A stretch of DNA of 64,000 nt from Trichosphaerium sp. ATCC 40318 (lineage: Eukaryota > Protista > Tubulinea). Each line of letters starts with the position of its first letter. Position 1 is the stretch's first letter. Under the pieces are notes generated by a model. That model did not search any database. It saw only the letters and a list, made by a program, of their open reading frames with translations, and was not told the DNA's origin. Shown piece by piece: positions 1-64,000 of the stretch. Both the position numbers and the translations under genes were made by a program. The DNA lies in the NCBI GenBank assembly GCA_038496445.1, contig JALMLS010000541.1, positions 1 through 64,000 of the forward strand. The letters are read 5' to 3'.

Positions 1-3000
1 TTTTGTCGATCTGAGGAAAGCAGAAAAGGAATGTACGTTGCCAGGCTGTTTGATCATAATCTATACCACCAACAAAGTCTATAGCATCGCTTACTTTTCT
101 AAGAAGAAGATTCATGTGCATAACACGTTTTCGCATATCAGCAGCAAAATTCTTTATGGGTCAAGGAAATTTGCAATAAATCAAAGTAAAAATACAAGCT
201 TGTTTGAGGATACTACCATGGAGTTTGTGAAAAATAGTTTACCGCTTTCTTCTTCATCTTGACTGTTCTCTTGTATTGCCTTTTCTATGTCCCATAGTTT
301 TCTTAACGCTGTTGGTGGAACAAGTTGTCCATGAAGCAATGCTATTAGCGTGTTAGAAGAGGTTGTTGAAGATAAAAACTCAACCTGCAAGAGCTTTTTG
401 GAACTTCTCTCCGAGGCTGCTTATGGTAAGAGCAGCGTCTTTATTCGTTTGGTAAAGTGTTTCAGTGATGAATCTAAGCACAGAGACCTTTGGATTTGCT
501 GGTGATTTAATGTCATTGAGCTAGAAGATCAAACAGTTGTGAACAAGCTAACGGCAATGAATCAATAATGTCTTACCTTTAGTAATGAATTGATATTGAA
601 GCCTCTTGTCTTCCTTGTTGATAAGTGATTCATTACGCCTATTACCATCTAGTAAAGATAAAAAGTTAGTGTAGTTCAAAAAGGGTTGTCGCTATTACCT
701 CCAAGAACACTTTGAAGTTTTTCCCGCCAAGTTCTTTTACAACATTAAGTACGTCCATAACACCCTACCACTCTAAGTTCACATAACCGTGCCAACTAGC
801 CGAGCAGGCGTACGTCTGTTTTCTCTGCAATCGATTCTAAAAATTCTTCTTTCCATTTCATCAATGGTAGACGTGTCACAATGTCAGGACACTCATTGTA
901 CATCTGAATAAAAAATAAACAAAGGCAAGCAAAAAAAGTGCGTTCGTGCCTTAACCAGAAATTGTGATCCTTTCTCGAGTGCATCCATACGTCCTTCGTA
1001 GGCTATACATCGTGCATACTATAACGTTATTTTCTGTAAGTTAAAGATTAGATAATAATCATCCAAATCGTACGTCTTCTTTGTATTCTTGTGCATGTTT
1101 CTGACTTACAAAGATTGGTGTTATCACTTGAAGTACATCTATTGTTATTGTTTTTGATAGTTTCATTTTATGAATGCAATCAATAAGATGTCTCAAATCA
1201 AGGTTTGAAGAACGCAAGAATATCTCTAAAAAAATATCACGTGTTAGAAAGAAAGATCAAAGAACGTGTTGTTTGGCTGCAAGAAAAAAAAGAGATGTTT
1301 TGTAGTTTCTCTTTGCACGTGACTTACTCAGCATGCGTTCGCGCTTTGGTGCCAGTGATATCAATTTATTCTCTTCTTTTTTAACTGTAGGTCCAGCAGA
1401 TACAGTAACGCGACCTGTCTTCATTGTAAACTGTTGTTCTAATACTTCTGCTTTAATTCCATGAAGCTCTGGTTTCATATCGTGGAATATAGTATCCTTT
1501 GTCATAGAAATACTCTTTACCCTAAATAAAACAAAAACATGTCAGACTCACGTGTACGAGTATGTACCCAAGGGTACTGCACTAACCTGTTTGCAATATT
1601 CAAAAATTTTCTTGTTGGTTTCTTTTTAGCACCAGGAGGAGGAGGAGGGCCGGGAGCGCTTGGTGGAGGTGGTGGAGCAGGCGGTCCTGGTACTGGTGGA
1701 GCATTTGGTGGTGAAGGGATTCCAGGTGGAGGTGGAGCGCCAGGAGGAGGTGGAGGTATATCACCATCTGCCAACATCACCTTGTGTTAAGTTAAGCTTG
1801 ATTATTGTTTATTTGAGCTTCTTACCTGTGGTTTTGGATTCGCACGCTCCTTCGCTGTAACGAATTTTTTGAGTGAAAAGAAATTTGTTGTTTTTGTTTA
1901 CCTTGCTTTCTGTTCTCAATGAGTTTATGAACAAATTCTATGAACGCTCGCGTTGGTGCTTGTGGTAATCCGAACGTTTCATTTGCAGGATCTTTTGGTT
2001 TGTTCGCTTTCTGTAAAAATCATCCATGTCAGTACAACAAACTGTTATAAGTCTGCGCATACCTTAACCATTGGAACAACTACCTCAGGTTTGGTTATAA
2101 CTACTTTACTATCTACCTACAATTAAAGTTAAGAGTGACTTATTCTGTTAGTTAAGTGATGATAGGTCCGTTTGTACTTTTTTATCAGATGGTGATGAAC
2201 CTCCACCAGTATTCAATTGTTTTATCTTTTCTGTTAGTTGTTTAATCTTTTCTTCATCGCCTTTAGCCTTTTCTTCTAGCTTTTTAATCGTTTCCATCAG
2301 CTGTTAACAAGGTTAATCGAGGTACCCTAAACTATCACAAATGGGGCGTACTTCTGCTTCAGATGGCGGAGGTGGAGGTGCATCTAAGTCAACCTCAGAA
2401 GTAACAACTAGTGAAGACTCTTCTTCGTCTTTTGATTGTTCTTCTTTTAGCCTCCCTGTAGAGTTGTTATAATCATTGATATAAACGTGAGTCTGTCTAT
2501 AAGTATTCACATACTTGAATTTGATCGTTTTAAGTTGCTACTATTCGCTCTCTGTGAAAGAAAACAAAGTAAGTTTCATGCGAACGAAAAAAAAAGAACA
2601 AGTCAAACTGCACGCACTGATGGTTTTGGAGACTTTAATAATCCGTTTACCTGTATATTTGTGTTAATGGAATATGTATTTAAGGTCATTTCTTATCTTA
2701 CCTTTGTTTTTACATCATACTTAAGGCCGTTATCATTGATAAGTTGCATTAATGATCTAACATCACTTTCAAGACTTCTTGCTAGTTTTTTAAGAGCTCT
2801 TGCTTCTTTATCACGTTTGCGAAGTCTAAGCTTATACTTATCAAGCTCTTGTAATACGAGAGCGTAGTCAGCGCTTGAATTAGCTAAAAAAGAGTGAGAA
2901 CAACCAACAAAAGAATAAAAGATGTCAAAAAGATTACATAAAAAAACCGAACCTGGGTTTGTTGATAGAATTCTATCCTCTTGTTGTAAGTAAGCATCAA

Positions 3001-5406
3001 CCTCTTTTCTTAAAATAGCAACATCTTCATATTTATCTAGTATTTTCTATTCATGTCACGTGTTAAAAAAAAACTGAAAAAAAGTTTTTGTTGGTGACTT
3101 TACCTCAAAGTTCTCCCTCATGAGTCCGGTTTTAGGATGATTAAGTGCAGGTTCTTTTAAGAAACCATATTTATCATTATTTGATATACATATTGTCAAC
3201 AGTCGCAGGAAATTAGCCTGGATGATGTAAGGAATGACGTCAATGTGACATGTTCGTGTTTTATTAAAGTATGTACCTTGAACTCAAGATTTGTACCCTC
3301 CCAAAGCTCTTCTAGAAGATCTCCAGTGACTCCAGTATGTACAACAATGAACGATTTAACAGAAACAATCATTGAGCTAGTTAAAAACACGTGAGCGTTT
3401 TTATGCTTATTACCAAACAAAAGTAATAAACTCAAGTTCGTACTCCACAACTGCATCGTTCTTAGCCATTCGAATAAGTAAACTAAACACGAGAACAACT
3501 TCTTCAATATCAACGCAGTCTATAACACTAACCAATAACTTGAGGTTATCAAGAATGGTCAAGCAAGTTTTACTGATCTAAAGAGTACCTATTAATGAAG
3601 CAATTGTAGACTTAATCCTACGTAAAAAAACCCGGCTTAAACAAAAATATCACGTGACACCTTTAGCAACTTTGGTACCCCCAAAACCAGAAATGTTCAA
3701 TAACAGATATTAAAAAATACGCACCTGTTCGTATCGTACAGCGTGATCAATTGTGTGAACCAAGTACTTCACCATATCGATATCTTGATCAGTAAATGTA
3801 CGTGCTGCGCTCCTATCCATCTCGCGTTATTAATGAACCGATAATGAATACTACTAGCTATATTAGCCATACCTAATCTTACTCATTTTGAAGCTAAGAC
3901 ATTCAACTATCCAAACTAATCCATCACGCCTTATAAACTCTTTTCTCCAGTTTTTAATATCCTCCTGTGCAGCCTTTTCGTTGTCTTTTAAAAATCACTT
4001 ACACTACTCTTAGTACCTTTCTCTTTACACTTAACTTTGAGTTTAGGGTAGTAAGCACATCAATTGTCACATCGCCACGCTTTAAAAGGCCTACAGTTTG
4101 ATTAAAAACATATCCACGTGGCGCCTAAAATGATCTTTTTTTGAAGTTTTCGGAAGTACCTATAAAATACTCTGGTTCTTGTTTTCTTTGCATGTGCTTT
4201 TCTTGTGCTACACGAAGCTGTTGAATAAGCGCCCATTTTTCACCAACATTAGTTCTTTTTGGAATAACACCCGTTGGAAGTGATCTCTAAATATCTTTCA
4301 ATTTAATCTTGATACATATTATACAAGGAATCATTTGTACGTACACATGCTTTCTTATACATACTATCAATTTCGCGAACAGACATGAGCTTATTTATGT
4401 CAAACTTTGAAAAAAATTAGCGGCAACAAAGAAATAATACACGAAAGGAAAAACTTGTGGGTTCCTTACGTCGAAATGAACTTGCATGTGGATTTGACCA
4501 AGTTTAGTTCCAGAAAATTCCTTTCTAAAGCCAATACCAGAACCAGTTTTCTCTCTCATTTTCCTAAAACGCCTTCTCTTCAACTACACAGACAATTATT
4601 TTTATTGTTTTTTTTTGCTTCTTGAAAAAACTTGCTTACTTGTATCCAAAAGTCGTGTGGCTTATTATCAGCGAAATTGACCACAGGTATTTCAACAACA
4701 CCCATGCTTGCTGTCATAATAAAGTTGACATATTCGAATACTTCAACACGTAATAAAACAGGATCTGATTTTGTTCCAAGGTCATGAACTATCCTATAAA
4801 AATCCACAAAAATTAAATCACGTGATACTTGTCTTCCATGGTTTTAACGTTATTTCAGTAAAAATAAAAAAAAACAGACACGTGACTAATAATAATATAT
4901 CTTACGTAGCTGAAGTGAAAGCCCACATGACCTTACCCTTATCTGAAGCGATTGGCGCTAAAAAACACAAAAAGGTTACTACTTGTGGGTTTTTTAACCA
5001 AAATTCAACAAAAAAAATCCTAACGCGTACGGCTTGCTTCTTTGTGATGTAGCACGCTCATTGTCACCCACGTATTATTATTAGAGAATCTTCCAGCTAA
5101 ATTTATTAACAACCAACAAAAATAAAACAATCACGTGCTTCGTTACAACGAAGTCTATAAGATAAGAAAAAACCTATGTTTTCGGTTTTCAAAACAAGAC
5201 AACAATTTACCTCCGCTTTTCTTTTTTCCTAGCTGACCGATCTGTCTGCCCTCTAATATCGTCACTTGTAACAAGGCCTTGTCAAAATAAAGAGTTGGGT
5301 CAAGTTTGCCAACGTGATCCTCTAATTCATCTCCAACGTCTCCAACTGTATTCCGCTCAAACCCAAAGGCATCTTGAGCGAGAGTGTCTTCACTACTGGA
5401 TTCCAT
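1..5406 (-). CDS. Multi-exon formin with N-terminal C2 domain (C2 - GBD/FH3 - coiled coil - FH1 - FH2); 3' end runs off the window
   Basis: Spliced by eye. C2 motifs LQVTILEGRQI and LRVEVFEY...MGVVEIPV; GBD-like NWRKEFIRRDGLVWIVECL; poly-Pro FH1 (1620-1760); FH2 motifs IVTRLPLMKWKEEF, VIGVMNHLSTRKTRGFNINSLLK, LNDIKS...VLRFITE. Confidence 0.8.
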
Positions 5407-5847
5407 CGTGTATTAAGGATAGCAACACGCTACAGTTTATACTTTATATTAATTAACGCGTTATTTGGCAAAAAGAAGGTGGCTAGCAATATGAGAAAGA
5501 AAGACTTAATGAGAGAAAGGTGACTTGTTTTTTTTTGTTTTTGATTCTCAAAAAGTCCGAAATACTCCTATTCACGAAGTGACGTTTTGTGTTATGATCA
5601 CACGAACTGTAATGGTTAATGAATACAGTATTCCGACAATGTAAGTATTTCCTTTACCCCTATTTTTGTATTTTCTGCACCTCATGTCTACACGGAATGT
5701 TGAACAGCAATATTTATTCTATTTTTCAAGATCAGTTTTAATGCCTTTTTTTTTAGTTTTTTGGAGCTTCGATAATGTTCAATAAATGGAGGTGTGCGTT
5801 GAAATACTTTGTAGTCAAAAAGCGCAAAACTCACTTTGGAAGCACGT

Positions 5848-6685
5848 TCATTTATAATATTTACGTTTTTGGTTCCTCTTTGCTTTTGAGGTTATTTTAG
5901 TATGAACAGTGCGCAAAGTATAAACACCATTTAGTGATTTGATGCCTTCATCTGTAGCAGAAGTATAAGAGAGATCAAGTGTATGAACGCCTGCCAGTGA
6001 TTTAATGCCTTCATCTGATATTTGCATACATCTAGTAAGGTCGATACTATGTACACCAGCGAGTGCTCTTAAACCTTCATCTGTAACAGAAGTACGAGTA
6101 AGGTTAATGGTATGAACACCTACAAGTGCTTTGATGCCTTCATCTGATATTTGCATACATATACTAAGGTTGATACTATGTACACCAGCGAGTGCTCTTA
6201 AACCTTCATCTGTAACAGAAGTACGAGTAAGGTTAATGGTATGAACACCAGCAAGGGCTTTGACACCTTCATCGTCAACATCAGAACATTCAAGATTAAT
6301 CGTATGAATGCCAGCAAGTGCTAATACCTTTATCTTTCATATTGCAAAATGGAAGATTTATGGAATGAACCCCGGTAAGTTGTTTTATGTCTTTGTATGT
6401 TAATTGATGTCTGTATGTTGATGTTATATTTCGACAATCAGCTAATAATGAAAACAAATTAACTTTCTTCTTTATACAAACGCAAACCATAGAATTTCTC
6501 ATAATACCCTTGTACTGTGCGATCCTCACCAAGTCTGGAATATTGTGAATATAGACACGTCCATAGCCAACAATGGCGTGAATGATATCAGCCAATATAC
6601 TACAAGATTGAGCAATAGAGAACTTATCTTTCTCTCTTATTCGACATACAATCTTTGAAAGAACTTCTGGTGGACAATCAAGCAT
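5848..6685 (-). pseudogene. Intronless F-box + short-LRR (GVHTINL family) gene with one frameshift at ~6322
   Basis: F-box-like MLDCPPEVLSKIV...IAQSCSILADII, then LRRs. The sequence 'ggt att a gca ctt gct ggc att cat acg att' breaks the KGI-x-ALAGIHTINL frame. Could instead be an assembly error. Confidence 0.75.
6005..6249. repeat. Near-identical 129-bp tandem duplication (two LRR units, 43 codons)
   Basis: atgccttcatctgatatttgcataca...tatgaacacc starts at 6005 and again at 6134. Confidence 0.9.
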
Positions 6686-7396
6686 ATTCGCCCTAAATTG
6701 TTTTAGTAACAACTCTTTGTGACTAGAAAAACACAACTTATGTATGTATTCAAACTAAAATGTACGACTTCGGTATTGTTGATTTGTTACGGTGTTGTAC
6801 ACATGTCATTTCAAAGATTACACTTGACACATAACGGCACTGAAAGATAAATGTTCTTTAACCACAAAGGTGAATTGTAGAAGAATGTTTGTTTTTCTGA
6901 GAAAAATATCAACAACACGTACTTTCTTGGTTTGCACTTTGTCAAATTAAGATTCTTTGGTTGTTGTCCAACGTTCGTAAGTTGTTGCGTGATGGTTGTA
7001 TCTGAGACGTTTAATATAGTTTCCACTTGTTTTACGAAGGTTTTGTGTTCTGGTGTAATTTTATTAAATAGATCCTTGTGGTTCTTGTGATAGTATGTGA
7101 GGGCTTGTTCTACGGTGATACCACAAAAACTCATGATTTGCTGTGTTTGGAATGCGATAACCAGTTTGCAACAACACTTAACTCCTTAAGCTAGATTGCC
7201 AAGAAATTTGAAAAATAGTCATTCTTTGTTAAGAGGAGATTTCACCTGTTCGAACCAAGGCTGATTGCGTGGGTTAAAGTCTGAGCGTGGAAACGGCTTT
7301 CAACTTTACTAGAGTAGCATTCACTTGTACAAGTAATTGTAGGTAACCGTTTAATAATGTTTGTGCCTAGTAGGGACCGGACCACTACCTTGTCTG

Positions 7397-9846
7397 TTAC
7401 TTTCTGAACGGTACGGGTTCCTTTGCTGGTAATCCTCTAGGGTCTTCGTCAAGTGGAGTTACATCTGCAGTCTGCAAATACCATTCTAAGAGCTCCTCAA
7501 GTAGTTCTACACGTTGGGTAGAGTACCTAAACAATACATTACTTTTTTTTAAGGTCACTTTTCAAACTCACGATGGATCGTTATAAACGTTGTTCAGTTC
7601 TCTTGGATCTTTTTTAATATCATAAAGCTCATTAACACCGAGCGGCCTGTAAACCATCTAGATTCCAAAAACTTAGTTTAAAGTTGCGCAGAAGAACGAA
7701 CTATTGAAAAAATAAAGAATTCTGTCCTTGTCGAACCTTAAAGTCCATTTTTCGTATCATTACACAACGTGGTATTCCATTAGGTTGTTTTTCTTCTTCT
7801 CCTCTTGGATAAACCATACGAGTCTTATCCGCATATGTTTTAGCTTGCTCTGGATCATAGGGCTCAATCTCCTGTTGCAGAAAGGTCAGCGCCAATAGTC
7901 TTTGGAGAAAGTAGTGTACATAATGGTAGTAGTAGCCTCCTTCGCTGAATACTGCACGATTTACATCACCAGTGCTTCCTTTTAATTCTGGCACAAGTGA
8001 TTTTGAAAAATGTACACGTGTATCATTAATGCCTGCAAGATCAAGGATAGTAGACATAATATCAAATTGAGCGACAGGTGTCCTACGAAAATAAGCATCA
8101 ATCTTAGAAAGTTTGTTTGATGCTTGCGTACTTTACACGATGACCTTTTACACCATCTGGTATGCGCATCATCAATGGAACATGTGTTAAGATATCATCC
8201 ATACCACCAGGCCATTTTTCGACAAGGTGGAAATCACCCTTTTATTGCCTTTAGTTGTGAATAAATTTCTGATTTTTTTCTTACTGAAAAGTCTCCATGA
8301 TCAGATGAAACTATAACTGCTGTGTTATCCCAGTACTCGCTTTTTTCAACATAGTCTAACATTTGACCAAATACCCAATCTAATAAATTGATAAGCGCAA
8401 CACAAGCTAAGCCTCACTTACCAGAGTACGAAATTAGCCCCAAGTATACTGCATTTATTCTATAGAACAGATCATCATTGAAGTTTGTCAAATTTCTATA
8501 ATATTGAATGCCCTCAGTTGGTGAATGATATTTTGGTTTTTCTATCCCATCCATTAGCTATTAAAAAACATAAAGAAGTTTCGCACTTGGATTATTTGGT
8601 GGTCTCAAAGGTGCTTTTTTCTAAACGTGATTGTTAGTTGCTCAGAAAAAAAAAGTTGCATGTACCTTTATTTCATCTGGATTGTACATGCTGTAGTACG
8701 GATTCGGAGCACCATAAGGTGGATGAGCTCCAATACCAGGTAAAAATATCATCCAAGGCTCCTGAGGGTTTGTCTCTAAAAACCGAATCGCACGTGTTAC
8801 TGCGTAGTAATCCCTTGCCAAAAGAAATTAGCAACAACAAAGCACTGTTTTCCCTTTTTCGTTCTTTCTTTACCTGTTATTGGTTGAATTGTACGAGTCT
8901 GTATCAGGCTTGTCCAAGTACGAATAATACCTATAACTAGTAAACAAGCGTAAAAAAGGCCATAAGCTGATATTGATCACTTTTTTTTTGCGTTCGAAAA
9001 CTACAAAGCGTACCCTGCCTCACCAAATTTGAACATGGGTCCTCCTCTTTGAACGCCTATATCGTCTTCCCAATATGTAACAGAGTCTGGGAACGCTTTT
9101 TGACTAAACATATCGTTCTTTCCAAGCCATACAACAGTATAGCCATCTTCCTTCAAATACTTGAACAGATTTCTTTCATAAACTTGAACAAGATGCGTCT
9201 GAGTTCTATCCTCAAAATTAGGAACATACAGGCCTACAAACATAATCTAAACGATTTTCACCTGTGACCAAGAACCTAAAAAACCCAAAATAGTTACTCA
9301 CGTGATATTTCAAGTAAAGGAAAAGTAGCTAAAGTGTTCAAAAATACTGTCGTATAACTTAGCTAGGGTTATAGGACGAGTTGTTGCAGGTACGAGGTAA
9401 GTAGAATTCTAAGTTTATTAATCTTATTACAAAATAAGGAACTTCGTTATATTCAGATAACGAATGACGGATATGAATGTGTTCATATACGACAATACAA
9501 CGAATAAACAACTTCGTTACTCACATGCAAGTATCTTCCTGTAGTGAGTGCGCAGCGACTTGGAGAGCACTAGTTATAAAACAAGTTAGTTTAAACCAAA
9601 AATAAATGCAAGGCATGTCGGTAGTCTTTGTTAACGTACTTGGGTATGCTGCACGTGAGCATTTTCAAAAACAGTGCCCATGGAGGCTAAGCGATCATAG
9701 TTTGGTGTTTTTGTTATAGGATGACCATAAGTACCAAGAGACTCTGCTCTTGTCTCATCTGGAAAGAAAAAGATAAAGTTTGGCTTCTTTGCAGCCAGTA
9801 CCAATCCTAATAAACATAATAACACAATCGTTGCGATATATGTCAT
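7397..9846 (-). CDS. Secreted formylglycine-dependent sulfatase, multi-exon
   Basis: Signal peptide; KPNFIFFFPDE; spliced catalytic motif HTQ|CSPSRCALTTGRY (CxPxR); VIVSSDHGD; ELYDIKKDPRELNNV; ends ...PVPFRK*. Confidence 0.9.
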
Positions 9847-10623
9847 TATCACGTGTTAAGTGTAGTGGACTGAATAAGACCAATTTTTTTATGTATACTA
9901 TGACTGTACCGTTATGCCCAAGATTAAACCGTCTGGATCCAGCAAAAATACATAAACATCGGACCTAGATACGCTTCTGAAGTTCATCTAATACGACACT
10001 ATTAGGGAAATTTTGTCAACTTTATTGTTACTGGAATTGCTTGATAAGAAATGTCTCCTTCATTCTTCTTTCCTTTCCAATGTTACGTAGAAGCAGTCGC
10101 AGCACCTAACTCCTCTACGAAATATACAACTTTGTAGCAGTTAAGCCTGATTAGGATCGACGGCTGTTTTGCGTTTGCCGTTAACAGAATGGTAATTTTT
10201 CTAAAACTCGTGATTGTCGAAACTACTGCCAAGGTGTAACTTTAGAGAAAAGTTAGTCTCCCTTAAAGTTTAATCATTAACCGTGCAATGATTAGCTTTG
10301 GCACCAGTGACGCACAATTTTGTTAGAGTGGTATACGCATTTAATAACCTATGGGGCCACAAATACCAACGGGTTATCCACCCAAATTCCATAGTATTCT
10401 TTCAATCATAAATGTTTGCTAAAGAAACTGGACGCCGGATTTGTAAGTGTAAAAATCACTAAGGCTACATTCATAGTACATCCGGTAGTAAATACTGAGA
10501 TCATCTTCCCTGGTCTGTTGAAACTGACATTGAAAAGTTTGTTATAACTTAAGGTACTTAAGTCATACTATGAAGGACACAATGAGACATTTTGAGCCAC
10601 AACAATTACTTTCAACATCTTTT

Positions 10624-13600
10624 ATGGAGCACACTCATTGGAATCAGTCTTTTGACACAAGTGACAACACACAACAGCTAAAAATATCGTTTCGCGTCAA
10701 ATTCAAGAAAGAAACGTACAGAATACGTACATCAACGTATGGTACAGTAATTCAACTCAAACAGGCTGTATATAAAGTGATAGGGGTTAAACCACATTTA
10801 CAACGTTATCCTTCACTTGATTACTCGGAGTACACCAATGTAATGTACGGACTGGCTTACGCCGGTCAACTGTAATCAACCCAAATAAACACACTTAATC
10901 TCCTCGAGTTCTCCAAGCACCCTCTCCTGTTATATTTGACGACACGAATCGATTTGAACACACCATGAACACCCTCAGCGATCTAGAACGTACATTAGCT
11001 CCTTGGAATTATCTACCGGACTTCGACAAAATCAAAACGGCACGAAACACGCGACTGAAATTGCTCTACAAACAGAAGGACTTCAAAGCCGACACGGTTT
11101 CCGAAACCGACTTCATTTCCAGCCAAGCCACAGCCCCTCAGCTTCCCCGCAGCGGTATTCTGTTTTTCTCTGGTGCGCCACCTTCCAAGAACTCGCCTGG
11201 GATCCGCGAATGGTTAAACTCGATGAAACGGCACACCACTACTTATAGTTGGACCGACAAGCAGTTTGAAGGCGTTTTGCGTTCACATCTATCAGGTTTA
11301 GCCCTTCAGAAGACACGAAACCTCGCGTACAACAACAAAGCTAAGCACCAGATCGCAGACCCTACCGCAGACGAACCGTTGGCTGAACGAACGATTTCTT
11401 CTGCTTCATACGAGCTAGTACACACCTTGGTATTAGCGTACGTCCCAGCAACGACCGAAACCGACACACGTGAGAAACTTCGTACGCTTGTTCACCGCGA
11501 TACCGAAACTGTGGCAGATTTCTACAACAAGATCCAGAACCTATCCTACGACGCCGGTTACGCTCCAGAAGACAAGTATCTTCTCGACAGATTTATCGCC
11601 TGTATTCACAAGAATTATTTTGCTCTCCTCGTCTCCCAGCAACCAAAGACCATCACAAAGGCTTATTCACTGGCTCAAGCGATGGAAGCCTCTTTTCAAG
11701 CCCGCGAAACTTCCATGGCATCTTCCGCTCCTCCAGCTACATCTCCTTTGCCTTCTGTCAGTGCCATCTCCCCTCCTCCCTCCTCCCAGCCTCGACATGG
11801 CCATCTCACATGTTACTATTGCAAGAAACCAGGCCACATCAAACGCAATTGCCCTATCAGACCGAAGAGACCAGCTAAATATGAACGACAGCAGTGGTCT
11901 CAACGTTTCAATCAAAGACGCCCTCGACACTTCGGTCCAAGACGCCCTCCTCAACGCCCTCCTCAAAGACGTCAACGCTGGAACGTCAACAACGTTGAAT
12001 ACGACGCTTATGGCTATTCTCAACCTCCTCCTCCTGGCTACTACAACGCTCCTCCGTATGCTGTCCCTTCTCACTGGCCATACTACGACCAGGGAAACTA
12101 AACTACAGCGCTTTTGTGGCTAGCGCTCGGAAAAATAAATTGGCCGCACCTCTACAACCTCTCATCGGCACGTGTTTTCTTTCCAATTCACAGTTTCCTT
12201 GCCTTTTCGACACTGGCGCTTCAGTGTCAGTTTTATCATCTCGTATGGTTTCATTACTAACACATTCTATGACACCAACGACGTCTCCTTCTACTGTCAA
12301 CGCTTTTGATGGCTCCGCTGTACGAGTGTTAGGTACCATTCACCTAGACGTTCGTCTTGGGATACGTACTCGATCAATTCAGTTCCTGGTTGTCGACTCT
12401 TCCAAGCACGACGTCATATTAGGCATGGACGCCTTGCTCGCTTTCAGTGCTGTCCTTGATCTCCCAAAACAGCAAATTCTACTCAAAGAAACCGCTTTGG
12501 AACCGTCTGTCACCTGTCATGTCGAATGTTACGCTACCACACGTAGTTTCATACGTACGTCCTCTGCTATTACTGTTCCTCCTACTGACGCTGATATGCC
12601 TCACGTCATCTGGACACAAACGGATAAATCGTACGACGTACAGGAAGGCTTAGTGTCAACCATACACGATCATGACCTACCAATATCAATCGCTCGAGGC
12701 ATGGCTGTTGCACGTGGTAATAGGATTCCGTTGTTGGTCTCTAACCTCTCTGGTAACACCGTCACCATTCCCGAAGGCACAGCTCTCGCTACGTTCGACT
12801 CAAACGCTGTTGAGAAACTCAGACACGTCAAGTCCGAAGTCATCAGAGCACTGAGAAAAATGAAACACCTCCTCAACCCTCGTAATTTCACACCACATGT
12901 CAGGCGCGAAGTAGACAGACTCTTTGGCGTTGTCAAAAATTCTAATTTAACCCATTCTGAAAACAAAGTTTTTCTTTTATTTTTATTCCATTTTAGTCAT
13001 ATTTTTACTAAAAACCCTAAGACACCTCCTGAAGCGAATGTACCTCCTCACTTGATAGACACCGGCGATGCTCGTCCTGTGCGTGTCCCTCTGCGATCAT
13101 TCTCGCCCCCACAAGCAGAGTATATTGCCGATATGGTCAGACAGCTGTTGAAGGATGGTATCATTTGACCTTCAAAGAGCGCCTGGAGTGCTCCTGTCCT
13201 ACTTGCTCTCAAGAAAGACGGCACAAAACGCTTTTGTATCGATTATCGCTCTTTAAATCGTGTTACAAAAAGGGACGTCTTTCCTCTTCCAAAAATTAAC
13301 GACGCTCTCAACCATTTACAGATGGCTAAATTCTTTTCTGCTTTAGACGCTCCCAACAGCTTTTGGCACATACCCATTGACGAACGAGACAAACACAAGA
13401 CAGCATTCGCAACTCGTGATGGTTTATACGAGTGGAATCGGATGCCTTTTGGGCTAACCAACGCTCCTGCTACATTCCAACGTACTATGAACACCTTGTT
13501 GTCTGGATTAACTTGGCACGTTTGTCTCGTCTATATGGACGACATAATAATTTATTCAAATTCCTTTTTAGAGCATTTGCTCGCTCTCATTCTTGTTTTC

Positions 13601-16600
13601 GATCGAATTGAAGCCTCTGGTTTCACATTACGATTTAAAAAGTGTCAATTTTTTCAAACAGAAATTTCTTACCTTGGACATCTTATCTCCTCTGCAGGTG
13701 TTCGTCCTGATCCTGACAAGATTGCTGTCATTGCTAAATGTCGTCTTCCGGAGAATATCTCTGAGCTTCGTACGTTCCTTGCTACTGCAGGCTACTACCG
13801 TAAGTTCATCAAGGATTTCGCCTTGATCTCGGAACCGATGCAAAAGTTATTGCGTAAAGACATCGAGTGGTCCTGGATAGACAGTCAAATCAAATCCTTT
13901 GATGATGTTAAGAAGCGGCTAACATCTACTCCTGTACTTGCACTACCTCGCTTTGATCGCGCATTTCATTTGTATACGGATGGCTCTGGATATGCTTCAG
14001 GTGCAACTCTTGAACAGGACGACGATACAGGCAAAAGGCGCGTCATTGCATTTTTTTCTAAAGCCCATTCAAAACACGAGCGAGTTTATAAAAACACTAC
14101 AGAATGGGAAATGTTAGCTATTATTCGCGCCCTTGATAAGTTTAGGCCGTACCTGCTGTACAATGATGTGCATATCTACACCGATCACCAAGCTCTGAAG
14201 TGGATTTTTAAGAACAAACATCTTAAACCCAAATTCGCTAGGTGGATCATGAGGATGGAAGATTTCAAATATACGGTTCACCACCGTCCTGGCACCCAAC
14301 ACGCCAACGCAGACGGACCTAGCCGTCGTCCCTTTGTAGATGTCGCCAACATCTCATCCTCGTCAACCTCCGACAACACCGTCCACACACAAAAGATAAG
14401 TGCTACTGATACTCTTTTCTCCGTTAAAGAACAGCTCGCTGATGAAGTTTTAGGTCCTCTACACGTTTTCCTTTCCAAAGGACATGTCAAAACTTCAAAA
14501 CCTTTGCTACGACGTATACGTGCTATGGCCAAAACTCATTTCATCGACGCTGCTTCTGGACTTGTGTGCCGACGGTGGGCTTCCTCCAAAGATGAATCCA
14601 GCGAAAGTTACGTACAGATTTGCGTGCCAAAATCGCACATTAAAATAGTACTTGCTGCTTTTCACGATGACCTAGGTCATCAAATGTACATGAAGCTACT
14701 CGCTCTTGTACGCCGTCGATATTGGTGGTCCACCTGCAACAGAGATTGCCGCGAATGGTGCACCAACTGCAAATTATGCTCATCACGCAAAACTCCGCGT
14801 GTCAAGCGTGTCTTTCCCTTAGGAGCTACACCTGCATCCTGTCCTTGGGAAAAAGTTTCAATTGACACACTCAAATTACCGACCACTCCATGTGGAAACT
14901 GTAAAGTTGTAGTTGTCACTTGTCTTTTCACCAAATGGGTTTGCGCTAAGGCGTTCTCCGACGAGGAAGCACCAACTGTTGCAAGTTGGCTTGTAGATGA
15001 CATCTTTAGCACATGGGGCTATCCCAAGTTCCTGCTCTCCGATCGCGGTGCCAATTTCCTCGGCACTCTCATCCAAGGGATCAACGATTTGTTTCGCGTT
15101 AAGAAACTCAACACTACTGCATATCACCCACAAACCAACGGGCAAGTCGAACGTTTTAACCGCACCATAATTGAAATGCTCTCTATGTACACTCTTGGTG
15201 GCTCCTTCAACTGGGATAGAATATTACCACAATGCATCCAAGCATACAACTTCTCTCCCCACTCTTCAACCAAGATGTCACCATTTCTCCTCATGACTGG
15301 ACGCGAAGCTAACTTACCGATGCAATCTACCATGCCTACCTTCGCTCCCCAACACGCTTCCAAACGCGACTATGTTCACGACCTGGCCGATAGAACCAGA
15401 AAAGCTCAAGCACTTGCAAAAGGATACAACCAGAAAAGACGCGAATATAACAAGGCTTATCACGACCGAACAAACAACGTATCACTCAGAACCTACGAAG
15501 TTGGCGATCAAGTTATGGTTTACCTTCCAAAGCCACATGGCAAGCACACGACAAAATTATCCCACCATTGGACTGGACCATTCGCCATATCAGCTAAAGT
15601 ATCAGACCTCGTATACGTACTCGACAAAGATGATGATGACGGCGGCTGGCATCCAGTTGTTAATGTCAGTTGCCTCAAACCTTCCCACCTCAACAGTTAC
15701 AACGATGTACCTCAAATTCATAATGACATTCCACACTCGACAATACCATTATCCACTACACGCTCCCTTATTCCTATTACAACGGCACAACCTGTAGATG
15801 ATGACGATGACGACGACGATGACATCACAGATGATTATTCAAGACCCAAAAGAACAAAACGAAAACCTTTCAGTTTCTCGGACAATCTTAAATCTTCATT
15901 GGAACTTCTTCAAATTAAAGCTTTATCCCTCAGACGCGGAGATGCCTGGCGATCGATGATAGAACCACTTACTAGACTCTTGGCCCTAGGATCGTTATTC
16001 ATTACGAACAACAAAAGATGCGAATATTTTCAGAATTTTATTGATAATATTGACTCAAAAGCAAAACTACTAGCACTCCTGGAAGATTGTGTTCTCAACT
16101 TTGACCGAGTTTTTGCATACGAAATTTCAAAATGGTGAGGTACTTTATTGCCTGATTCAGTTATGGTTCCTGTATTTGGACGTTGAAACTATGAAGACCA
16201 TGATTGATCACGCGCTTCACTATGTGCTCTACTCAAAGAAGGGGAGGATGTAATGTACGGACTGGCTTACGCCGGTCAACTGTAATCAACCCAAATAAAC
16301 ACACTTAATCTCCTCGAGTTCTCCAAGCACCCTCTCCTGTTATACCAACGTACGCTATGAGGGTTCAAAACCAGTAAACAAGAAAAAAGTTTCAAAATCC
16401 AAAATATGCTTAACGAAAGCTGGAAAATTTTTTTTCCAAAACAATATCATAAAAAATTGTAACTAACAGGCTGTGAAGGATGAAGTGCTCCCCTATGAAA
16501 TACTTGGTATAACATATGATTGTGAAGTTATACTAAAGACAGAGAAGAGTCCTGTTTCATCAGTGGTACAAGGGCTAAGGTACTTTGTTGTTCAAAAAAA

Positions 16601-18011
16601 GAACACTTAAAATCTAAGTACCTTTGTTTGTTAGCACTGAGCCCGATTGTAACGCTAGAACCGCACTGATTTATAGTTTACTTCAGGCTATTCAACCTTA
16701 TACTGATGATAGAAACGACATACACATACAACAAAATATACAACATGTGGAAGATGGTGGGCAAACAGAACCTAATATTTTTTGTTCGCTGAACAATCCA
16801 ACTAAAACATACTTCAATTTTGCGATTTACATCTACACAAGTGATCCCACATGTGACCAAAGCGAGTATGTATATGTTGAATATCCCATACTTATCATTG
16901 GCATATTTGAAAATGGTAAAACGGGAGTTCTAACATCCATGGAGGCAAGTACAACTTGATAAACTTGATAGCAATATTGAAGAAAGCTTTCAAAAAAAAA
17001 CTCACGAATACCTGTATAATTATTTATTGGACGTTCTTGCTAGTTTTACTCTAATTTTTTTGTTAAGGGATTAATAAACAGGAACAAAGTCATATCAAAA
17101 ATGGAATATATGACCGTTTGGAATGAATTTGTAAGGGAAGGAGTGACAAGCGTTGTTGATTTAACACCAAAAAGTGTTGCAATATTTTTTTCAGGTTTTA
17201 TGGAAAGTGATTTTGACCTCGAGATACAACTCAAGCGTCCCAAAACAATAATTAATGTGGACCCTGAAAATACAACAGACAAGATTTCAATGATGCCTCC
17301 AGGTACATCTTTGCCACATCTTCAACAGAGATCTTTTGTATCAACAAACTGTTTTGTTGTTTACAATTCTTAGAAATAATCACACTCATATTGGAACATC
17401 TCGACTGTGTTTCAACAAAGTGCCTATTAACAGCATGCCAGTTTCTATATGATTCTGTAAAATCCAATATTCAATATTACAGTGCTGTCAGTCTGATTGA
17501 AAGAGAAGGTCTTCCAGACCATAACAAGCTGAAACATGTCAAAGAGATTGATATCAGATTCATGTGTAAAGCGGATGCTCAACGTCTTTTACAACAACTA
17601 TCAAGAGAAAGAAACAATATAAAGACAATCAAGACATACCACAGAGATACATCATACATTGAGAAGCAGTTGCCAAGAGCTTCAATAACACCGCAAAGGA
17701 TCTATGTTTGTTTTGTACCCAAGACCACAATTCAAAATAGCCTTATTTGTCTCATACACGACAAAGTAAGTGCATCTGTTTTGCTAAAAGAAGACGACCA
17801 GCCACATCAACTCAGGATTTTTTCAAAGTTTCTGAGGTGGTATCCAGAGATAAAGTTGGTTCAGCTCTACAACAGTCACTACAAAGTATCTCATTTATTT
17901 CGAACAATATGCCAAGAGATGAACTGTAATATCTTCTTTTGTGGAAGTATCAAAGAAGACTTTTTGCAAGAGTATTTTCGCGCAAAAGATAAACAATTCT
18001 GTTTCTCTTAA
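10624..18011 (+). CDS. Ubiquitin-like-domain protein, paralog 1; interrupted by the retrotransposon and carrying an internal deletion (may be a pseudogene)
   Basis: Ubl-like pattern VKFKKETYRIRTSTYGTVIQLKQAVYKVIGVKPHLQRY...|DEVLPYEILGITYDCEVIL; colinear with 25420-27385. Start codon uncertain. Confidence 0.65.
10839..10934 (+). repeat. 5' LTR (96 bp, TG...TA)
   Basis: tgtaatgtacggactggc...cctctcctgttata, identical to 16249-16344; AATAAA at 10884-10889. Confidence 0.95.
10965..12101 (+). CDS. gag: Retrotransposon Gag
   Basis: 378-aa ORF; capsid-type motif HRDTETVADFYNKI; zinc knuckle CYYCKKPGHIKRNC; basic and Pro-rich tail. Confidence 0.92.
   Translation: MNTLSDLERTLAPWNYLPDFDKIKTARNTRLKLLYKQKDFKADTVSETDFISSQATAPQLPRSGILFFSGAPPSKNSPGIREWLNSMKRHTTTYSWTDKQFEGVLRSHLSGLALQKTRNLAYNNKAKHQIADPTADEPLAERTISSASYELVHTLVLAYVPATTETDTREKLRTLVHRDTETVADFYNKIQNLSYDAGYAPEDKYLLDRFIACIHKNYFALLVSQQPKTITKAYSLAQAMEASFQARETSMASSAPPATSPLPSVSAISPPPSSQPRHGHLTCYYCKKPGHIKRNCPIRPKRPAKYERQQWSQRFNQRRPRHFGPRRPPQRPPQRRQRWNVNNVEYDAYGYSQPPPPGYYNAPPYAVPSHWPYYDQGN
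12092..12148 (+). promoter_or_regulatory. -1 programmed ribosomal frameshift signal (G GGA AAC slippery heptamer plus predicted H-type pseudoknot)
   Basis: Heptamer 12092-12098 lies just before the gag TAA; the -1 frame is open into pol. Stem 1 AGCGCT 12107-12112 / 12122-12127; loop TGTGGC can pair with GCCGCA 12143-12148. Confidence 0.8.
12092..16138 (+). CDS. pol: Retrotransposon Pol (protease, RT, RNase H, integrase) with one in-frame TGA at 13166-13168
   Basis: LFDTGA (PR); RFCIDYRSLN, MPFGL, YMDD (RT); LYTDGS, YTDHQAL, NADGPSR (RH); HHCC, SIDT, LSDRG, NGQVERFN, WTGPF (IN). ORFs 12116-13168 and 13322-16138 share a frame. Confidence 0.93.
16235..16248 (+). other. Polypurine tract
   Basis: AAAGAAGGGGAGGA directly abuts the 3' LTR. 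Confidence 0.9.
16249..16344 (+). repeat. 3' LTR (96 bp)
   Basis: Identical to 10839-10934; followed by CCAA. Confidence 0.95.
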
Positions 18012-18429
18012 ACGTAAAGCAGTACTTGGTATTGCTACATTGTACCTTACTTCAGATCTTGTGCCTTAGCCAATTAATAAACGTTTCTATCATACCATCA
18101 TAAAGCAACAGTTTAAAAACTTAACGTCAATCTAGGTACAGGAAGACTAGGACAGAGTGTAGCTTGACACAAGCGCCTTTTTGGTTCGTAGTAGGCTGAT
18201 AGGCATGGATACTCAATAGGTTCTTATCAGTTTCGGTAGCGGGGTGAGTCAACATCCCGACATAAACGTGCTAGCACCAAAAGTATGGAGTTAAGCAACC
18301 TTAATAGAGCACAGTGTAATGATATATTATTCGCTTCTGTTGTAACCTCAATGCATTGGTAGTACAGGCAGAAATAAGTAAGGGTTAGTGTAAACAAATT
18401 GACCAATAAAAAATGTATCCCAACGTCCA

Positions 18430-19359
18430 ATGACATCGAAACGGATCACGTGTGCTGATACGTTAAGCACAAAAGTAACTGACTTGTTTTCGCTTCCAGT
18501 CGAGATACTATTATCTATTGTGATAAGTAACAACCTAACATGGCAAGATTTGGCTTCATTACAACAATCAAACCATTATCTATGCGAAATAATACGAAAT
18601 GACTCAGATTACATTTATCGACATTTGTACCATCAGAAATGGGGCCGCGATGGCGAAAAAGTGGAGTCTGCTGTCCACAAACAACTCACAAGTCTCTTAA
18701 AAAAGCAAAAGTCGTTTGGGCTTGTAAAGGTAAAGACTTTGTATAACCTCAGTGCAGTCACGTGGAAAGAAAATTATCGAAACAAGCTTCGTCCAAATAT
18801 CATCGCAGTTCTGAGCTGTGACAAGAAATATGTTCGGAAAGGACAAACAGTAACACTCACTATCACACTCGAGAATGTTGGTACCACAACAGAGAAAGTT
18901 CATCTTGGCTGTGGAAACAAAAGACAGGACGCCATTGAACGCAGTAACATTATCCATGTTTGGAAACCTCTTATCACTGACCCTAATGGGTTTCTTAACA
19001 ACTACAGGAGGGGAAATACTGATTCGTTGTTTCATGAGGATAAACTTATCAGACTGAGGCCGGACGATAGGTATACTTTTAAGATACCATTACTTTTTGA
19101 CTCAGGTTTAAGACTGAGATATACGATTCACAAATTTATTACTCCACAACCTGTACTACCTCCTGGTGCGCTATCTCTTCAAACTAGATTCTACGAACTG
19201 TTTGTTGCCTGTAATAAAACACCAAATGTGTTTCCTCTTCAAGTATTCGCCCAAGTCACTACTGAAAAGGAATCAGGCAACGGATATTGTACTTCTGTTT
19301 ATGGACATTGTTCGAAAGTTACAAGCAATGTTGTAGATCTTACAATGTATAAAGAATAG
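18430..19359 (+). CDS. Intronless F-box protein with C-terminal beta-sandwich-like region
   Basis: LFSLPVEILLSIV...WQDLASLQQSNHYL (F-box); LSCDKKYVRKGQTVTLTITLENVG resembles an Ig-like strand pattern. Confidence 0.7.
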   Translation: MTSKRITCADTLSTKVTDLFSLPVEILLSIVISNNLTWQDLASLQQSNHYLCEIIRNDSDYIYRHLYHQKWGRDGEKVESAVHKQLTSLLKKQKSFGLVKVKTLYNLSAVTWKENYRNKLRPNIIAVLSCDKKYVRKGQTVTLTITLENVGTTTEKVHLGCGNKRQDAIERSNIIHVWKPLITDPNGFLNNYRRGNTDSLFHEDKLIRLRPDDRYTFKIPLLFDSGLRLRYTIHKFITPQPVLPPGALSLQTRFYELFVACNKTPNVFPLQVFAQVTTEKESGNGYCTSVYGHCSKVTSNVVDLTMYKE

Positions 19360-19813
19360 CAATAAAACAGTATTATTTTAATAACACTTGCTCACACTGT
19401 ACATTCATAGAATATATCTTCACTGGTAACATTTATAAAACTAGTAATGAAGAATATGAACATTGAGGGAGATTTTAAAGGCTATTTCCTGGCAAGCACA
19501 TGGTGCAATTAGAACTTTGCTTCAAATTCTGTTTATTAACTACTGGCGGCCTTGGTACCTGGTGCATAGGTGTCGCCTACAAGACTAGAACATTGTTTGT
19601 GGACACATTAACAGTTATATGGTCACGTAAGCAACGATTAGCGGTTATGGTCAGTGAGCCAACCTTGTGATAGTAAACATGAAAAACCTCGAAGTAGTGT
19701 ATGTTCTTTCAATGTCGAATGAAATTCAGTTACATCAGAATAAGCGCAACAACAGACACTCTTAAGCTCTCCATGATATTTTTATTTGGTTTGTGTCTTT
19801 CTGAACATTAGTG

Positions 19814-20348
19814 CTACAACGGGCCTCCTTGGTTAATTCTGGACACCTCTAACATATTGTCTATCTTTACTCCAATAAGTGCCAAAGCGCCCAAGTCTGT
19901 AACAGACGTGCAAGACGATAAATCAACTGAATGAGCACCTGCTAAAGCCTTTATACCCTCATCTGTTATTGACTTGCAATTACTCAAATTGATAGTATGA
20001 ACTCCTGCCAATTCCTTAATACCTTCATCTGTCACATGTAAGTGACCTAAAGAAATAGTGTGTATACCTTTTAGAAAGCGAACATGACTGTTAGAAAGAA
20101 TAGGTGAAGGCAACTCAAACTGATGGCCGTATTCTGTAGTAAAGGACTACCCACAACACTTGAATAGAATCGTAACAACCCAGATTAAACCATATCCTAC
20201 GTGATTATGTACAACATCTCGCATGAAATGACATGTTTGGGCTGCACGGAGTGTGTAAGTCCCGCGTTTTCGAATACACTATAATTTCGACTGGGAGTGC
20301 AATGAGGTTGAATGTGCTTGGTGTACTCGTATATTTCGGTCAATCCAT
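19814..20348 (-). pseudogene. Decayed F-box + short-LRR family member
   Basis: ATG GAT TGA start; F-box LIALPVEIIV; after a frameshift RAAQTCHFMRDVVHNHVGYG (matches paralogs); further breaks; then GIHTISL/GVHTINL/GAHSVDL repeats. Confidence 0.75.
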
Positions 20349-20519
20349 TGCGAATATTTCGCAGGCTCCTAGTATTACGCTGAGGCATTTGTCGCGTGCA
20401 CATTCACGAAATAATTCTGTGCCTGTAGGGGTAACTTAATCAAATAAACTAAACAAAGTCAAGTTCTATGAAACTCTAGGAAATGGCAACGGTACGTAAC
20501 GTTGTTTATACACTAGTAA

Positions 20520-22770
20520 ATGCTTAATATAAACGCACAGCGGTTGCTTTCCCAAGCTTTTAGAACAAGACAAGTAAGAACAAGTGTTTTTACCCAAAAC
20601 ACTACCAAATATGTGCGATCATATGTGAATTGGCGTCAAACAACCAAAAATAAGACAGCAACTAAAATACCAGCTAAGCTATTTTTATTACCTCTAAATG
20701 TACGAAATTACAGTACAAACGCGTACAATACGTCATATGATGAGAATAACGACAGTTCAACTCCTGAACCTGTTAAAATACTCCAAGTGCCTCGGCTGGG
20801 ATGGGACGAACATGAGGGTACTATTCATTATGATGAGGAGTGCCTTGAGGATGGTGAACACTGCTTTCAAAGCGGTATCATACTGGCAACTGTAAAAAAC
20901 AAAGATGGAAGAGAATTTTATATCTTGTCTGACGGCGTTGGTTATGTAAAGAGGTTAGTTCCTGATGGTGGTGCTGTAAATATAGGACAGGATGTCATCC
21001 ACCTCATGGAGAAACGAGAACACGTTCACCCAAAACATGATAACGTATCACGTGATGAATCACGTGGCAAACTAGAAAACGATGATAAGACAGAAGCAGA
21101 TGTTGAAGATTCAAAGACTGATAATAGTGATCACAGTACAAACAACAAAAGAGAGCCACCTCAAGAATACTGGGAGCCTCAAGATGTTCCTAATCCAATA
21201 TCAGTACGTATGACTATTACTATGGACGTACTAAACCAGTTTGTTCTGGCGTTAGGACCCTTACAGGAATGGATGTCGTAATATGCAATCGTGGGTTTCT
21301 AATCCGAATGATATCTTATCTCAAGACACTTGCAATGCTATTGACGATATCATAAATAAAATGACAGATATTAAGCTTATCAATGAGAAGTACCCACAAA
21401 TAGCTTTGGCTGTGATACGTGCGATGAAGAACAAACGGGGTGAAAGATTGGAGCCAGTACGCACTAAATTGTTGTAACTTTTGGTGGAATTTATTGATTT
21501 TTGTGTCAGTTGGCTAAACGCTTTGCTACTGAACTACATGATCTATGGGGCTTAGGGTTCAAAGATTGCAACTCTGGTGTTATGGTTTTCTTGTCCAAAA
21601 ATGATAGGACAGCGTTCATCTCAACTGGTAGAGATATTAAACATATTCTAACGGATAAAGAATGTGTGAATATTATTAATGAAATAAAACCTTACTTGAG
21701 AGATGGTAAGACACTTATCTTGGAATCCAAAACCAATGTTATCTTGTATACCTTCATCTTATTGGTACATTTAGGAGATTATGATCAAGCTCTTGTAGGG
21801 ATCACCCAAATTGTAGATGATACTTTGCGTGGAAAGAGAAAACCAAAGAGTTTGATAGCAACATTGTTAGCTTTCATATGGAGCTGTTTGTGGTCCAAAT
21901 ATTTTTATCTGTTTCTTTTCCTGTTGTACGTTACATTTTCTTCATGTTTTACTGCCTTATAATACTATCAATAGGTTTGTGTTATTGAACACTCCAATAA
22001 AAGGTCAAAAGCAACGAGTAGAAGAAATGATGAAAGACCTGGGTGTACTGGACATGATGGTTGAAAACAATTCAATAGATCCTAATATGTGCATGGGTTG
22101 CTTTGTTCCAACAACGGAAAAAAATCCAGGAACTGTTTTACCTTGTGGTCATAGATTTCACCCATTATGCTATAGAGTACAATCAACATTGCATCACTCA
22201 AAAAAAACCAACTTGAACTTTTCTTATTTTATTCACGTTTATTTAAATTAGGAGTATACTAATGCAGAGCGATTGATTTTCTTTTTCCAGAAAAAGGAGC
22301 CAGAAGTATGACTTTTAGTTGCTCAGATTTGAATTAATTTGTGCTGTTGTAGATGCCTAAACTCTGTCCTGTTTGTAAATATCTAACATCAGGAGCTGTG
22401 TTAATAGTGGAAAATAAACCCCAACGTCATGTATCTGATGAAGAAATACAATACGTTTTAGACAGAGTAGCAAGGAATAGCGGGTAAAGTTGTATGCAGT
22501 CTTGTACAACAACTCACTTGTTTTAGACTTCTTAAGACTTCTGCAACTGCATCATTGTTTAATGAGTACCTCGACCATAGAAGTCGGAAAAAGCAATGGT
22601 TCCAAAAGAAGAAAAAGTTCTCTTTTGCAGAGCACCAAATTGTACAAGACAGCAAGCCAAAACCAAAGCCAACAAATAGCAAAAGCTATTCAGGTACTGG
22701 TGGATCTAATGGCCGTGTATTTGGTGGAGGTAGTTCGTCAGGAGGCGGTGGTGGTGGGAGTAGTTGGTAG
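20520..22770 (+). CDS. TPM-domain membrane protein with lipoyl-like N-domain, RING finger and Gly-rich tail; probable mitochondrial presequence
   Basis: Arg/Ser/Thr-rich N-terminus; WEPQDVPNP, SWVSNPNDIL, FATELHDLWGLG...GVMVFLSKNDRTAFISTG (TPM); TM helix; CMGC...LPCGHRFHPLC...CPVC (RING); ends FGGGSSSGGGGGGSSW. Confidence 0.75.
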
Positions 22771-22900
22771 TGTATTCAAGACAATAAATATCTTTGTATG
22801 CCAAAATATTCAGAACAGAGAAACTGCAAGTAAGAAAAAAGTCAAAGAGGTTCCTTATCTGTTTTGTTCTGTGTTGTGATAGCATTGAATATTACATCAC

Positions 22901-24946
22901 ATGTTGTGTAAACAGCGCTTTGATATGATGCTGTATTGTCTGGGTTTAATCAGCTGCTTTTTCTTTCTGGAAGTACAAAGCGCTATCTTTAATATAAAGG
23001 ACTATGGAGCGGTTGGTAATAGGTTCGCGTGTTCGCTTCAGTTTTAATAACGTTGTCAAGGTGATGGTCGCACTTTAAACACAAAGGCTATCGCTGCAGC
23101 CATAAACACAGCATACAAGCGCGGTGGTGGAACTGTTCTAGTACCAAAAGGTGTATTTGTGACAGGTGAGGCACTAAACGCATTATTGTCACGTGTTCTT
23201 TTTTTTTTTTTTGCTACTCTTAGCGCTCTGTAGGTGGTTTCAATATTACCTCAAATGTATCATTATATTTGGATGACGGTGCACAGATTAGAGCTTCTGA
23301 TAACCCAGCAGACTATGTATGCTTACCCAGGTAACAAAAGGCATAAAATCGCCAAAAGACAAAGCTAATGTTGTTACCCTTGGTTGACTTCAGCTGTAGC
23401 CTTACACCTGTTGACAGTGGGGTATGTGACTACCCTTTGGTAGGCATTCCGTATGCACAAAACGTCAGTATTGTCGGTAGTGGACGTATAAATGGTGGTG
23501 CAAATGATCCACCAGGCAAGTAAACTTCTCACTTATTGTTTGACAATAACTAGGTCATCTTGTTGATCACTATGATCCAGTTAACAATATGCTACGTCCC
23601 ATACTTTGGAATATCACAGGATGTACGTTTTTCTCATTGTTGTGATGAATACAACTTATAATTTTGCAAGTTTCTAAATGCGTTTTTTAAGGCAAGCCTG
23701 GAGCTTACTTTTGTCGTCCCAAGCTGCTTGTTATCAAAGAGAGTTCTAGGGTAAGTCTAAGAGGCGTAACATTAGAAAACAGGTACAACGAGTCTTAAAA
23801 CGCTAAAAGTTCAGTTACAGATTTGATTCTTTTTAAGCCCTTTTTGGACAGTTACAATTGATTCTTCACGTGATGTTGTTATTGATGGTTTAACCGTAGT
23901 TGGTGATAGGTAATTTAATAAGTACATTATATGGCTAATTATTGATGTAGACAATGGCCAAACAACGATGGAATAGATCCAATATGTTCCGAAAATATTC
24001 TCATTAAAAACACAAAAGTATCCACTGGAGATGACGCTATTTGTCTAAGTGCCCATAGCAGTAAAAAATCCAGATATATAACAGTACAAAACTGTACTTT
24101 ATCTTCAACTTCAGCAGCTTTGAAAATAGGTGCAATATTTGATACCTCTCCTACAACGATCCTTAACTAAAAAACCCAAAAAGGTGGATACGCTCATTCA
24201 GATTTTACAGATATTTCATTCTACAATATAAACATAGTTGATACTAATAGGGCTCTAGCAATAATGCCTAGGTACTATATACTTTACTATTTCTAAAATT
24301 AACTTAATGAAGGAGGGGCAGTGGACATATAAGGAACGTACGGTATGCTAACATAAGTATTGAAACAAGATATTTTTCAGGTATCATTCTTTTCTCTTTT
24401 GACTTTAAGGCTTTTGGTCTTTTTCTTGTTTACTAAAAATAATCATAGAGGCTTGGTGGGGTGCAGCGGAGCCTATATACGTTACATCATACAATGCAGA
24501 TAGTGATACAAAGTATACTGGAACCATAAATGATATTCGGTTCGAAAACATTACAGCAAAAAGTGAAAATGGAATTGTTGTTAGTGGGAATGCTAGTCTA
24601 ATAGATAATTTGATTTTTGATCACGTGCATGTGAATATTTCTCGATTTAGTAATATATCACACCCAGTACATGATTGGAGACCAAAGAGTGATCCAAGCA
24701 TCGTAAAAGCACTTATTGGTTCGTCTTGCGACAGCTATGCTTCAAACTTTTATTCTCACTTTTTCATCTTTAGATGGGTTCTTTTTGAGTGGTGTTAAAC
24801 AAGGATTGATAAGCGAATGTATAGTTAGCCATGGCAGTGATGTTATATCGTTGTACGGTGAATGTAAGAACGTTACAGAATCAGCACATATCACAGTACA
24901 CTCTCTTCAATGTGTCGAAAACTATTCCACTGTTGAAGTACAATAA
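22901..24946 (+). CDS. Glycoside hydrolase family 28 (polygalacturonase-like), secreted, multi-exon
   Basis: Signal peptide; IFNIKDYGAVG, GGGTVLVPKG, NNDGIDP, TGDDAI, ALKIG, NRALAIMPR. Confidence 0.88.
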
Positions 24947-25419
24947 ACTGTTGTTCTACGAACTAGCATTCTTCCAATATGAACGACATGAATAAAAAGT
25001 TGAACTTAAGATGTACAATGACATCCTTAACAAGGAAAAGCTTATAATTTTTACAGCAAAATATCATATCATAAATTGCAAGAACACAACGAACTTTTTG
25101 TACACTAAAATATTTTTCCTAACCGCATTGTACATTACTTTTCTACTTGTGAAACTCATCACAAATGATTCAACTTGTTATTCAAAGTAAAGGAGAAAAC
25201 ATTTGAGCTGGTGTCGTCATTGAGACAGTATTCGTAAAAAACTGTAATATTCGCGAACTAAAAATTGCTGAACCCGAAATCACGTGTTAAGTTACATCGT
25301 TCTGCGTAGTATAATAGAACGATTCTTAAGCTCTTTTCTTCTTGGCACACCAAGGATAAGGCGAGGTATGTTAAGTTACATCTTCTACGTTAACACGTTG
25401 ACAATTTCAAGGCGCTTTT

Positions 25420-27385
25420 ATGGAGCACACTCATTGGAATCAGTCTTTTGGCACAAGTGACAACGCACAACAGCTAAAAACATCTTTTAACGTTAAATTC
25501 AAGAAAGAAACGTTCAGAATACGTACATCAACGTATGGAACAGTAATTCAACTCAAACAGGCTGTATATAACGTGACAGGGGTTAAACCACATTTACAAC
25601 GTTATCCTTCACTTGATTGCTCGGAATACGCCAATGTACGTTGTTTTTAAACACAAGTTCTTATTCCACGTGAACCCATCGGAGACTAACCTGCTTTGAA
25701 GGATGAAGTGCTCCCCTATGAAATACTTGGTATAACATATGATTGTGAAGTTATACTAAAGGCAGAGAAGAGTCCTGTTTCATCAGTGGTACAAGGGCTA
25801 AGGTACTTTGTTGCTAAGATGAAAAAAATAAAGTAAAGCTAAGTACCTTCGTTTGGTAGCACTGAGCCCGATTGTAACGCTAGAACCGCACTGATTTATA
25901 GTTTACTTCGGGCTATTCAACCTTATACTGATGATAGAAATGACATACATATACAACAAAATATACAACACGTGAAAGATGGTGGGCAAACACAACCTAA
26001 TATTTTTTGTTCTCTGAACAATCCAACTAAAACATACTTCAATTTTGCGATTTACATCTACACAAGTGATCCCACATGTGACCAAAGCGAGTATGTATAT
26101 GTTTTGGATGTATATTTTGTTTCATTCCAGCTTATCTGACATAAAAATAGAAAAGTATTGTGCTCCAAAGAACTCAAAGAACACTCAACTCTTTCAAATA
26201 TGTATTGGGTATCAATTTACATTCCTGACGTTACAAGAGTTGGGCTTCCCAAGTTTAATGAATATCCCATACTTATCATTGGCAGATTTGCACGTGATAG
26301 AACAGGTATTCTAGCATCCATGGAGGCAAGCACAACTTGTACCTTTATAAAGTTTATAAACACCTTTAATCAAAAACAAGAATATCTTTGTAATCAGTTC
26401 ATTAATGGACTATGTTTTCCTCTAATTTTTTTGTTAAGGGATTGCTAGATAAGAATGAAATCATGTCTAAAATAGAATATATTGCCGTTTGGAATAAATT
26501 TATAAATCGGGGGGCTCGGCTGGCAGGAGTTATTGATTTAACACCAAAACGTGTTGCAATATACTTCTCAACCTTTAACCTTGTTAATTTTGATTTCGAG
26601 ATTCAACTCAAGCGTCCCAAAACAATAATTGATGTGGACCCTGAAAATACAACAGACGAGATTTCAATGATGCCTCCAGGTACCTTTGCCAGATAAATAA
26701 ACTTCAACAGATCTTCAATGAACCGTTTTGTTGTTTACAATTCTTAGAAATAATCACGCTCATATTGGAACATCTCGACTGTGTTTCAACAAAGTGCCTA
26801 TTAACAGCATGCCAGTATCTATATGATTGTGCAAATTTGAGTATTCAACATTACAGTGCTGTCAGTCTTATTGAAAGAGAAGGTCTTCCAGACCATAACA
26901 AGCTGAAACATGTCAAAGAGATTGATATCAGATTCATGTGTAAAGCGGATGCTCAACGTCTTTTACAACAACTATCAAGAGAAAGAAACAATATAAAGAC
27001 AATCAAGACATACCACAAGGATATGTCATACATTGAGAAACAGTTGCCAAGAGCTTCAATTATACCACAAAAGATCTATGTTTGTTTTACAAAAAAGTCC
27101 AAACTACCTAATTGCCTTATTTGTTTAGTACATGACAAAGTCAGTGCATCTGTTTTGATTCTTGAAAAAGATCAGAATATTCAACTCAGGACTTTCTCAA
27201 GCTTTCTCATCGAGTTTCCAGAGATAAAGTTGGTTCAGCTCTACAACAGTCACTACAAAGTATCTTATTTATTTCGAACAATATGCCAAGAGATGAACTG
27301 TAATATCTTCTTTTGTGGAAGTATCAAAGAAGACTTTGTACACCAATATTTTAAGGCAAAAAAAACACGATTCCATTTCTCATAA
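25420..27385 (+). CDS. Ubiquitin-like-domain protein, paralog 2 (apparently intact; shows the empty insertion site)
   Basis: High identity to exons of 10624-18011; keeps the ~156 bp missing from paralog 1. Confidence 0.7.
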
Positions 27386-27633
27386 ATAAAAAAGCTTGTT
27401 CCAAACATAACGGAAATTCTTTCTAGTCACTTCGAAAGTTGGTGTGTTGAAAACATAGGTCAATCAAACCTAAAATCTAGGCCTTCTTGTTCAGGTGCTT
27501 GTTGGGTGATTCCGTTTTATAAACATGCTCTACACTAGTGGTGCCTGTAGAGTACTTTCACCGCTTGCAATTTTTCTTCGTACACAACTTTTTTTTTGTC
27601 AATTGTTTTCTGCATTTTGTTCCATAGTAAACT

Positions 27634-29306
27634 ATGGATGCTCACAATACGCTCACAGATATGGAAACCCTGTGGGCGATGACAGAATACAATATTATAA
27701 AAGGATACGATGATCTAGCGTTAGGTAACCTGATTGTTTCTACACCAAAAAAAATTAGGGCTGCTAGGGTTGTAGTGACACGTTAATCCATTACAGCCTT
27801 CTCTCACTTTACCCGCCAAAACACTTATCTTTTAACGACGCTTTGTCGCTAACCTTCAATTTGTCAGGAGGCTTACAGCGAGATGGCGTATATGACTATG
27901 CTATTAACAAAGATAAAGCTACAAAAAAATTGGTAGACCTCTTCGTCTTAAAAACAATGCTGGGGCATGAGAAAATCTGGGAGTATAACACACGTGTTTT
28001 GAAGTGTTTTATTCAATCAATACCAAAAAATTGGCGCAGAGATGAAGGTTCTAACTTTGTACTTATCCTTGAAGAACTCTTCTTCCAGGTGCGTGACGAA
28101 AGGTATTTGGAGCGTTGTAAGTTACTCACCAATGATTTTAACAGATAATTCTATCTTCCTTCGATAGCAACAGCTTTTCGGTGGTGATCCTTGAAGATTA
28201 CACTGCTAAGGTCCTTCCTCTTTATGGTACTACTATTTTTGTTTTTCGCGCCATTTTCTTATCCTGTCACCTAGTACCATTGAATGAAGAAAATGCGTTG
28301 AGTGCTTTACCACAAACAACGCTGGACAACATGGTTTTGGAAATAAAAAAGCTTCTTGAATGCTTGCGCACTGATCCACTGCTTGAAGAGAAAGAAACCA
28401 AACTGTACATCTCAGTACGCACAAACTACTCTTACACGTGCTGATTAGAAATAGAACCTAAAAATTGTACATAGAAGAGACCAATTTAGTGAACAAATCA
28501 CTAAATATCTACAGCCTCTTTTTGACGCTCACCCAACCACTTTGTTAGAACAGGTACACGTTTTACTGCTCTCTGAATTCTCCAAATAAACTTGTTTAAA
28601 TTAGAAGGTTTGTGGTAAACCTAGAATGGAACGCAAAGAGCCGAACGAGCCTATACGGATTTCAGCAGAGGAGTTGAAGGTATGAGAATAATGCTTCGTA
28701 TTCACGTGTTTTACTATTTTTAGAAGTTCGATAAGAACGTGGTATCAATTGCAATCAATCCTTCTGAGGCAGTGCTGGCGTTCAAAGAGGGAGCTGCTAC
28801 GAACAATGTGACATTACAGTTTTTTTGTAGTCTCATGTTAACATGTTGTGGTAGAACGAACTGGGAATTAACACTGCAAGTGATGCCAGTGATATGGTTG
28901 ACATAGCCGGTATTTGAATTAACATCGCGTTTTGCTTATTTCTTCGAACCTAGATGGACTTCCAGCGTTGGTACTAGAGTCGGTTTCTTCTCTCCCCAAT
29001 AGACGCAGATCAGCCAGACCTTGGAGTTCAAATGAAGAACATTATGTAGAACAAGGTACTTCCCAACTTGGTGTCAGGTTCTAGTCTTACGATTCTGTTA
29101 GGTGTAAAAAAATATGGTGAAGGAAAATGGGTTAAAATCCGGGATGATCCTGCTTTTAATTTTATGGTCTGTGCTAATCACTAATACAAACTATTTCGCA
29201 CTTTGTTAATTTATTGTTTTTCTTTCAGGGTCGAACGAATGTTGATATTAAAGACAAATGGAGGACAATGACGAAAAAAAAGCGAAGAGACAGTTTACAT
29301 TCTTGA
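27634..29306 (+). CDS. C-terminal telobox Myb/SANT protein (TRF-like telomere-binding candidate)
   Basis: Spliced C-terminus RPWSSNEEHYVEQ|GVKKYGEGKWVKIRDDPAFNFM|GRTNVDIKDKWRTM matches the telobox consensus; helical N-terminal region. Confidence 0.8.
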
Positions 29307-30020
29307 TTTCCACTACTATATTGTAAGCGCATACATTATTTAATAAAAAACAGCTTTCGACAAGTATTTAATACGTTGCAAGTACTTCACTTTAGTCCAA
29401 ACGATTACCTCACAAAGCTTGTCAAAGACTAACTACATATCTTATAGGATGGCCCTGACAGACTCGAGTAAATCATTCAATATGAGTTGGCAGGCGAAAT
29501 ACAATTAGATCTTTCTGGTATGTGACAGGTGAAGCCAAGAAGTGTCTTTGCTCAATCTTGATTATTGTGCTAATCATAGATAAGGCGTCGCTGAAAAGTT
29601 ATTGCTACCTAGTGAAAAACAACCTTAAGTTGAACCACATGACAACTAGGCACTATATCACAAGTTGTTGCTACAAACCCCTGAACTCATATTTACTCAG
29701 TATCTTTACAGACAAATGCTTGTGAAGAGGATCGAATCTAAGTTCCGAATTTGCCACAAATCCCGAAAATACGATCATTTCCAACCAAGAAAAGGTTCTG
29801 TGCGCAAATGTACGATGTATCGAGCAAAAAAGTGAGAACAAATCCAAAGTATTTATACAAAGCACGGTAGGTGCATCCAAGTTATCCCGCCAGTGATTTC
29901 CTTATTAGGTATAAAAAAGAGCTATAAATACAATTATATTAAACAGTTTATTTATAGAATAAGGAAAGAATGTAAACGTTATACAAATATTGTACTTATA
30001 AGGATATGGTTTACGCGTAT

Positions 30021-31044
30021 TCACGCCTTATTATTAACATCAGGTTGATCTGTTGGAAACAAAACAAGCCAGCTTGATTGCTTAGTAACCAAGAAAGCAT
30101 CTTCAAAGGTCATCCAATAAACACCATTACAACCAAATACATCGTTTTTGTTAGCACCTAAAAACACGTTAATATTTCAAATCTAGTTTTATTTCTTCTG
30201 TTCTACTACTAAAGGTTAACTTACTTTCCAGATCCTTCTTGTAATCTTCTTCTTTTGCACCACCTAGTTAGTTTGTAATTTAGATAATGACAGATTTACC
30301 AGTGATAAAAAAAAACCCGAAAAAATTTTAGAGTTTTGGAAGCCGTACCCTCGTAATGAGGATCAAACCGTAAAACAAGCACTTTGTCGCCGTCCACAAT
30401 GATACCTCCAATCACATAAGCTTTAATACGGTCGTCTATCATAACAGGTGTCTTATGTTTTTCAAAATGATTCTTAAGCATGTTTACGAACGCTGAAAGA
30501 TCAGAGTCTTTGAAAAACTCGAATTCATTCATCTAAAACAGAATTTAAAAGTGTATATATGTTTAGTATTTATTAATCGCGTACTTTGAGTTTATACATA
30601 TGCCTGAGGTATGCAGCAGCATCTGGCGGCTCTAAAAATATGTTTATAATGTACTGGCGTCAAAACCAAAATAATTTCTCTGTTTTAACTGTACCTATCC
30701 ATTTATGTGATCCTACGTCAGACGGTTTAAACCTACCCATTGCGGCGAATGTTTTTTGAACATCCAGAAGCTTTGGCATTTCTTTGAGCTCGAACGTTTT
30801 TCGTTTCTCCAAGGCGCTTATAATCATCTACTGGCTTTAGTGAATAGCTTTAGACATGGTTTAGTACCTGTAAACAACGGTACGCGCAACCCCATCCGCT
30901 GTCAACCTCACCGTAGCAATTATAATGATAATAGTCTAATGGTGTACATAGAGCGCTTTCTTAAATTATTTAGCGTAAAATGTATTTTAAAATCGTACCA
31001 TTCGTGCGAAACAATGCTGTGAGGTTTGTAGGTACCGGTTCCAT
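30021..31044 (-). CDS. UFM1-specific peptidase (peptidase C78); 5' end may extend to ~31200
   Basis: DYYHYNCYGEVDSGWGCAYRCLQ (catalytic Cys), VGSHKWI, TPVMI, LRFDPHY (Asp-His). Confidence 0.88.
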
Positions 31045-31339
31045 CTATAGTACTGTCAGTTAATCTATTTTTATGAAATAAACTTGTACGTTGTGGTCTC
31101 AGTACACGCGCAAACTAATAAAGTTGTACTCCAGATAATTCAGTCCAATAGCACAAAAGAGGGATTTAAAAAAAAGTTTTGGAAGTCAATATCGCTCAAC
31201 ATCCATTTGTACACTTCTATAAGCACGCAATAGTAATGCAAATACTCCAAGTACACTAGTAAATGAATTCATTCAAGCTACAATAATAGCGATTTGCTAC
31301 AGTTTTTCAGACAATCAATAACAAAGGGGAGGGTTACAA

Positions 31340-34300
31340 ATGGACGATACGCCCGAGGGGCACTATAAGAAGGGTTGTATCTATTACGAGAATCAAAATT
31401 ATTCTACTGCGTATAAATACTATCTATTGGCTGCAGATGCAGGCTACGTTGATGCGCAGAATGATGTTGCTGTGTTATTAGATCAAGGCGCGTACCTATT
31501 CCTTTTGGGCGCCTAAATATAGCTGCTTCTTTTCCAGGAGATACACCTTAACGCTCAGCGTTGATATTCATCAGATTTTTTGGCGCTAATTCCATTTAGG
31601 CGTTGGAGTGAAACCAAATGCCAAACTTGCAATTCATTGGTATTCTAGAGCAGCGAAGAAAGGACATATTGAGGTACGTGTTTTAATGGTTAATTATCCA
31701 ATCGGAATGTTCAAAACAAAAAAGGCTATGTTATTGGTTCAATAAGTTGCCTAACGTATGTTTATGGTCGTCATAACATTTACTTACTACCGTAACACCG
31801 TTTTAAAAACATTTTTTTACAACAAAATCTTATCGCAAACCTTATTTTCTAGGCTTCTTACAACCTTGGCGTATTATACCAGCGTGGACACGGCGTAAAA
31901 CGCGATCTTACACGAGCTGCTAAATTATTTACTGTTGCATCACATGGTGGCCATCCAGACGCGCAGTACAATTTGGGGTACGTTTTTTATCTTTTTCTTC
32001 GTTTTTTGCACAAACCGTTTTTTTTTTCCCTTTCGAAGCGTTATTTAAACATTGCAGTACATTAAATATAAACTAGAGTCATGTACCAAGGAGGTTTTGG
32101 CATTTCTCAAGACTACAAAATGGCAGCGAAATGGTATGCTAGAGCAGCAGACCCTGATTCGCATGGATTCGCCATGGCGCAGGTGTGTATACGTGTCGAT
32201 AGGTTTTTATCGAAAAGCACACTAACGAACTCCTCTTTTTTTCGTTTTTGTTCATTTTTCGCTTTATTGCAAAACTTTGCAACTACTTCCTGGTTTTTTT
32301 CTCAATTTTGAACTACTCACGTAGTTTCACCTGTTTCTTTTTTACCTAGCGCCAAAAATATCTTCTATTTCACGTGTAGTATTCTAAACTACCATCACAC
32401 GCGTTTAAATATTTCATTGCTCGTGATGGCGCAATTAACTCTCTTTTAGTCTAATCTTGGTGTGTTGTATGAAAAAGGCTTAGGCATAAAGCCAAATGCA
32501 GATTTAGCGTTCTATTACTACCAACTATCGGCTAATCAAGGTGATTTTGCGTTTTTTGTAGAATTCTGTTTTTTTCGTTTATTGAGAAAAAGTAACTCCC
32601 GTTTTTTACGTTAATACTAATCTCCGGCGCATAGGCTATGGTCTTGGGGAGTTTAATCTTGGTGTTGCGTACGAAAATGGTATTGGCACTACACCTAATA
32701 CTAAAGCGGCGATAAAGTGGTATACACGATGTACGTAGTCTGGATATATTGTGGATAGCCAAAATTAGTTTTTCTGATTTTTTTGTTAGCTGCGAAACAT
32801 GGTTGTGAAAAATCATTGTACGCGTTGGGAAAAATGCACTGGGATGGTATAGGAACGCGAAGGAATCTACATAAAGGCTTGGAATTAATAGAAAAGGCTG
32901 CAAAACTTGGCTATGAAAAAGCGGAAGCCAAGCTCAAGATGATATCAAGAAGTGCGTATTAGTGAATACATGTAATGGAGAATTTTTCTTCTGTTTACAG
33001 AGCTACATGGATATTTTTTTCTGACATTACTGACATTATTGTTTTTCAAGGTGTACCAACAGAGAGTCATTTGGATAATATTTCTCACGTCCATCCTGAC
33101 TCTATAAAGTATGAACTAGATCCAGATACAAAAACGCGGATATCAGCTGGTAGTTGTGTACTAGGTACGTCCAATTTTGGCTTTTTTTGCATTGGATATC
33201 CAAAAAAAAATCCATTAAACGTCAGATTCTGTGGAGGATATTTTTGGACCTGCTTGTTTTAGACATGTCAATCAAAAACACGACTTTTGTATTTATTCGG
33301 CTGTAGGCAAGTCATATCTTGCTTCTTTTCGTGGTACACTTGTAGCAGTTCGTGTATTACCAAAAGTGAACTCAACTGGCGAGGATAGAATAGAGTTTGT
33401 TCGTGAAGCTTACTTGTTACAAAATATCCGGCATCCCAATATCATCACATTCATGGGTGATAACCAAGAATCAACAGAACTAGGCATGCTATGGTATTTA
33501 ACAGCGTACGTGAAAAGTATTCTTCGTGTTGTTTTTTTTTTAGTCAAACCGAAAAGTTTCTTATTGTTTCTAACTTTTGTCAGTTACCCAGAGCGAGGTC
33601 CTTTATCTGGCTTAATAAAATCTCGTGCATGGTCTGTAGAATGGGGCAACTTAGGGCGTCACATTGCATTAGATACTGCACGTGCTTTGTGTTTCTTGCA
33701 TCAATCTGGCTACGTTCATTTGGATGTAGCATCACATAATATACTTGTACGTCATTCTTTTTATCCATTTATATCTACAAAAGTGCTTATGTATTTTGCT
33801 TGTATAGATAAGTGCAGGCGGCACAGCAAAGCTTAGTGCATTTCACATGTGCTATGATGTACAATCAATGGTAAAGATGCGGAATAAGGAAAAACCAAAG
33901 CCTAGGAACGGTAGCATTCCGTGGGCTGCTCCTGAGTTCATCCTTGGGCGGAAAATATCACAAAAGGCGGATGTTTATAGGTACATAGTTGTAGTTAATG
34001 CTAGAGTAGTCTAGACTGGAAATCTTTTCCCGTTACTAACAATCGTTTTTGTAGTTTGGCTATTGTACTTTTTGAAATTATAATGCAAAAGTTACCATGG
34101 GTTGGGTATGATGTTGAAGATATCAAACGATTTGTTACCGAAGGAGAGTGTGTTGGTAATTCAAATATGATGCCAATGGGTGTAGCTGACACATGGGAGA
34201 AGTGCGTTTGAGTTAAATTTGTCATCAACACTTTTTTTGCACTTTGAAGTTATTGACGTAATTACTCAATTCAAGGATGCTTTCAACCAAACCTTCTCAT

Positions 34301-34507
34301 CGATTGGATTCACAAGATGTTGTTTTATCATTAGAAAGTTACAATAAGCGCTGGGACGAGACATTAAGCCAACGTATGATCAAAACTACTTGTAGAGCAG
34401 TTTTTCTTATTTATTTCGTGCAACAGATTTATAACTTTTTTATAGAAAGAGACCATGGTCCCACAATGCTGGAAAGATACAAAGATATGGATGCTAATCC
34501 TTCATAA
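31340..34507 (+). CDS. SEL1-repeat protein with C-terminal TKL-like pseudokinase domain
   Basis: Several AQYNLGxxYxxGxGV-type SEL1 repeats; kinase fold with VAVR, HLDVASHNIL, KLSAFH, WAAPE, ADVYS. Confidence 0.85.
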
Positions 34508-35138
34508 TTTTTCCCCTTTTTTTTTGAATCGCTGACTCTCTCCTGCAACCAATTTTTTTTTAGACACCATTCATTTTTTTTGCTGAAGTATAATTTGTTC
34601 TCTATGAGACTTCTTTACTTACACTAATAATGAATGGTCGTTCTATGGTCTTTCTTGTACTCTATGTTTGGTAAATAACCACAAGCAATGTTTGTAAGAG
34701 AAAAGGCAATCCAGGAAAACCAAACCCCTTGTATTACTGTAAAAAAAAAAAATAACAAAATAATAACAAGTTGTTATCTTATCACAGAGTTTACTTTATT
34801 ACAGCTCGCTTTACCAAGGAATACAAGCTGTTTCAAGAATAAAATATCAGCGAATGCTTTTCACTTAAGGTTGTGACCAGGAGCAAACTGTTTTCAACTC
34901 TATTATCATTCTTGTTGATCTCCTTTTTGAATCGTAATCTGCCATTGTATAGAACTGCTACTTGCTGATGTTGTTTTATGATACTACCGTACTTAAACAA
35001 CTACCTCTCACTTATCAAACGCCAGTAAAGTACTTATTTATATTGTCATGATTTTTTTAATTTCTTTCTAAATGCGAAACCAAGGTCTTGTATGTTGTTT
35101 TTATTGTACAAGTGTTTTCATGGTAAGGTTTCTTTAAT

Positions 35139-37305
35139 CTAAACCTCATCTTTACCTCTTACTTTAGCCATCCAAAAGCAATTAACACCAAAACTAGCAG
35201 TTATCTCTGTTATCTGATGGTGATACTTCTACAAAGAAAAAAAAAATGAGAAAAAAGAAAGAAAGAAAACAACGCACAGAAGTCCAGCTTAATTTCAGTT
35301 TTTTAAGCTTTGTTAACTTAGCAACAAGGTGGGCAATACCTTGTACAATACAATCATCATATTCTCTTATTTGTGCCTTAAGAAAAGAAAGTTTCTCTAG
35401 ACCAGCCAAAGCAGAAAGTTGTTGATAAACACTTGTATCTACTTGAAGAAGAGATAAACGATCCAAGTTTGTGAGTTTAGCAAGATAAGGCATCAACTTT
35501 TCACTGGTAGCAGCTGTTGGTCGATCATTTTCGGCATGTATATCAATACATCGAAGCCCAGGTATTGTAATAAAGAGATCAAGCATTGGTTCTAATGGAA
35601 AAAAAATCAGAAAAAAGTTAACTGATTTTCTTAACAACTGTTGTCTTTTTGCTCTTCAAAGGATATAAATATTGTTCTAGGTTTTTTACACGTGCCTGTT
35701 ACATCATAAGTTTCAAGTGACACATTTTTTACATTACGCAGAAAATATAATGGCTCAATGTTCGATATCTTTGTAAAAAGAGAAGTATCAAGTCTTCGAA
35801 GATTATTTATGTCTATACCCTTCTCTAAAATTTCAAGATGGCTTAAAATACCTAAATCAAGAGCTATCCGTAATCTATCAAGATTTGGGTATACGCTTAA
35901 TGTTTGTCTTAAGTGGTCAGCAGTAAGAACTGAACCTAAAAACAAAGTCAATTCAGATAAAAATCCAAAAAAAGAACAAGCTTGTTACAAATAACTTTGA
36001 GTCGTTTTCAGTCCACTACAATTATACAAAATCATCAAGGTTACAATAATATTAAGGTGTTAAAATTGTGAACATGGCTCATGCTGTATTTTAGATACTT
36101 TGGCACAAGCTCGTTTCCAAAAAGAAAAAAATATGTGGACAAAAAATCCAAAGGATGTTTGGAGTGTTACGTGCCTGTATCTGCTTCAAGTAATAAATGT
36201 TTAACGTTAGGGAAAACCCTTGATATTACATAAGGATTATAGTCTCCATATAGTTGCAATTGAGTGATACCTTTCAAAACACAATCAAAGACATTATATT
36301 CCTCTACAACCATATACCCCAAAGAAAAACTGTTCAAGTTTGTAAGCTTTGTCATAAAGTTCATAGAACCTGGTTTAGCAGGTTCGATTAAAAATCTTGT
36401 AGTTAAAGGCAATGTAAGGCTTCTAAGCTCAGGAATATACTGTACACGTGGAAACTCATCTTGGAATCTCTTGACTTCATCAACAAACTCCGGACCAACT
36501 AATCCCAATCTTGTGAACCTTAAACTCTCACATGCTTTTTTTATTTCCGACCAAGGTAGATCCTATAAGCATCCAATAAGGTTAAATATAATAGAAACGG
36601 AAAAATTAAGGCAAAAATCAAGATAGGGGTTGTCGTACAAGCTCATAAAAAATACTTGGTGTTTCTATCAATATTTTTTTTCTGATTAAAGGAAAAAGAT
36701 GCTTCCATAGTTTTGATGAGTTCTCTGATGTAAGTGCAAGTGTTTCAACTCTTGGTAAAATATTGATAACATTAGCTAGGTCTTTACAGTTTTGTACGTT
36801 AGCATGGAACCCAGTACAAATAAGTTTCTTCATATTTATAAGACGTTTAGCATGTCGAACAATAATCGGAAAATGAGTTGTTGGTGCGTTGAGAGCTTTA
36901 AAGAAACAGTTAATCCATGTAAGAGATAGATGAACGTACATGGAACACATTCAAATACACGAGCTTGCCAAAACGAAGACACTAGTGATGTTAAAACATG
37001 AATTAAAAAAAATATGCGTAAACAAACTGTTTTTGGGATTGACGTGTTTACCATGTAGAGCACGTGACAGTGAAAAATAATTTAAGAAAGTGACACGTTT
37101 GGAAGGCGAGTTGTGTATAAGATCAAATAAAAACAAAGTTACCTTGGCTACAAGCCCAGAAATCGCGTGCTTCTTTTATGAAACTTAGTATTTCAGCAAT
37201 AATCTCCATAGGTAGAAAATGTCTCTCTAGAAAGTTTGTACGCCCTTGTATTCTGAGTAAATTCAGCTTGTAGACTACGAATGGGTGTACTATCCAATCC
37301 TGCAA
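35139..37305 (-). CDS. Multi-exon F-box/LRR (RNI-like) protein; 5' exons may reach ~37616
   Basis: FLPMEIIAEILSFI...DFWACSQ (F-box); LTNLNSFSL, YPNLDRLRI, LTNLDRLSL, LTKLKKLKL repeats. Confidence 0.7.
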
Positions 37306-37845
37306 TACAAGAGCGGTTTAGCGCATTTGGGTGAAATTTATTTTAAAAGAATCTTTGAAACGCTTTGTAATACGCTCAAACGTTTGTATTTGCATAATAA
37401 CTGCGTATGGGTACCTCATACAAATAATATTTTAACGCTGTGGCCTTCCAGGTCGAAAGTTGTTGTGTAAGTACAATATCATCATCACCGCTTTCTTTAT
37501 CATCGTTAGAGGCGTTGTTAGTATTACTAAAGCATTTTAAGTGTCATTCATCTTTTAATGTAGCTATCGTACTTAGTACCAGTCTTAGTACATTTCTGAG
37601 GTCGGGCGTTACTCATAGTTGATATCAATCAAGTTTAAACCGAATCTGCTTAAAAAACACAGTTTTTTGACTAAAAACGACTTGACTAGTATTCTATGGC
37701 CTTACCGACTCTACAACTTGCAAAGTGGTTTTGATCGCAAGAAGTACATAAACGGGTTGACCATGACAAAAAAATAAATTTCAAACACGTGAACAAAAAG
37801 TCAAAGCGCGCTAGTTGCCGTCACGTGCCTTTAGAGAATTTAATA

Positions 37846-40124
37846 ATGCGCAAGTTTACTAGTGTCTTTACGATTGAGTGTGGCGTCATTCTTATTTTAC
37901 TTTGTTGTGCAGTATCTGCTACAGAACGTACTATTCTTTCTAGTTAACATATTACCTTTTTCGAACAAAATTAACTATATCGGTAGTTTATCGCATCAAA
38001 GAAACTAAGGTACTTAACAACGAACCTCAGGAAGTAGATTTCCTTCGCAATGGGTTGCTAGTGGTTACCGGGATAAATCGCATCGCACTCTATACAAAAA
38101 ATTGTACGCAATCTTCTTTTGTGCCTTTTTTTTTTTGAACAAAGGCGAGTTGGTGTCTCAATTATCTTGTTTTTTTCCCTGTTTTCTAGTAATGTTCTCA
38201 AAGGGACGCTGGTGAAACAGAAGATGGAGTATTATGGCAAACCACTCGACAATCCTCAAGGTGTTGCTGTCCATCATACACTGAAACAAATATACTTTGT
38301 TGACGCTGCTATTGACAATACAACAATTGTACGTTTGCAAAGCAAGTTGTAACGAAACTTACTACCTAACGTTGTAAAAAAACATGGTTAACAATTATTT
38401 AGTATGTTGTAGATTATAACTTGGAACTTATACGTTCGTTTGGACCTAACATTGTAGGAGGAGAATTGAAAGGTTGCTTGTATAATTTGATAACACAACA
38501 AAAGCTGCAGTCTTCTAATGTACCTAGGAACGCGGCAAATCAATTTCAACAAGGATTACACATACCTATATGTTGCAAATGGGCTTAACCGAGAAGGTCT
38601 TAAGATCACCGTAGAAGGAAGTAGGTCCCAGGCACAGAAAATAGTTTTTCTTGTTCATTTTGCTAAGTTGGGGTTTTTTTGTTTCTTAAGAGCCTTATCG
38701 TGTTGTTTTTTGTATGTACTTACGACTAGTATAGTACCGCGTGTAGTGGCAATGTACAATCAATCATTTCACCACGAAGTAGACCCTCAAGTAAGTAATT
38801 GAAACAACCAAGTGCATTTCTTAGAATTTACTTACAAAAAAACCCCAGGGAATAGTGCTAGATGAGAAAAATGGACAAGTCTTTATTGTATCAAGATTAG
38901 GTCGTGTATATGTATTCAATGACCTCGATGGTAAATAACTCAAATACCCTCCACCGTTCTAATGGTTTACAACGAAAGGAACATTTTTGTTTGAGCTTAG
39001 GTCTGATGAACTTGAAGATCTTCACAGCCCTGCTATCGATATCGATGGTAATTTAATAATATCAAGCACATTAGGTGACCAATTACTCATTTATTCACTT
39101 CCCTTAACACAACAGTGTACGTTACAGACATTGATCTATTTTCATTATCTCAGCAATCTAAATTCCTTCCCAGCGGAGCCATTGCAAACTGTGCCAATGG
39201 AGGGTCCCCAAAGTATTACAGCAGATCTATTGGATGATTTTGTTGTATATGTCGCAGATGCAAAGACGTCTGTTACAGTGCTTGAGCCCATATGGCTTAT
39301 AAATCAGTGCAATAGCTCTTGTGTCTGCCCTCCTCCTTCTAAATCGTCAAGATGCTTAAACGACACTTGGTTTGTTCCAAACTTAGGTGATGGGGTTATA
39401 ACTATTCTCACTGAAACCATTATTGATGGTAAGAAAAAAACAAGAAAACGTTTTGACGTTTTGATGAGTTTGTTGTAGGCAATGTTTCTTTGACGTCTGA
39501 CAATGTTATTGTGATATCTTCAGATACAACATTAACAATAATAGGTTGTGCTGATATATCTCAGGGTACACTCAATATAACAATAAGTGCAAACAATGTT
39601 GATATTTTACTCGGTGGAAAAGAAGTATGTTTGGCATAAGTTTATGTTTCCTCGGTTTTTTTCTTGCACCAGCTGCCGTTAAATACTGCATGTTTTTGTT
39701 TTCTGAACAATTAAGTTCTTTGATATTGGACTGTTTTCTGGAGCTACGGTAGCAAGCCGTCGTAAAAATCATCGATTTTATTTCGAAATACCAAGATACA
39801 AAAAACAACACTAATAGTCTTCAGGTCTCTATTTTTGTCTTGCAACACTCTTGCACAGAGGACGAAATAGAAAATTTCGGAGAAACTATATTCACACTAC
39901 CTGATAGAAATCAATGTCTTAATATTGGAATAAAATGGAAACAAGAAAACAAAAAAGTAGTTGGAACACTTAGCGGATCAGCATGTGAAACACTTGATTC
40001 TTCAAACTTACCTTTGATACTTGGTGTTACTCTAGGAATTATCTTTCTTATTGCTATAGTAGTAGTAATTGCTTGGTTTTACGACTACAGATTGTCAAAA
40101 CACATCAAAGCAGTAGATGAATAA
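37846..40124 (+). CDS. Type I membrane protein with NHL/YWTD-like beta-propeller ectodomain
   Basis: Signal peptide; blades LNNEPQEVDF, LDNPQGVAV, DPQGIVL, LHSPAID, EGPQSITAD; Cys-rich juxtamembrane region; TM LILGVTLGIIFLIAIVVVIAWF. Confidence 0.7.
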
Positions 40125-40188
40125 AAAGCAATAAGAAAAAAATAAGAACTGTTTTTGATTCAGCGCGTATGTACAAATGGTATCAAAA

Positions 40189-40228
40189 CCAGTTATTAGC
40201 CTTATATTCCAGTTATTAGCCTTATATT
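40189..40228. repeat. Perfect 20-bp tandem duplication between convergent genes
   Basis: ccagttattagccttatatt x2. Confidence 0.85.
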
Positions 40229-40597
40229 TTAGTTTTCTACTGTCAGCTCTTCAATTTGTTGACGATTACAAAAAGGGTTGAAGAATATTATTGCAAGTAT
40301 ATACTAGAGCATAAAATAGTTGAACCACATTGTTATTTATTTATTTCTACAATTTTTTTTTAAACCACAAACAGTGTGCCACACAGATACAGAAACTGCA
40401 AAAAAAATAAAAATTGCAGTTAATTTTAAAGATTGTGTTCTAAAAGCGCCTGACAAGCAAACTTGGCTTTGGTACAGTATATGGATAACCTGTACTAATT
40501 TTACAAAATTCTAAGAAAGAAGTAAGCCATAAACATAGACAACAAAATGGCAAACAACGAAAGCTTTTTCAAAAAAAAAAGAAAAAAAGTAGTACGT

Positions 40598-43500
40598 TTA
40601 GTTAACATTTTCCTCGTCTTTAGCATCTTTGCTGCATACTCTCAATTGACCTGCACGTTGTAATACTTTACGTAGGATATTTCTAATTTTAATTGACTTG
40701 CAAAGGATAAGATCCGTGAACGTAGGATAAAACTTGCTGAGGTGCTTGTCGAACTACAGGGAAAAAAAAAGTCAGATCAACATAACATTAGTCGTATCTA
40801 GTGTACTCACCTGGGAGTCTGTAAACTTCTCAAATCCATTCAATGCAACACAAACAAGAGGTACATAGTCGCTCTAATAAATAAGGTTATGATGACGTTC
40901 CAAGCGAATAATAAAAAAGAGATAAAGGTACCTGAATGCGTTTTTCGTGAGGAGAAGCAGTTTCTTTGAGGATCATACGTGAAAAATCAGAAATTGTTGT
41001 AAGCAAACCTCTACAGACATAGTTAGGTTAATATACATTGTATTGTAGATTATCAGAATAAATAGTACGAGACAAAGAAGCACCTCGCCTCAAATTTTGT
41101 TCGAACATAATTTTTTATAACAGAAGAATGACGTACGAAACAAGACGCTCTTCAGCGAGTTTGACTCTGTCTTCATCTTCAGCACTTTTATATAAAACAA
41201 ACAATAGGTTCAATAAGCAACTTTTAGCAGAAATTTCTTGATCAAGGAGCAACTTAAGAAGCACTACAAACAAGATTAGAATCCAAAAAAATCCAGTGAA
41301 AAAAAGAAGAAAAAAAAGAGACGACTCAGTACCTTCATTCAAAGACCCATGAACGTTTTGGTTTACAGTGCAAGCACGTGAAAAATCAAATGTATCTTCA
41401 AGACAATTCAATATAACATTCAAATTATCCAAGCTCAAGAGTTTCTGATAAGAGACAATCTTATCATTAGTAATCTTGATCAAAACAGTTTGAATACGAA
41501 TCTTAACATTGATGTTCTCGTGAGGATCAGATAATGCTAATTTAGATGTTACTGGTGGTGTCATTGGTGCTCTGCGCTTAGCAGCGTCACCAACTTCATC
41601 ACCAGCTTCATCACCAACGACTTTTTCTTTATCATCAGCAACAGGTTCCTTTGCAGGTTCTTCAACAGGAACTTTTTCTGGTTCAGGTGTATCTTTCTTT
41701 TCGGTTTTTCTTCTTCCTCTAGGCGACATTTGTCCGCCAAGTACATCCAAGGTCTCTTGTGAAACCAAAGCTTGGACATCACGTCTAGTAAACATCAATA
41801 TAAGACTATCCACACAAAAAAAGTCATTCATTGAACTTACCTTGGTGTGATTTTTTCATACAGTTCCTTCATGCAATTACAAACAAGCGTCCACATGTCA
41901 GGTGTGAATTTACTGCTTGAGTTTGTGACAAGTGTAAATAGGCATCGTACACCCCAAGTAGCTAACGTTTCATTTCCTACAAACAAGCAATCAATAAAAG
42001 CGTGCTAAAGGATCTGGAAAATGAAGAATACCTTGTAATACACAACAAACAAGGAGGTTCAAGATATCTGAAAGGAGGAACGATAATTGATCAAATTTAG
42101 TTGCAAGCAAGTCAACAAGTTTGTGTAATGCCTTAAGACATGTAGTGAGTACCCAGTGGGCAATTTCATCCTCCTATTATTACGTATTAGTTTTTTTGGA
42201 ATAACTCTCAATAATTCAATACAACGAACCTCACGGACAGTGTCTTCATTTACATCAACGAAAATAGGTAATAGAACACCTCTGAATACAAGCTTCCACA
42301 AGTCTTCGTTGAACATACCACCAAACTTATTCAAAACTTCAAACAAGACTTCAAGAGCTCTACAAAAAAGAGCAGAAATTAACACAAAAAAATTCGCCCT
42401 GAATTTTTAAAACAAGAATACGCACTGTGTTCTAACATCAATATGCGGATGAGCAACAATACACCAGTATAATGCTGTAAGGATTGGAAACCAATGTTTC
42501 ATGTCTTCAGGAGATGATGTGAAGACAACTAATCAAAAGTGAGTTTAATCTTTTTTTTTTTGGTTGTTTTGCGTAATTAAATAACGTACGTGTCTTGGCA
42601 CCTGCTCCAGCATCGCCCAACGTCAAAACTTTGCCGCTAGCAAGTTGTTGTGCGCAAAAACCAAGTCCTTTAATGGCTTTTGTTGATACAACCTCTTGAA
42701 CAGTACTCATGTTATTGAGCTCTCCACTACGCTTTCCAAACGAAGCCAATGTGTTTACCAAGTCAGTAAAGAAATTATCAGATACAAGATGGAAGTATTT
42801 AGCCATTATAGTATCAACCTATCAACCATAAATACAAAACTAAACATCAAAAAAAAAAAACCACAAAAACACATACAAGGTCATAAGCGAGTTCAGCAAC
42901 TTTTGGATCACTATCAGAAGAGCATAAAGATAGCACTGAAAAAATTGACTTCCAACCAGACTTAATATTTGGTCCACGAAGGTTTGTTATTCTATCAAGA
43001 GTATGAACAACCCACTCTCGGATTTCCTTACGCTCTGTAGTACAGATAAACCTAGAACTCAAGTTAGCTCTGTTTGTAATGAATTGTAGACATTCAGTGT
43101 ATGTTTAAATATTCCAAAAATTGGGTTGAAAGGGTAGAGAAGGAGTAGGAAACAACGTACTCAAAAGGTCTAAGGAATTCTTTTTGAAAGTTAAAGTTAG
43201 CCATTTCCTCTTTTTCCAAAAACTTTTCTGCTAGCTGACGTAAATTATCAACAGCATATTTAGCAACTTTAATGTTATCATGACAACCTATAACCAAAAT
43301 GTAAGAGACAGTTAAAACATGTAAGACGTGTACCAGCTTTAGCAAAGTGATCTTTAAAATTCTTCCATATTCTACCCCAAACAACACGTATTCTGTCCAT
43401 GTTGTAATGAGCGACTTCAACCAATTTTTGCAAACTGTGGAGCACAACATCAGTACAAATAGACGACACAATAAGAAGATACAAAATATATAATACCTGA

Positions 43501-46500
43501 AGAGTCTTGGTGGGTTACTGCTCAACTCATCACTTGAAGCAGCACACAAACACTCAACAAAAGAGTGAATAGCCAAGTTGTTTAAATTTCGGCTACTGCT
43601 GAAAATGTAATCTATAGTAGACTCTGGGATATGTTCAAAAACAGCAATGGAATTATGTTCCTCTATTTCCATTCGCTCTAGTGTCATAATACGTGGTCTA
43701 AAGATTACTATCAGAGTTTGATACGAACCAGAAAAAAAGTTTGTAAAAAGTTGACAAAAAAACTTTTTTTTTTAAAAGATACCGAGGTGCTGTGTCAGTC
43801 GTCACAGGGGCACTTCTGCGTAAAAAGAAACCGAGTGAAGGGCTATATATGTGAGGATATAGAATAAAGTACATACGAAGTTTTCAAAGAAATAACAAAA
43901 ACTGCAGGTGAGCACAATGCTCAACCACAAGAACTAAAAAAAGTACCGTGACTCCGATTCTGAATTTTTAGGTGTTTTATCTGAGATTTCCTCGGATACA
44001 TCTGGTCCTGATAAATGTTGTAGACGGTCTAACTGAGAAGTACAACGCAAAACCTGAAAGAAAAGGAAAATGTAAGTTTCGGGCTGCATCTGCTACGTTC
44101 ATGCTTACCTGCTTCCAAGAGTCTCCAAGGTAGTTTCCTTCAGTCTGAGCAATATTAATGAGCACTTTAATACTCTCAATATTCTTTGGCTGCATGTGTT
44201 CAACGTTTTCCAAAAATGTAAACTTGGCAAGAGAAGAAACAAAGGCATTGCGCTCAATCTCCAAATAGAAAATCGAACTGACTCGAATAGCAGCTTTAAA
44301 TCCTTCCAAGCAAAGCTCAATTAAACGTGGTACATCAGTATCTTCCAATACAACACTGAAAGCAGCTAACATAGGACACCAAGCAATCTCGAACATAGGT
44401 TTTACATACGCAATATTCGTTGCACTAAAACAGGAAGATGAGAAAAAAAGCTAGCTATGACTAAACGCACGTGAAATAAACACTTGGTTTCTTCATCTTT
44501 TCTTTGACAAGAGCTTGGGAGCGTTTAACCATAAGAGCGCCTTCTTGTTGGAAGGCCTTGAGTTTTTGTTGTTCGTTCAAGATTGCTTAACAAAACCATC
44601 AGTACAAAGGTTGCATTTCGCTAAAAAAAACCCAAACGTACATTGTTGAACTTGTGTACCAGAGGTAACATCGTTATCCATTAACTTGAGCTCCTCCTTT
44701 GCAATACGATCATAAATCGAATCGATAAAGTCATCTGGAAAGTTTTGGCTATCATTCTGACCTTCAAGTTGCCTTCTGAACTGAGGTTTTGTCATCTTTT
44801 CTTTGTTCATCTTAGAATGAAGATCCGTAGCTAACATGATAGTAGCATACGAAGTAATATACGCAGCATCTAAACACATCATTAACACAACAAACCAAGG
44901 CCATCTCTAAATAACCCGCAGGTAGCACGTACCAGCGTTTTCAAATACTTGTTCTGAGTTTTGTTCAAAGAAACGCGCAGCGAATTTCTCCATCATACGA
45001 TCAATTTTTTGTCCTTCACCTGGGAGCCTGAAACGTGCCAAGAACTTACGAAGTGCAAGATCAATATGCATACCAGTAAAATCAAGAGAATCTACATAAG
45101 CATACAAAACAGAAACATTGAATTCCTTCCTAAAGAAAATATTAGTCAGACAAAAGAATCTATTTATTTTAAAAGAAAGAACGTACTCATTACCCAAGTA
45201 TTCACCGATTTGCTCCTTGTCAAGTGTAGCTGCATTATTGAGTAGAAATTGTGCAATCTCATCAGCATTAGCCTTTACTAAGCCTTCTTTGACCATGTAA
45301 CGCATACCCTGAAAAACTATTGAGTGAACAAAAGTAATGTATTTTGTACCTTCTTAGAAGACAATTTAAAAATCTCTCTACCACGCTCATAAATGAGTTT
45401 ACGCTGTTTCTGCTCATAGAGCATATCGCCTGAGAGTGATATACGACTTTGTGTCTCAAGTTTAGTAGACTCGGCCCTCGCAAGCATATCTGAAACCTCG
45501 ACAGCTTCATTCCATTAGAAAATAATCGAATAAAGTAACCTTACATTTTCTAGGTTCATCTTGGATGCTGGCATCCTCCTCTTTGGATTTGTTAGGATCT
45601 TCATATAGTTCGCTACTCCAATCCTTGAGAGAGCTCATAATAGCTACCAAAGCTTCCAAGCCCAGTGTCTTTAGCTTAGCGTTCATGGTAATATTACGCG
45701 GCCCTGCATTCCAAGCATCAACTGAACCGGAGCCTTGTGCAATCTTGGAAAGCGCTTGTACAATACTAGAAAACTTCATTAAGGGTGGATAGTTAATGAT
45801 TTTAAAACAATTTTACCGTTCAAAGATATCAGGGGAAGCCAAATCACAATCATAATTCAGGAAAATGTTGACAAGCAACTGTGGGTTTTTGCAAATCTTT
45901 GAAAGCACCTACAAAAAAGTTAGATGTAAACAGCTTGGCAATATTGTACCTGTGAGATTAGCCATTTTTGTTGTATAGTACTGTTGTTACTTTCAAGAAT
46001 ACGGAAAAGCACTGTGGAGAAGAAAACGCCAACCTCATGCTATAGGAGAAGGTCAGTTTTGAAAATAATAAAAAAATTCAAAAAGATTATTAGGCTCCAC
46101 CCGGAGTCGAACCGGGATCTCCAGTACCAGAAACTAGAATGATAACCGTTACACTATGGAGCCTTGTTGTTGATACATTGCGGGCTCAACGCGCATCCCG
46201 TTGAAAAAAGATGGCGTGTTTACGCGTAGTGTGCAGGCTTGTGTTGCCGAAATTGTAAAACAGCATATTTTTCGAATTTTACGCTGAATGCAAGTCAGAA
46301 GCGTCTACATACCTTAAGATCACGCTCAAAATGAGTCAACAGTGTCAAAAATATTGACAGTGATAATTTGAATACACTTCTATTTGATGACACACCATTA
46401 TGCAATAATGATTTCCACAAATATCGTTTTATCAAATCATTAACAAACTTTTCGCTTCTCCTTTAGTTTCACCGTTAGTTTGTTCATTAATTTTATGAAA

Positions 46501-48413
46501 ATATAAATAATTTAAATTAAATATTTTTCATATGAGCGTACTCCAATACTGGTCCTTGGTTCTCAAGTATAGATAAAATCAACTCAAGTGATAATATTTT
46601 TGATTGCACTAGTTGAGAGTTTGTGTTATTTACATTCCTACAAGGCATGTTACCAAACAAAAATTAGCTACCAAAAACTTACCCTCCAGTAATATCTCTT
46701 ACTGACAATCTACAAAGAGCACGAAAAATTGCAGCACAATCGTTGTAGATTATTTCTTCAGTAGAGCTTGTTCGCGCCTTGGTGGAAACTTCAGAATCCG
46801 TTCTTTAAAAAAACCATCAGAATTAAAAATCACTGTTTGTTGCCTTACTCATTGAAAATAGAGTCATTCTTGTCTAATGGCGGCTTGACCATTTGTGCTC
46901 CACTGCTACTAGCGCGGCTACGCGGTTTTTTCGTACTTCCAGTACTACCAGTACGACTACGACTACCATTTGAGCTTCTACCGCTGTCTAACTCTCCTTT
47001 TTCGTTTGGTTGGGTACTTCCGTTTTCTTCCGCTTTGTGTTCTCCTGTACCATTTTCTTTAACTGTTTCCGACTTCTCATCCAATTTATCTCCTGATGCA
47101 GAAATACCTTCTTCAACAATTTCTTCTAATACAGCAGCAACGATATCTTTGGCCTCAGTGAGGGCTTCTTGTGGTGTTTGAGAAGTATCTGAGCTTGTAC
47201 GAAGTAACTCTGCAGCCTCTTCCTCAGCAGAAATACGTTTCTCAGGCTAAAAGTGAAAGTGTCAAAATTTGTTAACGCCCAATTTGAAAAGTTTTTCAAC
47301 AATCAATCGTTTTTTAATAATCAAAACCCAAACATACCAAAATACTATCCATACGCCTGAACACATGATTTAAAGTCTGTGTTAATGTAGTCTATGTACA
47401 CATTAGTATGCCGTAAAGGTACGTATATACTTCTTAGAGACATACCTTTGCTGTTCTCTGGTTGACACTGTTCCTGCTACCCAAGTAAATATTATAACAT
47501 GTTTTTACTGCTGTGTTCAGATCAGGTATATGCGCCCCACATGCTTCATTTGAAACAACTATAATAAGAGCCTATTTATTTTTATTAACAAGCAGTAGTT
47601 AAAAAAACAGATGTATTAGCGATTTCTAGTTACCTTGAGCATGTACAACTGAACAAGATCATCAGGATATTCGAAGCATTTTGCTACTATCTGAATAGCA
47701 CGAGATACAAGTAATCCGTCTATGTGTAATAGTTTTTTTAGCCAAAACAATATTTTTTTTAAGTATTTTGTTTTGTTACTTGCTTATACCTTTCGTCTTG
47801 GCGTCTTTTGTACCTTCTTGAATATATGAGTGAGCTAAGAGCTTCTACGGAAATTGTCAGAGAAAAAAAAATAATAGAAGGGTGTGGCGACGGCTATTCC
47901 TAAAAGCAACGTGGTTAAATACCTGAATAGCGTCAAGGGCTGTTACTACGAGTTTTGTTGTACGAGACTCGCAAGCAATTTGCAACGGCTCCAGCAGTGT
48001 GTTGGCGACTTTAGTCCATCTACCATGATTTGTAACACCTTCCGGCTCTGTAGCCTTAGTTGTCGAACTAGTTGTTATAAGCGCTGTTTACACTTTATTT
48101 ATTGCTCTTTAACCAGTGGGAACAATAATAGACGCATCAGGCCTCACGAGACGTACTTGAACTGGATTTGATCCTTGTAGGGCGTCAAAGTGCCAAAAGC
48201 CCGCGTCTCTCCTTCACCCTCCACAGAACTTACGTTCTTTATTAACTCTGCGACAGGCGAGAGTTAAAAGCAATGTCGTGTGATGGAAAAATAACTACAG
48301 TTCAAACGCTTCGCACAAGACGCACCTCTAGCTGCTCTACTCGCTTGTTTGAGCTTTATTTGCCTACGTGTTGTGTTTTTATCAATGTCGTCGAGCGCTC
48401 GAATCATAAACAT
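40598..48413 (-). CDS. BIG/Sec7-family Arf guanine-nucleotide exchange factor, multi-exon
   Basis: Sec7 [18 protein letters not shown] and [12 protein letters not shown]; HUS-box FLNYDCD; HDS motifs [48 protein letters not shown]. Confidence 0.95.
46092..46163 (-). tRNA. tRNA-Gln(CUG), inside an intron of the Sec7 gene
   Basis: GGCTCCA/TGGAGCC acceptor stem, U discriminator; anticodon arm CTAGT-TT CTG GT-ACTGG; T arm CCCGG-TTCGACT-CCGGG; T-runs downstream. Confidence 0.93.
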
Positions 48414-49132
48414 TTCTGATGAGTAGTAAAGACCAAACCCTCAGAAGTGTGTTCGAAACGAATCGGCGTTGTTGTGTATAACTTATTTTTTGATTTTATT
48501 ACAAACTTATTTGAAAAAAAAAAAAAGCTCTTGGTGGAAAGGCTAGAAACCCCAAAAATAATTTTGTGTTACGTTGTTCTAGAGCGTGTACGTGACTGTT
48601 TTTAACTTGTCAATATACATTTTGACATACTCAAACACGTGGGTCAGCGTTTCGACTTGTTGGTGACAGGTGAACGTTTGTCGGAAATTCGACATAATTT
48701 GAAAAAAAGAAATGGAACAAACGGCGTATTTCGAGGTTCATGTTTTATAAAGCGATAGAGCAAAGACGTTGGGATGTATATTGAGTTATTTTGTGTTTCG
48801 TCACGCACTTTAAAGGCAAATGGTTGAACAAGACGCTTCTACGCCGTAATTGATCGCTTTTGCGGTGTTGTTACATTTTTGGCGTAAATGGTGGAGTTCT
48901 GTTAACACAAAACCATATTGCGTAGCAAATACTTCCAAAAGGCGCCACCTAGTAGACAGTAACGTCATTGTTGCGCGTACGTATGTAGCAATATTTGCAG
49001 AGGTGACAAAGACAGAAAACACAAAAACGACAAGCCTGTGACTAGTTTTATCGTAGCACACTAGTTATTTTTACGTTCTCAAAAGAAGGTATGTTGGTAT
49101 TTTATTTGTTTCTGTTTAATATCACGTTTCAG

Positions 49133-51470
49133 GTCTTTTTAATAGAAATGTACAAATATTTGAGGTTCCAAATGGTGACGATGTCGATATTGTATTTGGT
49201 AATGAAGAATTTCTCGTTGTTTACAACGAAGATGATGGACTACCTGTAGTCAAAGCGCAATTTGTTCAATTTAATACCACTGGAGGAACAGTATGTCCAA
49301 TTCTCTTTATGTGATACTAACCTGTAATTAGGGCTTAGAGCTTGGCGATAATATTGAAGTATTTAGGGGCGTTGAGGATGCAAGTCCACGTGTTGCGTAC
49401 AAACCAGGTACTTTTCTTGTTTTTTTCCGTTAATTGACCAGTACGTTTCTTTCTAGAAACAAATGTATACGGTATATACCACTAAAGACTTGATTATGAT
49501 GCAGTTTCTTTTGTAAATGGAAATGATAGAACTGTATCTGCTGGTGTTGTTTTAGGTACATGAAATAGTTCAACAACTGATTGATTTTAGATACATACCA
49601 TGGGTACTCATAACAGATACTGCAGATATCGCTTACGGTGGCCCAGATTGTAGTTGTTTTACAGTCATATATCCTGGCATTGGATATCTCATAACAGCCC
49701 ATGTCCAATCTCCAGACGTTGTAAGTCTTTTTATCTACAGTATTCAAAACCCTGTTCCAAACTTTACCAACTTAATGTAGTGGTTTGGTCCATTCAGACT
49801 TCAGACGGACCAAGATGCGTTCACTGTTCGTGTAGCATATCACCCTAGTACAAAGAGTGTAGGAACACATGCTCCAGGTTTTGACTTGGATGTGTACCCT
49901 GTCAACGTTGCATCTTCAGTATCAGTATCCAATATTAGTGCAATGCCTGCGCTAGAGTATAATGTATTTGACAGAATGGCTCAACTAAGTGGCCGTGCTG
50001 ATATAAAACCAGCAACAGATACAGAGGATGTATTCATTGCTGCTCATGCCATATATTTTGAAGATACTATAAACATCGTTGGCTTCTCTAGTAAAGGCCC
50101 GCTAAACTTTCCTTTATCATTCGGACCTGCATCAGGTGTTGGTTTGAACGCTAGACACCCAGCTATCGCTTTTGGAAGTCAAGGAAGGGACGTTATGGTA
50201 CGTTATGTTCAGTTCAAATACACCTTTTGTATTACTTAACCATCTGTTTTAACACTGTGTAGGTCGCGTTTATGCAAGATTCGGAAGTTATGTACATGAT
50301 TGACACTATTCAAGTGTTCTTTCTTAGTGACGTTCAAATAGCAAATTTGATACCACCACCAACAGATCCACCAACAGTTGCAGCTCCAACAACGTTGGCA
50401 CCAACCATTGCGCCAACTACACAAACTCCAACAACGGTTGCTCCTACAGATTCACCGGTACTTTCACCAACTACAGTAGCCCCTACAACACCAGTACCTA
50501 CAACTACAGCGCCTACAACCACAGCTCCAACTGAAGCGCCAGTTTCAGTATGTTAAGAACTCTCGCACATTCTTACAGTACTTACACTTTTGTTCTAGGT
50601 AAGACTTGCTCTTAACTTGCGTGTTGCTCTTGCTATTTCTGAAATTGAAACACAGATAAAGACTGCTTTAGAAGCAACTACTGACCTCATTCTTGAAAGT
50701 CTGAGTGACAATGCTAAGCGTCAAGTTACTACTGAAGTGTTTGCTACAATATCTTCCAGTGTAGCTTCAAATAATCTTGAAGCATCTCTTTGTAATGAAA
50801 CAGTGCTTGCTGCTATGTCTGCGGTAATGCCAGATATCACTATCACTTCTTGTGGTGATGTTGTACCGACTACTGTAGCGCCAACTACAGCACCACCAAC
50901 AGGATCTAGGTCTATCGTTGGTACACCAGAAGGAAGTAGTGATCTTACTTGGGTTATTATAATTGTGGGTACGTAATCTTGAACTGCAAGTCTCAAGCTC
51001 CTTTTCGTTTGGTTTTCGTTGCTTATACTTTACGTCTAGTTGTCATTGCATTGGTTATCATAGCAGCACTGGTTGGTTATATTGTATACATAAAGCATTT
51101 TGAAGGTGATGACAATGATAGCAGTGATCCTAGAGGAGGAAAGGATGTTGAAATGGCAGTTGCTTCACCTGTTGCTCCTAATAACAGCGATGATAGCGAT
51201 AGTTCTTCTGAAGAAGAGCAAGAAGAATCACAAGAATCACCTGCTAAGTCCAAGTCTCCTCGCACTTTAGAAGAAACTCTGAGTGAAGACTATGATAACA
51301 TGTCTGAACAGGATCAAAATGATGAAGAATCAGATGAAGAAAGCGATGAAAGCGTAGAATCTGACGATGGAGAAGATACCGAATGTGAAGAAGAAGGTGA
51401 AGAAGAAGAAAGTGAGGAAGAGGAATCTAGTGACTATGAAGAAAGTGACAAAGATTATGCCTCTGAATAG
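49133..51470 (+). CDS. Mucin-like type I membrane protein (TTxAPT repeats, TM, very acidic cytoplasmic tail); first exon not resolved
   Basis: Open exons from 49133; Pro/Thr repeats 50350-50545 and ~50860-50900; TM WVIIIV|VVIALVIIAALVGYIV; D/E-rich tail to TAG at 51470. Confidence 0.7.
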
Positions 51471-51740
51471 TTGCAGAAGAAAATGAAAGAAAAAATCTAC
51501 TCTTGTACAACATTAAACATATATTTATTGGAGAACCATCTTCTTTGTATTTTGTATTTTGATTTTCGCGAAATGAACCACGTGGTTTGACTCATTGTAT
51601 TTTCATCTTCGCAGGTTTTGTTGCCTTGTAAATCCTTCACGTGTATTATCACGTGATAATTCAGTCAATCTAGTTCAATTGCGATCCTACTCTTTGGGTA
51701 TTGAGACTACAAGTGCTTTTAGAGTAAATAACCGATAAAT

Positions 51741-53231
51741 ATGGACCGCCATGCAGCACTCTTTGATGTTATACCGATTGAAATCATTGTTACAATCCTT
51801 CACTTTGTTTCAGCTTTAACTATGCATTCAGTTGTGCGTACTTCAAAACTGCTTGAGAATATCGCTTTTAAACACTTGGGATATGTAAATAACAAAACAG
51901 ACATAGTTATTGATAATGAGAGAAGGCTACGACAGTTGTTTGAAACAGCACCACAGCTTATCAAGTCAAAAAATATTATTATTCAATACCCAATTAAACA
52001 AAGACATTTAAAGTACCTCAACGGAGCATACTCTCTAGAATTTAAAAAAATGGGAACCCTTAACTTTAAGGACTTTAAAATCGTTCACAGTGTTAGCTTT
52101 CCGTATTGTGGATATGTTGATGATACTCATCTACAACACCTTGCTGGAATACCTAAAGTTCTTTTATGTGGATGTGTACGAATTACAGATGATGGTATCA
52201 GAGCGTTGTCTGGTGTACACACAATAAACTTATGGCATAATACAAAGGTAACAGATGAAGGTATTAAAGCCTTGGTTGGAGCTCATACAATTGATCTTTC
52301 TTTCACCAATGTTACGGATGATAGTATAAAAGAATTTGCAGGCGTTCACTGTATACACTTGAAAGGTTGTACACGAATATCAGATGATGGTATCATAGCT
52401 CTAGCTGGTGTGCATACAATAGATTTAGGTCAGTGTAGACAATTGACAGATGAAAGTGTTAAGGCATTGGCAGGTGTTCATACCATCAATCTTGAGAGAA
52501 CTCTGATTTCAGATAATGGTATTAAAGCTTTGGCTGGTGTACACAATATTGATCTAAGAGTTTGTAGCCGTGTTACAGATATGGGTGTCAAGGCGTTGGC
52601 AGGTGTGCATACAATAAACTTGGGCTATTGCAAAGGGGTTACAGATGAAGGCATCTCAGCTTTATCTGGCGTTCACACAATTAATCTTTCAGAATCACAA
52701 GTAACAGATGAGGGTGTCAAATCGTTGGCAGGTGTGCACACAATCAAGTTGTGCAACTGCCGCGTGACGGATAGTGGTATCAAAGCATTGGCAGGAGTAC
52801 ATAAAATAAACTTAAGCTATTGTACAGGTGTCACAGATGATGGTTTTAAGGCATTGGTTGGAGTACATACTATTAATCTTACCGGTACTACAATAACAGA
52901 TAAAGGTGTTAAAGCGTTGGCTGGTGTTTATTCAATTAATCTCAGGAACACAATTGTTACTGATGATGGAATTAAAGCATTGGCTGGTGTACATACAATC
53001 AACTTGAGTTATTGTAAGGGTGTTACAGACGAAGGTGTTCAAGCTCTATGTGGTGTTTGCATTATTAATCTACAGAACACAATTGTTTCAGATTTAGGCA
53101 TTAGAGCGTTGGCTGGTGCTCGTATAGTTGATGTGCAAGGTTGTGCATTTATTACAAAGGAAGGAGCCAAAGAGCTTGAGAGATCTCATAAAGGATACGG
53201 ACGCATTTCTGTTAAAAGATCGAATGATTAG
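51741..53231 (+). CDS. Intronless F-box + ~16 short LRRs (GVHTINL family)
   Basis: LFDVIPIEIIVTILHFV (F-box-like); tandem 21/22-aa repeats GVHTINLxx(C)xxVTDEGIKALA. Confidence 0.88.
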   Translation: MDRHAALFDVIPIEIIVTILHFVSALTMHSVVRTSKLLENIAFKHLGYVNNKTDIVIDNERRLRQLFETAPQLIKSKNIIIQYPIKQRHLKYLNGAYSLEFKKMGTLNFKDFKIVHSVSFPYCGYVDDTHLQHLAGIPKVLLCGCVRITDDGIRALSGVHTINLWHNTKVTDEGIKALVGAHTIDLSFTNVTDDSIKEFAGVHCIHLKGCTRISDDGIIALAGVHTIDLGQCRQLTDESVKALAGVHTINLERTLISDNGIKALAGVHNIDLRVCSRVTDMGVKALAGVHTINLGYCKGVTDEGISALSGVHTINLSESQVTDEGVKSLAGVHTIKLCNCRVTDSGIKALAGVHKINLSYCTGVTDDGFKALVGVHTINLTGTTITDKGVKALAGVYSINLRNTIVTDDGIKALAGVHTINLSYCKGVTDEGVQALCGVCIINLQNTIVSDLGIRALAGARIVDVQGCAFITKEGAKELERSHKGYGRISVKRSND

Positions 53232-54039
53232 AACTATAGTACAAAAAATATTCCAATATTTCGCTTGAGACCCTATGTCAGCTAATAGGCTGTAGAAATA
53301 TTGAATACTTTCAGTTTTAATACCACTGAGTCATTACTTGTTTTAGTTAGACGAAAAGATAAAAGAGATCCAAGTTTAGATTGCTTTTTGCTTTTGATTT
53401 ATATTTAGGTTAGGATGCCTTTTTTCGGCTTTTTAGCCAACAATTTCCAATTTAGATGACGACTTTCGATTATATTGTAATGCTATCATACAAAACAATG
53501 GAAAAATATCAGACCTGTCTTGAAGCAATGTTGTCGCACGTGAATTGCGAAAAAAAAAAAGAAAGGTGATAGCGCAGCACGTTTGGGTTCATCGTTCCTC
53601 GGCTGAGGAAGATGTGATGGCGAGCCAGCACATGAGGTGACGTATGTCAACCAGATGTGTGGGATGGTACGAAGTACGAGTATAATTGTGGGTAAACGCA
53701 TATCTAAGTGTAGTATCTGCTCTGAACAAGATTGTTGTTATGGGATTTGAAAAAAGAACTGATGGAGTATGTGATGAAACGTGTTTGCTGTGCACCCTGA
53801 TATTCAACATTTGTATACTATTTTTTATACCATCTTCTTGTCTGTAGAAAAAAAATTGTGGTTTGTAAAAAAATGAGGGATAAATGTATAAAAGAACTGT
53901 AAGGGTTTATTGCAACATTTGATTAATAATACTTCATCTTCAGTGAATAGAAAACGCAAAGAATTTGTTTACTGGTAAATCCATTATTGCTTACACTAAG
54001 TATTCCGAAGAAGACTACTACACTGAAACCTGGAATACC

Positions 54040-54360
54040 TTTGTGTAGTGTTGAAGCGGAAGATGTGGTGTTTGTAGGTATAATGTGCAGCTAGAGTTGG
54101 TGAACTTGTTTGTACAATTGGCATTGAAGGAGATGTAGGAGCAGTAGGTGCTATTGTAGTTGGAGCGTTTGGATCTGAAGTAGACCCAGCGTAGTTGCAG
54201 CAACAGGAGAAACAGGCATTGTAGGTGTTACTGTAGTTGGTGAGGCGTTGTTGTTGGAGAACTGCCGCTTGGAGGTAGTGTCTTTGGGGTAGTGTGTCGG
54301 AGATACCGTTGTTGGAGGCGCTACACCGCACGCATGATCGAACGGAATATTGCTACACAA
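54040..54360 (-). pseudogene. Frameshifted Pro/Thr mucin-like gene remnant
   Basis: CGVAPPTTVSPT...APTTIAPT split across frames; ~65 bp shared with 56374-56440. Confidence 0.5.
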
Positions 54361-54839
54361 ACAAACTTGTAAGTAGTTGATTGTTGAAAAAAAACAACCC
54401 ACCCGAGTACAACGTCCAGCTGTTTATCAAATGATGCACCAGATCCACTGCAGTAGAAGTTATATTACCTGTAACATTAGTCACGTTTGCTGCTTCATTT
54501 ATGTATCCAAAGATGTAAATGAAGCTTCAAGTGGAATTGAAGTGTCAGGAGCAACTACAAGCGTGGTTCTCGCTGGTACTATTTGTAGTACCTCAGATTT
54601 TAGGTTAAGGGATGTGAGAATCCAGCACTGCTTCGGACAATTACAAATACCTCTCCTGGATTTATTGTTCTACCACAAATGAAAGCTTAGCTTTCTGTAC
54701 GTTATGCAATCCACTTCTCATCTTGTTTTTCAGCAACACAACGTTGAGTTATATTTCTGAAAAAAATCAGATCTGATGGGTTCTTTTGTTAACAATGCTA
54801 CTGTAAAATAGTTGTATAAATTGTTTAAAGGTTTCTTTA

Positions 54840-56100
54840 TTAGTATGATAGCTCAATCGGCATCAGTTGCCTTGTTACTATAGTCATATCTACTATGTGG
54901 ACATTTTTTCCATCGATTGGTAAACCATCACAGTAACAAGCGTACACACATGTAGATAAGAGATTCAACACGCCTTCTGATGTAATTCCTTGTAATCTGT
55001 ACAGATAAAGCTGTTTGACATTAACAAGACATTTTATACTTTCATCTGTTATCTGCTGCATATAGGCTAGTACTAATGTATTGACATTGAGTAGGTATTT
55101 TATACCATCGTTTGTAATCTGTGAACATCCAGTGAGATTCACGTGATGACTTGTTGATAGTGATTTTAGACCTTCATCTGTCACGTGATCATTTTTAAAC
55201 AAAGTAACAGTGTGTACACCAGATAGGGCTTTGATTGCTTCGTCACCCACACTTACATGTATAAATATAATAGAATGTATACCAGCCAGATGTGATAAAG
55301 TTACATAATTGATAGAGTCGTGGATTTGTTGTAGTGCTAAAGATTTTATCCTAGCGAGTGCTTTTATACCTTCATTTGAAACATGTGAAATGTGTACTCT
55401 TTTGACACCTTTTAGGTGCTTTAATCCAACATCACTCAATGCCAAACTCGTTAATATGATAGTATGAACATCTTTCAACCATTTCAAACCTTCATCTGTT
55501 ACTGATGTTTGAGACAAGTTAATTGAGTGAACACCAGAAAGCGATTTCATTGACTCGTCAGTAACTTTTTTACAACCACTAAGATTGATTGTATGTACAC
55601 CGCTGAGGGCCTTCACAACTTGATCAGTCACGATGTCGCTCAACCAACTTATATCTATACTATGTACACCAGCAAGAGCGGATAAGTCTGACGAGGTGAG
55701 GTCAACAGGATGGATAAAAATCAAGCGTTTGGCTCCTATTAGTTTTGACACCATTGTTCTGGTTGCGCTCATTATGGTGAGTTTTGTGTTGGTTAGAACG
55801 CCTGGGTATTTAGATATTGACAAACACGCTTCGAAAGAGTCCACTTTGATAGAAGTATACCCCAAGAAGTTATGGATGATTGATGCGAATAACCAACACG
55901 TTTGTGCTGCTTGAAACCTTGATTTATCTAAAAACGATAGTACTGTTCCCAGTATTTCGTTAGGAAGACCAACAAGCTCTCTAAATATGCATAAATAAGT
56001 TTTAAATAGATTTAAGAGCAAGTTATTAAAAATCCTCGTACAATGTACGTGAGCGTTCAATGCTGTCTGATTTTGTAATTTCTTTGGAAGAAGGGTCCAT
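54840..56100 (-). CDS. F-box + short-LRR protein (GVHTINL family), one 5' intron
   Basis: MDPSSKEITKSDSIERSRT|LELVGLPNEILGTVLSFL...AAQTC; GVHSIDI/GVHTINL/GVHSINL repeats. Confidence 0.82.
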
Positions 56101-56369
56101 TTCAGACTACGTATTTTTGTTGTGAAAAAAGTTTGGCACGTGACAGAAACGGCGATCCAAAAAAAGCAAAAAACCCACAAAATGCGCTTTGCAGCCAAGT
56201 GTACCGAAAGCGCCAACCATTACAAGCGTATTCAAACAGTTTAACCATTCATGAAAGATGGTAGAAGAAAAAAAGCGCTACGCAGTTGGTACGGTTTATA
56301 ATACCGCTGTTGTCTACTCCACGCGTAGAAATACTCTTTAGAGGCACTTACGCATAAAATCGTGAATTT

Positions 56370-56630
56370 TTTCGTGTTGAAGCAGAAGATGTGTTATTTG
56401 TACGTGTAACAGGTGCAGCTAGAGTTGGTGCACTTGTTTGGAGCTTCTGTTGTTGGTGAGCTTGTAGTTGGCGTTGGTGACGCTGTTGTAGGCGGATTTG
56501 TCATTGGAGAACCTGTTGTAGGAGGATTTGTAGGAGCTACTGTTGTTGGAGGTGTAAAACCACATAAGAAAGTTTGATAGGGTCATGGCATCGATCTGTG
56601 GTGGTGGTGCGAGGTTGCGATACCGAACCT
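56370..56630 (-). pseudogene. Second Pro/Thr mucin-like remnant
   Basis: CGFTPPTTVAPTNPPTTGSP...; homologous to 54048-54111. Confidence 0.5.
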
Positions 56631-56963
56631 GTTGAAAATCAAAAAAGCAGTCACGTTACAAAACTTGTCACGAAAAGTCAGCGTTTTTGTATAAGAACAT
56701 AGCCACTCGAGCTATATAAAGTATCAATAGTAGCAAGTGTATTGAAAGCGTTGATTAAGTACAAAGATAGTGAAAAGGCGACAAATCAGAAAAGAGGTTC
56801 GCTGATCAAGCCAAAGACCAATAGTTGGTGTCCTCTGTTGTCACGTGCCAAATTATGCTTTTTTGAAGATGTGTCGAAGATATTCTTTTTGTTTCTTTTA
56901 TCGTTAGCTCGCTGAACGCCTAGCTACTTTTGAAGCTGCCAAAGAAGACTGATGGTCTTTTTG

Positions 56964-57022
56964 TTTTCGAACATTTTTTCGAACAGTTTTTTGACCGGTT
57001 TTTTCGACCGGTTTTTCGAACA
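56964..57022. repeat. Five-unit TTTT(C)GA(AC/CC) tandem array
   Basis: ttttcgaaca ttttttcgaaca gttttttgaccg gttttttcgaccg gtttttcgaaca. Confidence 0.7.
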
Positions 57023-57182
57023 AGACTACAGTTAGAAATACACGTTTACACTTTTATTGTTGACACTAGTATAAGCCTAACTGTGTATTATCTGTATACT
57101 GTGTATAAGCTGGATCTGTTAGGTCTATTAATGAACCGTCTGCGTTCTAGTAAAACATTAAGTGAATGAAAAAGAATATTTT

Positions 57183-58238
57183 TCAACTTACGTATTGTGG
57201 AAGAAGAAACAATTCATCCATGCCTTGATTACCTGACCAGAATTGTTGATCCTCAAAAAGTTGCTCATCACATTCCATAGGCGTAAAGTATTCGCTTGGT
57301 TGTGCGAAGTGTTGTACTTTGCAGTCCGTGTTGTATTGCTTAATGTGTCTGTATGTGCCTTGGCATGATTGCACAGAGTGTTGTGCATAGCATGCTTTGT
57401 TGTCTTGTTCATTCTCAAGTTCATCATCGCAATCCATGGGAGTGAAACAAATTTGTGGTTCTGAACATGTAACTGGGATTTCATGCAATTTCTCGCTCCT
57501 CTTTTTTCGGGCTTCGCTTCTCGCATGTTTTCCTCTGTGAATAACCGTAATATCACACCTGAGAACAGTTTCCCCCGTTTTATAGTTTTTCAGCTCCAAA
57601 GCGTGACTGACAAAACATGTTAGAAATAGTTTTGGCTTTGAGATGCCGTGCTTGCCTTCCTTTTGCTTTATTGTTAAATCTGCCTTTAAGCACGACTTCA
57701 ACAAATCTATTATCACAACAAGGCGTGGTCTCCATGACAATACGCCACGATTTTTCCAAGGACTCGAACTCTACAACGTTGCTGCTGCGAGATATTACGA
57801 TAGAACTATTTATTATTAGCCACATCTTTGTAGATAAGTTTGTAGCGTACTTGTGCTTCGCCCATTGGCCAAAATCATTGATATAGCTCATTTTTAAAGT
57901 AAGGGTTTGTTTAAGTACTTGTTGAGTAAGTTTAAAGCCCTTTTCATTGGTTCCTCTATTGCCTACAAACCTTGCAAGCTTGATACCATTTACATCTTTT
58001 CTAACGATTGATTGAGCGTTCCAAGTTGAGGAACCTATATACTGAGCGTTCACGTGACCTACACATCTTTAGAATTGGCTTTTACGGTTGAATAGAGATA
58101 CTGGAAGACTTTTTCAGTTTTTCCGTTGAAATACTGAAAGAAAAACGTACCATAAGTGTTGAGCGCTGTAGAGTTTATATTGGAGTATGATGTATTTGTT
58201 GGGTATCCAGGTTGTTGTTGTATTAGGAAGCTGGTCAT
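57183..58238 (-). CDS. Hypothetical protein (Gln-rich N-terminus, beta-rich Cys/His core, basic NLS-like stretch) with an apparent frameshift near 57680
   Basis: Exon MTSFLIQQQ...TY splices to G|HVNAQ; ORFs 57580-58053 and 57183-57740 overlap in different frames; EARKKRSEK. Confidence 0.5.
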
Positions 58239-59259
58239 TGTTGGTTTAGTTAGTTGTTGTAAGCGTCTATTACACCTTTTCAGGAGTTGTTGCTGATGTA
58301 GTTTGGAGGGTATAGAAGTGATAGATGACGGGATGTGTACACAAATTTACCAAATTTTTTAGCTAAAACAGTCGACAGTACCCGAATCTTGTAAAGATAA
58401 ATGAATTTAAAGTGAAAGAAGAAACTCTATTGGAACAACCTTTCAACAGTATTAAGATTTCGAAATCGCACAAGACAAAATTTCGAACAAAACTTTCCCA
58501 AAGTGTGAGTTTTGCACATGTCAAATCTTTAGAAAATTCTGTTTTTTGTAATAGTATCTAGTAGGGAGGTACTATATTAAAATAAAGGTACTCACAGCAA
58601 TTCTGTCTGATTTTTTCGAACAAAGTTGTTCGAAAGATAACATCACATGTAGACCCCAACAAAAGTTCCCCCGGAATGGGTTCGTGACAGTCATTTCACT
58701 TTGTGTTTAAATAGGAACTAAGCGAGAAATTTCCAAAAAAATTGGAATGCAAAACTATTTAAACAGTTTTCAGTGAACAATTTGTAACTGTTACTTTTTT
58801 ACCGTAAAAAAGCTCTTCACACTGTTACTTTTCTTAACATAATGTACCTGACTTACTCATAGCGACATGTACTTCAAAAGAAAACTGAATGATATTTTGC
58901 TGAAAAATCAGCGAGTTTTCATCCTAACATAAGAGAGTTGACGAAACGTGTCTTAGAACGACGTTAACGTTTTTCTCACCGCCAACTTTGCAAAAACGTA
59001 AATCTTGTAAAAAAGGAAATTGAAGCTGCTACTAGAGGCCCTCTCATGCCCTTGGTTACCTTTTTCATCCACTGCAGTGGGTTGTATGCAATCTATGCGC
59101 AAGCAAGGTAACGTTGTTGTGGTTTCTTACGCATTAAAAACACTAAATACACTTGGCTTCTTGTGTTGTTTATTAGTGTTTCAAATAAAGATGTTAAAAA
59201 AAAGTATCAGATTTTTAATAAGTTTTGTTCTACAGTGCGGCGTGGCCAATTCACCAATT

Positions 59260-60770
59260 AATTTTTGAATAACCATATCTTGAATCCATTTTTGCCATGA
59301 CCCAACCAGGCGCAAGAATTAATGTTATGAGTAACCTAATATACATTAAACACAGTCACAATGCTTAGATGTTTTAGTACCATATCCCATTGGATAGTGA
59401 AAGCGCTAGGATGAATGTCCTGTGCCATGATTGAAAAACTTCTGAAGGGCTGTTCCAGTATATTATAGGTGCATTTGATACAGCAACAAGGTCGCTGTAT
59501 CTTCTTTCTGCATCATGTACAGCTGATTCAGCATTTCTCTTTCTGCTTGGCTCAATTCTTACACCAGAACCGATTGGTTCATGCCATTTCTTCATACACT
59601 TGTGTTTGTATAAATTATAATGACATGATCTACTACCTTAAACGTATATAAGATAAGGGCAGTATAATCTAAAACCTACCAACAGAGCAGTATGCCCAGA
59701 CACTGGCCAAAACAATCTATAAAAAAGTTACATTAGTTTTTTGTTTCTAATGGAATCACATGCATCAGAGTCATTTTTTGAAGAACGAACAGGTGCCACA
59801 CAGTAGTAGGAATACGTTGTAGTCGTACTACCGTCATCGTCGTCATGGCTGTACGTTATAACCTAGGTTTAAAGAAAATAAGTAAGGTAACTGATTTTTT
59901 CGCTTACAAGCTTTTCACCCATGTAATTAGAGTCCACAAACGGTGAGTCTGAGAAGTAAAATACGTCCCAATTTTCGTACGGAGCCTAAATTAGATTTTA
60001 CGAAATATTACAAGCAACGAAACTACGTGATATTAAGTGAACAATCCTAAAAAGTTACTACCATTCTTTTTTTTTTGAGAAAAACCGAAAACCGACCCGA
60101 AAACTTCTGTATGTGACAACATAACGTACATCTTCGACTGTAGCATTTAGAGACATGTTTTTACTGTAGTTTATAATCAAATGATGATAGTATGAGGAGA
60201 ACCCTAATCGCTTTGTTAAACTAAAATGGATGTGAATTGAACTGAGTTATGTGCTAACCTACGCCTATTGCTATTGATATAGCTCCTGCCATGAACATGA
60301 TACCAGTTGATAGTACCCATTTACCAGATATCCACCAACTATTGAATTAGTACAAGCAACAACAATTAACGACAGATTTTTTTCAATCCAAAAAATTGCG
60401 TCCAACTCTCTTTTTGAGTAGGGCGGGCGGTTGCGTACATTACGAAATTGCCTAAAATTATCAAACCTCCTAGCACGCATACAAACGCAATTAGACCCGC
60501 TATGGAGCGTAAGCATAGTTTTTTCACAGTCAACGCGTATGTTACGCACCTGTAGACACTCCACCCAAAAAGAAACCCAAATTGATAGACAACGTTACCA
60601 ATAGGAGCTACGTAATGTCAGAGTGATATAATCTAAGACTAAGCAATGTACAGGGCCCTGGATAATGATAGAAGACTCCTCGTCTCCCATCCAAATCATT
60701 GATACGCTGGAGTACGTATCCTTTAAGAAACCCATCTCTCGCAGGTTTTGTGGTGATTCCTACGCGAAAA
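59260..60770 (-). CDS. Hypothetical multi-exon membrane protein (YYCVAPV...VWA motif); possibly disrupted
   Basis: Hydrophobic segments plus exons SYYCVAPV, VWAYC, AVHDAERRYSDL...PIIYWNSP. A continuous frame could not be assembled by eye. Confidence 0.4.
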
Positions 60771-60909
60771 TAGCCAAACTGGAAAGTTGACTTTTTTTAA
60801 TTTCATGAAAAGCTCTAAGCCAAGTTTTACTTTTCAAGTAGTTTTCAGTGGTGGGCCTCTATGGCCAGCAACCGTATACAACTACAAAGAGAAAGGTAAA
60901 AATGATCTA

Positions 60910-63476
60910 ATGAGTGCGTTGGTTGCTCATTTACGCTCAGGTATGGCCATCATTTGTTCCATAAGAATGCAAGTGGCGAAAATCAATGTTTCTTTGAGGG
61001 TTGTGCGTTCCGCACTCGCTGTACGTTTATTTGAATTTATTAAATGTAATAATCACTAGCTGCCTTTCACAAACACCTTGAGGGTCATGAAAAGCGTGGA
61101 GAGAAAGTAGATCACGAACTTGCAATTAAAACTATTGAGCGAAATATATTAAAGCCAGAATCTCGCTCAGTGGCGCGCCAAGTATGTTGTACCTAATATC
61201 TAGCAATTTTAAACTTGGCGGTAAACTTTTGCTTGCTATCTTCGCTGTAACGCACTAAATACGCACGAAGAGCGTTCGACGTTATTTTTAAGCAAAATAT
61301 ACGCCTCTCGAGCAGACTCACAAAATACTCAATATTAACAACAGTAGGGTGCTTCGCGCATTGCTATTCCTATGGAAAGATGTCGTAAAGTGCTTGACGA
61401 ATTGAAAAAAGATAAGTACAGCGCTCCATTCCAGAAAATAGAAGGCAAACCGAGCCTAAAGATGCCAATTGACTTTGAAACCATTGCAGTACGTGTTTCA
61501 TCACTATTAATAGTTGCTCACAGTAAAACATGAAAAAAATTCTTTACACCAATATCACGGGCTTACACAGGCTCTAACTACGCTCAAACTTACTCGTTAA
61601 ATACAAATTTAGTCAGTTTGACACCTGACATTCTCCTGTAGGTCAAACTGATGCGTTCCACTTATTCGACGCATCAAGAGTTTCATTATGACATATTACG
61701 CGTTTTTGCTGCTGCAAGAAAGCTTCCTCAACTGGATGTTCAACATAGCGCTCGAAAACTTCATGAAAAGTTCATTGTATTGTGGGAAGTAGCCATTGTA
61801 CGTGCTTGACTCCCTACTTTGACAGTATGCTTATAATTTCTTTGTAGATTGATTCTAGCTTCAAGGTAAAAGAAGATGGTCTGAAGCGTAAGTTTCCTGG
61901 TGTTTTAGTGCCAATGTGGCAATGTAAAAATATCTTGGAGCGTATGAGAGAACATAAAGAGAGTGGTCCTTTCCGAACTCCTGTTGATCCTGAACGTGAT
62001 AAAGTACCTGATTATTGCCAAGTAATAAAGAATCCTATGGATATGCAAAGCATAGAGACACTCATGGCAAGGGTACGTCGTAAAAAGTGTGATTCGGTTT
62101 CTGATTGGTTTTTTTTTAAAGAGTCAGTTCAAGACATACATCGATTTTGCTAAGAAAATGATGCTCATTTTCAGGAACGCACAAGTGTATAATGGCCTTA
62201 ACAGTACGTTTAGATTTTATTTTTGTATAACCCTCTGTGAAAATAGTGAATTCGTGCTAACTCTTTGTTTTTTTTTTCGAATAGGTCCTATGTATTACAC
62301 AGCAGAGCTTCTTTCGCGAACTTTTGTTGATATGCTTGTTGACGCATTAAGAGTTATGCAAGAAATGGATAAGAAAATGACAACTGGTTTACCTGCTTAT
62401 ACAATCAAGGACAACAAGGCGTATGTTTCTTTTATACTCATCAAAATAATTTTTTTTTCACTCATTTCTGAAGAACATCACGTGATGTTTTGTTGGTTTG
62501 ACTTTTGTTTTTTTAGATATTTTTGGGATCCAGATGCTAAACAGTATTACTATGAGTACTTTGAAGCGTCTAGTCATGTCAATCCTGCCAATCCGAAGCG
62601 AACTCGAAAATCTCAACAAACACCTACCAATGCACGACGAAAATCAGCAAACTATCATCCTCCAGTTCAAGAAGTATTAACAGAACGCCGTGCAAAGAAG
62701 GTATGTAACTACACCCTCTATTAATATTTATATTAACTATTTAAAAAGCAAGCACTTGGTTTCCTCAGTCAGGTAGAGACTCCAGCTGAAGGTAAATATT
62801 TCGGTTAAACGCAGCTTTGTTTTTCCGCTAACACGAACCATAGCCAATAACAAAGAACAAGAGTACATTGAACCAGATGATAGTGATCATTTATTCCTAA
62901 GTAAACCAGAACAAGATTACCGACCAGAACAGCACTATATCCAACCAGGTGTAAGACCTGCAGTACGTTTAAATACCATATTTTTTTTTGGTCACAAAAA
63001 ACCCCAAAACATTAACAACATTGACTCTGCCTAACTTTATAAAAGAATTTGCCCTTTCCACCAAAACCTGCATACCAGCCAACATATGCTCCTATGCAAA
63101 CCATGCCAGCACATCAAGGGTATCGTCAACCGAGCCTACCACAACCAACAGCTAGGCCTACAATACAAACGTTAAGTGCTACTCAACATAGTGTTACATA
63201 TAATACAACAGGGTTAAAGCCTATGCCTCAAGGCATGTCTCTAAAGGTCAATGCATCAAGTCATTTGGCTACTCCGCCTACTTCTGGAGTAACATCAGTA
63301 CGTCTTTTTAGTGAATTGAAGATTAGCGCTTTTTTTTCTTTTCTGTTGCTTTGTATTGTTGATGTACTGACGGTTGGGTTTTTTAGGCTATGGTTCAACA
63401 AGGACAGACAAAGGTTGTGCTTAAAGTTAGTAATAGCGAACCTACTGATGACATGGAGATTGATATTGTAAATTAA
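60910..63476 (+). CDS. Double-bromodomain protein, multi-exon
   Basis: BD1 RCRKVLDELKKDKYSAPF...PIDFETI; BD2 SGPFRTPVDP...PDYCQVIKNPMDM...LIFRNAQVYN; Pro/Gln-rich tail. Confidence 0.85.
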
Positions 63477-63616
63477 AATAAAAGCAAAAAAAAATATGAA
63501 AGCATATATGCAATCTATTTATCACTTCGATAACACACGTGCACAAAACGTATCCTACCATTAAGAAGAATATAACAAAGCAATTCAAAAATGTAAGGCA
63601 AAACATTCAACTGATA

Positions 63617-64000
63617 CTAGATCACCAATACTTCCGTTAGTACGTGATACGATGTTTATTGATTTAAGATCGAAATCCAAAAATGTGCTGTAAAAGTTGG
63701 TAAGTACCGGTTTTAAGTCTTGTAAAATTTATGTATGACATACAACCCTAGTAATAGTTACAAAATAAATCACATGATAGCCCGTATACATAATGATGTA
63801 AAAACTAAAGTGCTTCCAACACCATGCATCCATGAAAAAGGCTTTGGAAAAAGAGTGAATGAAATGAGCAGTGTAAACACTTTTCGAAGTGCACCAGAAC
63901 CAACAGCTGCTGCAACACCAAACTTTTTAATTATACCAAGATAAAAGTGTATCCCAATATAAGATAATATTGATTCAAATACAATAGCAAATGCAGTGTA
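63617..64000 (-). CDS. 3' end of an SLC35B/UAA-family nucleotide-sugar or PAPS transporter (partial)
   Basis: SYIGIHFYLGIIKKFGVAAAVGSGALRKVFTLLISFTLFPKPF matches the C-terminal helices of SLC35B-type transporters. Confidence 0.75.

Follow-up and report, generated by a model that had tools for sequence, protein, structure and literature searches.

A young Ty3/gypsy insertion that rebuilds a candidate splice donor at the end of an amoeba exon, probably by accident

Can a retrotransposon that has entered a coding exon hide there as an intron? The question is raised by a locus of the amoeba Trichosphaerium sp. ATCC 40318, where an LTR element interrupts exon 1 of a six-exon orphan gene one nucleotide 5' of its splice donor, and the first bases of the LTR themselves resemble a donor. 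The initial annotation of the 64,000-nucleotide stretch analyzed here (the window; all positions are on its + strand) proposed that the element may follow a splice-site-targeting or selected "silent" integration strategy, being spliced out with no coding change.

The element is a Ty3/gypsy retrotransposon of 5,506 nt. Its two LTRs (10839-10934 and 16249-16344; TGTAATG...TGTTATA) are direct repeats of 96 nt and are 100% identical. They are flanked by a 4-bp target site duplication (TSD), CCAA, at 10835-10838 and 16345-16348, a length that was settled from the TSDs of further copies (TTTA, GCGG, TCGA). The gag ORF (10965-12101) encodes a CCHC zinc knuckle. The pol frame, at -1 relative to gag, starts with a protease part (11999-13168) that terminates at an in-frame TGA (13166-13168), and continues in the unchanged frame with RT, RNase H and integrase (H2C2, core and SH3_Tf2-1; 13169-16138). 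Pfam domains were found in the order zf-CCHC; RVP_2/gag-asp_proteas; RVT_1; RT_RNaseH; Integrase_H2C2, rve_3 and SH3_Tf2-1. The 3' LTR is adjoined by a polypurine tract (PPT), AAAGAAGGGGAGGA (16235-16248), and the PBS-like stretch by the 5' LTR is TT followed by TGACGACACG, as compared to TGGCGACAC in sister families. Across 70 Mb the LTR of this family has about 10 matches, representing 2 full copies, about 4 solo LTRs and 1 fragment.

The host gene comprises exon 1 (10570-10839, 90 codons), exon 2 (16479-16579), exon 3 (16635-16869, with a GTATAT donor at 16870), exon 4, exon 5 (17068-17302) and exon 6 (17374-18011, stop codon TAA), with introns of 56-152 nt. Its protein is a fast-evolving orphan that has no Pfam match and for which no relatives were found, and its constraint is only moderate (dN/dS 0.62 versus the tandem paralog). 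Between alleles, dN/dS is 0.23. Word searches with exons 1 and 6 for transcript-derived proteins of the gene gave no match, and a full representative search with exon 1 returned only two spurious repeat proteins. A neighbouring ORF, looked up by exact match, was likewise absent from the collection, which may lack records of this genome. The allele that carries the element (the filled allele) has a second lesion, a 156-nt deletion with its breakpoint at 16878-16879, by which intron 3 loses its 3' part and exon 4 most of its length (about 104 nt). Past this deletion the reading frame is kept only if the exon 4 remnant (16870-17067) is skipped, in which case the open frame is 492 codons.

At the junctions, the insertion point lies between the penultimate and final bases of exon 1. 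In the filled allele the exon ends ...TAC ACC AAT and is followed at 10840 by GTAATG; the final T (10839) comes from the LTR, and the change from AAC to AAT is synonymous (Asn). Displaced to the 3' side of the element are the C that used to close the exon (16349) and intron 1 in its original form (16350-16478), with GTACGC as its donor, a branch-like TAACTAAC and a GAAG acceptor. The initial annotation had deduced that removing the element and one TSD copy yields ACC AAC|GTACGC, and this reconstruction matches an empty site that we could read directly on a colinear alternate haplotig, C343, as GAGTACACCAAC|GTACGC with CCAA present once. The paralog likewise reads TAC GCC AAT|GTACGT at the equivalent phase-0 intron (paralog exon 1 and intron 1, 25421-25701; the exon ends at 25635 and the intron spans 25636-25701), as had been described. 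The central observation is also correct: the element sits 1 nt 5' of the donor, and its T|GTAATG start restores the Asn codon, the phase and a GT.

C343 and the window (contig C76) are colinear across 30 kb at 96-99% identity, and the insertion is heterozygous, being present on one haplotype only. In exons 1 and 2 the C76 and C343 alleles differ at 10583 (T/C), 10652 (T/C), 10655 (A/G), 10657 (A/G), 10781 (T/C) and 16539 (A/G), and in the junction codon (AAT/AAC). A rival explanation would be that repeat misassembly placed the element in the gene. The assembler did struggle at the locus, as contig C192, a copy of window positions 1949-11948 at 100%, breaks off within the element. Against this, C76 contains both junctions, the 4-bp TSD is perfect and occurs once at the empty site, the 5' junction was found independently on C192, and the flanks on either side are colinear with C343. 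We regard an artefact as extremely improbable.

How good a donor has the insertion made? The U1 snRNA of the amoeba starts ...ACGUACCUG, with UUACGUACCUG as its 5' end, from which the best donor is expected to be CAG|GTACGT. The old donor, GTACGC, would pair with U1 at positions +1 to +5 (GTACG), whereas the rebuilt candidate GTAATG (10840-10845) would pair at +1 to +3 only, through GTA alone. Judged by this pairing, the rebuilt donor is not the equal of the host's own, and its fit to U1 is poorer than that of the original donor, which survives 5.5 kb downstream. Weak donors do appear to function in this genome. The GTAAT donors that had been pointed out in a GH28 gene were confirmed at 23016 and 23910, where the conserved motifs DYGAVG|DG and VVGDR|QWPNNDGIDP are made continuous by splicing, and intron 4 of the host gene has a GTAAAA donor as weak as GTAATG. 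These examples indicate that use of the new donor is possible. De novo statistics on donors, derived from ORF continuity (counts, an enrichment table and EM on candidate introns), were too noisy for a trustworthy matrix; among these crude candidates GTACGT was the most frequent hexamer, and GTAAT and GTACG were the top two in enrichment among the eleven GTA 5-mers compared.

Splicing of 10840-16478 would excise an intron of 5,639 nt, that is 40-100 times the local norm of 56-152 nt, and would create the junction ACCAAT|GATGAAG; its predicted product has a protein unaltered through exon 3. Beyond that point lies the exon 4 deletion of the same allele. Just 45 nt 3' of the new donor the LTR has a sense AATAAA (10884-10889), likely a poly(A) signal; in both the host gene and its paralog this motif also follows the stop codon. 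In other eukaryotes, donor-bound U1 can repress a close downstream poly(A) site. Two candidate cryptic acceptors (AG at 10907-8 and at 10916-7), 3' of a branch-like CTTAAT, would give introns of 69 or 78 nt from the new donor, in both cases with a stop 19 codons on. Simple read-through from exon 1 into the LTR would meet an in-frame TAA at 10873-10875 and yield a truncated product of 101 aa. The initial annotation had itself cautioned that there was one event, an over-long intron and a sense AATAAA that could truncate the host mRNA.

The age of the insertion bears on whether selection could have retained it. At an allelic dS of 0.04, an insertion that dated from the separation of the haplotypes should show about 3.8 differences between its two LTRs. 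None was observed, and the insertion is therefore younger than the split. The proposal of a selected silent insertion holds that the donor at 10840 and the old acceptor at 16478 remove the element as a 5.6-kb intron, and that the resulting normal mRNA is the reason why the copy survives in a gene; LTR-LTR recombination would later leave, as the initial annotation rightly stated, a 96-nt solo LTR, and an intron of 229 nt. The exact restoration of codon, phase and GT speaks for it, as do the GTAAT donors of the GH28 gene, the precedent of Evelknievel in Arabidopsis CMT1 (PMC6238269) and the LTR-derived introners on record (PMC12130899). Set against these are the weaker U1 pairing of the new donor while the better one is kept downstream, an AATAAA and intron-sized cryptic acceptors less than 80 nt from that donor, and the inordinate length of the intron. 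The insertion is heterozygous and postdates the haplotype split, which leaves little time for selection, the second lesion argues against the allele having been kept intact, and the searches found no transcript-derived protein for the host gene family. We consider a selected silent insertion possible but unlikely.

Two rearranged versions of this idea were tried and discarded. A solo LTR would not work as a self-contained intron, as the AGs at LTR positions 70 and 79 leave 31 and 22 nt, out of frame. Sister elements, with ends TGTAAT...ATTACA, would together with a G-initial TSD form GT...AG; as a silent design this fails since removal leaves +4 nt.

If the element family aimed at donors, other copies should betray it. 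Sister families on contigs C160, C10, C545 and C417 (pol identity 52-59%) have LTRs of 95-107 nt that all start with TGTAAT, which is therefore a clade-wide LTR terminus, an end sequence for the integrase, and not peculiar to this copy. In our survey, 12 insertion sites of the family and three sister families were readable, a count that leaves out further LTR matches of the C417/C507 family. The TSDs were CCAA, TTTA, GCGG, TCGA, TATT, CTTC/TTTC, TTAC, CATA, TGTG, AACA, CTAC and ATGG. Mapping of copies for enrichment at donor position -1 had been suggested as a check; N+GT follows the TSD at a single site (1/12), that of exon 1, and chance alone would produce about 0.7. The TSDs of the 11 other sites are unrelated and no other copy is positioned to rebuild a donor, and insertion at -1 of donors accordingly did not recur among the 12 sites of these four related families. 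ORF-based exon or non-exon calls for the other insertions were uninformative because exons are short in this genome. At one of these insertions, an LTR on contig C576, the 3' flank reads TTTC|AG GTAATT, with a donor-like sequence starting 2 nt past an imperfect TSD; as a second silent rebuild it was rejected, having an imperfect TSD and the wrong offset, and we treated it as ambiguous.

The exon 1 copy and the C576 flank are what could suggest that insertions are steered to exon-intron junctions, by the integrase itself or by a partner that tethers it, for instance a component of the spliceosome. The remaining 10 sites have no GTA near the TSD and share no common target motif, 2 of the 12 sites have a GTA no more than 4 nt from the TSD as compared to about 0.7 expected (P about 0.14), and the Pfam search of the integrase C-terminus found no chromodomain or other targeting module besides SH3_Tf2-1. 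Targeting of splice donors is disfavoured, and we rate it as very improbable. As for the single site in exon 1, a more-than-chance position is not demonstrable from one event that was singled out for its striking look. Given the clade-wide TGTAAT, the 11 sites without a rebuilt donor, the weaker U1 fit and an allele that is heterozygous, young and damaged a second time, the proposed strategy, whether by targeting or by selection, is not supported.

The explanation that we favor, and which we consider probable, is that this is a young, heterozygous, disruptive insertion placed by chance, on an allele that would be null or strongly reduced. A Ty3/gypsy element would have landed by chance at -1 of the exon 1 donor on one haplotype. 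As its LTR starts with TGTAAT, any sense insertion at that point would automatically restore a pyrimidine wobble base and GTA; given the clade-wide terminus and an accidental position, the rebuilt donor is a by-product. Most transcripts of the filled allele would presumably fail, through 3' end formation at the LTR AATAAA, splicing to a cryptic acceptor or the in-frame TAA, which would leave the allele null or strongly reduced, with splicing of 10839^16479 a minor fraction at most. An intact second haplotype and an intact paralog likely explain why the allele is tolerated. Being heterozygous, young and carrying a second lesion, it does not need silent splicing to account for its survival. Several points count against chance and disruption, among them the weak donors in use elsewhere in this genome, the repression of poly(A) sites by donor-bound U1 in other eukaryotes and the 492-codon frame that stays open with exon 4 skipped. 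In addition, the prior for the exact -1 donor position in sense orientation is only roughly 0.1% per insertion, and the allelic dN/dS of 0.23 suggests that the filled allele was constrained until recently.

There is a further reading, which we judge rather improbable: that the T|GTAAT terminus acts as a built-in 5' splice site, so that insertions in sense orientation would be processed out wherever they lie in an intron, at a donor or directly in front of one. If so, the locus would be an LTR element caught at its first step into an intron, for which a 96-nt solo-LTR intron extension would be the later stage and the empty allele an internal control. Correct splicing of the filled allele would make the locus a clean natural case of an LTR element that enters a gene with no cost to the coding sequence, in an amoeba whose introns are very short and whose filled and empty alleles are directly comparable. 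As found, it is an ordinary young polymorphic insertion that marks recent retrotransposon activity in the amoeba, and the locus is a ready test case for allele-specific comparison of splicing.

Among known systems, the element resembles other Ty3/gypsy elements (Metaviridae) in its LTR-gag(CCHC)-PR-RT-RH-IN-LTR order, PPT, short TSD and -1 relation of gag and pol. It differs in its very short LTRs (96 nt) with ends TG...TA instead of TG...CA, its 4-bp TSD and the one in-frame TGA in pol, and its PBS-like TGACGAC is distinct from the TGGCGAC of sister families. Ty3 and Dictyostelium elements integrate at tRNA genes. Utopia is a target-specific retrotransposon at U2 snRNA genes (PMC4640811). The idea of aiming at a defined genomic feature is shared with such elements, whereas the amoeba clade showed no recurrent target at the sites read (1/12). 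Introners, the intron-generating transposons, are short and multi-copy. They occur across many unrelated genes, and both splice sites are supplied or created by the element (PMC9860276, PMC12130899); about 12% of their classified families are LTR retrotransposons (PMC12130899). As in introners, an element end and its target-site context jointly make a candidate splice site here. Unlike them, the amoeba family, numbering 2 full copies plus about 4 solo LTRs, supplies a donor only, since the 3' end ...TGTTATA plus CCAA lacks an AG, and has no other copy at a splice site. Another parallel is Evelknievel, an LTR retroelement lying within exon 13 of the Arabidopsis gene CMT1, which the spliceosome can remove to leave an intact mRNA, as demonstrated by cDNA, provided that the element is silenced (PMC6238269). 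Both are LTR retroelements within coding sequence; in contrast to Evelknievel, removal of the amoeba element is a prediction from DNA, its candidate donor consists of the first bases of the LTR, and its acceptor would be that of an existing host intron.

The end of exon 1 (10570–10839) of an orphan six-exon gene, hereafter the host gene, carries an LTR retrotransposon. Its LTRs (10839–10934 and 16249–16344) are direct repeats of 96 nt each, are 100% identical and read TGTAATG...TGTTATA. The internal region has a gag ORF (10965–12101), which includes a CCHC knuckle, and a pol frame that opens at 11999, in the -1 register relative to gag, and has protease, RT, RNase H and integrase domains, which is the Ty3/gypsy order. 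A polypurine tract adjoins the 3' LTR. The only break in the pol frame is an in-frame TGA (13166–13168) between protease and RT. Exactly one internal TGA was also observed in several unrelated gypsy pol matches genome-wide, and such lone stops could represent decay or read-through/recoding. The element is flanked by a target-site duplication (TSD), CCAA (10835–10838 and 16345–16348), whose length of 4 bp is established by further family copies (TTTA at a full copy on contig C561; GCGG, TCGA and TATT at solo LTRs). The family comprises two full copies, of which that on C561 bears a 2.07-kb insertion and TGA stops, and about four solo LTRs; within Ty3/gypsy, it is a new member with a low copy number. 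Its PBS-like stretch (10935–10951) is TT followed by TGACGACACG, and the C561 copy reads TGATGACACG. All four sister families have TGGCGACAC, unlike the window element, in which the complementarity of the first PBS triplet to the tRNA CCA end is gone.

Window positions 1–30560 have a colinear counterpart, at 96–99% identity and with a few large indels, in contig C343 (31.4 kb), for which the simplest reading is the alternate haplotype. The insertion position appears there as GAG TAC ACC AAC|GTACGC, with a single CCAA and without the LTR, which is exactly the empty site that the initial annotation had reconstructed. A further contig, C192, repeats window 1949–11948 at 100% and terminates within the element (C192:101162–113109 against window 1–11948, an identical tail of which 10 kb was checked). 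It was ruled out as a second insertion and represents redundant assembly overlap at a heterozygous, repeat-bearing locus. Based on the C343 empty site, and with C192 an overlap, the insertion is real and polymorphic, and probably heterozygous; that it is an assembly artefact is the least probable explanation we considered. The insertion is young, since no differences were observed between the two LTRs and about 3.8 would be expected at the age of the haplotype split (allelic dS 0.04). Another large structural haplotype difference is a segment of about 5 kb that is extra on C343 (about 7772–12767, against window 22787–22794); it contains internal tandem-like repeats, short ORFs only and no LTRs.

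On the C343 allele the host gene model has six exons of 270, 101, 235, 141, 235 and 638 nt (539 codons) and GT-AG introns of 133, 56, 61, 152 and 71 nt. A tandem paralog (25421–27385) has all intron positions in common with it, including an intron 1 donor, AAT|GTACGT, that had been noted from sequence. The host protein matched no Pfam family, with only a sub-threshold ubiquitin-like hint, and exon-by-exon queries found no relatives, either by word search or in a set of 1.84 billion representatives. The dN/dS was 0.62 between host gene and paralog, and 0.23 between host alleles. On the models, null searches and dN/dS together, the gene is real but specific to its lineage, is moderately constrained and has a back-up copy. 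About 90 nt directly upstream of its ATG (10490–10579) form a short dispersed repeat with at least 35 other genomic matches (82–91% identity); it includes the palindrome ACTTAAGGTACTTAAGT and may be either a MITE/SINE-like element or a promoter module that is shared.

On the filled allele, ACC AAT are the last two codons of exon 1, and GTAATG, a new candidate donor derived from the LTR start, begins directly after them at 10840. Removal of 10840–16478 had been proposed to cause no coding change; the protein would indeed be unchanged up to exon 3, with only a synonymous AAC-to-AAT change remaining. The GTAAT donors cited in support occur in the GH28 (polygalacturonase-like) gene (22926–24950, + strand), as GTAATA at 23016 (45-nt intron) and GTAATT at 23910 (41-nt intron), and removing these introns joins conserved GH28 motifs. 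That gene has many very short introns (41–45 nt where checked) and varied donors (GTAATA, GTGAGG, GTAACA, GTACGT, GTAAGT and GTAATT). The U1 snRNA genes (C122:19165–19328, also C144:124528 and C100:91164) start UUACGUACCUG; canonical U1 is AUACUUACCUG. Because this 5' end is altered, with G facing donor position +4, the best donor is predicted to be CAG|GTACGT, in agreement with the donors of host gene and paralog, and with the crude donor candidates in the window, among which GTACGT is the most frequent hexamer. The old donor, GTACGC, pairs with U1 at +1 to +5, and the new one at +1 to +3 only, its -1 base being T instead of G. As an equally weak donor, GTAAAA, is already present at host intron 4, GTAATG appears possible but poor as a candidate splice site.

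Several features would work against correct splicing of the filled allele. A sense AATAAA, about which the initial annotation had cautioned, lies at 10884–10889, 45 nt downstream of the new donor, and both the host gene and the paralog have this hexamer after their stop codons. CTTAAT...AG could offer cryptic introns of 69 or 78 nt from the new donor, a normal size here, with a stop after 19 further codons, and plain read-through from exon 1 into the LTR meets a stop at 10873. The intron needed is 5,639 nt, against 56–152 nt for host-gene introns, which bears out a second caution. A 156-nt deletion at 16878/9 further distinguishes the filled allele, as these nucleotides are retained on C343 and in the two alleles of the paralog. 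Exon 4 loses about 104 nt along with the acceptor of intron 3; read-through over the deletion shifts the frame to a stop at codon 236, and a 492-codon frame survives only if the exon 4 remnant is skipped. With this second lesion, the filled allele does not look like one whose silence is maintained by selection. Selection of the insertion because it is spliced out, a reading that the synonymous codon change would fit, is unlikely.

The LTR start, TGTAAT, is common to all four readable related families (C160, C10, C545 and C417; 52–59% pol identity, LTRs of 95–107 nt, 4-bp TSDs) and is the clade's ordinary terminal sequence. The 12 readable insertion sites across the element's own and related families have TSDs (CCAA, TTTA, GCGG, TCGA, TATT, CTTC/TTTC, TTAC, CATA, TGTG, AACA, CTAC and ATGG) with no common motif. 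A GT one base past the TSD was found at one of them, the site in exon 1, with about 0.7 expected by chance, so the predicted enrichment at donors was not seen. An LTR on contig C576 has AG|GTAATT 2 nt past an imperfect TSD, an offset at which a rebuilt donor would be out of frame; this case is ambiguous. Real donor targeting by the element would account for the rebuilt site here, and we consider it highly improbable given these 12 sites. Overall, the clade-wide terminus, the absence of site preference, the poor U1 fit, the splicing obstacles and the second lesion speak against a splice-targeting or selected "silent" strategy.

We favor chance integration on one haplotype as the likely explanation. 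Transcripts of the filled allele would then mostly fail, through polyadenylation in the LTR, mis-splicing or termination, and the intact copies on the other haplotype and at the paralog would explain why the allele is tolerated. A minor transcript fraction may be spliced 10839^16479. Splicing is known to remove an exonic LTR retroelement, Evelknievel, from Arabidopsis CMT1 (PMC6238269). Introners, some of them LTR-derived, are transposons that build splice sites from their own ends and the target site (PMC12130899), and the locus described here differs from them in each of the respects tested: copy number, provision of both splice sites and recurrence.
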